Shown here piece by piece: positions 1-64,000 of a stretch of 64,000 nucleotides of DNA (positions within the stretch are counted from its first letter, which is position 1; the number at the start of each line of letters is the position of its first letter). This DNA is from Octopus vulgaris (lineage: Eukaryota). The notes under the pieces were generated by a model. The model did not search any database. It was not told the DNA's origin and saw only the letters and a program-made list of their open reading frames with translations. The stretch spans positions 114,142,001 to 114,206,000 of the forward strand of contig OX597821.1 of NCBI GenBank assembly GCA_951406725.2, read 5' to 3'. Position numbers and translations under genes: made by a program.

Positions 1-164
1 AAGTATAATACAAAATATCTTTAGAAATAGTATTTCCGTTCGACGTGTAATAAAGAAAATTATTTAATAATAGCTGGAGAATAAAAAACCCGACTTATTA
101 ATTGATATGATGTCTTTCTTATGATAACATTGCTTTCATTTGCCAGACAAGAAAAATTTATACA

Positions 165-402
165 CGGAAATTACTAAGCAGGTAGGTGTTTTTAGGCACA
201 ATGCCACCAATCTTGGAGGATGGGGTTTGTCGATCACATCAACCCCAGCGCTCACCTGGTACATAGTTTATCGACCTCCGAAAGGATGGAAGGTAAAGTC
301 AACCTGCTCGGAATTTAAACTCAGAACGTAAAAAACAAAAAGGAAGGAAAATGCTAAGCATTTTGCCCGTGGTGTTAACGATTCAGCTAGCTCGCCGTCT
401 TA
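165..402 (-). mobile_element. SINE family B, diverged copy
   Basis: Reverse complement of the GGCGAGCTGGCAGAA...GAGTTCAAATTCCGCCGAGGTCGAC motif set seen at 7864, 36466 and 58412. Confidence 0.7.
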
Positions 403-447
403 GACGCTACACAGGTCTGTAAAATTATAGACTTTGACTAATTGCTA

Positions 448-2971
448 CCGTATTTGCAAGCGCATTGTACGCATCCTCACATAAGACGTATCCCTCTTTT
501 AGAAGGATATTTTGTGGGGAAAAAAGACAATTTTAGTATGCTTCATCATACATTTATTGAAAGATACTTTAAAGTATTGGGTTGTCCGGAAAGTTCGTGC
601 CGATTTATAGTAGCTTACCTTTCGACTTATTTTAGAACATGGTTGAGTTCATAAAATAGGACTTGACAACACCTCCATTTAGAGCACAGTTTAAGCTATC
701 TTTTCGTGGAAGAAGGTTTATGTTCCTATAACCTGTGTTAATTCTGTAACCCTTTAAAATGGAAGATAAGAAAGTTCATTTTAGGCACTTGATGCTTTGG
801 GAACCAGACAAAAATTGCTACAGCTCGGCTGGGATGTGTTACCCCACCCTCCATATTCACTAGATATTGCTCCTTCGGATTTTCACTTATTCAGGTCTCT
901 GCAGAGTAGTCTTAAGGGTAAAAATTTCAATTCCTTGGATGACGTAATACGATACCTTGATGAATTCTTTGCCATGAAACCACCTCAATGCTGGGAAGAG
1001 AGTATTTTCAAGTTAAAGAAAAGATGGAGACGCATTGTGCAACAAAATGGTTCATATTTGATTGATTTAAAATGTAATGGCAAGTATTTATTGACCTTTT
1101 TCTTGCCTTTAAAAATCGGCACGAACTTTCTGGACAACCCAATAGTTTTGTAGGGAGAATTGTATGATTCTGTGCATGAAATACAATGTTGTGATAATAT
1201 ACTGGAATAGAGTATAAAATCACATGTAGCTTAATATTCAGCTTGAAATTAAATTAAATTAAATTTGCCAGAACAGAAAAGAAATATACATTGGTATCAA
1301 TGAAGCCTGGTCCATGCAAACAAAAAGCAAATATACTTATAAAAACTGGTAAAAACCAATCAGCAAAGGACGTTAAATGTGATGAGTTCCTATTAATAGT
1401 TACAGTTACTCTTTCTCACTGCTGCCATCCATATTACCTGGAATATGGATGGAATTCTCTGCAATGGGATCTGAGTCATCAATATCTTCTTCAAACAATC
1501 AATCATCCTCAATACCATCAAGGGTATTACTAATGTCACATTTTAAAAATGATTTCACAACTACCTCTTCTTTTGCCGTAGTCTATGAACTTTTTACCCA
1601 TTCACACACCTGTGTTTTTGAAGGCCTCTTCCTTCTTCAGGTTGGTGTCACTTCAAAATCTGAAAACTGCATCCACTTGCTCCACTCCTCCCGCATAAAT
1701 CTTTTAAATGGTTTATTTTAAACATCTAAAGGCTGTAAGCGGTTGGTTAGGCCTCCAAGAAATACAACTAACTGGGTCTTCAGTTCTCCAAGTTTCCTCT
1801 TAACAAGCTCAGTTCTATGAGCCCGAAACTGGTCCCAAACTAATAAGGCAGGTTTCTTTAATAGCCCACCAGGACACCTGGACCACACTTTATCAAGCTA
1901 CAATTTCATTCTTCCTTCATCCATCCAACATTTGTGTGGACATGAACATAAATGCCATTAGCTATCCTTTCTTTAAGCAATGTCTTAAAAATTTAAAAAA
2001 AGGTGATAGTTTTGTGCCATCAACGCAGCATGCCAATACAACTGTGTAGTGTGTCTTTTCATGACCACATATTTTAAGTCACAGTTTTAGCACCCTTGGA
2101 TTCTGCTGTCTTCTTTGATGACACATAAAATGTCAAAGAAACTTTGTCCATATTTGCTATCTGTGAAAGTTCAAAACTAACTTCTTTTCTTGTATTAATG
2201 ACATCCCTGATCTTCGTATTCAAGGGGCATTTTTGTGCTAAGGCCTCATACAGAGGTTATTTCTCCACGTAGATCTGGAACACCATGATGTTGACCCTTT
2301 AAGGTCATTGATATCTTTGTCTATTGCTATAAGTCTTGAATGGAACATAAACATTTTAGCGGGTACTGAAAGCCCGATCTTCTTTGGTCTAAAACCTATG
2401 TTTTTAATTCTTCTAGTTCAGGCCACTTTACAACTCCCCTACAGAGGCAGTACATTTAGAAGCTCTCAGTTGCTCTTCTTGTTTCCTTCAAATCTCTACC
2501 ATTTTCTCGGTTTGTGGTGAAAAATACCGAGCAGCTGATCTATTACCATGATCTTTTGTGTATGCTACGACATCTAGTTTTAATTTGATGTTATAACAGT
2601 CCTTTTTTTGTTTTTCAGCCATGGGTTTGGACTCTGTAAATGAACTTACCGTTACGTTATGATGCGAGCTTCCCTCATAACTGCCGGCGTATCGTAAGCA
2701 ATTTTGCGTAAGTTTCTGATAGACTATAATAATTCGGCTTGTTTTCAATATTTCATTAGTAACACAATTTACTGTAATAGTTAGTCTTGCTTTCATTATT
2801 TTATTATTAGTAACAATTTTTATGCTTAGGGAACTAACCCAGTATGCTCGTCCGGCTCCATATCCTACGGTACTCGGTCTCCTATCAGTAATACGGCTGC
2901 ATTAGACGCAGGGCAATTTTTTTATACATTTAAAAATAAGAAAAGTTCGTCCAATCTGCCGGCAAATACGG
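448..2971 (-). mobile_element. pogo-type DNA transposon (POGK/Tc2-like, Brinker-type DBD + DDE), decayed
   Basis: TIRs CCGTATTTGC / GCAAATACGG flanked by TA; minus-strand N-terminus MAEKQKKDCYNIKLKLDVVAYTKDHGNRSAARYF; DDE remnants IANMDKV, LLVWDQFRAH, GGLTNRLQPLDV*NKPFK broken by stops/frameshifts. Confidence 0.85.
577..1142 (+). mobile_element. Internally deleted mariner element nested in the pogo element
   Basis: TIRs TTGGGTTGTCCGGAAAGTTCGTGCCGATTT / AAATCGGCACGAACTTTCTGGACAACCCAA with TA TSD; MEDKKVHFRHLMLW (ATG 759) joined directly to C-terminal LGWDVLPHPPYSLDIAPSDFHLF. Confidence 0.92.
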
Positions 2972-3309
2972 TAATTAGTTTGGTTGACAAACTTGATTTA
3001 ATTGGTTAACAATGATATCAAAAATTAAATGACCAAAAATTTTTAATAGACTTTATAAATGTTTCTCTCCTTTATATAAAATATAGTTTTTTAACATGGT
3101 ATCGTCGAATCGATTGTATTGATTGGTTCCGCTGTCAAATTGGTAGTTTGTATTTCGACCAGAGGAACGGATGTTAAAGCCGATAAAAGAATTTATTTTC
3201 AAAACAATGAAATCACCAACAACAACGCCTTCCATATTTAATAACACGTCAACAAAGAAGCTTCTTCCTGGTGGCCTGACCTTCTAGAAATAGCAGCCAA
3301 ATCAATTAT

Positions 3310-3692
3310 ACATCTCCTGTTAGAGCATGCGTGTTCATAACACACGTGATTCATAAATGTAAGAAGATTTTGAGACACCGCGATGTTTCGACCTTATTGA
3401 ATGTCTCCTCAGTCGAAGCTATCTCTGGACCAATGAAACTAACAACGGAACAGGCTCTTATTAATAGACATGGGGAAATAAATTATTTGCTGATGCCTGC
3501 TGGTGTCTGCCAAACTTAAAATTCAGGTGTGAACGGAGCACAGTAAGAATTCGAACAATAACGTATCTAGCCATTCCAGGGATGAGTTTCACTGAAAAGA
3601 CATAAGTAAGGTCTAAACATCACGGTGTCTTAAAATCCACTTACATCAATCGATCACGAGTATTCTGAACAAACATCGCCTAAAAGGAGATG
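3310..3692. mobile_element. Old fold-back element (diverged inverted arms ~3310-3417 / 3587-3692), probable Penelope-like pLTR remnant
   Basis: Diverged inverted arms, each containing a hammerhead-like motif. Confidence 0.6.
3368..3417 (-). ncRNA. Minimal type-I hammerhead ribozyme, canonical core
   Basis: UUCGA-CUGAGGA-GAC(loop)GUC-GAAAC-AUCGCGGU-GUC-UCAAA. Confidence 0.75.
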
Positions 3693-3903
3693 TTCTCCAA
3701 TTTTAAAAAGAACAGCGACTAGCATATTCATGTTCGAATCTGCCAGAACTTATTGAGAATGAATAATTATATTAATTTTTTTCCTTAAAATGATTAAAGC
3801 ATCAAAGGTTTATCATAATTAAAATATGAACACAACACCGCTTGTTAAGCGGTAGTAGCAGACAAACACAGGCACAAAGGCAAACACACACACGCAGAGG
3901 CAC

Positions 3904-3978
<75 letters not shown>

Positions 3979-4000
3979 CATACATACATACATACATACA

Positions 4001-4031
<31 letters not shown>

Positions 4032-4418
4032 GAACGTCCGCAATAATGCTATGATACTTAACATAACATGAAAGCAATTTTAACTCATTAATTTTTTTCT
4101 TTAATTTTGTGCTGGCTAAACGTTGAAGATGTGAAAATTATGATTATTTAGGAGAGACACATGCAGTGTGCATCTTCTGCAGAATGTGTGTGGTCTCGTC
4201 TTGTATAGTTATCACTGTCCAATGTATGCCGTGAGTTTTATCAGTTGCAGACATGCTAGGGATTCTTCTAAATAAACATTACCAGAAAATTAGTAATAGA
4301 TGCACACAATTTTGTTTCATAATATACACACGAAAATATGTATGAACTACTTTATGCGTCTATATGTATATATATGTGTATCTACAAAATATATCAGGTA
4401 TGTATGTATGCATGCATG

Positions 4419-4462
<44 letters not shown>

Positions 4463-4501
4463 CATGCATGCATACATACATACCTGATATATTTTGTAGA
4501 T

Positions 4502-4547
<46 letters not shown>

Positions 4548-4671
4548 GTGTGTGTATGTGTTTGTGTGTCTGTCTGTCTGTCTATATATACGGACATATA
4601 TACACACACACAAATACATACATATATATGTATATATATATATATACACACATACATACAGACATACACAC

Positions 4672-4708
<37 letters not shown>

Positions 4709-4779
4709 TATATAGATAGATATAGATATAGATATAGATAAACATATATATATAACGCTTATATGTATATATATATATG

Positions 4780-4810
<31 letters not shown>

Positions 4811-4811
4811 G

Positions 4812-4865
<54 letters not shown>

Positions 4866-5271
4866 CATGATTTTTTATTTGTCTTAATGACTCGAGCCCT
4901 ACACGTATGAATAAATGGATGTATGGCAGTATCCATGTATATAAGTATAAACACACACTCACACACACACATGCGCGTGTGTGTATGTGTGTGTGTGTGT
5001 GAGTGCGTGTGCACACGCACATCTATTTTAATAGTCACTCATAATTAGCTCTACGTACAATATAAGCGCACGGCGTGTGCACAGTAAACCAGTAAGCCTA
5101 ATATTTTCCTTCAGCTAACAGTTCCGCCCAAGATAATTATCCCGATATTCGCCTTATTATAAATTTAACAAAATTTAAATACCAATTCTGACACAAATGT
5201 GCGAAACTTTTTTTTGTGTGTGTGACTATAACACAGACTAATCCATCACTTCCTGGTTAATATTTGCTCAC

Positions 5272-5272
5272 C

Positions 5273-5353
<81 letters not shown>

Positions 5354-5366
5354 GGTGGAGGTGGTG

Positions 5367-5419
<53 letters not shown>

Positions 5420-5434
5420 TGTGGTGGTGGTGGT

Positions 5435-5465
<31 letters not shown>

Positions 5466-5481
5466 GTGGTGGTGGTGGTGG
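5272..5481. repeat. Compound trinucleotide microsatellite (AGT)n(GGT)n(AGT)n(GGT)n(TGT)n(GGT)n
   Basis: Directly visible. Confidence 0.97.
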
Positions 5482-5694
5482 TTTCTTTTATTCAAGTGTC
5501 ATTTCATTTTTTTACTTCTCTTATATTTGTAATAGTTCTTTTGTTGGTAGGCGTATGGGTGGTTGTATGTCACCACTCCACTTCATAATTGTTATTCACG
5601 TACTTTGTTAATTAAACGAGTGATTATGTCATCAGTAAGCGTTGACGATATCCCCCATTCAACTATATTCTGTAGTGTAACTTAGATTGATTAT

Positions 5695-5860
5695 TTTACT
5701 AGATACGTCCCTCTTCATTAAATACGTGACGAAATATGCTGGTACTTCGACCTGTGTATTTCTCGCCCTTAAACAAGTAAGGAGATATTCTGGAATTTCG
5801 TGGTATGTATCTCCCATTATTAGATACGTGACGAAATATTCTGTTACCACGAGACGTGCA
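5695..5860. repeat. Degenerate ~60/120 bp tandem repeat (ATACGTGACGAAATAT core)
   Basis: Recurrent CATTA..ATACGTGACGAAATAT and AGATATTCTG words. Confidence 0.55.
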
Positions 5861-5906
5861 TTTCTTATCAAAAGATAATAGTACCTTGTATTCCTTCAGG
5901 TATATA

Positions 5907-7196
5907 CGAGGGACGTTCAATAAGTAATGCCTCTGACCCACTTGCACTTGTTTGATCTAGCTGAAATTTTGCATGTGCAATCATTTATATCTCTATAGAG
6001 TGAGTGGCAAATTACAGCTCTGAATTAATTGTGGTTTCTGATTTACAGGTGTTTGAACCAAGTCAAGTGTGAAATGGAGCCTGTTGAGTGTCGAGCAGTG
6101 ATCCGGTTTTTGCATTTGAAAGGACGCACACCACGGGAGACTTTTGATGAAATGAAAGTAACTTATGGTGATGATGCCCCATCATATGAACTTGTAAAAC
6201 TCTGGCATCGTGAATTCAAACATGGTCGGAACTCTGTGGAAACAGCTCCCAGATCTGGTCGCCCCTTCTGCCATTGATGAGGCATCTGTCCGTCAAGTTG
6301 AGGCTGCCATTTTGGAAGATCGACGCATAACTATTCGCCAAATAGCCCATGAGGTCAACATTAGTATCGGGTCTATAGAAACTATCATTCATGACCATTT
6401 GAATATGCAAAAGGTGTCTGCCAGATGGATTCCCAGGTTGCTCACGCCTTTCCAGAAGTAAGAACGGGTCGAGTGCTCGAGGGTGAATTTGGAGATGTGT
6501 CAAGAAGATGAGTCAAAATTTTTCAAAAGACTGATTACACAGGATGAAACCTGGGTCCATCACGATGATCCAGAGACCAAAGCCCAGTCAATGCAGTGGA
6601 AGCACCGTGACTCACCTCCTCCAAAGAAGGTAAGGATGCAGCCCTCCGCTGGTAAGGTCATGCTCACAGTCTTCTGGGACCAGGACGGAGTAGTGATGAC
6701 AGATTTCCTGGCAAAGGGTACCACAATTGCAGGAGCCTATTATGCTTCACTTTTGAGGAAATTAAGAGAAGCTATCAAAATCAAGAGGCGGAGCAAGATC
6801 AGCAAAGGCATCCTCCTCCTGCAGGACAACGCTCCGGTCCACAACTCGCTTGTCGCCAGATCAGAAGCACAGGCGTATGGCTATGAACTCCTCCCCCATC
6901 CCCCTACTCTCCTGACCTTGCACCCTCTGATTTTCACCTCTTCCCAGTCATGAAGTTGTTTTTGAAAGGAAAGCGTTTCCCAGATGATGCAGCCTTGATT
7001 TCTGAAGTCGCGTTCAGGTTGGAGGACCAAGCTGGGGTCTTCTACAAAAACGGTCTCCAGAGCTGCATCAAACAATGGGAGAAATGCGTAACTCTGGGTG
7101 GTTCCTATGTAGAAAAAGACTAATAACTGTGCCAAGTTTCGTTGCTCTACTGTTATGGGAAGTGGGTCAGAGGCATTACTTATTGAACGCCCCTCG
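5907..7196 (+). mobile_element. Full-length mariner (DD34D-type) element, 1290 bp
   Basis: TIRs CGAGGGACGTTCAATAAGTAATGCCTCTGACCCACTT / AAGTGGGTCAGAGGCATTACTTATTGAACGCCCCTCG, TA TSD. Confidence 0.96.
6074..7123 (+). pseudogene. Mariner transposase pseudogene
   Basis: MEPVECRAVIRFL, WIPRLL, TQDETWV, LQDNAPVH, PDLAPSDF motifs; frameshifts near 6265 and 6905, stop at 6459-6461. Confidence 0.93.
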
Positions 7197-7863
7197 TATT
7201 TCTCATCGTTAAATAAATAACGAGTTCTGTTGCTGTCTTGAAGCGCAACAGACAACGTTTGTTTTATGTTCAATATATATATCGGTGTAAATTCCATAGA
7301 AAATGGTAATCCACACATGAGCCGAAACTAAGACAGCAAAGCTTTCACTTCACCTGCCCTGCTAATATCCTTGAGAAACCTATTAACAGTCCCTCTATAA
7401 GAAATGTCTTGCTTCGCAAAATTGTTTCACTTTGCTAAATTTATTTGGAGTCAGGTTATGTCATGCTGGTGATTTCAAATAAGAATGAAATGGCTCTATA
7501 CATCACCACTCATGATTAAAATTTTAAGATTTTGGTAATAAGGAAAAAGTAACATTGAGCATATATAATCTATGTATCATCTTTTGTCTTCGATTTAAAA
7601 TTCGACTTTCTAATCCCACATAGATTTATCAACAAATGATCATCTCCCTTTTAATAATTGCCCTCTAGGACACGCCATGTGATTAAAATATCCCATCTCT
7701 CCAGCAGTGGGATGGATGGAATTAAACTATAGAATAATAATTAATCCCATGTCGAAGCAACATAAAACTGAGTTACTCACAATGCTAAAATGACTTTGAC
7801 AAAAACATGTCGGAGGGGATTCTCATACCATCATATATGTGAAAATTGTATGAGATTAATGAT

Positions 7864-8093
7864 GGCGGCGAGCTGGCAGAAACGTTACCACGCCGGGCAA
7901 AATGCCTAGAGGTATTTCGTCTGCCGCTACGTTCTAAGTTCAAATTCCGCCAAGGTCGACTTTGTCTTTTATCCTTTCGGGATCGATTAAATAAGTACCA
8001 GTTACGCACTGGGGTCGATATAATCGACTTAATCCGTTTGTCTGTCCTTGTTTGTCTTCTCTGTGTTTAGACCCTTGTGGGTAGTAAAGAAAT
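7864..8093 (+). mobile_element. SINE family B
   Basis: GGCGGCGAGCTGGCAGAAACGTTA head, B-box-like AAGTTCAAATTCC, body shared with other copies. Confidence 0.85.
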
Positions 8094-10249
8094 ATGTATG
8101 AGATTAATATAAGATTTGTGAATTTCATTCCTATAAATTGTAGCTGGAAATGATATCTTTTATGGTATCATTACAAATCATTAATGAGACGATGTATTGG
8201 ACTCGCCCCCGTTACAACACGAGGATATTGTATAAGCGAACAATTGATCTATTGATAACACAAAATATATTCTGAATGAATTTACAGGGTAGGCTAAAAG
8301 TCAAGCTGCGATACATTGGCATAATCTGGTGACTTTAGCTGTTATACCAACTTGTTTATAGTTCGTGTCTTTCGGCTAATTTTCTGTAAACTGAAGCAGA
8401 TTCTTGTCATTAATTTAATATATTTGACGCAATATTAATCACGGTAATTAACTCCCTTGGTAATAATTCACAAAAGCAAATGAAGATTCTTGTACTTCAA
8501 CGGTTCTCGCCATTGATTTCTCGAAGATAGTTTAGAAGGTCTGTGAATCGAATTCAAAATTTGTTAAATAGACAAGCCTTTGAAAAACCTAGAATCAGCG
8601 GGAAAATTTATCTAAATAGAAACGGTCATTGTTATTGAAAAGATTAGAAATTAGAACTCTATCGTAGTACTCAACCAACTAGAATCTAAATTTCTTTTAA
8701 ATCATGTCCTGTTGTCTTACAGACGGGAAGAACTCAGTAGAAAATTTAGTTTTACATAAGTCTAACAATAAGGGATAACTTGGTCTGCTCACTTAGGATT
8801 TACTCCTAGTGAAACAGCAACAACAATGGCGACGCACCAACTTTACAGGCTTTAGATTTAAAAACGAAATAGATGAAATATTACATCGTATATTACGGAT
8901 TATATCTTGATTTGTAAATGTGTATTTTGAGTCTTATTCTTTTACTACCAACGTAAAAAGAACCAAAATACTGGCTGCATTCCAGTATCTGAAATAAATA
9001 CAAATAAGAAAAAACTTCCTCAATGAATATATACAAACTATAGAAGATGAGTCGATTAGATATCCATAAAAATATTAATTTACATTCTCGAAATAAAAAC
9101 TTGTGCTGGATTGCCAAAATAATTTTTTTTTTTATCCTAACAAATTTATAGTTTTAGAGTTCATATTATTTATATCAAAAATTTTTATTTCCCTCTGATA
9201 TATAACATAAAATTGCTGATCTTTAAACCAGGAATAGCAATCAACAGAAATTAATGTTAACGTTTAAAAACTATTTTAAACATCGTTCTGAATGAACTAG
9301 ACGTAGGGAGTATATTTCCTGCCAGATATGTCGAGATATTTTAAGGTAGAAACTAAGTGTACACGAAATATTTACTGCTGCGTTGTGTGACTGACGTATA
9401 AACATCCGAAGAAATTAGCGGTGATGTTTAAGTCACTCGCATAAAATGTTCGAAATACCTCAGGAATATTTATAGAAGTGTACAGGAGTAATGAAAGTTC
9501 ATGTTTTAAGAAATAGACTTTGTTTAAATAACTCCAAGTCACGCCATTCCTGACATAAATGGTAATTATCATAAAGCTCTCAGTAAATTTTGATTTCTGA
9601 TATTGTTTTTTTTTCCATTGATTGCTCTCTCGATTCACTGTTCCCTTTTTTCCCTTGTGAATATTATAATGATATTGATTTTTTATCGAATATTAGCATC
9701 TTTTACCTTTTACTCGTTTTAGTCATTGGACTGCGCCCATGCTGGGGCACCGCATTCAAGGGTTTTGTATGGTATTTGAATTAGTTACTTTTACTGAATC
9801 GCCAAGTGACAGGGACGTAAATAAATTAACACCAGTTGTCAAGCACAAATACAGATTTTCACACACACGCACACATCGATTATATTCGAAATTTTCCAAA
9901 TGTTGTGGTTGTGGGTATAAAATAGTTTGATTATCTTTATGCATAACAGAGCCAGTCTAATCGATAGGGTGCTTACCGATTACGTTTGCTTGGTTGCACG
10001 TCCTCCTACTCATATTTCAACAGTAAAGTTAGCGCCACTCGAGCGACTCTAGATAATTCTCCGCAATTATTGCGATTCCAGTAATCGAATCAACCACGCA
10101 CATAATATCAAACATGAGAAATCATATGTCCATGCTGCGAACCATACTTGCCGTCGAAATATTGACGGAAGACTAAGTAAATGTATGTAAATGCACAAGA
10201 TTTGGCTGGAATTGGGAAATACAATCATTTAGACATTTAATAACACGAG

Positions 10250-10552
10250 AACATTGTGAGTGTTTATTGAGCGAAAACACCTAAAGCTCCATGAAGCTCC
10301 AGCAGAGGGTAGTGGCGGACCCTGCTGTACTCTTTCACCACAACTTTCACTCTTTTTGCCTCTTTCTGTTATACTTGTATTTCAAAAGGGTCAGCCGTGT
10401 CACACTCTGTGTCATGATGAATCTCCCCGAAAACTATGTCAAGGGTAAACGTGTCTGTGGAATGCTCAGCCACTTGCACGTTACTTTCACGAGCAGGCTG
10501 TTCTGTTGATTGGATCCACTAGAACCCTCGTCGTCGTAACCGACGGACCGCC
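10250..10552 (+). mobile_element. SINE family C, 5'-truncated
   Basis: Similar to 11697-12077. Confidence 0.8.
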
Positions 10553-10586
10553 ACGATATGTGTGTGTGTGTGTGTGTGTATGTGTG

Positions 10587-10621
<35 letters not shown>

Positions 10622-10629
10622 GAGACAGT

Positions 10630-10830
10630 GTGACCGCGTGTATATCGTTCGCGATTTTCTTTCTCCGTCTTCCCTTCTTTGGACTCTTTCTATATTTCTG
10701 ATGAAGAGCTCCGCTCGAAACGTGAAATCCTCTTCCTTTTCTTTCTTTTCCCGAGCGTCCAATAACACTGTACTTATCCCACGTCCTCGCTTTGTTGTTG
10801 TTTGTTGCTTATTTATGTTTGGATTGACTA
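10630..10830 (+). mobile_element. Short hammerhead-bearing repeat (Penelope pLTR-like) between (GT)n and (TA)n
   Basis: AUUU-CUGAUGA-A-GAGC(UCC)GCUC-GAAAC-GUG-AAAU at 10694-10728; homologous copy at 57676-57866 (-). Confidence 0.7.
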
Positions 10831-10843
10831 TATATATATATAT

Positions 10844-11135
10844 ATATCCGTAAAATAATATATGACAATTATACAATAGCCAAGATAAAACTCTGAGTTT
10901 CGGATGCCGAGGTTGAATTCCACAACACCATCTCTTCGGTTATCTGGCCATCTGAAAAACCTTTTGATAGGTCGTTCTATATATCTGTATTTTTTAGATG
11001 GCCAGAAAACCGAAGAGATGGTGTTGTGGAATTCCACCTCGGCATCCGAAACTCAGAGTTTTGTCACATATTTTACGGATAATTTCCTCTATTTATTGAG
11101 GTTTCTTTTTTTCTTTTGTTATCTTACCGTTTTTA

Positions 11136-11140
<5 letters not shown>
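10844..11140. mobile_element. Fold-back hammerhead element in (TA)n
   Basis: Inverted arms ~10845-10955 / 10990-11081 plus unique tail; tail homologue at 60712-60777. Confidence 0.8.
10879..10948 (-). ncRNA. Minimal hammerhead ribozyme, U4C core
   Basis: GCCAGAUAA-CCGAAGA-GAUG...CAUC-C-GAAAC-UCAGA-GUU-UUAUCUUGGC. Confidence 0.7.
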
Positions 11141-11180
<40 letters not shown>

Positions 11181-11186
<6 letters not shown>

Positions 11187-11615
11187 AAACAAGTCAAAAT
11201 AGAAAATGCTAAAATAATTTTATAAAGAACATTTCAGTACCGGTTTCGGTCATTTTGAGACCTTTTCAACTGTAACGATTAAATAATTAAATTTAGAAAA
11301 ATTAAAAGAAAAGTTTTTTTAAAGGAATATTTGTATAGTGTTCAAATATAAGTGGCATTCTGCCTTTCTCTGTCTCCCTTGTTTGCACTTGTGTGTTCGA
11401 GGCCGTTGTGAATTCTTGGTAGGGTAGAAGAAGAAGAAGGTTGATGAGGAGAGGGCTGGAAAAGTTTGGGAGTGCCTTGATGGTCGTATTTTGAATGGTC
11501 AGTGGCGGCTAGCAGTTGCAGTTCAATTCAGGAGAATATTTCTATTGAAAGGTTTCTTTATGGAATTTGCGTAGGTGTTATACTAAAAAGCATTAGTGAT
11601 AAATCGACTAAAAAT
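11181..11615 (-). mobile_element. Penelope-like 3' fragment with U3-A8 hammerhead (11233-11275)
   Basis: Homologous to the arms of 61255-62137; UUACAG-UUGAAAA-GGUC..GACC-GAAAC-CG-GUA-CUGAAA. Confidence 0.75.
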
Positions 11616-11696
11616 ATTTTTAAAAGTTTTTTTTTACTCCCCTCACACAAGAGTACGTCCAAAAAGTTCAATTCTTAAAACCATGGTAGGTTAGAG

Positions 11697-12077
11697 GAGG
11701 CGCAATGGCCCAGTGGTTAGGGCAGCGGACTCGCGGTCGTACGATAGCGGTTTCGATTCCCAGACCGGGCGTTGTGAGTGTTTATTGAGCGAAAACACCT
11801 AAAGTTCCACGAGGCTCCGACAGGGATGGTGGTGATCCCTGCTGTACTCTTTCACCACAACTTTCTCTCACTCTTACTTCCTGTTTCTGTTGTACCTGTA
11901 TTTCAAAGGGCCGGCTTTGTCACTCTCTGTGTCACGCTGAATATCCCCGAGAACTACGTTAAGGGTACACGTGTCTGTGGAGTGCTCAGCCACTTACATG
12001 TTAATTTCACGAGCAGGCTGTTCCGTTGATCGGATCAACTGGAACCCTCATCGTCGTAACCGACGGCGTGCTTCCAG
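11697..12077 (+). mobile_element. Full-length tRNA-derived SINE family C with 12-bp TSD
   Basis: A box TGGCCCAGTGG, B-box-like GGTTTCGATTCC; TSD GGTAGGTTAGAG at 11685-11696 and 12078-12089. Confidence 0.92.
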
Positions 12078-12097
12078 GGTAGGTTAGAGTCCATGAG

Positions 12098-12287
12098 CAA
12101 AAAGAATTTCACAAAATCAATTCAAACACACCTGTGGCCATTTCGGGAGTTCATTAAAAGTGCATTTAAAGTGCATCACGGCAACGACCCCCTTATCATG
12201 ATACACTTTAAATGTAATCGAACCGTGGTAGTGAACTCCCGAAATGGTCATAGGTGTATTTGAATTGATTTTGTGGAACTCTTTTTG
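12098..12287. repeat. Imperfect fold-back inverted repeat
   Basis: CAAAAAGAATTTCACAAAATCAATTCAAA...GGGAGTTCA vs TGAACTCCC...TTTGAATTGATTTTGTGGAACTCTTTTTG. Confidence 0.85.
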
Positions 12288-13221
12288 TGTGTGTGAGTGT
12301 GTGTCTGTGTACACGTTTGTGTGTGCATATTCATGTGTATGTTTGTGTGTGTGTATTTGCGTGTTTCTTAGCGCGTTTGTGTGTGAGTGATTATGCATGA
12401 ATATATGTGCGCTTTTGTGGAAGCTGTACGTCTGTATGTATGTGCCCGTGCGAATGTACGTGTGTTTGTGTGTGCGTGTGTGTATGTATGTGCATGCATG
12501 TATGTTTGTGTTCGTGTGCGTGAGTGTATGTGAGTGTGAGTACGTATGTGTATGTATACGAGTTTGAGCATGCATGCATGTATGTGTGAGTGTGTATGAG
12601 TGCAAGAGTGCGTGAACACGTGTGTATACGTGTGCGTGTGTGTGTGTGTGTGTTCGCATGCATGCATACGTATATGTGTGTGCGTGTATGTATGTGAATC
12701 AATGTGTATGTAAGTGTGTGTGCACGTAGAAGTGTGTGTTTTTGCGTGTGTTTGTGTGTGTGTTTGTGTCAATATGTATGTGTGTATGTGTGCGTGTCTG
12801 TGTGTGTGTGTGTGAGTGTGTGTGTGTGTGTGAGACGTGGTGACTTGCATAAAACTTATTCAATGACGTCCAGACAATTTATTCCTCACATTCTCAATAA
12901 AAACCACAAAGTCTTCGCATTCTAAAACGCCCCGACATATCCCACCTATTCCAAACACCTCGGCATTTCTCTATATTACCATAGAATTCAGAAAAAACAA
13001 AAACACCCCGACGTTCGCCATAGAATTCAGAAAAAGCTCGGATGAAGAATCCAGACTTTATATTCATTAATTTTAAATAGTTGTGGGAAAAACTTGTAGA
13101 ACTTGATCTGCTGAGCTCAGCATTCTTACAAGTTTCGGCTGAAACTCTCTTCTATTTTGCATCATAATATATTTGCTTTATCTCCGGTTGGGACCTATTG
13201 TTGTTGTTGTTGTTGTTTTTA

Positions 13222-13271
<50 letters not shown>

Positions 13272-13470
13272 GCGCTGCTGCTGCTGTTACTGCTGTTGTT
13301 GCTGTCGTTGTTGTGGCTGTTGTATATTTAGAAGTCAGGTATTTTTTATGTAATATTCTCATGTCATTTATTGTTAATGGATTCTTTGATTATTCACCTT
13401 TTCCCACGATGATACACACACATATATATATATACATACATATATATATATGCATACATACATACAAATA

Positions 13471-13526
<56 letters not shown>

Positions 13527-13564
13527 CATACATACATACATACATACATACATACATACATACA

Positions 13565-13600
<36 letters not shown>

Positions 13601-13617
13601 TATATATGTATGTATTT

Positions 13618-14290
13618 AGTAAAGAAAAAATAAGATGGCTAGCAGCAGGCTGTTTCACCTCATACCGAAGGAATTAGAAATGGCAGTCAGAGACCGTTTT
13701 TCCAATTTCTATAAGTGGAGAATCCACAAACGAAGGCCCATACGGCTCACATACACAAAACCGGAGTGGCAAATATACGACGTCAGTCACTTACCGTTAA
13801 TAGCGAACATATGTTTCTGGATCGCAAACATAGAAATCAGTTTGAATTCCGTCATCGGCGCTATATTCGATAGCTTTACCAAATGCCACTAGCCCTCACT
13901 TCTGACCCAGCGACATCAGATAGTGGGGGGAAGAGCGCAGATGTTAAAACTAAGTGGCGACTGGGAACGTAAATTTTCCCTCCAAAATTCTGCCATGCGC
14001 GCTTTCTGGGTAATCGTAATGGAATGAGGAATCCACATGGTAATGTAATAAAAATGGTAAATAATTTTCCTGTGGTTTTTCATGTAACCAACAATTATTT
14101 ACCGGTAAATTTCGGTATGCAAATACGACAAATTAATTGTCAGGACCTTTGTAAGGTTCAGTATATAGTAAAGAAAAAATAAGATGGCTAGCAGCAGGCT
14201 GTTTCACCTCATACCGAAGGAATTAGAAATGGCGTCGTATTTGCATACCGAAATTTACCGGTAAATAATTGTTGGTTTTATTACATTATG
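13618..14290 (-). mobile_element. Penelope-like pLTR structure with direct and inverted partial repeats
   Basis: ~67 bp direct repeat 13618-13684 / 14167-14233; inverted repeat ~14087-14129 / 14234-14276; internal hammerhead; flanked by microsatellites. Confidence 0.75.
13800..13864 (-). ncRNA. Minimal hammerhead ribozyme, U4C core
   Basis: AUAGCG-CCGAUGA-CGGA...UCCA-GAAAC-AUAU-GUU-CGCUAU; 6-bp stem I, palindromic stem III ACAUAUGU. Confidence 0.8.
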
Positions 14291-14889
14291 TATGTATTTA
14301 TATATATATATGTATATATATATACATATATATAAGTATATATATGAATAAATATATATATATATATATACACTCAAAAATACATACCTATACATATATA
14401 CTCACATATGTATTTTTATGTATATATAAACTTATTGTTGTATATATTGATAGATACAAATAGACACATATGTATATGTATTCAAATATGTATGTATATA
14501 TATGTGTGTGTATGTAAGTATGCATGCATGTATGTATGTATGTATGTATGTATGTATGTATGTATGTATGTATGTATGTATGTATGTATGCATGTATGTA
14601 TGTATGGTGCGTATGTATGTATGTATATGTATGACCCGGGCACTAAGCCATCCGGTCCGTAGACAACGTCGTGGTATTTGCTTTGGTTCTCTGCCTAGTG
14701 GGTTCAAATGTCACCGATGGCACTTTGCTTGTCAGTCATTTCGTGGCGGATAAATAAAGCAGTGGACCAGGGTCGTAGACAAAGCGGATTTTCTAGAACG
14801 TCAGGTAGCATTCCTCCAGTCCTATTCTCTGAGTTCAGATGCAGTCTGCTGTCGCAGAAGACAGGAACACGCACGCACGCACACACACT

Positions 14890-14962
<73 letters not shown>

Positions 14963-14965
<3 letters not shown>

Positions 14966-15365
14966 CGCAGGAGTGGCTGTGTGGTAAGTAGCTTGCTAAC
15001 CAACCACATGTTTCCGGGTTCAGTCCCACTGCGTGGCATCTTGGGCAAGTGTCTTCTGCTATAGCCCCGGGCTGACCAATGCCTTGTGAGTGGATTTGAT
15101 AGACGGAAACTGAAAGAAGCCTGTCGTATATATGTATATATATATAAGTGTGTGTGTATATGTTTGTGTGTCTGTGTTTGTCCCCCTAGCATTGTTTGAC
15201 AACCGATGCTGGTGTGTTTACGTCCCCGTAACTTAGCGGTTCGGCAAAAGAGACCGATAGAATAAGTACTGGGCTTACAAAGAATAAGTCTCGGGGTCGA
15301 TTTGCTCGACTAAAGGCGGTGCTCCAGCATGGCCGCAGTCAAATGACTGAAACAAGTAAAATAGT
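14963..15365 (+). mobile_element. SINE family A, full length (tRNA-like head, internal microsatellite, LINE-like tail)
   Basis: AGGCGCAGGAGTGGCTGTGTGGTAAG...GGTGCTCCAGCATGGCCGCAGTCAAATGACTGAAACAAGTAAA; several copies in window. Confidence 0.9.
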
Positions 15366-15381
15366 AAATAGTAAATAGTAT

Positions 15382-15419
<38 letters not shown>

Positions 15420-16221
15420 GTTGCTTAGAGGATAAGTTAACCTCGTAAAGGGATGGTTACATCCAAGGAAATACTGGTTCTATACACAATATTTTGGGGA
15501 AATTAAATTTATTTAAATCAATAGGTATAGATTAAGAATAAAATTCATGTTCAGTTAAATGAAGGAAAGAAAATGGTGAGTTAAGATAATGATAATTATT
15601 TATCATCAAAGAATTGGTAATCTTTACTTCTTGCAGCCGTTTCCATTAGTGCTCAGTAGGTACATCGCTAATTTATGTTTTAAATTTGCAATCGTGTGTT
15701 ATAAGCATAATTTCATCAGAGAAAAAGATATACATGAAGATATTACATGCCGATCTTTACCGTTCATGTAAGCAGACTAAATAAGGGGTAATTATTTTTA
15801 TTGTTATGTGTGGGTGAAGGGTTAACGGATCATTGAGAATATAATAATGGGTAATAAGGTAAAGTAAAGAATAAAATGAAGAAAATTTCAAATAAATAAT
15901 ATAAATGTAAAATAAGTAAATAACAAAAGTAAAATATCTAATATTGAGAAATATATATATATAAAGATGTGTAAATACAGGTTCATTCATGGTCATTTAC
16001 GAATATAAAATAAACATAGAGTTCCAAAATTAATCAACCAATGCCCATTGGTTGAGGAAATTATAAATGAATGTACATACGCAATAGCGTCTCCAGAGGG
16101 AAATGTATCTCGTCAACAGTTATTCAAATACATTCATACACAGACACACTCGCATACATACGTGTATACGCAAATACACACACAAACACACACACATATG
16201 TATATATATATATATATATAT

Positions 16222-16274
<53 letters not shown>

Positions 16275-16315
16275 CATGTATACGCAAATATACACAAAGA
16301 CACACACATATGTAT

Positions 16316-16354
<39 letters not shown>

Positions 16355-16584
16355 CATACACATACATACATATACATAAATACATGCATACATGCACATG
16401 CACGCGCATGCGTTTAAATAGTTGTGTACATACGTACATAGATTTGCACATACTTTCACGTACTTTCACTATATTGTGCGTATAGTCACATATTTATATA
16501 CACTATATGGCTTTCAAATTAGTTTATAACAATACGCTAAAATATAGTTATTGATGTAAGGTAATAAAAGCAGCCATATTGTAA

Positions 16585-16637
<53 letters not shown>

Positions 16638-16675
16638 GGTATATATATATAGATATAGATATATAGATATATATG

Positions 16676-16738
<63 letters not shown>

Positions 16739-16769
16739 GATCTGGACATTAACTTCACGGTTCATTATC

Positions 16770-17042
16770 CAAGGAATTTGAACACAGAACGAAAAGACAG
16801 ACGTAATACCTATTTCTTTACTGCCCTCAAGGGGCTAAACATAGAGAGGACAAACAAGGACAGACAAACGGATTAAGTCGATTATATCAACCCCAGTGCG
16901 TAACTGGTACTTATTTAATCGACCCCGAAAGGATGAAAAGCAAAGTCGACCTCGGCGGAATTTGAACTCGGAACGTAGCGGTAGATGAAATACCGCAAAG
17001 CATTTCGCCCAGCGTGCTAACGTTTCTGCCGACTCGCTTCCT
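16770..17042 (-). mobile_element. SINE family B
   Basis: Reverse complement of the 7864 copy. Confidence 0.85.
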
Positions 17043-17842
17043 TGGGTAGGGTTCTAATTCATTGCATCTATTGTATCACCGCTACGAAAATAATCCAAGT
17101 GAGTCTTTGATTTTTATTTGTTTCTTTCTTTAGACTAAAGCCATGCTGGAGCACCACGTAGAAAAGTAGAAAGACTCACACTTATTATATCGGTCTTTTT
17201 TCAACATTGCACCACAAGCTCAAGCGGTGGAGGTGGGCGGGAGAAATACACACAAATACATACATACACTCACACACATACACACATGGTTTAATGATAC
17301 AAACAGGAAAAAATAGAATTGAAAACATGAGCAATATATATATTTTATTGATATTTAGCAAAAGCAACAGAATTATTGAAGGACCGATAGTATCGTGCGT
17401 TAACTCTTATCAAACTAGTCACAAATTGAGGGGTTGTAAATTCATAACCCACTCGATCTGTAACTATATATATATATATATATATACGACAGACTTTCAC
17501 GCAGTTTCTGTTTGCTAAATTCAGTCACAATGATTTGGTCGACTTGGGGCTATAACAGAAGACATTTTGCCCAAGGTACCGCGCAATGAGACTAAACCTA
17601 AAACCCCGTGGTTGCAAAATACCCTTCTCAATCACACAGCCATACCTGTGCCTATAATGTCAGGGTTGTTTGTGCATTTTTAGAGATTTTTGTTTCGTTT
17701 TGTTTGTTTTATAAAGCAACCACCTCTCATATACACGAGTTGCGTCATTTCAAGCAACTCCTCATCCATCGGTTTATCTATCTAAAGCAACAATTTAATT
17801 TAGAACCAATCACATTTTATTAGTCATTTGTTGTTAAAATAA

Positions 17843-18055
17843 GGCGTTGGGCTGGCAGAATTGTTAGCATCCCACACAAAATGCTTAGCAGTGTTTCTTC
17901 TGGTTTTATGTTCTGAGTTCAAATTGCGCCGAAGTTGATTTTGCTTTTCATCCTTTTGGGGTTGATAAAATAAGTACCAATCAAGTACTGGGGTCGATGT
18001 AGTCGACTTACACCCGCCCCCAAAATGACTGGCCTCGTGTCAAAATCTGAAATCA
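17843..18055 (+). mobile_element. SINE family B, diverged
   Basis: Shared head and body motifs. Confidence 0.75.
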
Positions 18056-20165
18056 ATAATTAACTATTCAAATAGAAAACAATAATAGTAATTTACTTTA
18101 TTAGATCAATAATTCAATACAAGTGATTTTTTAAGAACTTTGTTTCATCTGCAAGACGAGCTGTGGTCACTGACTTTGCAAACATTGCGAGGCTCTGGAA
18201 TGTAATGGCAAGTAAGTTAATGATCCTGATCTATGCCTGTTCTAGTCGTCTTTGAGCTCAACAATTATTCCAGTTTAACTGTAACTCTAAAATCTTCGAA
18301 ATTACTATACTTTAGTTAATCAAATATCTTGCTTTGTTGATGAGGCCTAATAAGAATGAAACATCATAAAAGTTATCGTCGTACTCCTATTGATTTAATG
18401 ATTTCATTAATTAATTAAACTTTATTGATTTTTTCTTATCACTTTAATTATATAATTTTGAAATGAAAACTGTAATTAGTTAAAATTAAATTTTCAAATA
18501 AGTAATATAGATTTCTTGATATCAAGTGTACTGGTGCCCATATCACTTCCAACTGTTCCAGTAGCAGATATTCTTGTATATATTTTCCTTCAATCACTCT
18601 CCACACTACATGTTATTCACCCTACCAAATTATTTTACACATATGCACGTGTGTGTGTGTGCGTGTGCGTGTATGTATGTATGTATGTATGTATGTATTA
18701 TGTGTGTATGTATGTATGTATGTATGTATGTATGTATGTATGTATGTATGTATGTATGTATTATGTATGTATGTATGTAAGTAGGACCTCTGTCGGTCAC
18801 GTTTGACCATTTATTTGCACACATATGGGATGAAAAGCAAAGATGGCCTCGGTGGAATTTGGACTTCAAACAACCCAACAGTGGAGAGCCCCGGGAGATC
18901 CTCTTACACAAGTGACTCTCAAGTTGACAAGTACTAGATCCCGTCAAAAACATATAAATGAAATTGCTCACGCTTTCCCTTATTAACGTCCTCCCACTCT
19001 TTATTATTGAGATTGCAAAACGTAGATGTGTTGATACGTAAGGCTTCCTTTCTTCGTCATAATGTTAGACAAGTTCGCAATGTTGGAAGCCATCTTGATT
19101 TTATTAAACATGGAAACATATCCCCCTTTTCAGTCCTGTCAGTTCCTTTGCATGGAGCACAGCTGCCTTCTGCAATGACTTGATCACCTAGAAACAGTTC
19201 GTAGTTTCGATTTCCAGACTGAGCTTTGCGTTGTGTTCTTCAACAAATACACTTAATTTCACATTACTTCAATTCGCTCGAACTGTAAGTGAATAACTCT
19301 GCAACGGGTTGACTTTCTGTTCTGAAGGCGGGAATTTTGTGATCTCCGCGTTACTGGCGCCATGGTGCCTAGCATTGGAGACAGTAATATCCAGGTGTCG
19401 AAGATGATGAAATAGCAACAACAACAATAACACCAAAAGCATATCAAAGCTATCCACTCTTTTATATTTCGTCTAGAAGATTCCATAACATTCCATGCAA
19501 TAAAAACAACAAATAGCGGCGGCATCGGCAGACATAATGAACCTATGGCAAACGGCAACCGGTGGAATCACTTAAATTGCTGGAAAGCAAACGATGGTGG
19601 ATTTTGTTGTTTTTACATGGACTGCCATGTCGAAACGAGCCTTTAGAGCTACCCACGCAGAACATCAGCTGTTGTATATTTAAAATGGAAACATCAGCAC
19701 ACATACATACATACAAACACACATGCATACATAAATACATAAATACATATACATACATGTGTGTGTGTGTGTGTGTGTTCGTATGTGTGTATGTATATGT
19801 ATTCAAATACATATATGCTTGTATGAAAATATGTGTTAATCGGTGGCGGGGGAGGTGAGTTTTGGAGAGTGCTAGGAGAAGGGGAAAGCGGAAGGATTAC
19901 ACTGGATGTACAAATGGGGCGTGTAACTCGTCGCGTTTTATCTGACATCGGTTTTTTTTTTCTCTTCTCGAATATGGTGACTGTGTATATATGACCTAGA
20001 AATCCCGTTTACTTTGATTTGATTTGAATTAAAAATTGCTGTGTAAACATCAGCCACACTTTCGCACGTAGGAAAGAAATGCCAGATTTTACGCAATCTA
20101 GACTCCGAAAACAACCAGAACTTTTTCGATAATTTCAAACTAGTTTGATGCTACAGTTCTATACA

Positions 20166-20408
20166 GGCATATGGCGTAGTGGTTAAGAGCGCGGGCTACT
20201 AATCCCAAGATTCCGAGTTCGATTCCAGGCAGTGACCTGAATAATAATAATAATAATAATAATAACATGGAAAAATACCTTAGGAATGAGAACTCAGGTT
20301 CGAAATTTCCCCAAGACACCTGATGAAGGCTGGAAGGTGTACCAACTAAAGCATTGTGTTAACAGCAAACAAGATGAGGATAAATATCCGTCAAATGTAA
20401 ATAATGTA
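20166..20408 (+). mobile_element. tRNA-head + (AAT)n + hammerhead SINE-like element
   Basis: A box TGGCGTAGTGG, B box GAGTTCGATTCC, then CTGATGAAGGCTG (stem II 3' side decayed); TAGTTTGATGCT repeated at 20141 and 20407; second copy at 31154-31372. Confidence 0.8.
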
Positions 20409-20998
20409 GTTTGATGCTCTCCCACATTCTTTATTTTCACTTGTTCTACTCTTCTACTTTTTTGAAAATGGTCAGCACTGCCAGCCAACCACAAAAATAT
20501 TCTCTTATCTTATCCGTTTACTGACTTGGAAACTTTTTTTTTTTTTTTTTTTATCAAGGGGATGAAAATTTTCCAACTTTTAGATCCCGAACTGAAGGAC
20601 TTTAGGTCGGATACTAATCATTTGGCCCAGTTGGTAGAGCCGCATATCAATGAGTGGGACCAATGCACGGTAAAATCGCTAAGAGGAAGGCCTCGAAACG
20701 GTTGCGCATCCTCAACAGATGACTACTAAAAATTCTACTGGTGCCCGGTATGCAAAACTTCCGATTGGCAGCACTTGCACAAATCCTTTGCAAGTCTCCA
20801 TCGTTCCTATGATCTACAAATAGAGTAAAAGACGTAGAATATATTAATGGAGAAAATATATAGAAATCACACCTTGGGTTGCATTTGGAGTCTAGTTTCG
20901 TTTTCCCAACAAAATTTGAGTAAGTGTATGATTTTGCGATAAAGGGGAAAAAAGCACAAGACATAATCTTATGGAAATAAGGATAAAAACATAGACAT

Positions 20999-21167
20999 AG
21001 GCGCAGGAGTGGCTGTATAGTAAGTAGCTTGCTAATCAACCACATGGTTCCGGGTTCTGTTCCACTGCGTGTCGTGTCACCTTGGGCAAGTGTCTTCTAC
21101 TATAGCCTCGGGTCGACCAAAGCCTTGTGCGTGGATGTCGTAGACGGAAATTGAAAGAAGCTCGTCG

Positions 21168-21198
<31 letters not shown>

Positions 21199-21442
21199 GT
21201 ATGTATGTATGTATGTATGTGTGTGTGTGTATGTATGTGTGTGTGTGTTTGCTCCCCCAAGATCGCTTCACAACCGATGTTGGTGTGTTTACGTCCCCGT
21301 AACTTAGCGGTTCGACAAAACAAACCGATAGAATAAGTACTAGGCTTACAAAGAATAAGCCATGGGGTTGATTTGCTCGACCAAAGGCGGTGCCCCAGCA
21401 TGGCCGCAGTCAAACGACTGAAACAAGTAAAAGAATAAAAGA
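20999..21442 (+). mobile_element. SINE family A, full length
   Basis: Similar to 14963-15365. Confidence 0.9.
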
Positions 21443-21560
21443 ATCTAATTATATGTACGACGTTCACAACTTACTGATGCTAGGATCGAACCCAGATTGT
21501 CGATTCGGTTCTCCTTGTGTTATTTCATAGTAGTACAGTGTAGACACACATATATAGTCA

Positions 21561-21669
<109 letters not shown>

Positions 21670-21706
21670 GTGTATGTGTATTGTATATATACATAATATA
21701 TGTAAC

Positions 21707-21738
<32 letters not shown>

Positions 21739-22239
21739 TGTGTGTATGTGTGTGTGTGTGTGTGTGATTCTTAATATGAGTTTTGCATTCGCGTATTAAG
21801 ACGAGTGTAAATCTATCCGTCTGTATGCAGCTACTTGAGTCTGCACTTTGAAGTTTGAATGTGTGTTTGTATGCGTGTTAGTGAATAAATCGTATAAGAC
21901 TGAAGAACCCCCACCACCACCACCAGCCACCCACCAACAAGAAAAGTGGAAGAGTCGGATCTGCATTCTAGAAAAAAGGAAATCTACTACCCGTTTACTT
22001 CCTGACATTAATACACATATAAACATGCAGGATATACGATCTAACCTGACTGAAACAGCTGAAAATCTCTGTGTCGCACAAACAGTGAAACGTAAATTCT
22101 CGAAAATTCTGACGACCACTTTCAGCACGTGAAACGTTTGCCAGCAATTGCTAACTTGCATGCGTTACACATGTATGCGCGTATATACATACATGCATAC
22201 ATACATACATATATATATATATAAATATATATATATATT

Positions 22240-22294
<55 letters not shown>

Positions 22295-22666
22295 CTACCT
22301 TAAGTAACATCACCAGCAGGGGTAAACATAACTGGAGACTAATGCTACAAACTGGCAAGAAATCGTTTATACTGCTGTTATGTAAACAATTATGTATTTT
22401 AATCCGTGAAGCAATGAGTTTAATCACAATAAATAAAGCAAGAAATATGGAAAGGATCACAGAACCGCAAAGAGAAAACAATATTTATTTTAGGCCTCAG
22501 CGAAGCTGAGTCTTTAAAGCCAGAAACAAGTGTTACGGTGTTCAGTTATTAATTTGTTGTATCTTTGTTTTAGAACATTAAAAGATAATGCTTTACATGT
22601 ATCAGAGTCAGGAAATCTTATCCTATGATAGGTGCTCACCATATTCAGTTAATTGTCCGTTTAACT

Positions 22667-23320
22667 GGCGCTCCGTCAGTTACAACAAGGTCGGGATCTT
22701 TTCGGTTTGAACGGCAGTTTTTAACAGAATTTCTAGGTAACTAAAAAATTTTGAACTTCGTATACTGGTAGAATGTTTTTATAACACATCTTTTTCTCTT
22801 GGCTTTATTGAGAATATTCTATAGTTTGTAAGATATTTGTTTTTTTCCTTCAATTTCTGCAATTTCAACCAATCAATTACGTCTATTGAGTTAAAAAACA
22901 TTCTGTGCCGTATGAATATGTCCCTCGTTTAAGAAACAGATTGGGTTTATTTACATCAGTGAAGAAAAAAAGATGCCCTTCCCCCCCACCCCTAACCCTA
23001 ACCCTAAAACAGATTGAAATGCAATAGATCGATACTAGGGTCATAATTATGGGTGACAATTTCATATGACACCGCTAGAAAAAACTGCCGTTCAAACCGA
23101 AAAGATCCCAAGGTCGTTCCAGTTGATGCAATCAACTGATCAACCTGCTTGTGAAATTAACGTGTAAGTGGCTGAGTACTCCACAGACATGTGTACCCTT
23201 AACGTAGTTCTCAGGGAAATTCAACATGTCACAGAATTTGACAAGTCTGACCCTTTGGATCACGGGAATGGAGCTTACGATTGTCACTCAAATATTCAAA
23301 CCCTTAAGCCACGCGCCTTC
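22667..23320 (-). mobile_element. SINE family C relative interrupted by a Merlin MITE
   Basis: SINE sequence resumes after 23108; colinear with 24723-25030. Confidence 0.75.
22694..23108. mobile_element. Non-autonomous Merlin-type MITE
   Basis: Perfect TIR GGATCTTTTCGGTTTGAACGGCAGTTTTT, 8-bp TSD CAAGGTCG, GG..CC termini; internal (CCCTAA)3. Confidence 0.85.
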
Positions 23321-23344
23321 ACTATAGACTGTAAATTATCTTTT

Positions 23345-24695
23345 ATAGTATAGGCAAAAGACCTGGAATTTGTAGGAAAGGAGCAAGTCGATTAAATCGA
23401 TCCCAGTGCGCGACTATTACTTATTTTGTTGACCTCGAGGGGATGAAAGACAAAGTCGATCACAGCAGCATTTGAACTCAGAATGTAAAGTAGGCAAGAA
23501 TGTAACTAAGCATGTTTCTTTTCTACTCAAGGCATAAGGCCCGACATTTTTGGGGGAAGGGACCAGTCGATTAGATCGACCCCAGTACTAACTAGTACTT
23601 AATTTATCGACCCCGAAAGAACGAAAGGCAAAATCGGCCTCGGCGGAATTTGAACTCAGAACGTAAAGACAGACGAAATACTTATTTCTATTTCTTTACT
23701 ACCCACAAGGGGCTAAACACAGAGAGGACAAACAAGAACAAACAAACGGATTAAGTCGATTACATCGACCCCACTGTGTAACTGGTACTTAATCTATCGA
23801 CCCTGAAAGAGTGAAAGGCAAAGTCGACCTCGGCGGAATTTGAACTCAGAACGTAACGGCAGACGAAATACGGCTACGCATTTCGTCCGGCGGGCTAACG
23901 TTTCTGCCAGCTCGCTGCTTTTATATATGTAAATAATTCGAATGTTTTCCTTGACCATTAGGATTCATAGGACCCATCCCACGGTCTCCATAGCAGAGAA
24001 CCGGACAAGATCACACTGTTCCCTATCAACAGGACACCGGTTTCTCGTCAGCTTCAGGACCTCAAATTCTGAAGGGGGCTAACAAGTAGATTACGTCGAC
24101 TCCGGTACTTAACTGGTACTTTATGTTATTAACTGCGAAGGAACGAAGGCATAGCCAACCTTGACTGAATTTGAACTCCAAACGTAAAGCTGGATGAAAT
24201 ACCGCCAAGCATTTTGTCCGATGTGCTAATGGTTCTGCCAGCTCACCACCTTAGATAAGCCTTTCTACAATAGACATAGGGCCATAAATTTGCAGGGAGG
24301 GAACAAGTCGATTACATCGACTCCTATACTTATGTAGTGCTTACTTTATCGACCCTGAAAGGGATGAAAGTTGACCTCGGCGGAATTCGAACTCAGAACG
24401 TAAAGACAAAATATCGCTCAGCATTTTTGTCCGGCATACTAACGATACTGCCAGTTCGCCGCTTTTAACCGCCTTATATAATGCTTTCCACTATAGGCAC
24501 AAGGCCTGAAATTTGTGGGGAGGGGACTAGTCGATTACATCGACCTCAGTGTTTCATTGGTACTTAATTTATCGACCCTGAAAGGATGAAAGGCAAAGTC
24601 GACTTCGGCGGAATTTGAACTCAGAACGTAGCGACGGGCGAAACAGCGCTAAGCATTTCGTCCAGCATGTTAACGATTCTGCCGCATTCAACCGC
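23345..24695 (-). repeat. Head-to-tail cluster of ~6 SINE family B units
   Basis: Repeated GTCGATTACATCGACC...GAATTTGAACTCAGAACGTA units in the same orientation. Confidence 0.85.
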
Positions 24696-24722
24696 TTTAT
24701 ATAATAGGTACGATAAAAGGAG

Positions 24723-25030
24723 CACTCCGTCGGTTACGACGACAAGGGTTCCAGCTGATAAAATTAACGGAAAAGCTTGCTCGTGAAATTAACGTACAAG
24801 TGGCTGAGCATTCCACAGACACGTGTACCCTTAACGTAGTTCTCAGGGTGATTCAGCGTGACAAGGCTGGCCCTTTGAAATACAGGTACTACTCATTTTT
24901 GCCAACTGAGTGGATAAGAGCAACGGGAAATAAAGTGTCTTGCTCAAGGACACAATGCGTCGCCGGGAATTGAACTCACGACCTTAGAACGTGAGCCGAA
25001 TGCCCTAACCACTAAGCCACGCGCCTTCAC
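24723..25030 (-). mobile_element. SINE family C relative
   Basis: Reverse complement of 35481-35809. Confidence 0.85.
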
Positions 25031-26154
25031 ATATGTATGATAATATAAAATCCTAATTCTTCATCTTTATTCGTTTGGTAATGAATTCTTGGATAATTTT
25101 AGCTGCACATTCTTTATGGAATTATTTCTTTTGTTAAACTATCTATTTTGGCAACAATTCTCTTATCTAATACCTGCAGCTATTTTTACTTAGAAACTGA
25201 TGTTTTATTATTTTACATGAAAAACAAAATGAATAAATTATTTTTTCTCGGGTGCATAAATTTATAAATATGTAAAAAAAAAACTCTCAGTAAACTTTTT
25301 TTTAAATTCTTTATATATAAATGAGTGGGTTTAAAATAAGCTGAATCTTGCTGTTCAAAGATCCAGCAAAGCGAATTGAAATGTAATTTAAAGGATATAT
25401 ACAACACATGTCGACAAGCCTGTTTATTAAAATAGAATAAAGGGCCAAGGGATGACTAAGCCCCAACCTTTATTCCTATTCTTTCAAAACATCTTATACC
25501 CTTCTAAACCAATCCCTGAAGAATTAAAATATGTCTGTCCACAAACGCTTCAGAAATCTTTCTCTAAATATGGACGCATGATGTGATTCTTCCTGAGGCA
25601 ACATTGTTCTAAAATAGTAACACGCGCACTTACACTGTTTATTAAAGTTTTATCTTATTATAACAACGCGTCAACGTTTTGTTTGATGTATCCTTTGCCA
25701 TCTTGATAATACTAAAACTCTAGGGATGTTTGTGTGTAACTCAAATATCTCAGAAATAGTATAGTTTGTTTTAGTTTTTTTTTACATATTTATTTTCATA
25801 CTTACCTTCGGCAGTGCAGTACAAATTTTAGTGACATTTGGACCTCTATTTAAATGATTAAACACAATTTTTGTACCTTCTTGACGAAAGAAAAATTCAT
25901 GGCTTCCATGACGTCAACACATAGACACATACAGAATACACACACATAACGAACGTCATTGTGTGTCAATCAACATAAACACACGTCCGCTACCTGTGAC
26001 ATATACACACATAGTCTTCGCGCTAAGAAAAAAACCGTCGAATTTTTGACGTACACAATATTTTAATCATTTAGAAATATTTTTAACTAAATGTGATTTC
26101 ATCATCCGTATTTCATTATTTTCCGTAAAAAATTTCATTTAGATGCTTTTTTTT

Positions 26155-26454
26155 TAAAAGTGAAATAGAGGAGAAAGGGAAAGATGTATGTACGTGTATA
26201 TGAAATGGACGTCAGTGTGTGTGTGTGTGAAAGAGAGAGAAAGAGAGAGAGAGTGAGAGTGAGTGAAGGTGTGTGTTGTCATGTATACGTACATACATCA
26301 ATACATATGCGTACATCTTTTTTGTATGTACGTGTGCTTGTGTGAGAGAGTGAGTGAGTGAACGTGTTCTCATGTATGTGTAAGTGACACACTCTCTTTC
26401 TCTCTTTCTCCCCCCCTCTCTCTCTCTTTCTCTCTCTCTCTCTTTCTCCCTCCC

Positions 26455-26486
<32 letters not shown>

Positions 26487-26554
26487 ACACACAGACGTCC
26501 ATTTCATATACACGTTCATACATCATTCACTTTCACCTCTCTTTCACTTTAAAA
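26155..26554. repeat. Imperfect inverted repeat / MITE-like, with (GA)n vs (TC)n inner arms
   Basis: GTGTATATGAAATGGACGTC vs GACGTCCATTTCATATACAC and flanks. Confidence 0.75.
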
Positions 26555-26869
26555 CAAATGTAACAGGTGATTGTCAGGGTAAAAATAGTTTTTAAAAAAA
26601 GCTTCTACTCATGTAAATTGAATACTATTGTTTGGATAGTTCCAATTAAATAAGTCCAGAAGTTAGGTTAAATATATACACAGGCATAAGTACTGTGAAT
26701 TCCCATTCTACAAAATGGCAAACAATTCAGTGAATACTTTACTGGGCAACACTGGATAGTAAGTCTAGTACCAGCTGATTGTTAAACGAATGCAAAATTG
26801 GGTTCTTTCTATTTAACTGATAAACTCTTTGACGTTTGAATAGTTGTAGTAAAGAATATTTCTTACTCT

Positions 26870-27115
26870 TTTGTGATGTCTTCAAAAAGGAACTGGACAT
26901 TTTTCTCTGCACAATACCAGACGAACCAACAGACCAACATGATATAAAGACAAGGGCAGCGGAATCAAACTCTCTTATATACTAAATGGCTCAACAGCTG
27001 GGACAAAAGCGCATACAGGAGTGGTGATGTGAAACTCCCTAGACTGAGGAAATCAGACAGATCATAATGGTGCTACAGCATGACCGCAGCCGCATGGCTG
27101 AAACGAGTAAAGGAG
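26870..27115 (+). mobile_element. CR1/L2-group LINE 3' end
   Basis: Translates FKKELDIFLCTIPDEP; ends GGTGCTACAGCATGACCGCAG..GCTGAAACGAGTAAAG. Confidence 0.7.
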
Positions 27116-27321
27116 TTTTATAATTATAAATTATGAAGATTGATCTTTTATATCAAGAAATTAGGCGGAGACATTCGTCTTAATTAGGATTTCAAATCAA
27201 GTATTTAATCGGCAAATCTCCGATGATTGTTGTCTCTGAGAGACTTTATACTCGGACAGCTTTCAACTAAAACTAAATATGTTAATAACTGGTGTTTCAA
27301 CATAGTTCACATCAATATTCT

Positions 27322-27655
27322 AAGGCGGCAAGCTTGCAGAATCGCTAGCACACCGGGCGAAATGCTTAGCAGTATTTCGTCTGCCGTTATGTTCTGAGTT
27401 CAAATTCCGCCGAGGTCGACTTTGCCTTTCATCCTTTTGGGATCGATTAAATAAGTGCCAGTTACGCACTGGGGGTCGATGTAATCGACTTAATCCGTTT
27501 GTCTGTCCTTGTTTGTCCTCTCTGTTTTTAGCCCCTTGTGAGTAGTAAAGAAATAGGTATTTCGTCTGCCATTACGTTCTGAGTTCAGATTCCGCCGAGG
27601 TCGACTTTGCTTTTCATCCTTTCGGGGTCGTTACGCACTGGGGTCGATGTTTGTC
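27322..27655 (+). mobile_element. SINE family B with partial tandem second unit
   Basis: Similar to 36466 cluster. Confidence 0.85.
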
Positions 27656-27998
27656 CCTCCATATTTATTAAAGTTTTATCTTATTATAACAACGCGTCAA
27701 CGTTTTGTTTGGTGTATCCTTTGCCATCTTGATAATACTAAAACTCTGAGCACTATGAAAGGCGTAGCATTTGCATTGATTACTATAAGTTCTTAATCAA
27801 TTTAGATTATGTAGTTCATATCATATCATATTTACTTAGAGTCTTTAATCAGTGAATAATTAATTTCTTTAGATTTTTGGAAGATTACAATTGGATTAAG
27901 AAGATACACTTTAAACTATTAAACAGTTGACATTATCACAGAAAACCAGATAAATTAATTAGATATATTTAGAAGTTTATTTCTTCCAGCTTGTGACG

Positions 27999-28165
27999 TT
28001 TGAGACGTTTGGAGGGGCTGAGTCGCAAACAGCGAACTTTTTGTCATCGTTGGCGGTACATCTTACTAAGATGTCGGGTGATACCTGTGAGGGTGCTTGA
28101 CTGTTCCAACGCCTTAGCCTCGCCATCGCCCGTGGTAATGCCGTGAGCGTGTTAGCTTGCTTCTG
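27999..28165 (+). mobile_element. CRE-like non-LTR retrotransposon 3' fragment (restriction-like endonuclease C-terminus)
   Basis: Translates FETFGGAESQTANFLSSLA...*LFQRLSLAIARGNAVSVLA. Confidence 0.7.
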
Positions 28166-28416
28166 TTGGTTCTGTTGTACCTCCTGGTGTGCGACCAATG
28201 GAGGCACTTAGTGTTACAATGTTGATTTTTCTTTCTTTCTACCTCTTTTTTTTTCTTTGTTTATGCTTGTGTTTTCTTTGGTTTTAGATTTGTATTTTAA
28301 TGTAGTTTTGTATTGTATGCTCTTTTACTTGTTTCAGTCATTTGACTGCGGCCATGCTGGAGCACGGCCTTTTAGTCGAATAAATCGACCTCAGGACTTA
28401 TTCTTTGTAAGCCTAG

Positions 28417-28910
28417 GGATCTTTGTGATTTTCGTCAGTGTTTACAATTCTGTTCCAGTTGTTTTCAAATTTGGTGTATGGATTAAGTTTTGTATACTAA
28501 TTATGAAAATGAAATTCATTTTTCTTGTGAATTCATAATTAAAAAGTTATTAGCCTTTAAAATATACAAAATTTGGGCATTTTAGCCAATCAGAAGCAAG
28601 TATTTTACACATCACCGTGGCGAAGAAGTCTGTTTCTATAGTAACTAAAGCAAAGAAGCACCATGTGTCCCCATAGCTGATTGCGAAGAACACTGTTTCC
28701 AAAGTAACCAAAGATGCTGAGCATGCGCACAAGGAGTGTAACCACCACTTGTTCTATAACAGATGGGATTCACACTCAAGAAACTGAAAGTACCTGGGCA
28801 TGATCGACTCTTATCTTTGTGGATTTATGTGGAGAAGGAGATACGAGAAAGATCATTTATTCTATAAAATCCTAGAGTGTATTGCAAATTTCTTTCCTTT
28901 TTTAACTAAT
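28417..28910 (+). mobile_element. Merlin transposon fragment
   Basis: Begins GGGATCTTT like the Merlin MITE TIR; encodes GIHTQETESTW and MIDSYLCGFMWRRRY (Merlin/IS1595-like C-terminal motifs). Confidence 0.65.
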
Positions 28911-30889
28911 AAATATCTGTTTTAAACAATGTTTTGACTGTTATTTCTAGCAACTCCTGCTGACTTGTTCATAGCTTATAAATATTTAATTTGCCCACAA
29001 ATGTTTTAATACTAACTTTGATTGTGTGTATTTTAATGTTTTGACTGTTATTTCTAGTAACTCCTGTTGGTTTATTTGTTCGTAGCTTTTAAATATTTAA
29101 TTTGCTCCAAATCCACTCATAAGGCTTTGGTCGGCCCGAGGCTTATGTAGAAGACGCTTGCCCAAGGTGCCACGCTGTGGGACTGAACCCGGAACCACGT
29201 CGTTGGGAAGCAAGCTTCTTACAGCTACTCCTATTATATGCATATGTGTTATATATGCAATGAAATATTATTATTTTCATAATCAAAACAAAGTTTCTTT
29301 CTTGCCTTTAATTACACAGAGTGCCACAGAGAAATTTCCCATACTTAACGCATCTATTAATGTAGCACTAATAAACTTAGGCAGATGGTAATGGTGTCTT
29401 CACGTAGCCCAATGATTTGTTGTTTGTGTTTTCGTTATCGTCATAGTTGGGGATGGTGCACACCATGCGATTTCTATTGAAGTGTTTGTGAAGAATGTTG
29501 AATCTAGTTTATTTGCTGCACTCTGTATTTTTTATAACGGTGCATCTTGTAAATTACAGCTTCGTGCTAAGCATATGTTCAGTGCTGTTAACTGGTATTG
29601 ATTGACTTGAGAATGTTATATCTGTGACAACCAAGATACATTACAATTCCATATTAGACAATTCTGACTAGCTATTGGGGGTTCTGTCTCCTAATGAGAA
29701 ACGCATCGGTTTAATGAACAGTTTCTGAAATGCTGCATCGCTTCTTAACAACTAGTTTAAACAAGGGTGAGGCACAGAAAATTTTCAGCAAAACCTATGC
29801 AGACTTAGAAACAACTTTCAGAGACATTATTGTCTCAGGCAACCAAAATCCCTAAATGAACGAAGAGTGAAAGCCAGCGATGAGAATAAGAAAGAGATAG
29901 AAAAAGAGGAGACCGATGGAGTTTATTCATAGCTATAGCAACATCATCAGATCCCTATTTTCAGAGCAACACATGTCACAGTTGCAGATGTGATGAAGAA
30001 AGTCACTTTGCACCCGATCTCGGAAACCAGTCGCCAAGTATCACGCATCTTTACAGTATCCAGCAGCGTTACGAGGAGGGGTAGATAGATAATAGCAGCT
30101 AGAAAAATTTCCCAAACAGTCGGAATAGACACGAAATACAAAAATATGGGGGAGAAAAGGCACCCCGAAAAGAAGAGTGAACTCCAGTAATAGACAACCG
30201 GAATGGTTGAGGGGGAGCCGGTTCCCCAGAGCGATGACGATAATTATGAATACGACAACGACATCAGAACCATAGACCTTCTATAAAATAAACCAGAATA
30301 AATAGAACAAGAAATGTTGCACGTTGGATATTATATAAATGAGTTAATCACGTCGAACCAAATGGAGTTGGAAAACAGAACATCAAATGAAAGGCGTTTA
30401 GCAAAAATAATAGCGCATGCTGAAACAGGAGCATCTAAAGAGTGTGGTGTTTGTTGTTTCATCCCACGCAACAGCATCTGTTGACGAGCACCTTTGGGTG
30501 CAACAGGCCCCTGCAGGAACAGTAGCAGGTGAGCAGTGACGTGGAGTGTTCTAACCGACTTTACCACTGGGTTCCCAGTCGCTACGTGGATGCACAACCT
30601 GTAATGTTTTCTTGAAGCACTTTTTTCGCAAATGTTGTTTTCGTGGATATTTCAATTTTGCATGTTTTCATAATTTTTAAATAGTTTTTTAAATGCTTAT
30701 TCTTGTATAACGCCTCCCCATCCCCGACCTACCCTCCTTTCGTTTTTATATAACTTGTTTGTTCGAACCAACACGCTTTTATAAATCTGGAATTTTAAAG
30801 TTCATGCATGACCGAATTTATGTCACAGACTAAGGTGACACTTGTTTACTGATCAGGTTTCAAAAACCCTGCCAAGAACTCTTTCAAAA

Positions 30890-31085
30890 ACCCTGCCAAA
30901 AACTCTCAGTTCCAAGCAATGATGATTTTTGTAGGTGTTCTATCCTTACATTTGTTCCAATTTGTTTGAGCCATGGTGCTGATACTTCCGAGCACACCAA
31001 TCACTCACAAACTTCATATTTCCCGCTTCAATTCTTCATAGTTGTTCCCTTGTTCTCTTTCTTCAATCCTGTTGTCACCGGGACA
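30890..31085 (-). mobile_element. R4/Dong-like LINE 3' fragment
   Basis: Minus-strand NYEELKREI..VIGVLGSIS..WLKQIGTNVRIEHLQKSSLLGT. Confidence 0.6.
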
Positions 31086-31153
31086 TGCTATTTCGATTAG
31101 CATGCATGTTCGATTAGCATGCATGTTTAATATCTAAGAGATGAGGAATTATG

Positions 31154-31372
31154 TACATTATTTATATTTGCCGGATATTTGTCCTCATTTTGTTTGTTGT
31201 TAACAAAACGTTTCGGCTGATGTACCCTCCAGCCTTCATCAGGTACTCCTATGGTATTTTTCGATGTTATTATTATTATCATCATTATTATTATTATTCA
31301 GGTCCCTGCCTGGAATCGAACTCGAAATCTTGGGATTAGTAGCCCGCGCTCTTAACCACTATGCCATATGCC
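31154..31372 (-). mobile_element. tRNA-head + (AAT)n + hammerhead SINE-like element, second copy
   Basis: Core CUGAUGA-A-GGCUG(loop)CAGCC-GAAAC-GUU at ~31208-31242; same layout as 20166. Confidence 0.8.
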
Positions 31373-32285
31373 CGTGGGCAATTATGGATGAATTTTAGGG
31401 CTTATAAATCTAATATTTTCCTATCCTTCCTTAATACCGGTTCCCATATGCTGTTCATATCTGCACTCGTTCTGCTTAGGAGGTTGTTGTGTCCTAGCAT
31501 ATGTGCTGCTTCTTTTAGTTTTCGTGTTTTCCAGTGGTGTTCTCTATTATTTTAACTTCATCCCACAGGGGGAAGCGGTCTCCGTTTTTCTATACATGAT
31601 CAGCTCTACCCGACTTATCTCCTCTTGCATGTTTGTTTTCCTTTTCTCTTCCCCACAACAATGTCAGGTTTCCAATGTCTAATCTGATGCTCACACTGAA
31701 CCATTGCCTCCCACAGAATTTTACAATCTTCATTCTCTGTAACTCCTTCTGGGATTTGTTCATATCACGTCTTTGAATCTTTCTAATCCATAATTTCCAC
31801 AGACCTCCCAATAGATCATTCTTCCGGCTTTACTTTCTGAGTTGAAATTCCGCTAAAGTTGACATGGCCTTTAATGTCTTTCGGTGATCGATAAAATAAG
31901 TATTGGTTGAGTAATGAGATCGATGTAATCGATTAGCTTCCAAGACCCCTAGCCCCACCCCACCATCCCACCAAAATTTCAGACCTTGCGCCAATTGTGG
32001 AAAGAAAAATTATTAAAGGGCTATGGACTTACAGAATCGTTAAAACGTCAGGAATATTCCTTCTGACATTTGCTCCGGCACTGTACGTTCTGAGTTCAAT
32101 CTCCACTGACGTCAACTCTGCCTTTCATCCCCTCATGGATCGATGAAGAGACTACCAGTTCACGTTCTGGGGTAGATATATTCGACTAATATCCTCTCCA
32201 CAAAATAGCTGGCCTTGTGCCGAAATCAGAAACCATTACAAAACGCCGAAGTGTCCGAAGACAGAAGATAAACTAAAGAATAATT

Positions 32286-32602
32286 GGAGTAAAGGTTGTT
32301 TGACAGCATAACATGGCAGTCCTGGTTTAGGACGAATGTTGCTGTAATTTAGCCCCAGGAGACATACGACACGATCTCTGTCCTTATATTTTTTGAACAA
32401 GGGAATCTAGCACTCCCACTCAGCTCAAAACAATATCTGTATATCGCGATTTCCGGGTTTTTTCCTTCATCAGCACCGAATAATTGTTCGGTTAGATCGT
32501 GTCGTATAGCCAGCTGGAGACGATGTCTCCTGGGGCTAATTTACAGCAACATTCGTCCTAAACTAGGACTGCCATGTTATGTTGGAAAACAACCTTTACT
32601 CC
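32286..32602. mobile_element. Fold-back element with hammerhead in the spacer
   Basis: Arms ~32286-32377 / 32507-32602; minus strand CGGUG-CUGAUGA-AGG(A6)CCCG-GAAAU-CGCG-AUA-UACAG at 32437-32478. Confidence 0.75.
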
Positions 32603-33435
32603 AAAGTACTCTTGCCGAATATCTCTTGTTGTGAGATTTTAAAATAGTAATTTTCTAAACAATAATTTTTACATTAGTTTCAAATTTTGGCGCAAGGCCA
32701 GCAATTTGGGAGGGGAGGGGCTAAGTCGAGTATATCAACCCGAGCATCCGACTTCTACTTATTTTATCGACCTCGAAAGCAAAAGGATGAACTCCGTCGT
32801 AACAACGGATGAAATATTGCTGTACATTTTGTCCGGCGACCTAACGATTCCACCAGTTCGCCGCCTTAGAGTGTTTCCATGTTCATCTCAATAATTAGCC
32901 TGGTCCTTATTTTGTCGAAATCTATTAATCAGTGGTAAAAGACGCAATTTGATGTATTTTAACTTATTTTGGTCGACGCACCGATTTACGCATTCAGCAA
33001 TAAGAAGTAAAAAAAAAAAGCATACTTTACGCTTAATGTCAAGTTTCGAAATACAGTGGAAAGAACGCCTGATTACCATGAGACATCACGTGACAATCAT
33101 TCTTGAGACTTATTTTTATAGTTTTTCTGGTGCGGGAGGTTGTTTTTTTGTTTTTTACATCAGCTTGATTTTAACAAAATTATATTTTACTTACTTAGAG
33201 GTGAATAAACGTTGCATTATGATAATTATTTTGTTTTTTATTTCGTTTATTATATTTTTTGGCAAATGAAAATGTGTAGAGCCGGCAGGTTTCCGGCGGA
33301 AATAGCATTATCTCTTTTGTTAGACTTGCACCATATCCAAGAACTATATAGAGAATGGATTGAGAGAAAACCTCAGATAAACGAAAAAAATATTTCGGAA
33401 GTGTGTACTTTAGTATTAAAGTCTATTTTTCTCAA

Positions 33436-33568
33436 TGGCTGTGCGGTAAGATGTTTGCATCTCAAACACAAGGTCTCTGGTTCTTGGACAAGTGTCTTCA
33501 ACTATAGCCTCGGGCCGACCAAAGCCTTGTGTGTCGATTTGGTAGACGGAAACTGAAAGAAGCCCGTC

Positions 33569-33616
<48 letters not shown>

Positions 33617-33815
33617 GTGTAGGTGTGTGACTTTGTGTCTGTTTGTCCCCCCCTACTGCTTTGTGGGGGGCAAGCGGTAGTAGGAGAGAGGTTATGGGTT
33701 ATGTCCCCATAACCTAACGTTTCGACAAAAGTAACAGGCATTAAAAAAAATAGGTTCTGGAGTCGATTGAGAGCACCCCAGTATTACCGCAGTTTCAGGG
33801 CTGAAACTAATAAAA
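33436..33815 (+). mobile_element. SINE family A, diverged
   Basis: Head and tail motifs. Confidence 0.7.
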
Positions 33816-35480
33816 GACAGTGACTAAAATACTTTCCGAAAAACTTGTTCTGCATGTTTAGGTTTTAATCAAAATATTGGGAAATCTTTGCAAAGTGATT
33901 ATATTCATAATATCCTCTACTTGTTGGTTTCTTCTTCTTCGCAGTAATGTTGTCCATGTATGGATTTGTTTAAAAATTCATTAAATTACAGAGAAAATTC
34001 ACTTAGAAAGAAAACACTCTGCAATTCTAACAATATATTGGTCTCAAATTTTGACACAAGCCCAGCAGTTTCGAGACAGGGGGTACCTTGATTATATCAA
34101 TCTCCAATGTTCAACTGGTACTTATTTTATCGACCCCGAAAGGGTTAAACGCAAAGTCGATCTCGACAGAATTTGAACTCAGAACGAAATGCTGCTAAGC
34201 ATTTTCTCCAACTTAGTAACGATTCTGCCAGCTTGTTTCTTAGAATTCCAACTATATATTGGTTTGAAGCTTTGACTTAAGGCCAGCGGTTTCAGGGAGA
34301 GAGTATGTGGACCCCAGTATTCAACTGGTACTTATTTTATCGACCCCGAAAGCAAAGCCTACCTCGTGGGAGCTTTGGTGTCAGCCAAAGTTCCGATGTA
34401 ACAAATATAATAAAGATTTCTTCCTACATAAAACCACTGGTAGCCTTGTTAAACCGCAAACAAATTCTGTATGTATGTGTGTATGTATGAGTGTGAGTGT
34501 GTGTGTTTATACATGCAATCGTGTGCATATTTACGATTCTTTGATTAAGTGGATGCTGGTTGCTTCAATGATAGGAATTATTTGCAAACAATAATACCCA
34601 ATGAATGACTTACTCATTCAGTCCCTTAATCAATCAACCAACCAATGAATCAATCGATCAAATTACACACATATATGCATGTAGAGACGACACATGCACA
34701 CTAAAACACGCGTAGATATATATTCACACACCTACGTTTCTCTCATGCTCTACGGATGTATGTCACCCTCCCAAAATACCGTTGCTGAAGCACCTTCGTC
34801 TGCTCCCGCTCTTTTTCGTTCTATATTTTGTACAAACCCAAAATCACTTCACATTAATGCATCGTACTTCCTCTCTGTTTTCATACCTCTCCTTACAAAC
34901 ACACACACACACACACACACAAATACATACATACATACATACATACATACATACATACATACATACATACATACATACATACATGCATGCCTCTACAAAC
35001 ACTGTCTGTTCCTTCTTCATCTCGGCGTCTATTTTGAGAAAAGGGTGGCGTTTCCTGTGAAAGTAAGCAAACATCAGCTGCTGCCACAAACTGTTATCGC
35101 AACTCCCTCTTCAAGATGGTTGTAACTTGATTATTAAAACTTACCCTCAGACTGCACTTCATTATTTAATGACACTTAATTCCTCTCTTCCGATTTCTCT
35201 GTCACTTCTCCCACGCATCTGCTCTCTATTTTTATACAACACTACTATTCAAATATATTGTCCTAGACGTTTTCTCTTATCACTTCGATGCTAATGACGT
35301 CGTTGTTGTTGTTGTTCTTGTTTAGTTCTTTGTTGATCGAAGGCTTTGCAGTTGGCAGCAGGGATTTAGCTTATGTGTCCTTCGCTTTGAAGACGGTAGA
35401 CAATGGCTGACGTAAGAATTCGGTTAGTATTTCTGACTTACCGAACTGTTATGTAAAGACTGCTCCTTAGGCATTCCAGC

Positions 35481-35809
35481 GTGAGGGCGCGTGGCTTAGT
35501 GGTTAGGGCATTCGGCTCATGATCGTAAGGTTGTGAGTTCGATTCCCGGCGACGCGTTGTGTCCTTGAGCAAGACACTTTATTTCACGTTGCTCCAGTCC
35601 ACTCAGCTGGCAAAAATGAGTTGTACTTGTATTTCAAAGGGTCAGCCTTGTCACTCTCTGTGTCACGCTGATTATCCCCGAGAACTACGTTAAGGGTACA
35701 CGTGTCTGTAGAATGCTCAGCCATTTGCACGTTAATTTCACGAGCAAGCTGTTCCGTTGATCGTATCAGCTGGGACCCTCGTCGTCGTAACCGGCGGAGT
35801 CTTTTAGAA
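35481..35809 (+). mobile_element. Full-length tRNA-derived SINE (family C relative) with 12-bp TSD
   Basis: A box TGGCTTAGTGG, B box GAGTTCGATTCC; TSD AGGCATTCCAGC at 35469 and 35810. Confidence 0.92.
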
Positions 35810-35939
35810 AGGCATTCCAGCTGCTACTAAGGTTTTCTAGGAATAAAATTTATCTTAATATGTCATTTGCTTTTAAGATGATAGCCTGTAGTTGAGGTAA
35901 TAATTTGGCTGCTCTTTCTAGCACACTGAACATTTGTGA

Positions 35940-36180
35940 GAGGACGTAGCTTAATGGTTAGCATGTTGCGCTCGTGATTGCAAGATTGTAGATTCCCGGA
36001 CCCGGTAGTGCGTTGTGTTCTTGAGCAAAACACTTCATTTCATGTTGCTCCAGTCACTCAGCTGCAAATGGGTCACCCTGCGAAAGACTGGTGTCCCATT
36101 CAGGGGCAATGTTGTGATCCCAGTCTCTTGTATGCCATGGAAACCAAGTAATTGGTCCTAAGAGTCTTGGGATTCAAGAC
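35940..36180 (+). mobile_element. Old tRNA-derived SINE followed by (GAT)n
   Basis: Diverged head similar to the 35481 copy, different 3' part. Confidence 0.65.
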
Positions 36181-36197
36181 TCCAATGACCTGGGTAT

Positions 36198-36247
<50 letters not shown>

Positions 36248-36465
36248 GTGATGATGGTGATGATGATGATGACGACGACGACGACGATAATGATGATCTA
36301 CTCTGTTGTGGCTGCGCCTTAGACTCTTTCACATCAATGCAGAGAGAAGACTTGCGTGGATTAATTTAATGAAAACACTTAACTTTTATCTCTGTGATAA
36401 AGTCAATACGTTGCAAATTTTATCGCAAATATCATCCTTAATCTCTATTATTGCACAAAGGAGAA

Positions 36466-37050
36466 AGGCGGCGAGCTGGCAGAAACGTTAGCACGCCGGG
36501 CGAAATGCGTAGCCGTATTTCATCTGCCGCTACCTTCTGAGTTCAAATTCCGCCGAAGTCAACTTTGCCTTTCGTCCTTTCGGGGTCGATAAATTAAGTA
36601 CCAGTTACGCAGTGGGGTCGATATAATCGACTTAATCCGTTTGTCTGTCCTTGTTTGTCCCCTCTGTGTTTAGCTCCTTGTGGGTAGTAAAGAAATAGGT
36701 ATTTCGTCTACCGCTACCTTCTGAGTTCAAATTCCGCCGAGGTCGACTTTGCCTTTCGTCCTTTCGGGGTCGATAAATTAAGTACCAGTTACGCAGTGGG
36801 GTCGATATAATCGACTTAATCCGTTTGTCTGTCCTTGTTTGTCCCCTCTGTGTTTAACCCCTTGTGGGTAGTAAAGAAATAGGTATTTCGTCTACCGCTA
36901 CCTTCTGAGTTCAAATTCCGCCGAGGTCGACTTTGCCTTTCGTCCTTTTGAGATCGATAAACTAAGTACCAGTTGCGTACTGGGGTCGATCTAATTGACT
37001 GCCCCCCCCCCCTAAAGATTTCAGGCCTTGTGCCTAGAGAAGAAAAGATT
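36466..37050 (+). mobile_element. SINE family B with internal ~182-bp tandem triplication
   Basis: Near-identical units starting ~36515, 36697, 36881; ATTATTGCACAAAGGAGAA flanks both sides. Confidence 0.9.
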
Positions 37051-37499
37051 ATTGCACAAAGGAGAATAAGAAACGGCAGTGTGACGAAATAAAAGCTTCC
37101 ACTATTCAGTATCATCATTTGACGTCCTGGTTTCGAATCTTATCTATATCTACGTTGCCTTTCGTCTTCACCAATGGATAAACTCGGTACCAAAAATTCA
37201 TCAGCTTCAGTCAATTGCTCATACTTTCGAACACACCTCGAAATATTTGTAGCTCTGTGTAAACAGGATAAGTTAAATTAATACTGTTTAATAATTATCA
37301 TCCTTGGTATTTTGGTAATTTTGTGTTTTTTGTTTGTTTGTTTGTGTGTTTGTTTGTTGTTTTTGCGTAGTTGAATTAGCGTCATAGTTGAACCCTAGTC
37401 ACTGCTGTCGCCTTATTAATAACATTTCTGTCTCTGTAGCATTTATTTCTGGTCTTTAACTCAGCTCAAGGAACGTTCTAGAAAACAAACTCTAGTATA

Positions 37500-37875
37500 T
37501 GTGATTAGGGCAGCGGACTCGCGGTCATAGGATCGCGGTTTCCATTCCCAGACCGGGCGTTTTGAGTGTTTATTGAGTGAAAACACTAAAAAATTCCCCG
37601 AGGCTCCGGCAGGGGTGGGGTGGTGAACCCTGCAATACTCTTTCACCGCAAATTTCTCTCACTCTTCTTTTCATTTTTTCTTCCTGTTTCTGTTGTACAT
37701 GCATTTCGAAGGACTAGCCTTGTCACGTTCTGTGTCATGCTGAATCTCCCCAAGAACTACGTTAAGGATACACGTGTCTGTGGAGTGCCCAACCACTTGC
37801 AGGTTAATTTCACGTGCAGGCTGTACCGTTGATCGGATCAACTGGAGCCCTCATCGTCGTAGCCGACGGAGTGCC
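37500..37875 (+). mobile_element. SINE family C
   Basis: Similar to 11697. Confidence 0.85.
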
Positions 37876-38214
37876 ATAGTACTAATACAAACATACAAAA
37901 AAAAGGAGCGGGGCTGGGATGGAGATCGCAAAGCAGTGGCAAAAATGCTTGACAGTATTTGTTCCGATTCTTCGTTCAGAGTTTGAATCTCACCGGTCAA
38001 ATTTGCCTCTCAATTATTCGTGGTCGAAAAGATAAATAACCAGTAATGTTCTGGGGTTGATGATGTTGACTAATCTCTTCGAAATTGCTGGCCTTAAGCT
38101 TAAATCAGAAACGATTCAAAATTAAAATATCTCTACAAATTTGAAGAGGTTAAATAGTGTGTGAGTGTACGTATACATATACACAAATGTTTGTATGAAT
38201 ACATGCATATTAAC

Positions 38215-38258
<44 letters not shown>

Positions 38259-38421
38259 TGGCTGTATGGTAAGAAGCTTGCTTCCCAAAAACATGTTCAG
38301 GGTTCAGTCCCACTGCGTGGCGCCTTGGGCAAGTGTCTTCTACTATAGCCTTGGGCCGACCATAGCCTTGTGAGTGGATTTGGTAGACGGAAACTGAAAG
38401 AAGCTCGTCGTACACACATAT

Positions 38422-38514
<93 letters not shown>

Positions 38515-39354
38515 GTGCGTGTGTGTGTGTATATGCATGTATGTGTGTATGCATATGGATATTTTATTGAAACTGAAACCTAGAGTTTGTTTCACAATAA
38601 TAATAATAATGAAAGTAAACCGGTAAACTTTGGAGTAATCCCTTACTATTTATATATATATACACACACACACACATATTTGCATATATACATGCATTTT
38701 CTACATATATATTTGCATTCAATACACATAGATGCACATGCTATGCAATTCAAATGAATTAATCTTTACAGAGTGCAGCAGGAACGTGTGTGAAACGGAC
38801 AAGACGCTACTCAAACAGTTATTCATGAATTACATCCCGCATTACTACTCAAAAATAATCTTGAAAGGCTATAATAATATAAATAAACAATAAAAAAAAC
38901 ATCGTGGAAAGCCTAAATATTTTATACAATTTTTATATTCCAGCTAAATCCAAGGTAGGATTAGTTTTTAAGAAGATCCACAATAATTCTTTCTAGTATA
39001 GGCACACAACCTGAAAATGCGGGCATAGGCTGGTCAATTACATCGACCCCGAATTACAAAGTGGAGCTCAGCGGACTTTTTGAACTCAGAACGCAAGAAC
39101 GGACGAACTGTCGACAAGCATTTTGTCCGGCGTCCTACTGACTCTGCCACTTCCCCGCATTAAGAAGATTCAAAACAATATTGATTTCAAATTCTGGCAC
39201 AAAGAAGGGATAAGTCAATTATATCGACCCCCTCTGTTCAACTGGTATTTATTTTATCGTACCCCAAAGGATTAAATGCAAAGTCGATCTTCGCTGAAAT
39301 TCAGAACGTGCAAACGATTCTGCAAGCTTGCAGTATTATAATTCCGACTATATA

Positions 39355-40095
39355 CGAGGGCTGTATGAAAAGTCTTGAGCCTCAAAAAAACAGAACATGG
39401 TACAAGACTTCTGATGATATATTTTTCAACATAGTCCCCTTCCATGGCTGAACACTTTCTCCAGCGGTGCTGAAGCGCCATTATCCCGGCGTAGAAGAAC
39501 TCTTTTGTTTGAGGCTCCAAGAAACTTCCTACTTACTTTTGACTTGACTTGAGACAGCATTCACCCGGGGTGGGTTGAGCTGGCTTCATTCATCCTCAAT
39601 GCTGCATCTCTCACAAAGGCCGACCAGACGTGGCGATTTGAGGCTAACGACCGCGTGATTTCCAACCACTCCTTATTCCAGCGGCGAAAGTCGTAGATGT
39701 GGGGGCCTAGGCTGGGTTCCAGATCAGCCTTGACTGTCGTCAGCCAGGTTTTTCGTTGTCCAGCACATCGCTTTCGCCAACCCTGAAGGGAAGCTGGGGC
39801 AATTGCTTCGTAGATGAATTCTCCTGGTTGACGACGGAGGGCATGACCCAGCCAAAGCAGACGTCTCGTTAGGATGACTTGTCGGAGGGATGTGATTCTG
39901 CACTGGTGTCGCACTGAATTGTTGAAGACAAAGTGATGACATCGGACACGAAGGATGCGGCGTTGACAGAGGTGATCGTAGGATTCTAGCCGCTTAATAT
40001 CTTCCACCCTCATCGGCCATGACTCGCTGCCATAAAGGAGAATCGTTCGCACTTCCTACAGCGTCTATGACGTCATTGTCATACACCGCCTCAAA
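39355..40095 (-). mobile_element. Mariner 3' fragment interrupted by an RTE insertion
   Basis: TA-CGAGGG end; EFFYAGIMALQHRWRKCSAMEGDYVEK; coding remnant continues after 40059. Confidence 0.75.
39533..40050 (-). mobile_element. 5'-truncated RTE LINE with 9-bp TSD
   Basis: ORF ILLYGSESW..RRLLWLGHALR..TWLTTVKADL; (TCAAG)n tail; TSD ACTTCCTAC at 39524 and 40051. Confidence 0.9.
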
Positions 40096-40111
40096 CAAAA
40101 GAGTTGTTCTA

Positions 40112-40436
40112 AAGGAATTAAGTAGATAAGATCCTGGCTACATATGTTTCATAGCGAGCGGAACCTCAGAAATGGTAAATATCCAAGCGAGGTGTATAAT
40201 GCAGGCAACTCTTGAGGCCAAGGACACCTTGTTTAAAGGAAAGTTTACTTTGTCGCAAGGAGGTACATGTTAACACATGGAAGATTCAATCACATTCTGA
40301 TTGTTAACATGTACCTCCCTGCGACAATGTAAACTTTCTTTTAACCAAGATGTGCTTGGCCTGAAGAGCAGCCTGCTTTATACACCTCGCTTGCTATGAA
40401 AAATATGTAGCCAGAACCTTATCTACTTCATTCCTT
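40112..40436. mobile_element. Diverged fold-back element with hammerhead in the arms
   Basis: Inverted arms; UGGC-CUGAAGA-GCAGC...GCUAU-GAAA(A/C)-AUAU-GUA-GCCA at 40357-40413. Confidence 0.75.
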
Positions 40437-40537
40437 AACTCTTGTATTCTTATTCGCACCCAGCAAAAAGAATCCACAACCTTCCGTTTCAGTAAACCAC
40501 TATTGTCCCCGAAAGTTGTTTTAATTTTTATTACGGA

Positions 40538-40600
40538 TTTATCATATATATTCAGAAAAAGATACCATACAGCCACTAAAAAAAATCATACAGACCAGTG
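40538..40600 (-). mobile_element. Chapaev3 terminal fragment
   Basis: Matches 46861-46923, ends CAGACCAGTG-TAA. Confidence 0.7.
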
Positions 40601-40678
40601 TAATCAAAATAATTCTTCCTACACCTCGATCCCTGGATCTTGTATGTATGTATATATAGATATATGTGTGTGTGTATG

Positions 40679-40798
<120 letters not shown>

Positions 40799-40846
40799 TA
40801 CATATATATATAAATATGTACATATATGTATTTATTTATATATATA

Positions 40847-40885
<39 letters not shown>

Positions 40886-40904
40886 TATTATATGTATATA
40901 TTTT

Positions 40905-41124
40905 TTCTCTTTTACTTCTTTCGATCATTTGACTGCGGCCACGCTGAAGCACCGCCTTTAGCCGAGCAAATCGACCCCAGGACTTATTCTTTGAAAGCCT
41001 AGTACTTATTCTTTCGGTCTCTTTTGCCGAAACGCTAAGTTACGGGGACGTAAACACACCAGCATCGGTTGTCAAGCGATGTTGGGGGACAAACACAGAC
41101 ACACAAACATATACACACACATAC

Positions 41125-41220
<96 letters not shown>

Positions 41221-41385
41221 GACGGGCTTCTTTCAGTTCCCGTCTTCCAAATCCACTCACAAGGCTTTGGTCAGCCCGAGGCTATAGTAGAAGACATTTG
41301 CCCAAGGTGCCACGCAGTGGTACTGAGCCCGGAACCATGTGGTTGGTAAACATGCTACTTACGACACAGCTACTACTGCGCTTAT
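40905..41385 (-). mobile_element. SINE family A, full length
   Basis: Reverse complement of 14963 copy. Confidence 0.9.
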
Positions 41386-41405
41386 TATTTATTTTATTCA
41401 TATAT

Positions 41406-41449
<44 letters not shown>

Positions 41450-41879
41450 GCGCGCGTGTGTGTGTATTGTTACAGGTTTCCACATATTTTCTGGCCACCA
41501 AATTTCACTGACAAATGTTTGATTGAACCAAAATCACCTGTTCAAAGAGCCGCGCATTGAGATTAAATATATAACCATCTGGCTGGGAATCGAATTTGGT
41601 ACGCATACGGCCAAAACATTGTGAATACTATTTATGCTTACTCAGAAATATATAAATATATCTTTTCAAACATTATTTAAGGTTCTTTCCCTCAGAAAAC
41701 CACTTGCATAACTGCATTGAAAATCTTTATATGGAAGTATTATGTCTTGGAACTTTAACAGACAGTAACCATTTCTTTCTTGTGTCAACATTCTAGGCTG
41801 TATTATAAACAGACATGCTCACATAAACACATGCACACCGCACAAATAAACGCACAACAAATTCATGAACACACACACA

Positions 41880-41915
<36 letters not shown>

Positions 41916-42593
41916 CACACATACATATACATATCTATCCATATCTATCCATATGTATTTATGTATGTATACAGAAATCAAAACAAATATATATCTGGCG
42001 TGCAAAAACACATAAATATACATATACACATATGTGTCTTGATATATGCTTACTCAAACCGCTTCATATGTCTCAGGTCACAGATGCAGGTTTACCTGTC
42101 TTTCCACATCACGATAAAACCACATGTAGAAGAAATCTCTTAAATAAATAGTCTTTGACTAATTCTGCAGATGTTAATCTTTTCATGTTAACCGACGTTT
42201 TGACTAGATCTCTGCTGTTCTTCATTAATTTTGTCCCATTCTTAATATTTAAACATCAATCTTTATACATTATTCATATTCAAATTCCTAACCTTTAAAT
42301 ATAAATATTGATGGGTTTTTTTAATAAAGTTTTATGCTATTCAATCTGAAATTTAGTCAAGAACTCTAAAATCATGAGTAGAATGCCGCCATAAATTGTA
42401 CACACAACAAATTTGTTACCATAACTTGACCTGAAAGAAATAACGGCCAAATTTTCTGCAAATCCTATTCTATCTTTTTAGAAAATGAAGGGCAAATGAA
42501 TATATTTTTAGAGACAGCATGCCTGGAAAACTTGGAACGTTGCTGTTCATTATAAGAGGGATCGGGCAAATCTGTGTGGTTAAAAAGTTGGTC

Positions 42594-42632
<39 letters not shown>

Positions 42633-42668
42633 GGATGGATGGATGGATGTATATATGCATATATATAT

Positions 42669-42730
<62 letters not shown>

Positions 42731-42942
42731 TTTATTTAAAGCAGCAGAAAATTCCACAAAACCTGTTACTCTGAGTTTCGCGTTGCCGTTCGTCGGACAG
42801 TTTTTGCTAGAAAAAACTGTCCGACGAACGGCAACGCGAAACTCGGAGTAACAGGTTTTGTGGAATTTTCTGCTGCTTTAAATAAAACATATTACTCTTC
42901 AACTAGTATTTGAGTACTCTTTTTTCCACCTTGTTTCACATT
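42731..42942. mobile_element. Fold-back hammerhead element adjacent to (TA)n
   Basis: Near-perfect 75-bp arms 42731-42805 / 42812-42886 plus tail; CUGU-CCGACGA-ACG(GCAA)CGC-GAAAC-UCGGA-GUA-ACAG at 42817-42854. Confidence 0.85.
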
Positions 42943-42944
42943 CC

Positions 42945-43143
42945 CCTGCTCAATTCAAGATCACAACATACATGTACACTGCAACATAATTTCTTTTCCT
43001 CAACAGGCCCTGCCCTATTCAACATTGTCCCGAGAGAGATCAAAAAGGAAAAGGATCCCATCAACTTTAAACAGAGTCTGGATATATTCCTTCAAAGTAT
43101 ACCAGATAAGCCACCCATAATTGGATACAACTCACCTAACAAG
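42945..43143 (+). mobile_element. CR1/L2-group LINE RT C-terminal fragment
   Basis: [29 protein letters not shown]. Confidence 0.75.
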
Positions 43144-43144
43144 A

Positions 43145-45224
<2,080 letters not shown>

Positions 45225-45509
45225 TTCGACAAACATTTGGTGTGTATTGTGATTACAGCTGTGATGCTTAGCTTGCAGTTTTCAGGAATCAGTAGACATT
45301 TTGTTGTTAAAGAAATAAGGGCAAAAAATAAAAGTTATATTCTATAACAGATACTATGGACGACGATTCAGTCAAATGGCGGGAACTTATATGTTGTCGA
45401 TAGTTTATGGCCAAGTCTAACACATTCACCGTTCAACAAACAAACATGTCTCACTTAAATATACATTATTGTTTCTCATTGTTTTAATCCGAACTGAAAA
45501 GACCTACAA

Positions 45510-46923
45510 CACTGATCTGCATTTGGGATTTTTTTTTTTATTCATGGATGTGATGTTACATATTCTTTGGGTCCTGATTTTAAATATCTAAACCATTTTG
45601 CTCTGTCACTTAAGGATGTTGAATAAAATACAAATTAATAATAATAAAAAATGTGAACTTTTAATAAATTGTTACTTTATTAAAATGAAGTATGTAACCA
45701 AGGAAAAGCACATTCTGTTAGTTTTAAGAACATATGTTTTCCAAATCAACATGAAATGAGTCAGAATTATCAACATCAAAGCAACTGAATGTGAAAAATA
45801 TGCTCGTAATGGTTAGCTATATATTGATTCAACGGAAGGAGGACCGCTTTGATTTTCCGCTTCTGTTGTGCAACGGGACCATCACGTTTCAATGACAAGC
45901 AGTAACCCACCATCATGTTGACATTCCATTTGCCCTTGTATCGAGTTTCCGTAGTGCAAATGTCTTGATGAACCACTCTCCTTGTTCTTCACTATAGTCC
46001 CCTCAATTCTTGGGGAAAAGTCAAGATTCGAGTGCAAAAAATGCATCTTCCCACTCATTCTAGACCCAAGTTGTTGGAAACTTGATATCAGGTCTTGGAT
46101 CATTTTTTCATATTCTGGGGAGCGGCTGCTTCCCAAGAAGTTTTGGACATACTTCTTGAAGGAAAACCAGGCATTCACTTCGACACCTGTAATGCTTCCT
46201 CAAAATCCTTGTCCCTCATCAATTCCTGAATCTAAGGGCCAACAAAGATTCCTGCTTTTAGCTTCACTTCACTTATACAAGGAAACTTTGACTCCAGGTA
46301 CTTGAAATTTCCCGTGACACAGGTACAGGAATATCATCTGAGTGTGGAACAGGCCTTACTGCTGAAGGACTATTTGGGTATATTATGCGATCTTTAGTCT
46401 TCTTGTTGAATTCAAAGTAGCAGTAATATTGGTTCATTCGTTCCCGCCATACCTTTTGTACAACAAAGGGCATATATTTAAGTTTTCCAACTGACACATT
46501 TGAAGCTTACTGATGCAGTTCATGAAAGCTTTGTGAGGTGCAAATGGCTTGCCCTGGTATCCCAGTTTGCAGCCAAAAGAAGCTAAATAGCAGGGCGTCA
46601 GCAAAGGAGTAATATTGTTCCGGGAATCTGAAGGAGTAAATTGCCTGCAGACATAGCAGAATATATCTGGTGAATTGATGTAGCCTCTAGACATATTCAC
46701 AGACTGAAAATAAAGAAAAAATATTACATTTAACATTTAAGTCAATATAAGGTAAGAATTTTAATTTATCATTTACTTAATACAAAAAGAGTAAAGTAAC
46801 GTCTCAGTATAACTTGACAACCCGATATGATAGAGATGAATAAAAATCACAATGACTCATTATTTATCATATATATTCAGAAAAACATACCATGCAGCCA
46901 ATAAAAAACTATGCAGACCAGTG
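45510..46923 (-). mobile_element. Chapaev3 (CMC) DNA transposon, internally deleted
   Basis: TIR CACTGATCTGCAT / ATGCAGACCAGTG, flanks CAA/TAA; MSRGYINSPDIFCYVC, GCKLGYQGKPFAPH, GIFVGP, MSGKMHFLHSNLDF, HQDI..ETRYKGKW remnants. Confidence 0.8.
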
Positions 46924-47135
46924 TAATCCCAAAAGATTTCAGCTGTAAGCAAAGCATCTTTATCTCAGGCTTAGTGTAGCTAGGACAACATTAGTCCAGT
47001 GTGTTCTTTTCTAGGTTTATGGAGCATAAATTAAGAGTGATTAGGTTACTATTTATAACAGGCTCTACCGTTTGTCCTTTCCATGTGTGCGTATACATTT
47101 TTTATCTGTATGTGTATATCAACTTTATGTATTTA

Positions 47136-48182
47136 CAGGGTGCTTGGGCTAAATTTGACAGTTTGCAAAAGAAAACCCAGAAAAGTAGACACAATATTCC
47201 ATCCAAAAATAAAAGTCTTATTAAAAAAAAAATCAAAAAATATCAACTAGATTATGGCCATGAGATAAAAGTTTATTCAGTTTCCACCACGATTCCAACA
47301 CGGCTACAAAACCTGAAGCATGCGTTCCTCACTGTATTCCCGGGAATAACTTCGAAAACGTCCTTGGTCTTGGCAACCAGCCCGGCTTTGGTGTTGCATG
47401 CAGAGTGGTCGGAGTCTTTCTCAATCGCACCCAACACACAGTAATCCATGAGACTACAATCAGGGGAATTAAGAGGCCGGAACCTGGGACTGGAAAAGTC
47501 CTAGTAATTTTCCGACAACCACTTCTAACTTTCTTTGAAGGTACGGCAAGGAACCAAGCCCTGCTGCTACACTTTTGGTCTGCCAACAGCAATCTTCTCT
47601 AACCAAAGATTGACTAGTCTCCAGCAGCTTCACATAACCGCCTCAATTGGGCTCAAGGCGTTGTTAAAAGATGTCATCATCATTGTTCGACCGTGGTCGA
47701 GACAATGGAATTTACTATGTTACGTCAGACTTCACGGTCCATCATAGCATTACAGAGATCCTGTTGCTGGATGCCTGTATCCCTGGAGATTACATCAGGT
47801 GTAGGGATGAATTCCGTCATGTAGGAATGAATTCCGTCATGCAGACCGTCAAAACAATTACTGTGTCCCTTTCTGTTGCCCGTAACTTCGTAGTCTCCGT
47901 TGCGGCCGTTCATGTCACGTCTTACAGCCTTTTTAGTGTTCGCAGAGAACCGAGCAGCGGTAACGGTGTCGGCATTTTGATACTCACCGCGAACTATCAT
48001 GATACAAGTAACTCTTTTTCAATATTCGGGTGGCTTCCAGTCCTCCATATCAGGTAACTCTTTCTTAAATATTACTTTAAACTTCATTCTCTCCAACGCC
48101 GTTGACAGTAAAGCAATAGACCAATCTGTACCTTCAAAAATAGGACACATTAACAATGGCCAGATTTAGCAACAACACTCTG
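47136..48182 (-). mobile_element. Tc1/mariner-superfamily element, probably maT (DD37D)-like, decayed
   Basis: TA-CAGGGTG...CACTCTG-TA ends; PLNSPDCSLMDYCVLGAIEK motif. Confidence 0.7.
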
Positions 48183-48224
48183 TAGTACACACACACACAC
48201 ACACACACACTCATACAAGGACCA

Positions 48225-48545
48225 ACTCAAAGCATCACCGAAAGTCGCAGGGATTGAGCCTAAATTGTTTGAAACACAAACCCGAGACCGTACCAAGTAG
48301 CGGTGTTCTATCACAATCGGAATCAAGAGCTTCGAAGCCACCAGAAGAGACAAGGAAGAAATCAAACGACAGGAAGGACAGGCTGCGTAAAATCAACCTT
48401 GCCCTCCACCAACATTACCATTCAGTCAAACCATCGACTCGTCTATGCAAGAACTGGTCTTGAGAGCCATCAACGGCATCACCATGAAGGAAGCGTTCAG
48501 CAATGAAGGAGATACATTCTAGGATACAAGCGAATGCCGTCAACG
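48225..48545 (+). mobile_element. RTE-like LINE 3' fragment
   Basis: DQLKASPKVAGI..FETQTRDRTK*RCSITIGIKSFE. Confidence 0.5.
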
Positions 48546-49178
48546 ACGATGGTATGGGATGTATACATACATAGATACATACATACACACATACATGGTG
48601 GCTGCCCCCTCGTTATCGAGTATGGCCATTACACGAAGCTTAATCAATGTTGTTATCGTGCAATGCCTGTGCAAGATTTTTTTTTAAGTGAGGAAAAGCT
48701 GTGCACTGAGTCAATCCCACTCACTAAGCAATAGCAGCCATAATCCGAAAAGAAGAACAAGTCAACATCATCGGTAACCACCGAGCCGCAGGTTTTATGT
48801 CGGAGTTATTCCAGTTATCTGAGTTACCTTCTCCTGAAGGATGCCCAAACAAAGGCTAAGAGTCCTCTACTCCCAATGGTTTAACCACGCGATCGGGTAT
48901 TCAGTCCGATTATTTCTATGTCCCCGCGTATGATACATCCTTAAGACATTTATTGGATGGCCGTTGACTCTCAAGAGTTCCTCCGCCCTTTGATGGGTTT
49001 TGTTTTTCATCCCGCAGGGTGTCCAATAAACACCCTCCTCACCAAGCAAGCTTGGTGGGGTTGCCGGTTTAGTCGCCGACGACCCGACCATGCAACAGGT
49101 TGTACTGGGTTACATGTTACCAGTAGCACTCGAAAGTGACCTGACATGACATACATACATACAAATACATACATACAT

Positions 49179-49231
<53 letters not shown>

Positions 49232-49817
49232 GAGTAAAACAGCTAGTTTTAAATCTCTGAATGAGAACACACACATACACATACACACATACACACACGC
49301 ACATATACACACGCATACACACACACACATATATATGCATTGTGATATATGTAAATATTATGCTTTTGTATTTTTGTATATATACAAATGCTGTGTAATC
49401 CTTAAGAATATAATAAATATCCTCATCACTGTTCTCGCCGTTGTTGTTATCTTACGTCCGTTTACCAAACTGGTATGAGTTAGACAAAACTCACCAAAGT
49501 AGTATTCTACGACCAGATGCCTTCCTCACATCTGTCGGCAACCCGCGCATGTTCTTTAAGTAAGATGTTATGCCACTGGTTTTTATGAGTTGAAAACCGC
49601 TGAGCTCAGTAGGAGTATTGCTTACAGATGTAAACATGACGCCACAGGATTACTCAAACGGTGTCATGCGAAAACACAGAAAAAATAAATATTTACTCAT
49701 GTGTGTGTGAGTGTGTGTGTGTGTCTATATTTACATTTTATAGATACTCATAAAGATATATGCTATATAAACATTAAATATACATATATTTATATGTATA
49801 TACCATATAAACATCAA

Positions 49818-49934
<117 letters not shown>

Positions 49935-51315
49935 TATGTATGTATGTATAAATATATATACATATATATATATAAATGTTTATATATATATTTATATATA
50001 CATGCATACATTCATACATACTCACATGCATACATACACTAATATAAACGGTAAGTATACAGTATACATACATGTATATATATATCCTATATAAATATTA
50101 AGCTTATAATTATATAATTATATAATTATATAAAATAAACTTTTAAAATCAGTACAAATATGTTTAGGATAAATTTAACCTATAAAAAGGCCATTTACCC
50201 TCCTGTTGTAGGATATGTCCCAAACATTTTGACCTATTCTAAAAGTTTGCTTACTTTACTCAACTGCTTTGCGTGCCAACCATGTTTTTTGTTCCCGCCT
50301 GGCAGTCGTAGCACGTCATCAGTGGTTAATTTCTACTGATTTCTTATAAAGAAGCCAAACCTGCCAGTCATTTCAGAATTCAGCTAACACTAATAAGAGG
50401 ATAAAGAGCTCGAAATGCGTATATTAGTTCATAGGGTGCACTCTCCAATAACTGTTACGTTTTACTGTTCCTTTTTGATATCAATACTCCCTTAGAACAT
50501 CGCTAGCTTTCTGCTACAAACTTTGTTTAAAGTGATCTAAATTAATATCTTGCGTCAAAATTTCACGTTAATCAATATTCCAAACACTAACTTAGTAATT
50601 CTTAAGTTATTTTCCAAATTACTTGAAACTAAGGCAGTGTATTTCAACCGAAAAATGGTAACAACGGGGTTAACGTGATCTCAATTAAAACCATATATTC
50701 CAAACATTATTATAACATTGACAAGGTTATTTTACTAAATTCTTCATTACTTTCAAAGTTAATTGGAATAAAGGCATTGAATTCCAACAGAAATATGATA
50801 ACATAAAGGTTAATGCTCTTGAAAATAGAATACTTTTTTATTACGTTCTAGACGGTTGTTTCCGAGGTTTCTACCCACAAAGATCGAAGAAGCCCCGTTC
50901 TCACTCTTTTCTTTCATTACATCCAACAGAACGGAGATTCCTGCTTATCCTAGTGAACAGAAGAAAGTGGTAATAAAAGACAACTGCCATCAAGAATGCC
51001 TTACCATTCCGGAGGCGCTGTTTCGATATGCATCCGTTTCCAGTTCATATATGTTAAATTTTAAAAAAGGAGCTGTAAATTGATAAATTAACCATGATTA
51101 AGATTGATCGGTTTCCATGGCATCCAGAGTATGTTTCTGGAATAGTTTCTGCCAAAAAATTTAACCTGACGAAAAGCAAACCAGAACCTCTGAAATCAGG
51201 CACAAGAGATAACGTCGGGTTTGGAATTAAAACAATAAACAAAGTAACAAAAAAAAAGAACAGAAGAAAATAAGAATGTTGAACAGCTGCAAAATTCAAT
51301 CTGTCTATTTATCAA

Positions 51316-51405
<90 letters not shown>

Positions 51406-51514
51406 ATATACATATATGTATGTATATATATATGTATATACATATATGTATGTATATATATATATATATATGCATACATATATGTATATATATATGTATA
51501 CATATATACATATG

Positions 51515-51558
<44 letters not shown>

Positions 51559-51560
<2 letters not shown>

Positions 51561-52287
51561 ACAACAATTGAGGAATGGTCTTAATAGGCCATTCGACCCA
51601 CTAGAAAGAGCAGCCAGGACTCAAACCGCCAAGTAGTAGTAATTCAGAAATTAAAGGAAAATTTTAAAACATTTACCCTAATTCATCTTTAGACAATGCA
51701 TTGTTTCGGTGTTTTTAATGGCAAACCAGCTTAATTAAATTAAATTAAGTCAATCCACCAAAGGCTACACCTCATCGGTAAAGAGGCCAGGAGAGACGGA
51801 TATACACGAGGCATCTGTATCTATGCCCTAGGAATATCTGCCCTAAAATCAGCAGTTTATATTTACTGCTGATAAGTTGGCGCGAGTACGATGGTTTTGA
51901 AAATTTTAGGGCAGATATTCCTAGGGCATAGATACAGATGCCTCGTGTATATCCGTCTCTCCTGGCTTCTTTACCGATGAGGTGTAGCCTTTGGTGGATT
52001 GACTTAATTTAATTTAATTAAGCTGGTTTGCCAATTAAAAACACCGAAACAATGCATTGTCTAAAGATGAATTAGGGTAAATGTTTTTAAATTTTCCTTT
52101 AATTTCTGAATTACTACTACTTGGCGGTTTGAGTCCTGGCTGCTCTTTCTAGTGGGTCGAATGGCCTATTAAGGCCATTCCTCAATTGTTGTTGAATTTA
52201 TATATATAGTCTTTGACTATTTTCTCTTTCTCACTAGACCGCTGGTGGCGATAAATTTCTATTGAATTTTTTCCTACCCTATATTGA

Positions 52288-52295
<8 letters not shown>
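51559..52295. mobile_element. Fold-back hammerhead element (~290-bp arms + ~100-bp tail) in (TA)n
   Basis: Arms 51559-51849 / 51903-52194 nearly identical; tail TAGACCGCTGGT...CTACCCT. Confidence 0.9.
51968..52067 (+). ncRNA. Type-I hammerhead ribozyme, U4C core (mirror copy 51686-51784, minus)
   Basis: UCUUUA-CCGAUGA-GGUGU...ACACC-GAAAC-AAUGCAUU-GUC-UAAAGA; 12-nt palindromic stem III; GUC triplet. Confidence 0.85.
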
Positions 52296-52321
<26 letters not shown>

Positions 52322-52357
<36 letters not shown>

Positions 52358-53090
52358 ATTTGGCTCAAAAGCAAATAGCAAGGCCATGTAGGGGGACATG
52401 GAGTTAAGTACAGGGTGGTGTTCATGTAAAGAGTTCAGGCCACTTGAGGTCCAGGGAGGCTTTGAACAAAGCGGTCGTCGGCATCTTCACCATCTCGTCT
52501 GGCAGCTTGTTCCACGGATCCGCAACCCGGACGGAGAAAGCTCCTCTCCTTCGATTGAGATGAAATCGTCGCAGGTAGAGCTTTTCGGAATGACCCCGCA
52601 GCCGACGCTCCGGAGCAGGAGTGAAGAACAGCTCTTTCGAGAGGTTACACTTCCCGCTTATGATGTTGTGGGCGAGAATGAGATCACCACGGCGGCGGCG
52701 TTTTTCAAGAGAATAAAGGTCGAGCGTCCTCAGCCTTTCTTCGTAGGACAAATTTTTGAGACCATGAACCATGCGGGTAGCCAGCTTCTGGACTCTTTCG
52801 AGATGCTGTATGTCTTTGAGGAGATAAGGAGAAGAGGCTTGAATCCCATACTCCAATATGGGTCTCACCAGCGTGACATAGAGTGGCAGGAATATGGCTG
52901 CTATGAGCATTCCGAATGACCGTCGAATCAAAAACAGAATTCCGCGCGCTTTGTTGGCAGCATGGACGCACTGGGCCGAAGGCGAAAAGGAGGAATCCAC
53001 CAAGATACCCAGGTCCTTTACCTGATCGGTCCTCTCCAGCAGCAGACGACCCGGCTCGAAATCAAGTTGAGTTGCAGGAGTAGAGCCGAC
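52322..53090 (-). mobile_element. 5'-truncated CR1 LINE with (TAAC)n tail
   Basis: Uninterrupted ORF 52422-53003: LYVTLVRPILEY, LERVQKLATRMV, YEERLRTLDLYSLEKRRRRGDLI, PWNKLP. Confidence 0.95.
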
Positions 53091-53094
53091 AGGC

Positions 53095-53185
<91 letters not shown>

Positions 53186-53365
53186 GTATATAAGTATATG
53201 TATACATGTATATATGCGTTATGGATAGATAGATAGATAGATAAACGGATGGATGGATGGATGGATACATACATACATACATATATACATGCATACATAC
53301 ATACATACATACATACATACATACATACATACATACAAACGTACATACATACATACATACATACG

Positions 53366-53396
<31 letters not shown>

Positions 53397-53403
<7 letters not shown>

Positions 53404-53675
53404 CCAATTAAGGACTGAACACGAAAAGTGGACAGTCAACATGCTAGATATAGACGTCAAATCGTCATTCTCCACAAAAGATTATGTTCTCAGATCAAAC
53501 ATAAGAACATAATCTTTTGTGGAGAATGACGATTTGACGTCTATATCTAGCATGTTGACTGTCCACTTTTCGTGTTCAGTCCTTAATTGGTATATATAAA
53601 TATTTTAATCTTCGGATTCTTTTTTAATATGCTAGACCACTGGTCTTAATTGATAAATATCAATTTCTACCCTTA

Positions 53676-53690
<15 letters not shown>
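53397..53690. mobile_element. Fold-back element (~90-bp perfect arms + tail) in (TA)n
   Basis: Arms ~53397-53490 / 53504-53597; tail TAGACCACTGGT...CTACCCT related to the 52.2 kb tail. Confidence 0.85.
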
Positions 53691-53715
<25 letters not shown>

Positions 53716-53719
<4 letters not shown>

Positions 53720-54290
53720 GATGCAGGAAGTAAATAGACACCTTTAATTTTCAAAATTTCTGATCTAAGTGTCTTAATATGTTTTCAGCGGTGTAGAATT
53801 TACAATGTAATTATTCTTTTTCATTCCAGGTGCCATTATGTTAAACATTTATGAAGAGTAACCATGCCATGCACAAAATAATTCAGCAGAACTGTCAGAT
53901 TTTCAAAGAGGTCGTATTCTTGGGAAATCTGAGGCTGGTCTCAACTAGTGAAAAATTGCCGAAAATCTTCAAATTCCTGTTGCTAGTGTTAATAGATTTA
54001 TAGTGCAATTCAAAAGCTAAGGAAAAGAATCAACAGATTCTCGTCCCGGGCGACCTGGGCCCTCGGAAAGAAAGCTTCGCTGTTTGAAGAGGATTGTGGA
54101 AAACGAACCCCGTTCGAAGGCTTCTGTCATGGCAAAACAGTTAGAAGTTAGTCCAAGAACGTGTGTTACATATCTGCACAAGCTTGGGTATTATGGACGA
54201 GCAGCTAGGAAAAAACCTCTCCTTCAACCAATTAATATCAAATAAAAGATTTTGAAAATTAAGGGTGTCTATTTACTTCCTGCATGTCTG
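53716..54290 (+). mobile_element. Internally deleted Tc1-like element
   Basis: TIRs CAGAGATGCAGGAAGTAAATAGACACC / GGTGTCTATTTACTTCCTGCATGTCTG; ELSDFQRGRILG, RPGRP, GYYGRAARKKPLL remnants. Confidence 0.88.
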
Positions 54291-54429
54291 TGTATATACA
54301 TACACATACACACATATATATACATATATGCATGTATCCACACATATATTCCTACATACGCACACACATACACACACAAACATCCATCCATACATACACA
54401 CACACACATACAGATACGTAATTACTCTT

Positions 54430-54838
54430 TTACTCTTTTACTCTTTTACTTGTTTCAGTAATTTGACTGCGGCCATGCTGGAGCACCGCCTTTAGTCGAG
54501 CAAATCGACCCCGGGACTTATTCTTTGTAAGCCCAGTACTTATTCTATCGGTCTCTTTTGCCGAACCGCTAAGTGACGGGGACGTAAACACACCAGCATC
54601 GGTTGTCAAGCAATGCTAGGGGGACAAACACAGACACACAAACATACACACACATACATATATATATATATACATATATACGACAGGCTTCTTTCAGTTT
54701 CCGTCTACCAAATCCACTCACAAGGCATTAGTCGGCCCGAGGCTATAGCAGAAGACACTTGCCCAAGATGCCAAGCAGTGGGACTGAACCCGGAACCATG
54801 TGGTTGGTAAGCAAGCTACTTACCACACAGCCACTCCA
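54430..54838 (-). mobile_element. SINE family A, full length
   Basis: Reverse complement of 14963 copy. Confidence 0.9.
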
Positions 54839-55082
54839 TACACAGACAAAGTAATATGCACGTTCGTGTAACAATCTAGTTAATTTCACATTAACATCAA
54901 ATATTTTTCTCTTTGCTATTTTTAATTTCCATTTACATAAGGAGCCTCAATTTTAACCTGGTGGTTGCCAGATAAGACCTAGTCCTCCCCCACACAATAA
55001 CAACATTGACTGGGGGTGAATCTTTTGCATTCAGGTGAGTAAACAAACCCCTAATTGTTACATAGGGAATTCTTCTTATTTT

Positions 55083-55129
<47 letters not shown>

Positions 55130-55154
55130 AATAATAATAATAATAATAATAATA

Positions 55155-55220
<66 letters not shown>
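55083..55220. repeat. Compound microsatellite (ATC)n(ATA)n(ATT)n
   Basis: Directly visible. Confidence 0.95.
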
Positions 55221-55616
55221 TTGTATAATTGCAACAATGCGACAAGAATAATCAAAATAAACGGTTCCGTTTGTTTATTCTTATTTTCCCGATCCACATT
55301 ACTCGTGTTCTTGTTCTTGTTATTTCTGTATTGTTACTCTTATAGTTGGGGTGAGGTGGGGTGTAGCACGTGGTGGAGGCGAGTGTTGCTGATGTTGTTG
55401 TTGTTTTTGTTCTTCTTCTTCCTTTCTTTTTTTCTTTCTTTCTTTCTTTCTTTGATGTTGTTTTAAATAAAATATATCTCATATGGTGTTAGGTTTATTT
55501 GCTTATTTTCCCAATTCCGTCTGACGTTTCTTCGCGACGCGATTCCTTTATGCTTCGCTTTCAAAAAATAAAATTCAACCAAAATAATAGCATCAACAAT
55601 AACATCAATAACAACT

Positions 55617-55680
<64 letters not shown>

Positions 55681-55819
55681 CAACAACAACAACAACAACA
55701 TCAACAAAATAACAATTCCATAACGTATTCACTTCAGCTGATTTAGCCTTTCCATATTTCTTTTCCTATCTATGTGTCTAGTTATCTATCTGTCTGTCTA
55801 TCTATCTATCTATCTATCG

Positions 55820-55865
<46 letters not shown>

Positions 55866-56156
55866 CTATCTATCTGCCTCTCTATTCATCCATCTATCCA
55901 CCTATCTGTCTGTCTGTCTCTCTGCCTGTCTATCTATCTGTCTATCTGTCTATTTAACTATCAATCAGTCTATCTAGCTATCTATCTGTCTAGATGTCCA
56001 TATCCATCTGCATCTCTTTCTCTTTTTCTCCTCTTTGATATCATTATTCTCTTTCAGTTTTCCTTTAGTCTCAAATCTTTCTTTCTCTTTCTGTGTGTGC
56101 GCGCATGCGCATGAACTATATGGTATCTATTTGTACACACAAGATATATTAGCTAG

Positions 56157-57866
<1,710 letters not shown>

Positions 57867-58048
57867 AAACGGGTTATATATTGAAATGACCGGAAGGGAA
57901 TGGGTGGAGAAAAGTTCTTTCTAAGACAGGCAAGTGCGAGAGAAGAAGGTATGTGTGTGTATATGTGGGTATGTGTGTGCGAGCAGGTCTGTGTCTGTGT
58001 GTGTGTAATGATAGCACGTGTATGTGCGTATGTGTGTGTGTGGTTATA

Positions 58049-58173
58049 CAGGGTGTCCACAAAGTCTGGGTACATGGGGATTAACACATACTTTAAGAAA
58101 TTATTATTTCTTATATTTAATTGTTTGTTATGACTTTATTTACTCCATGTACCCAGACTTTGTAAACACCCTG
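58049..58173. mobile_element. Tc1/mariner-type MITE
   Basis: TIR CAGGGTGTCCACAAAGTCTGGGTACATGG / CCATGTACCCAGACTTTGTAAACACCCTG, TA TSD. Confidence 0.88.
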
Positions 58174-58238
58174 TATATATATACATATATATACATGTAT
58201 ATATATACATGTATATATATGTGTGTGTGTGGGTGTGG

Positions 58239-58269
<31 letters not shown>

Positions 58270-58411
58270 TGTGTGTGTGTGTAAGAGTGTGTGTGTGTGT
58301 GTTTGTGTGTAAGAGTGTGTGTGTGTGCATGGATTGGTACTTCTAATGCTCTCGCCCTCATCTCTGTCTCTAAAATTCCGTTATTCAAGCCCTTTTCACT
58401 ATACGATTTCA

Positions 58412-58642
58412 AGGCGGCGAGCTGGCAGAAACGTTAGCACGCAGGACGAAATGCGTAGCCGTATTTTGTCTGTCGTTACGTTCCGAGTTCAAATTCCACC
58501 GAGGTCGACTTTGCCTTTCATCCTTTCGCGGTCGATTAAATAAGTACCAGTTACGCACTGGGGTCGATATAATCGACTTAATCCGTTTGTCTGTCCTTGT
58601 TTGTCCTCTCTGTGTTTAGCCCCTTGTGGGTAGTAAAGAAAT
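58412..58642 (+). mobile_element. SINE family B
   Basis: Similar to 7864. Confidence 0.88.
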
Positions 58643-58755
58643 ATATCTGCTTTTAACTCTCCATTTCTTATTCTCTCTCTCATCCTATATTTCTTTTCTT
58701 CTCTATAGTCCTCTGCATCTATTTCTTTCCCGTTCTCTCTAGGTCCTCCTCCCTG

Positions 58756-58794
<39 letters not shown>

Positions 58795-59202
58795 ACAGAA
58801 AAAAAAAGCATGTACACATTAGCTTTCCTGCTCAATTAATTACTTCTAATCCCTGTCGTTATTCTAGAGGTGAGACATTATTATTATGAAGGTCGTTTGT
58901 CAATATACTCTGACACGAACTGACAATGTGATCCGCTTGCTAATTTGTCTGAGTGGACAGTTTAATCCAGGCGTGTTTACTAACGATCCTAAACATCATT
59001 GGTTCGTACACTGGTACAACTGAGTGAACCAATGCACAGGGATATTTTTAGCATTTTTTGCTCTCTGTTATTGTATTTGTGTTGAGGTGTAAATCTCACG
59101 GTCAACACAAGACGCAATAAAGTCTATTGAACGAAATAATCCGTTTATTTAAATTCACCAACATTCACACAGAAACATGCATAGAAATATGTGTGCCTGT
59201 AT

Positions 59203-59490
59203 ATCTCTTATTATAAAAGGCAGATTTTATCTGCCTCCCTTTGGGAGTTATACAAATCTACAATATAGCATTTCTTCAATTACAATTTACCTAGCATTTT
59301 TAAGAGTACAATGCATCGCGTCATGCCAGGTCCAGTTTTTAAAATTTAAACTCCAATTAAGCAAAATTTACAGAAAACTCACATTCTGGTGTGTGTGTCA
59401 AATGCTTTTCTTAGTCTGGTTTACACCACACGCAAACGCACACACACAGTGGGCAACGAATAAAATGAAAGTAATTCACTTACTGTAGTG
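59203..59490 (+). mobile_element. Possible Helitron 5' fragment
   Basis: A|TCTCTTATTATAAAAG start resembling the 60778 Helitron 5' end; no CTRR end identified. Confidence 0.4.
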
Positions 59491-59718
59491 AGTGATTCTT
59501 TCACACTGACTCCCACTTCCTCTTTCCACACATAGACACGCAAATATATAAATAAAATTGTAAGCTAACGTGCGTGTGTGTGAGTGTGTGTGTGTTTGTG
59601 TGCGCGTGTGTGTGTGTGTGAGGGTGCGTGTGTGTGTGTGTGTGTGTGCGTGTGCGTGAGTGTGTGACAGGAAAGTTTTTTACGACGAATATAAGACCTA
59701 TATCCAAGTAGCAGAAAG

Positions 59719-59983
59719 ATAAGACAGTAAGGTGTGATTTGAGGGAGATTTGGCTGCTATTTCTACCATGTCTAGCTGCCATGTAGGGGTCTCCCTCATA
59801 GGCTCATACATACATATATACATAGATAAGACAGTAAGGTGTGATTTGGGGGAAATTTGGCTGCTATTTCTACCAGGTCTACCTACCATGTAGAGGTCCC
59901 CCTCATTGGCTCATATATATATACATACATAAGACAGTAAGGTGTGATTTGAGGGAGATTTGGCTGCTGTTTCTACCAGGTCT
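59719..59983. repeat. ~105-bp tandem repeat, 2.5 copies
   Basis: ATAAGACAGTAAGGTGTGATTTG...GGCTGCT at ~59719, 59826, 59929. Confidence 0.9.
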
Positions 59984-60350
59984 GTTAGGCCTTCTCATGT
60001 AAACTCAAGCTTTCTCATGCCTTGAACATAAGACCAAAGCAGAGAATGTATTCTTTTATTCTTCTGCTTTTTCCAGCCATTGGTCTGTGGCCATGCTGGG
60101 GCAATGCCTTGAAGAATTGTAGTTTAATGAATCAACTCCAGTTTTCTTTTTGTAAGCATTGTACTTATTCTATCTGTTTCCTTTGTCAAACCACTAGGTG
60201 ACAGGGATGTAAACAAACCAACATTCGTTGTCAAGCAGTGGTGGAGGACAATCACAAGCACAGACACGAACACACACACACATACATGCATACACATATA
60301 CACACATACATACATACATACATATATATATATATATGTGTGTATATATA

Positions 60351-60672
60351 TTGCAGCGTGGAAGTTGTTTGTAAGCCATTTAAGAAACACACAAAAACCG
60401 TTACATTCACTTCAACATTTAAATTTAATTTGCCAAAATATTTTCATCGCTTTGAGACCGCGACCTGTTCACTGACAAAAATATCGTGCTAACAGGTCGC
60501 GGTCTCAAAGCGACGAAAATATTTTGACAAATTAAATTTAAATGTTGAAGTGAATCTAACGGTTTTTGTGTGTTTCTTAAATGGCTTATAAACACCTTCA
60601 ACGCTGCAACTGTTTTCGTTCCAGCACACGATCTCAGATCAAGTCACTTGCTATGCAAGTACATCTCTGTAA
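60351..60672. mobile_element. Fold-back element with G3-C8 hammerhead (60429-60479, minus)
   Basis: Arms ~60351-60469 / 60491-60609; UUUGUCA-GUGAACA-G-GUCGC..GCGAU-GAAAA-UA-UUU-UGGCAAA. Confidence 0.75.
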
Positions 60673-60777
60673 CTATATATATATTTATATATATATATAT
60701 ATATATATGTATATTGGTAAAAACAGTAAGATAACAAAAGAAAGAAAGAGACCTCAATATTATGTAAATAGAGGAAA

Positions 60778-61170
60778 TCTTTATATATAAAAGTGAGGTT
60801 GTGTGTCTGTCTCCTACGATTTAGATTCCTAACTACTCCCACATTTTGCGGTGCAGTTTAACCAAAACCGGGTATCTTATAGTCGTGATTCATATCGAGA
60901 CCGTCTGGGTATTAGCGCGCGTCTACGATGAGTCTATGATTTAAAAAAAAATTTACCATCAATTTTTCCCATTTTTAATCCATTTTTGACATATATAAGG
61001 GAAGTAACTCTCTAAAATTTATTATTAAATCTCAGAACGTAAAAAGCTACAGTAACACCCCTCCCCCTTTGTGGTTAGCCAGATTGAGATGGCTATTATA
61101 CTTTACATCTCTAAAAATGCTTATATAATTATTTCCCTTACAAACCCGAGCAAGGCCGGCGATACTGCTA

Positions 61171-61171
<1 letters not shown>
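60778..61171 (+). mobile_element. Complete non-autonomous Helitron
   Basis: A|TC...CTAG|T termini, subterminal hairpin CCCGAGCAAGGCCGG. Confidence 0.9.
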
Positions 61172-61232
<61 letters not shown>

Positions 61233-61254
61233 GTGAAAAGGAACACACGAGTTG

Positions 61255-62131
61255 ATATATATGAAAAAACAAGTCAAAAATAGAAAATGCTAAAATAATT
61301 TTATAGTGAACATTTCAGTACCGGTTTCGGTCATTTTGAGACCTTTTCAACTGTAACGATTAAATAATTAAATTTAGAAAAATTAGAAGAAAAGTTTTTT
61401 TAAAAGAATATTTCTATAGTAGTGTTCAGATTTAAGTGGCATTCTGCCTTTCTCTGACTCCCTTGTTTGCACTTGTGTGTCGGAGGTCGTTGTGAGTTCT
61501 TGGTAGGGTAGTAGAGGAAGAAGGCTGGTGAGGAAAGGGGGGTGGGAGAATCTGGGAGTGCCCTGATGATCGTATTTTGAATGGTCAGTGGCGGCTGGCA
61601 GTCTCAGTTCAATTCAGGAGAATATTTATATTGACAGGCTTGTTTATAGAATTAGCGTAGGTGTTATACTAAAAAACATTAGTGACAAAGTTAAGGGGTA
61701 GTTAAGGGTCACTAATGTTTTTTAGTATAACACCTACGCTAATTCTATAAACAAGCCTGTCAATATAAATATTCTCCTGAATTGAACTGAGACTGCCAGC
61801 CGCCACTGACCATTCAAAATACGACCATCAGAGCACTCCCAGATTCTCCCACCCCCTTTCCTCACCAGCCTTCTTCCTCTACTACCCTACCAAGAACTCA
61901 CAACGACCTCCGACACACAAGTGCAAACAAGGGAGTCAGAGAAAGGCAGAATGCCACTTAAATCTGAACACTACTATAGAAATATTCTTTTAAAAAAACT
62001 TTTCTTCTAATTTTTCTAAATTTAATTATTTAATCGTTACAGTTGAAAAGGTCTCAAAATGACCGAAACCGGTACTGAAATGTTCACTATAAAATTATTT
62101 TAGCATTTTCTATTTTTGACTTGTTTTTTCA

Positions 62132-62137
<6 letters not shown>
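61255..62137. mobile_element. Large fold-back Penelope-like element (~430-bp arms, ~20-bp spacer) with U3-A8 hammerheads
   Basis: Near-perfect arms; hammerheads at 61313-61356 (-) and 62037-62080 (+); ILLN*TETASRH remnant resembles PLE ORF C-terminus. Confidence 0.88.
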
Positions 62138-62171
<34 letters not shown>

Positions 62172-62187
62172 TGTATATATATACATT

Positions 62188-62283
<96 letters not shown>

Positions 62284-62286
<3 letters not shown>

Positions 62287-62490
62287 AAAAAAAGTCAAGG
62301 GAGGAAATGCTAAAATCATTTTTAAAAAAACATTTTTTCAGTACCGGTTTCGGTCACTAAGACTTTAAAGTATGAAAAACAATTAAATTTTGGAAAAATT
62401 AAGTGAAAATTCTATTACAATATTTGCATAGTATTCAAAGACAAGGGGCATTTTCTTTCTTTCTGCCTGTCTCTGTCTCTCTTGTTTACT
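62284..62490 (-). mobile_element. Diverged partial copy of the 61255 family
   Basis: AAAAAAGTCAA..AAATGCTAAAAT..TTCAGTACCGGTTTCGGTCA. Confidence 0.65.
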
Positions 62491-62519
62491 CGACGTATGT
62501 ATATGTACATATACATATA

Positions 62520-62670
62520 CATTCCCAACTACATGGTTCCAGGTTCAGTCCCACTGCGGAGCACCTTGGGCAAGTGTCTTCTACTATAGACACGGGCCTA
62601 CCAAAACCTTGTGAATGGATTTGATAGACGGAAACTGAAAGAAGCCCGTCGCATATACATATATATATAT

Positions 62671-62745
<75 letters not shown>

Positions 62746-62920
62746 TGTATGTATGTATGCATGTATGTATTTGTATGTATGTATTTGTGTATCTGTGTTT
62801 GTAGCATCGCTTGATAACCGATGTCGGTGTGTTTACGTCCCAGTAACTTAGCGGTTCGGTAAAAGAGAGAATAAATCATGGCCGCAGTCAAATGACTGAA
62901 ACAATTAGAAGAATAAAAGA
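62520..62920 (+). mobile_element. SINE family A, partly deleted
   Basis: Head and tail motifs. Confidence 0.8.
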
Positions 62921-62929
62921 ATGTGTGTG

Positions 62930-63116
62930 TGTAGGGAGAATTCACAAAAAAAAAACACAAGATGAAGGCAGGTGGTGTAGACAACAAACAGATGTATTAG
63001 TATAACGCTCGGGAAGCGAAAAAGTCTTTCACTTTTCGAGCCTAAGCTCTTCCACAGAAAGGAACACAGAAAGAAACAAGGAGAGAAAATAAAGATTGTG
63101 TAGCGGCTAGTGATCA
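62930..63116 (-). mobile_element. Hammerhead-like short repeat related to the 10630 family
   Basis: CUUU-CUGUGGA-A-GAGC(UUAG)GCUC-GAAAA-GUG-AAAG at 63026-63061. Confidence 0.6.
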
Positions 63117-63657
63117 CGCTGCGCCCAGTTACATACGCGTATGTGTATGCACGTAAACATACTTATCACATACACATTGCTCATGCCTACACACACAAAT
63201 GTATACGCACATGCAGTCACATATATATATATATATACACACAAACGCATGTATTGCACTGACACATACAAACGTTCACAGGTTCACAGGCAAACCACCC
63301 TCGCGTGTAACCGTTCTACTAATGTTCTCCCAGTTAGATTCCACTGTCTGCTAGATACCATTTAATATTACAATTGGCAGCGATTGCATCCTTCTATTGG
63401 CATCGAATTCTTGTGAAATACTCCGAATTACAAGTATTTAGAGCCCCGAACTAGTTACACCTGTTGAAAGATAACTGCTGAGAAGCGGTCCTTCCTCTGT
63501 GATGCATTGCAGCTGGATACCTACCAACAATCTGTCTTATTTTTATGTGTCCCAACACTGTTACCTTCTCATGTACACACTCACACATACACTCACGCAC
63601 ACACTCTCACACATACATACACTTAGACACACAGACACACAGACACACAGACACACA

Positions 63658-63695
<38 letters not shown>

Positions 63696-63855
63696 AATAC
63701 ACATTTTACTTAGCAGGAGTTATATAAACACTCAGCATAGATCAATGTTAAACTCTACATCCTAGCTCGTTCTGTCAGAAATAGCAAGCAAATCTCTCTC
63801 TCTTTTTCTCTCTTTATCTTTATCTCTCTCTTTCTCTCTCTCTTACTCTCTCTCT

Positions 63856-63899
<44 letters not shown>

Positions 63900-64000
63900 T
63901 TCTCTGTCGTCTTAAAAAGAAAAAATGAAAGCACTGGAAAATTTAGACCTAGAAACTCTGTCTGAAAAACAAAGATGGGATGGTCACGACTAGAATTCCT

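Follow-up and report, generated by a model that had tools for sequence, protein, structure and literature searches.

The question raised by this locus is whether a near-perfect palindrome with a hammerhead ribozyme on each strand is an entity in its own right or the trace of another process. It lies in a stretch of 64,000 nucleotides of the Octopus vulgaris genome (contig OX597821.1, positions 114,142,001 to 114,206,000 of the forward strand), which is here called the window and from whose first letter all window positions are counted. The analysis identifies it as one insertion of a dispersed, non-coding repeat whose tandem unit is something other than the palindrome. Very probably, the locus is a single two-armed insertion into (TA)n of the non-LTR retrozyme kind, likely written in trans by a Penelope-like RT/GIY-YIG protein. 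A sequence-only reading had taken the palindrome as the thing itself; we infer instead that the palindrome and its outward-facing hammerheads are by-products of integration without a role of their own, and the 98-nt tail of one arm runs on to 52292.

Alignment of the inverted arms (51559-51849 on the minus strand and 51903-52194 on the plus strand; 291 and 292 nt) gives 288 identities, three substitutions and one indel, in accordance with the earlier description of arms of approximately 290 bp with few differences. Both outer ends of the two-armed insertion adjoin (TA)n (Table 1), and the locus as a whole amounts to 0.94 unit plus an inverted part. The hairpin formerly assigned to the spacer was recovered. 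The "spacer" itself proved to be 5' sequence of the right-hand copy, and the hairpin belongs to the regular unit and shows one compensatory change (A-U to G-C) in the 490-nt sister unit. A reading in which this hairpin forms the palindrome's real apex and one arm has suffered a deletion was rejected because the hairpin is native to the unit. The tail motif common to the whole superfamily represents a candidate enzyme-binding site. Adjoining the element, at 52422-53093 on the minus strand of the window, is the 3' fragment (223 aa) of an apparently unrelated LINE-type reverse transcriptase, which gave no Pfam match and which we take, by its motifs, to be CR1/L2-like.

Table 1. Features of the two-armed insertion and its flanks, in positions of the window
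Feature	Position	Strand	Remarks
Left target flank, (TA)n-rich microsatellite	51358..51558	.	
Left arm, inverted, 5'-truncated unit copy	51559..51849	-	spans -157 to +133 of the unit, counted from the cleavage site; ends outward at site A
Left-arm type I hammerhead fold	51686..51784	-	core CCGAUGA; predicted cleavage after C at 51692
Inversion junction	51847..51849	.	3 nt (AAT) compatible with both arms; overlap -3
Right arm	51847..52292	+	446 nt; spans -213 to +231 of the 474-nt unit, of which it makes up 0.94; ends outward at site B
9-bp hairpin, ATCAGCAGT..ACTGCTGAT	51848-51873	+	native to the unit; the spacer hairpin of the sequence-only reading
Right-arm type I hammerhead fold	51968..52067	+	core CCGAUGA at 51974-51980; palindromic stem III at 52049-52060; cleavage predicted 3' of C 52061
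98-nt tail between end sites A (52194) and B (52292)	52195..52292	+	on one arm only
Tail motif common to the whole superfamily	52232..52249	+	degenerate 18-mer
Right target flank, (AT)n, then (TTAG)n	52293..52321	.	

When the whole window was scanned for structure on both strands, the same hammerhead fold was found on each arm, on opposite strands, as had been proposed. Each arm harbors a 6-bp stem I (UCUUUA/UAAAGA) and a 5-bp stem II (GGUGU/ACACC), the latter closing a structured insert of 55 nt on the plus arm or 54 nt on the minus arm, together with the self-complementary 12-nt stem III, ACAAUGCAUUGU, C17 being located at 52061 (plus) and 51692 (minus). The three helices surround the core with helix I open, which is the type I arrangement, and the core positions C3, G5, A6, G8, A9, G12, A13 and A14, the pair A15.1-U16.1 and H17 are all present. 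Position 4 of the core, which the earlier reading had overlooked, is C and not U in both arms (CCGAUGA versus the canonical CUGAUGA). Across the family, C4 is found in 60 of 70 subfamily A arms and U4 in 32 of 40 subfamily B arms, the 490-nt sister subfamily being mostly canonical CUGAUGA. U4C is reported as a natural hammerhead variant with considerably lower activity in vitro that still allows viroid infectivity (PMC3088659). Since most arms of the subfamily whose copies are least diverged carry U4C, the variant has not blocked the spread of the element.

That the hammerhead is not a chance pattern follows from the excess of stem III matches and from compensatory changes in all three stems. 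The 19-nt stem III pattern has 103 exact matches in the genome, as opposed to one with the reversed control, and the four stem III sequence variants are all self-complementary. Covariation was assessed in 21 rows, comprising 19 rows of the two subfamilies and two distant ones, hand-picked from 88 distinct hammerheads plus two distant copies; 98.3% of the cells were paired, and eight of the 17 pairs, including pairs of helices I, II and III, had changed on both sides. None of 500 shuffles, a control which ignores the relatedness of the rows, scored as high, and pairing dropped to 30 to 55% in slid controls. A search of the element against Rfam returned no hammerhead family up to an E value of 10, a miss whose likely cause is the long stem II insert, and yielded only repeat-driven miRNA matches below the gathering score.

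Folding predictions with ViennaRNA suggest that a single hammerhead is mostly inactive, its core pairing with the 3' strand of stem III, such that the active fold is predicted for approximately 0.6% of monomers with C4 and 2.8% with U4. Two copies, in contrast, are predicted to cofold into a double hammerhead with a 12-bp stem III (-59.1 versus 2 x -23.7 kcal/mol), in agreement with the published hammerhead dimer model (PMC4209133). With the active form predicted for the dimer and misfolding for the monomer, a cleavage test on a single monomer could be falsely negative. The circular unit is also predicted to be a structured monomer RNA (z scores of -3.9 and -4.8, from 40 shuffles in each case).

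Related copies that retain the fold, as anticipated earlier, are present in the form of family loci with covarying stems. Our search of the genome (2.8 Gb in 227 contigs) returned 52 matches from 40 scored candidates, which were 91 to 100% identical. The unit was defined at locus L007, where it is repeated head to tail with a length of 474 nt, and it was to this unit that the 446 nt of the right arm were aligned; at the family level, head-to-tail units which each bear a type I hammerhead occur at L007, L027 and L113. The unit has a GC content of 35.7%, no ORF of at least 130 aa is contained in the element, and no match to an RT plus GIY-YIG ORF was obtained in the window. The exact core pattern has 46 genomic matches, with two of 30 examined being due to chance, while the degenerate 18-mer of the tail motif, which sister families share, has 2371 exact matches versus none for its control. 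In the 474-nt subfamily, the longest arm reaches up to 2.15 units. Arrays of sister families, at C1:41005517-41008424 and C1:68702090-68705035, comprise a 3+3 palindromic array (units of ~490 nt) and a seven-unit run (488 nt). The argument that the template must be a circle because no longer array exists was judged weak, as it fits only the listed matches of this subfamily and sister families reach seven units.

The nature of the palindrome becomes apparent when loci are compared. The first 164 loci were reduced by hand to 114 distinct insertions, of which 111 match the unit; L039, L049 and L133, whose pattern matches were due to chance, were removed before counting. As the loci were found by hammerhead-centred searches, the sample is biased toward hammerhead-containing copies. 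Two arms with outward tails were found at 42 of the 111 loci, each with a different inversion point, and a single arm at the remaining 69. The outer ends fall at two fixed positions. Site A is at +133, counted from the cleavage site, although the TA target blurs it to +147; site B is at about +231. Two-armed copies almost invariably use one of each: A+B pairs account for 39 of 42, A+A and B+B pairs for none, and in three cases one arm ends elsewhere. Single arms, by comparison, end at A in 54 cases, at B in 12 and elsewhere in three. Either arm may carry the tail, and all 48 B ends listed run into (TA)-rich tracts. At the 42 junctions, for which BLAST ends are approximate, the arms overlap by 1 to 11 nt in 25 cases, abut in five and are separated by extra bases in 12. 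Two complete hammerheads are present in just 11 of the 42 two-armed loci. The cleavage site is crossed by 128 of 153 arms, a count inflated by the hammerhead-centred searches, and 5' ends are not enriched at that site (two of 153 arms start within 5 nt of it); such crossing fits a circle or an uncleaved multimer equally. Lineage variants are common to both arms of a locus (at L027, 16 are shared with one difference in 474 positions), and divergence within loci is about equal between tandem (1.8%) and inverted copies (1.3%; p=0.14), which fits one template per insertion. Gene conversion between arms gave no significant signal.

With regard to age, the arms differ at 3 of 279 sites (1.1%), compared with 91 of 5625 (1.6%) pooled over all two-armed loci, and among 73 arms the right one deviates least from the subfamily majority (0.2%). 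The arms of L147, L007 and L027 are as close as those described here or closer. The designation as a recent insertion is, in consequence, reasonable, the locus being young but typical rather than special. Contigs of runs X10 to X12 end at microsatellites and are uninformative on presence or absence.

It is proposed that such insertions would be generated as follows. A tandem copy would be transcribed, and two hammerheads of the transcript would pair via the self-complementary stem III and, by cleavage, release a monomer that probably becomes circular. A Penelope protein would then nick both strands of a (TA)n tract, with each nick priming cDNA synthesis at one internal site, A (+133) or B (+231). 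Both cDNAs would run back past the cleavage point, stop at random and be joined at a few matching bases, and two outward-facing hammerheads would arise whenever both arms are long enough.

The suggestion that the locus matters as a source of long dsRNA, which would silence the ribozyme and feed ADAR or Dicer, is compatible with this explanation, and we regard it as unlikely. Read-through RNA from either strand is indeed predicted to form one hairpin of approximately 290 bp (-563 and -547 kcal/mol), burying the ribozyme and containing just one hammerhead in sense, and 42 such loci would yield dsRNA against the family, if transcribed. The genomic copies display no A-to-G excess: sense-strand A>G changes amount to 6.0 per 1000, versus 9.1 for T>C, in subfamily A, and to 8.1 versus 8.3 in subfamily B. 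Editing has, therefore, left no bulk imprint in the reinserted copies, a statement that concerns genomic copies and not transcripts. The random arm length and centre further argue against selection on the hairpin. Contigs of runs X1 to X5, whose RNA origin is only guessed, cover family sequence and not the unique flank, and are indicative neither way.

The insertion footprint points to a helper of the Penelope type, and a Neptune-like Penelope element with such properties is present in the same genome. It encodes an RT/GIY-YIG protein with a CX4CxxC linker, targets (TA)n, and possesses a tail of approximately 41 nt (261 exact genomic matches) as well as a minimal hammerhead of its own (U3-A8 core, ACCGGU stem III), located 124 to 130 nt before its end A. 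The listed two-armed copies of this element likewise pair A with B, bar internal tandem matches and one intermediate end; as some second outer ends lie outside the examined stretch and some insertions are duplicated, no ratio is given. A 659-aa ORF matched Pfam RVT_1 only and no PDB sequence. Between the Neptune-like terminal repeat and the 474-nt unit there is no detectable homology (194 and 181 of 200 shuffles scored as high), a comparison made for one Penelope family in a genome that also contains fragments of others.

A more specific version of the proposed mechanism, which is possible and which we advance tentatively, holds that a single small circle of ribozyme RNA offers two fixed priming sites to a dimer of the Penelope protein, one for each nicked (TA)n strand. 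The retrozyme would be recognised by geometry and not by sequence, and the U4C hammerhead, active only as a dimer, would act as a switch that keeps the circle uncut. The geometry in question may be the position of end A, approximately 130 nt after the cleavage site in passenger and helper alike.

A closer relationship to Penelope would exist if the unit were the pseudo-LTR of an autonomous Penelope element and the locus the inverted 3' end of such an element after 5' truncation. Truncated Penelope copies have this architecture, Penelope ORF sequence lies directly 5' of the unit at L118 and L139, and the genome has several further Penelope families. The units, however, are consecutive with no ORF between them (to 2.15 per arm, and seven in a sister family), and a Penelope protein screen of the 164 loci produced matches at six, of which two abut the unit. 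Neither did any of 30 further superfamily loci give a Penelope protein match, and the 3' ends examined in other copies of the L118 ORF family lack the unit (no BLAST match in 29 of 29), which renders this origin very unlikely.

Three loci at which Penelope sequence and tandem units coincide may be described in their own right. At L118 (positions 3238-6172; C5, about 125.648-125.651 Mb), an ORF palindrome of the Neptune-like Penelope family passes at its 3' end, across a 5-nt match, into 1.25 units of the 490-nt retrozyme; Pfam gave nothing on the L118 fragments. The use of this locus as proof of a chimeric cDNA was downgraded, since the Penelope sequence by itself makes up a complete B+A palindrome and a later nested insertion is thus at least as likely as a template switch. 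A second direct junction, at L139, joins the unit with an older Penelope RT fragment. At L270 (positions 850-1990; C2, about 37.5436-37.5448 Mb), a 459-nt tandem consists of the 3' end, tail and ORF start of the Neptune-like element, and its two unit junctions are identical and start at the predicted cleavage site of the Neptune-like hammerhead. Although a single locus considered post hoc, L270 offers a hint of cleavage in vivo and of a circular template.

An origin at the DNA level, either as a MITE-like element bounded by long terminal inverted repeats or by fold-back duplication after insertion, is hardly credible and is already refuted in large part by the A+B pattern. Although the inverted arms are long, near perfect, present at both ends and marked by shared variants, and although true MITE-like palindromes occur in the window, the centre varies from locus to locus, 69 of 111 copies are one-armed, there are two different fixed ends and the tail may be on either arm, while fold-back of a finished insertion predicts equal ends. 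The invariant interior flanked by invariant terminal inverted repeats, by which a MITE is recognised, is lacking here, and the inverted 5'-truncated copy, one-end tail and microsatellite target that mark a Penelope passenger are all present.

The window contains further palindromes. One at 61230-62135 is also two-armed and situated in (TA)n, belongs to an unrelated family and has an extra tail of approximately 25 nt on one arm; each arm shows, by eye, a minimal hammerhead (UUGAAAA core, ACCGGU stem III, A17), and a one-armed relative is located at 11180-11603. Palindromes in which the scan detected no hammerhead motif (43141-45226, 60351-60609, 42725-42892, 40112-40436 and 32284-32604) comprise a 2.1-kb inverted duplication and several short MITE-like elements.

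Placed among known systems, the preferred reading of a retrozyme insertion finds ready parallels. Like the metazoan non-LTR retrozymes, the octopus family has a non-coding, low-GC (<45%) tandem unit that contains a single type I hammerhead (as described in PMC7229834), and it shares with them dispersed monomers, dimers and multimers and the proposed passage on Penelope-like elements. Units of 350 to 390 nt are given for mussel (PMC7229834) and of 51 to 972 in a 2026 survey, which describes retrozymes as non-autonomous Penelope sequences and reports that eight of nine Xenopus retrozyme dimers did not cleave (10.64898/2026.07.22.740005). The octopus family differs from the retrozymes characterized in these accounts in its 474- to 490-nt unit, its structured 55-nt stem II insert, its 12-nt palindromic stem III and its mostly U4C core. 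No homology to the one Penelope terminal repeat tested here was detected, in contrast to the homology reported for 24 of 57 Xenopus families (10.64898/2026.07.22.740005).

Penelope-like elements provide the second parallel. They are reported to carry dual hammerheads on opposite strands, 100 to 700 bp apart and with a dimer-type palindromic helix III (PMC4209133), and their insertions are described as an inverted 5'-truncated copy beside a sense copy, with a tail on one end (10.1101/2021.04.23.441226; PMC8557442). The octopus insertions share the inverted truncated copy, the one-end tail, the (TA)n target and the opposite-strand hammerheads with the elements of these reports (PMC4209133; 10.1101/2021.04.23.441226; PMC8557442), while the unit differs in having no RT/endonuclease ORF and a tail of 98 nt as opposed to 30 to 40. 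Relative to these descriptions of Penelope, the one-end-each pattern has been counted for the octopus unit (39 of 42).

The main text of an octopus repeat annotation (PMC13282606) contains no ribozyme, hammerhead or retrozyme, and in the papers searched we found neither cephalopod retrozymes nor the A+B pattern described previously, although preprint supplements may list such families. The locus itself is an ordinary copy and the family matters modestly, for how animal retrozymes re-enter the genome and how Penelope elements make inverted structures. For annotation, it serves as a warning that twin-ribozyme palindromes are integration by-products and not MITEs or regulatory hairpins.

A further counterpart is PAc, the Poseidon element of Anolis carolinensis, for which reverse transcription is reported to start at two adjacent internal sites that bound the tail, with an AT-rich target, both DNA strands cut and extended, and a protein dimer predicted (PMC11167929). 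Insertion of PAc needs no hammerhead cleavage, according to the same source (PMC11167929). The octopus template, known from genomic sequence alone, differs from PAc in being a non-coding passenger and resembles it in its two proposed internal start sites, and the near-strict one-end-each pattern, common to the autonomous element, provides a concrete prediction for priming in vitro.
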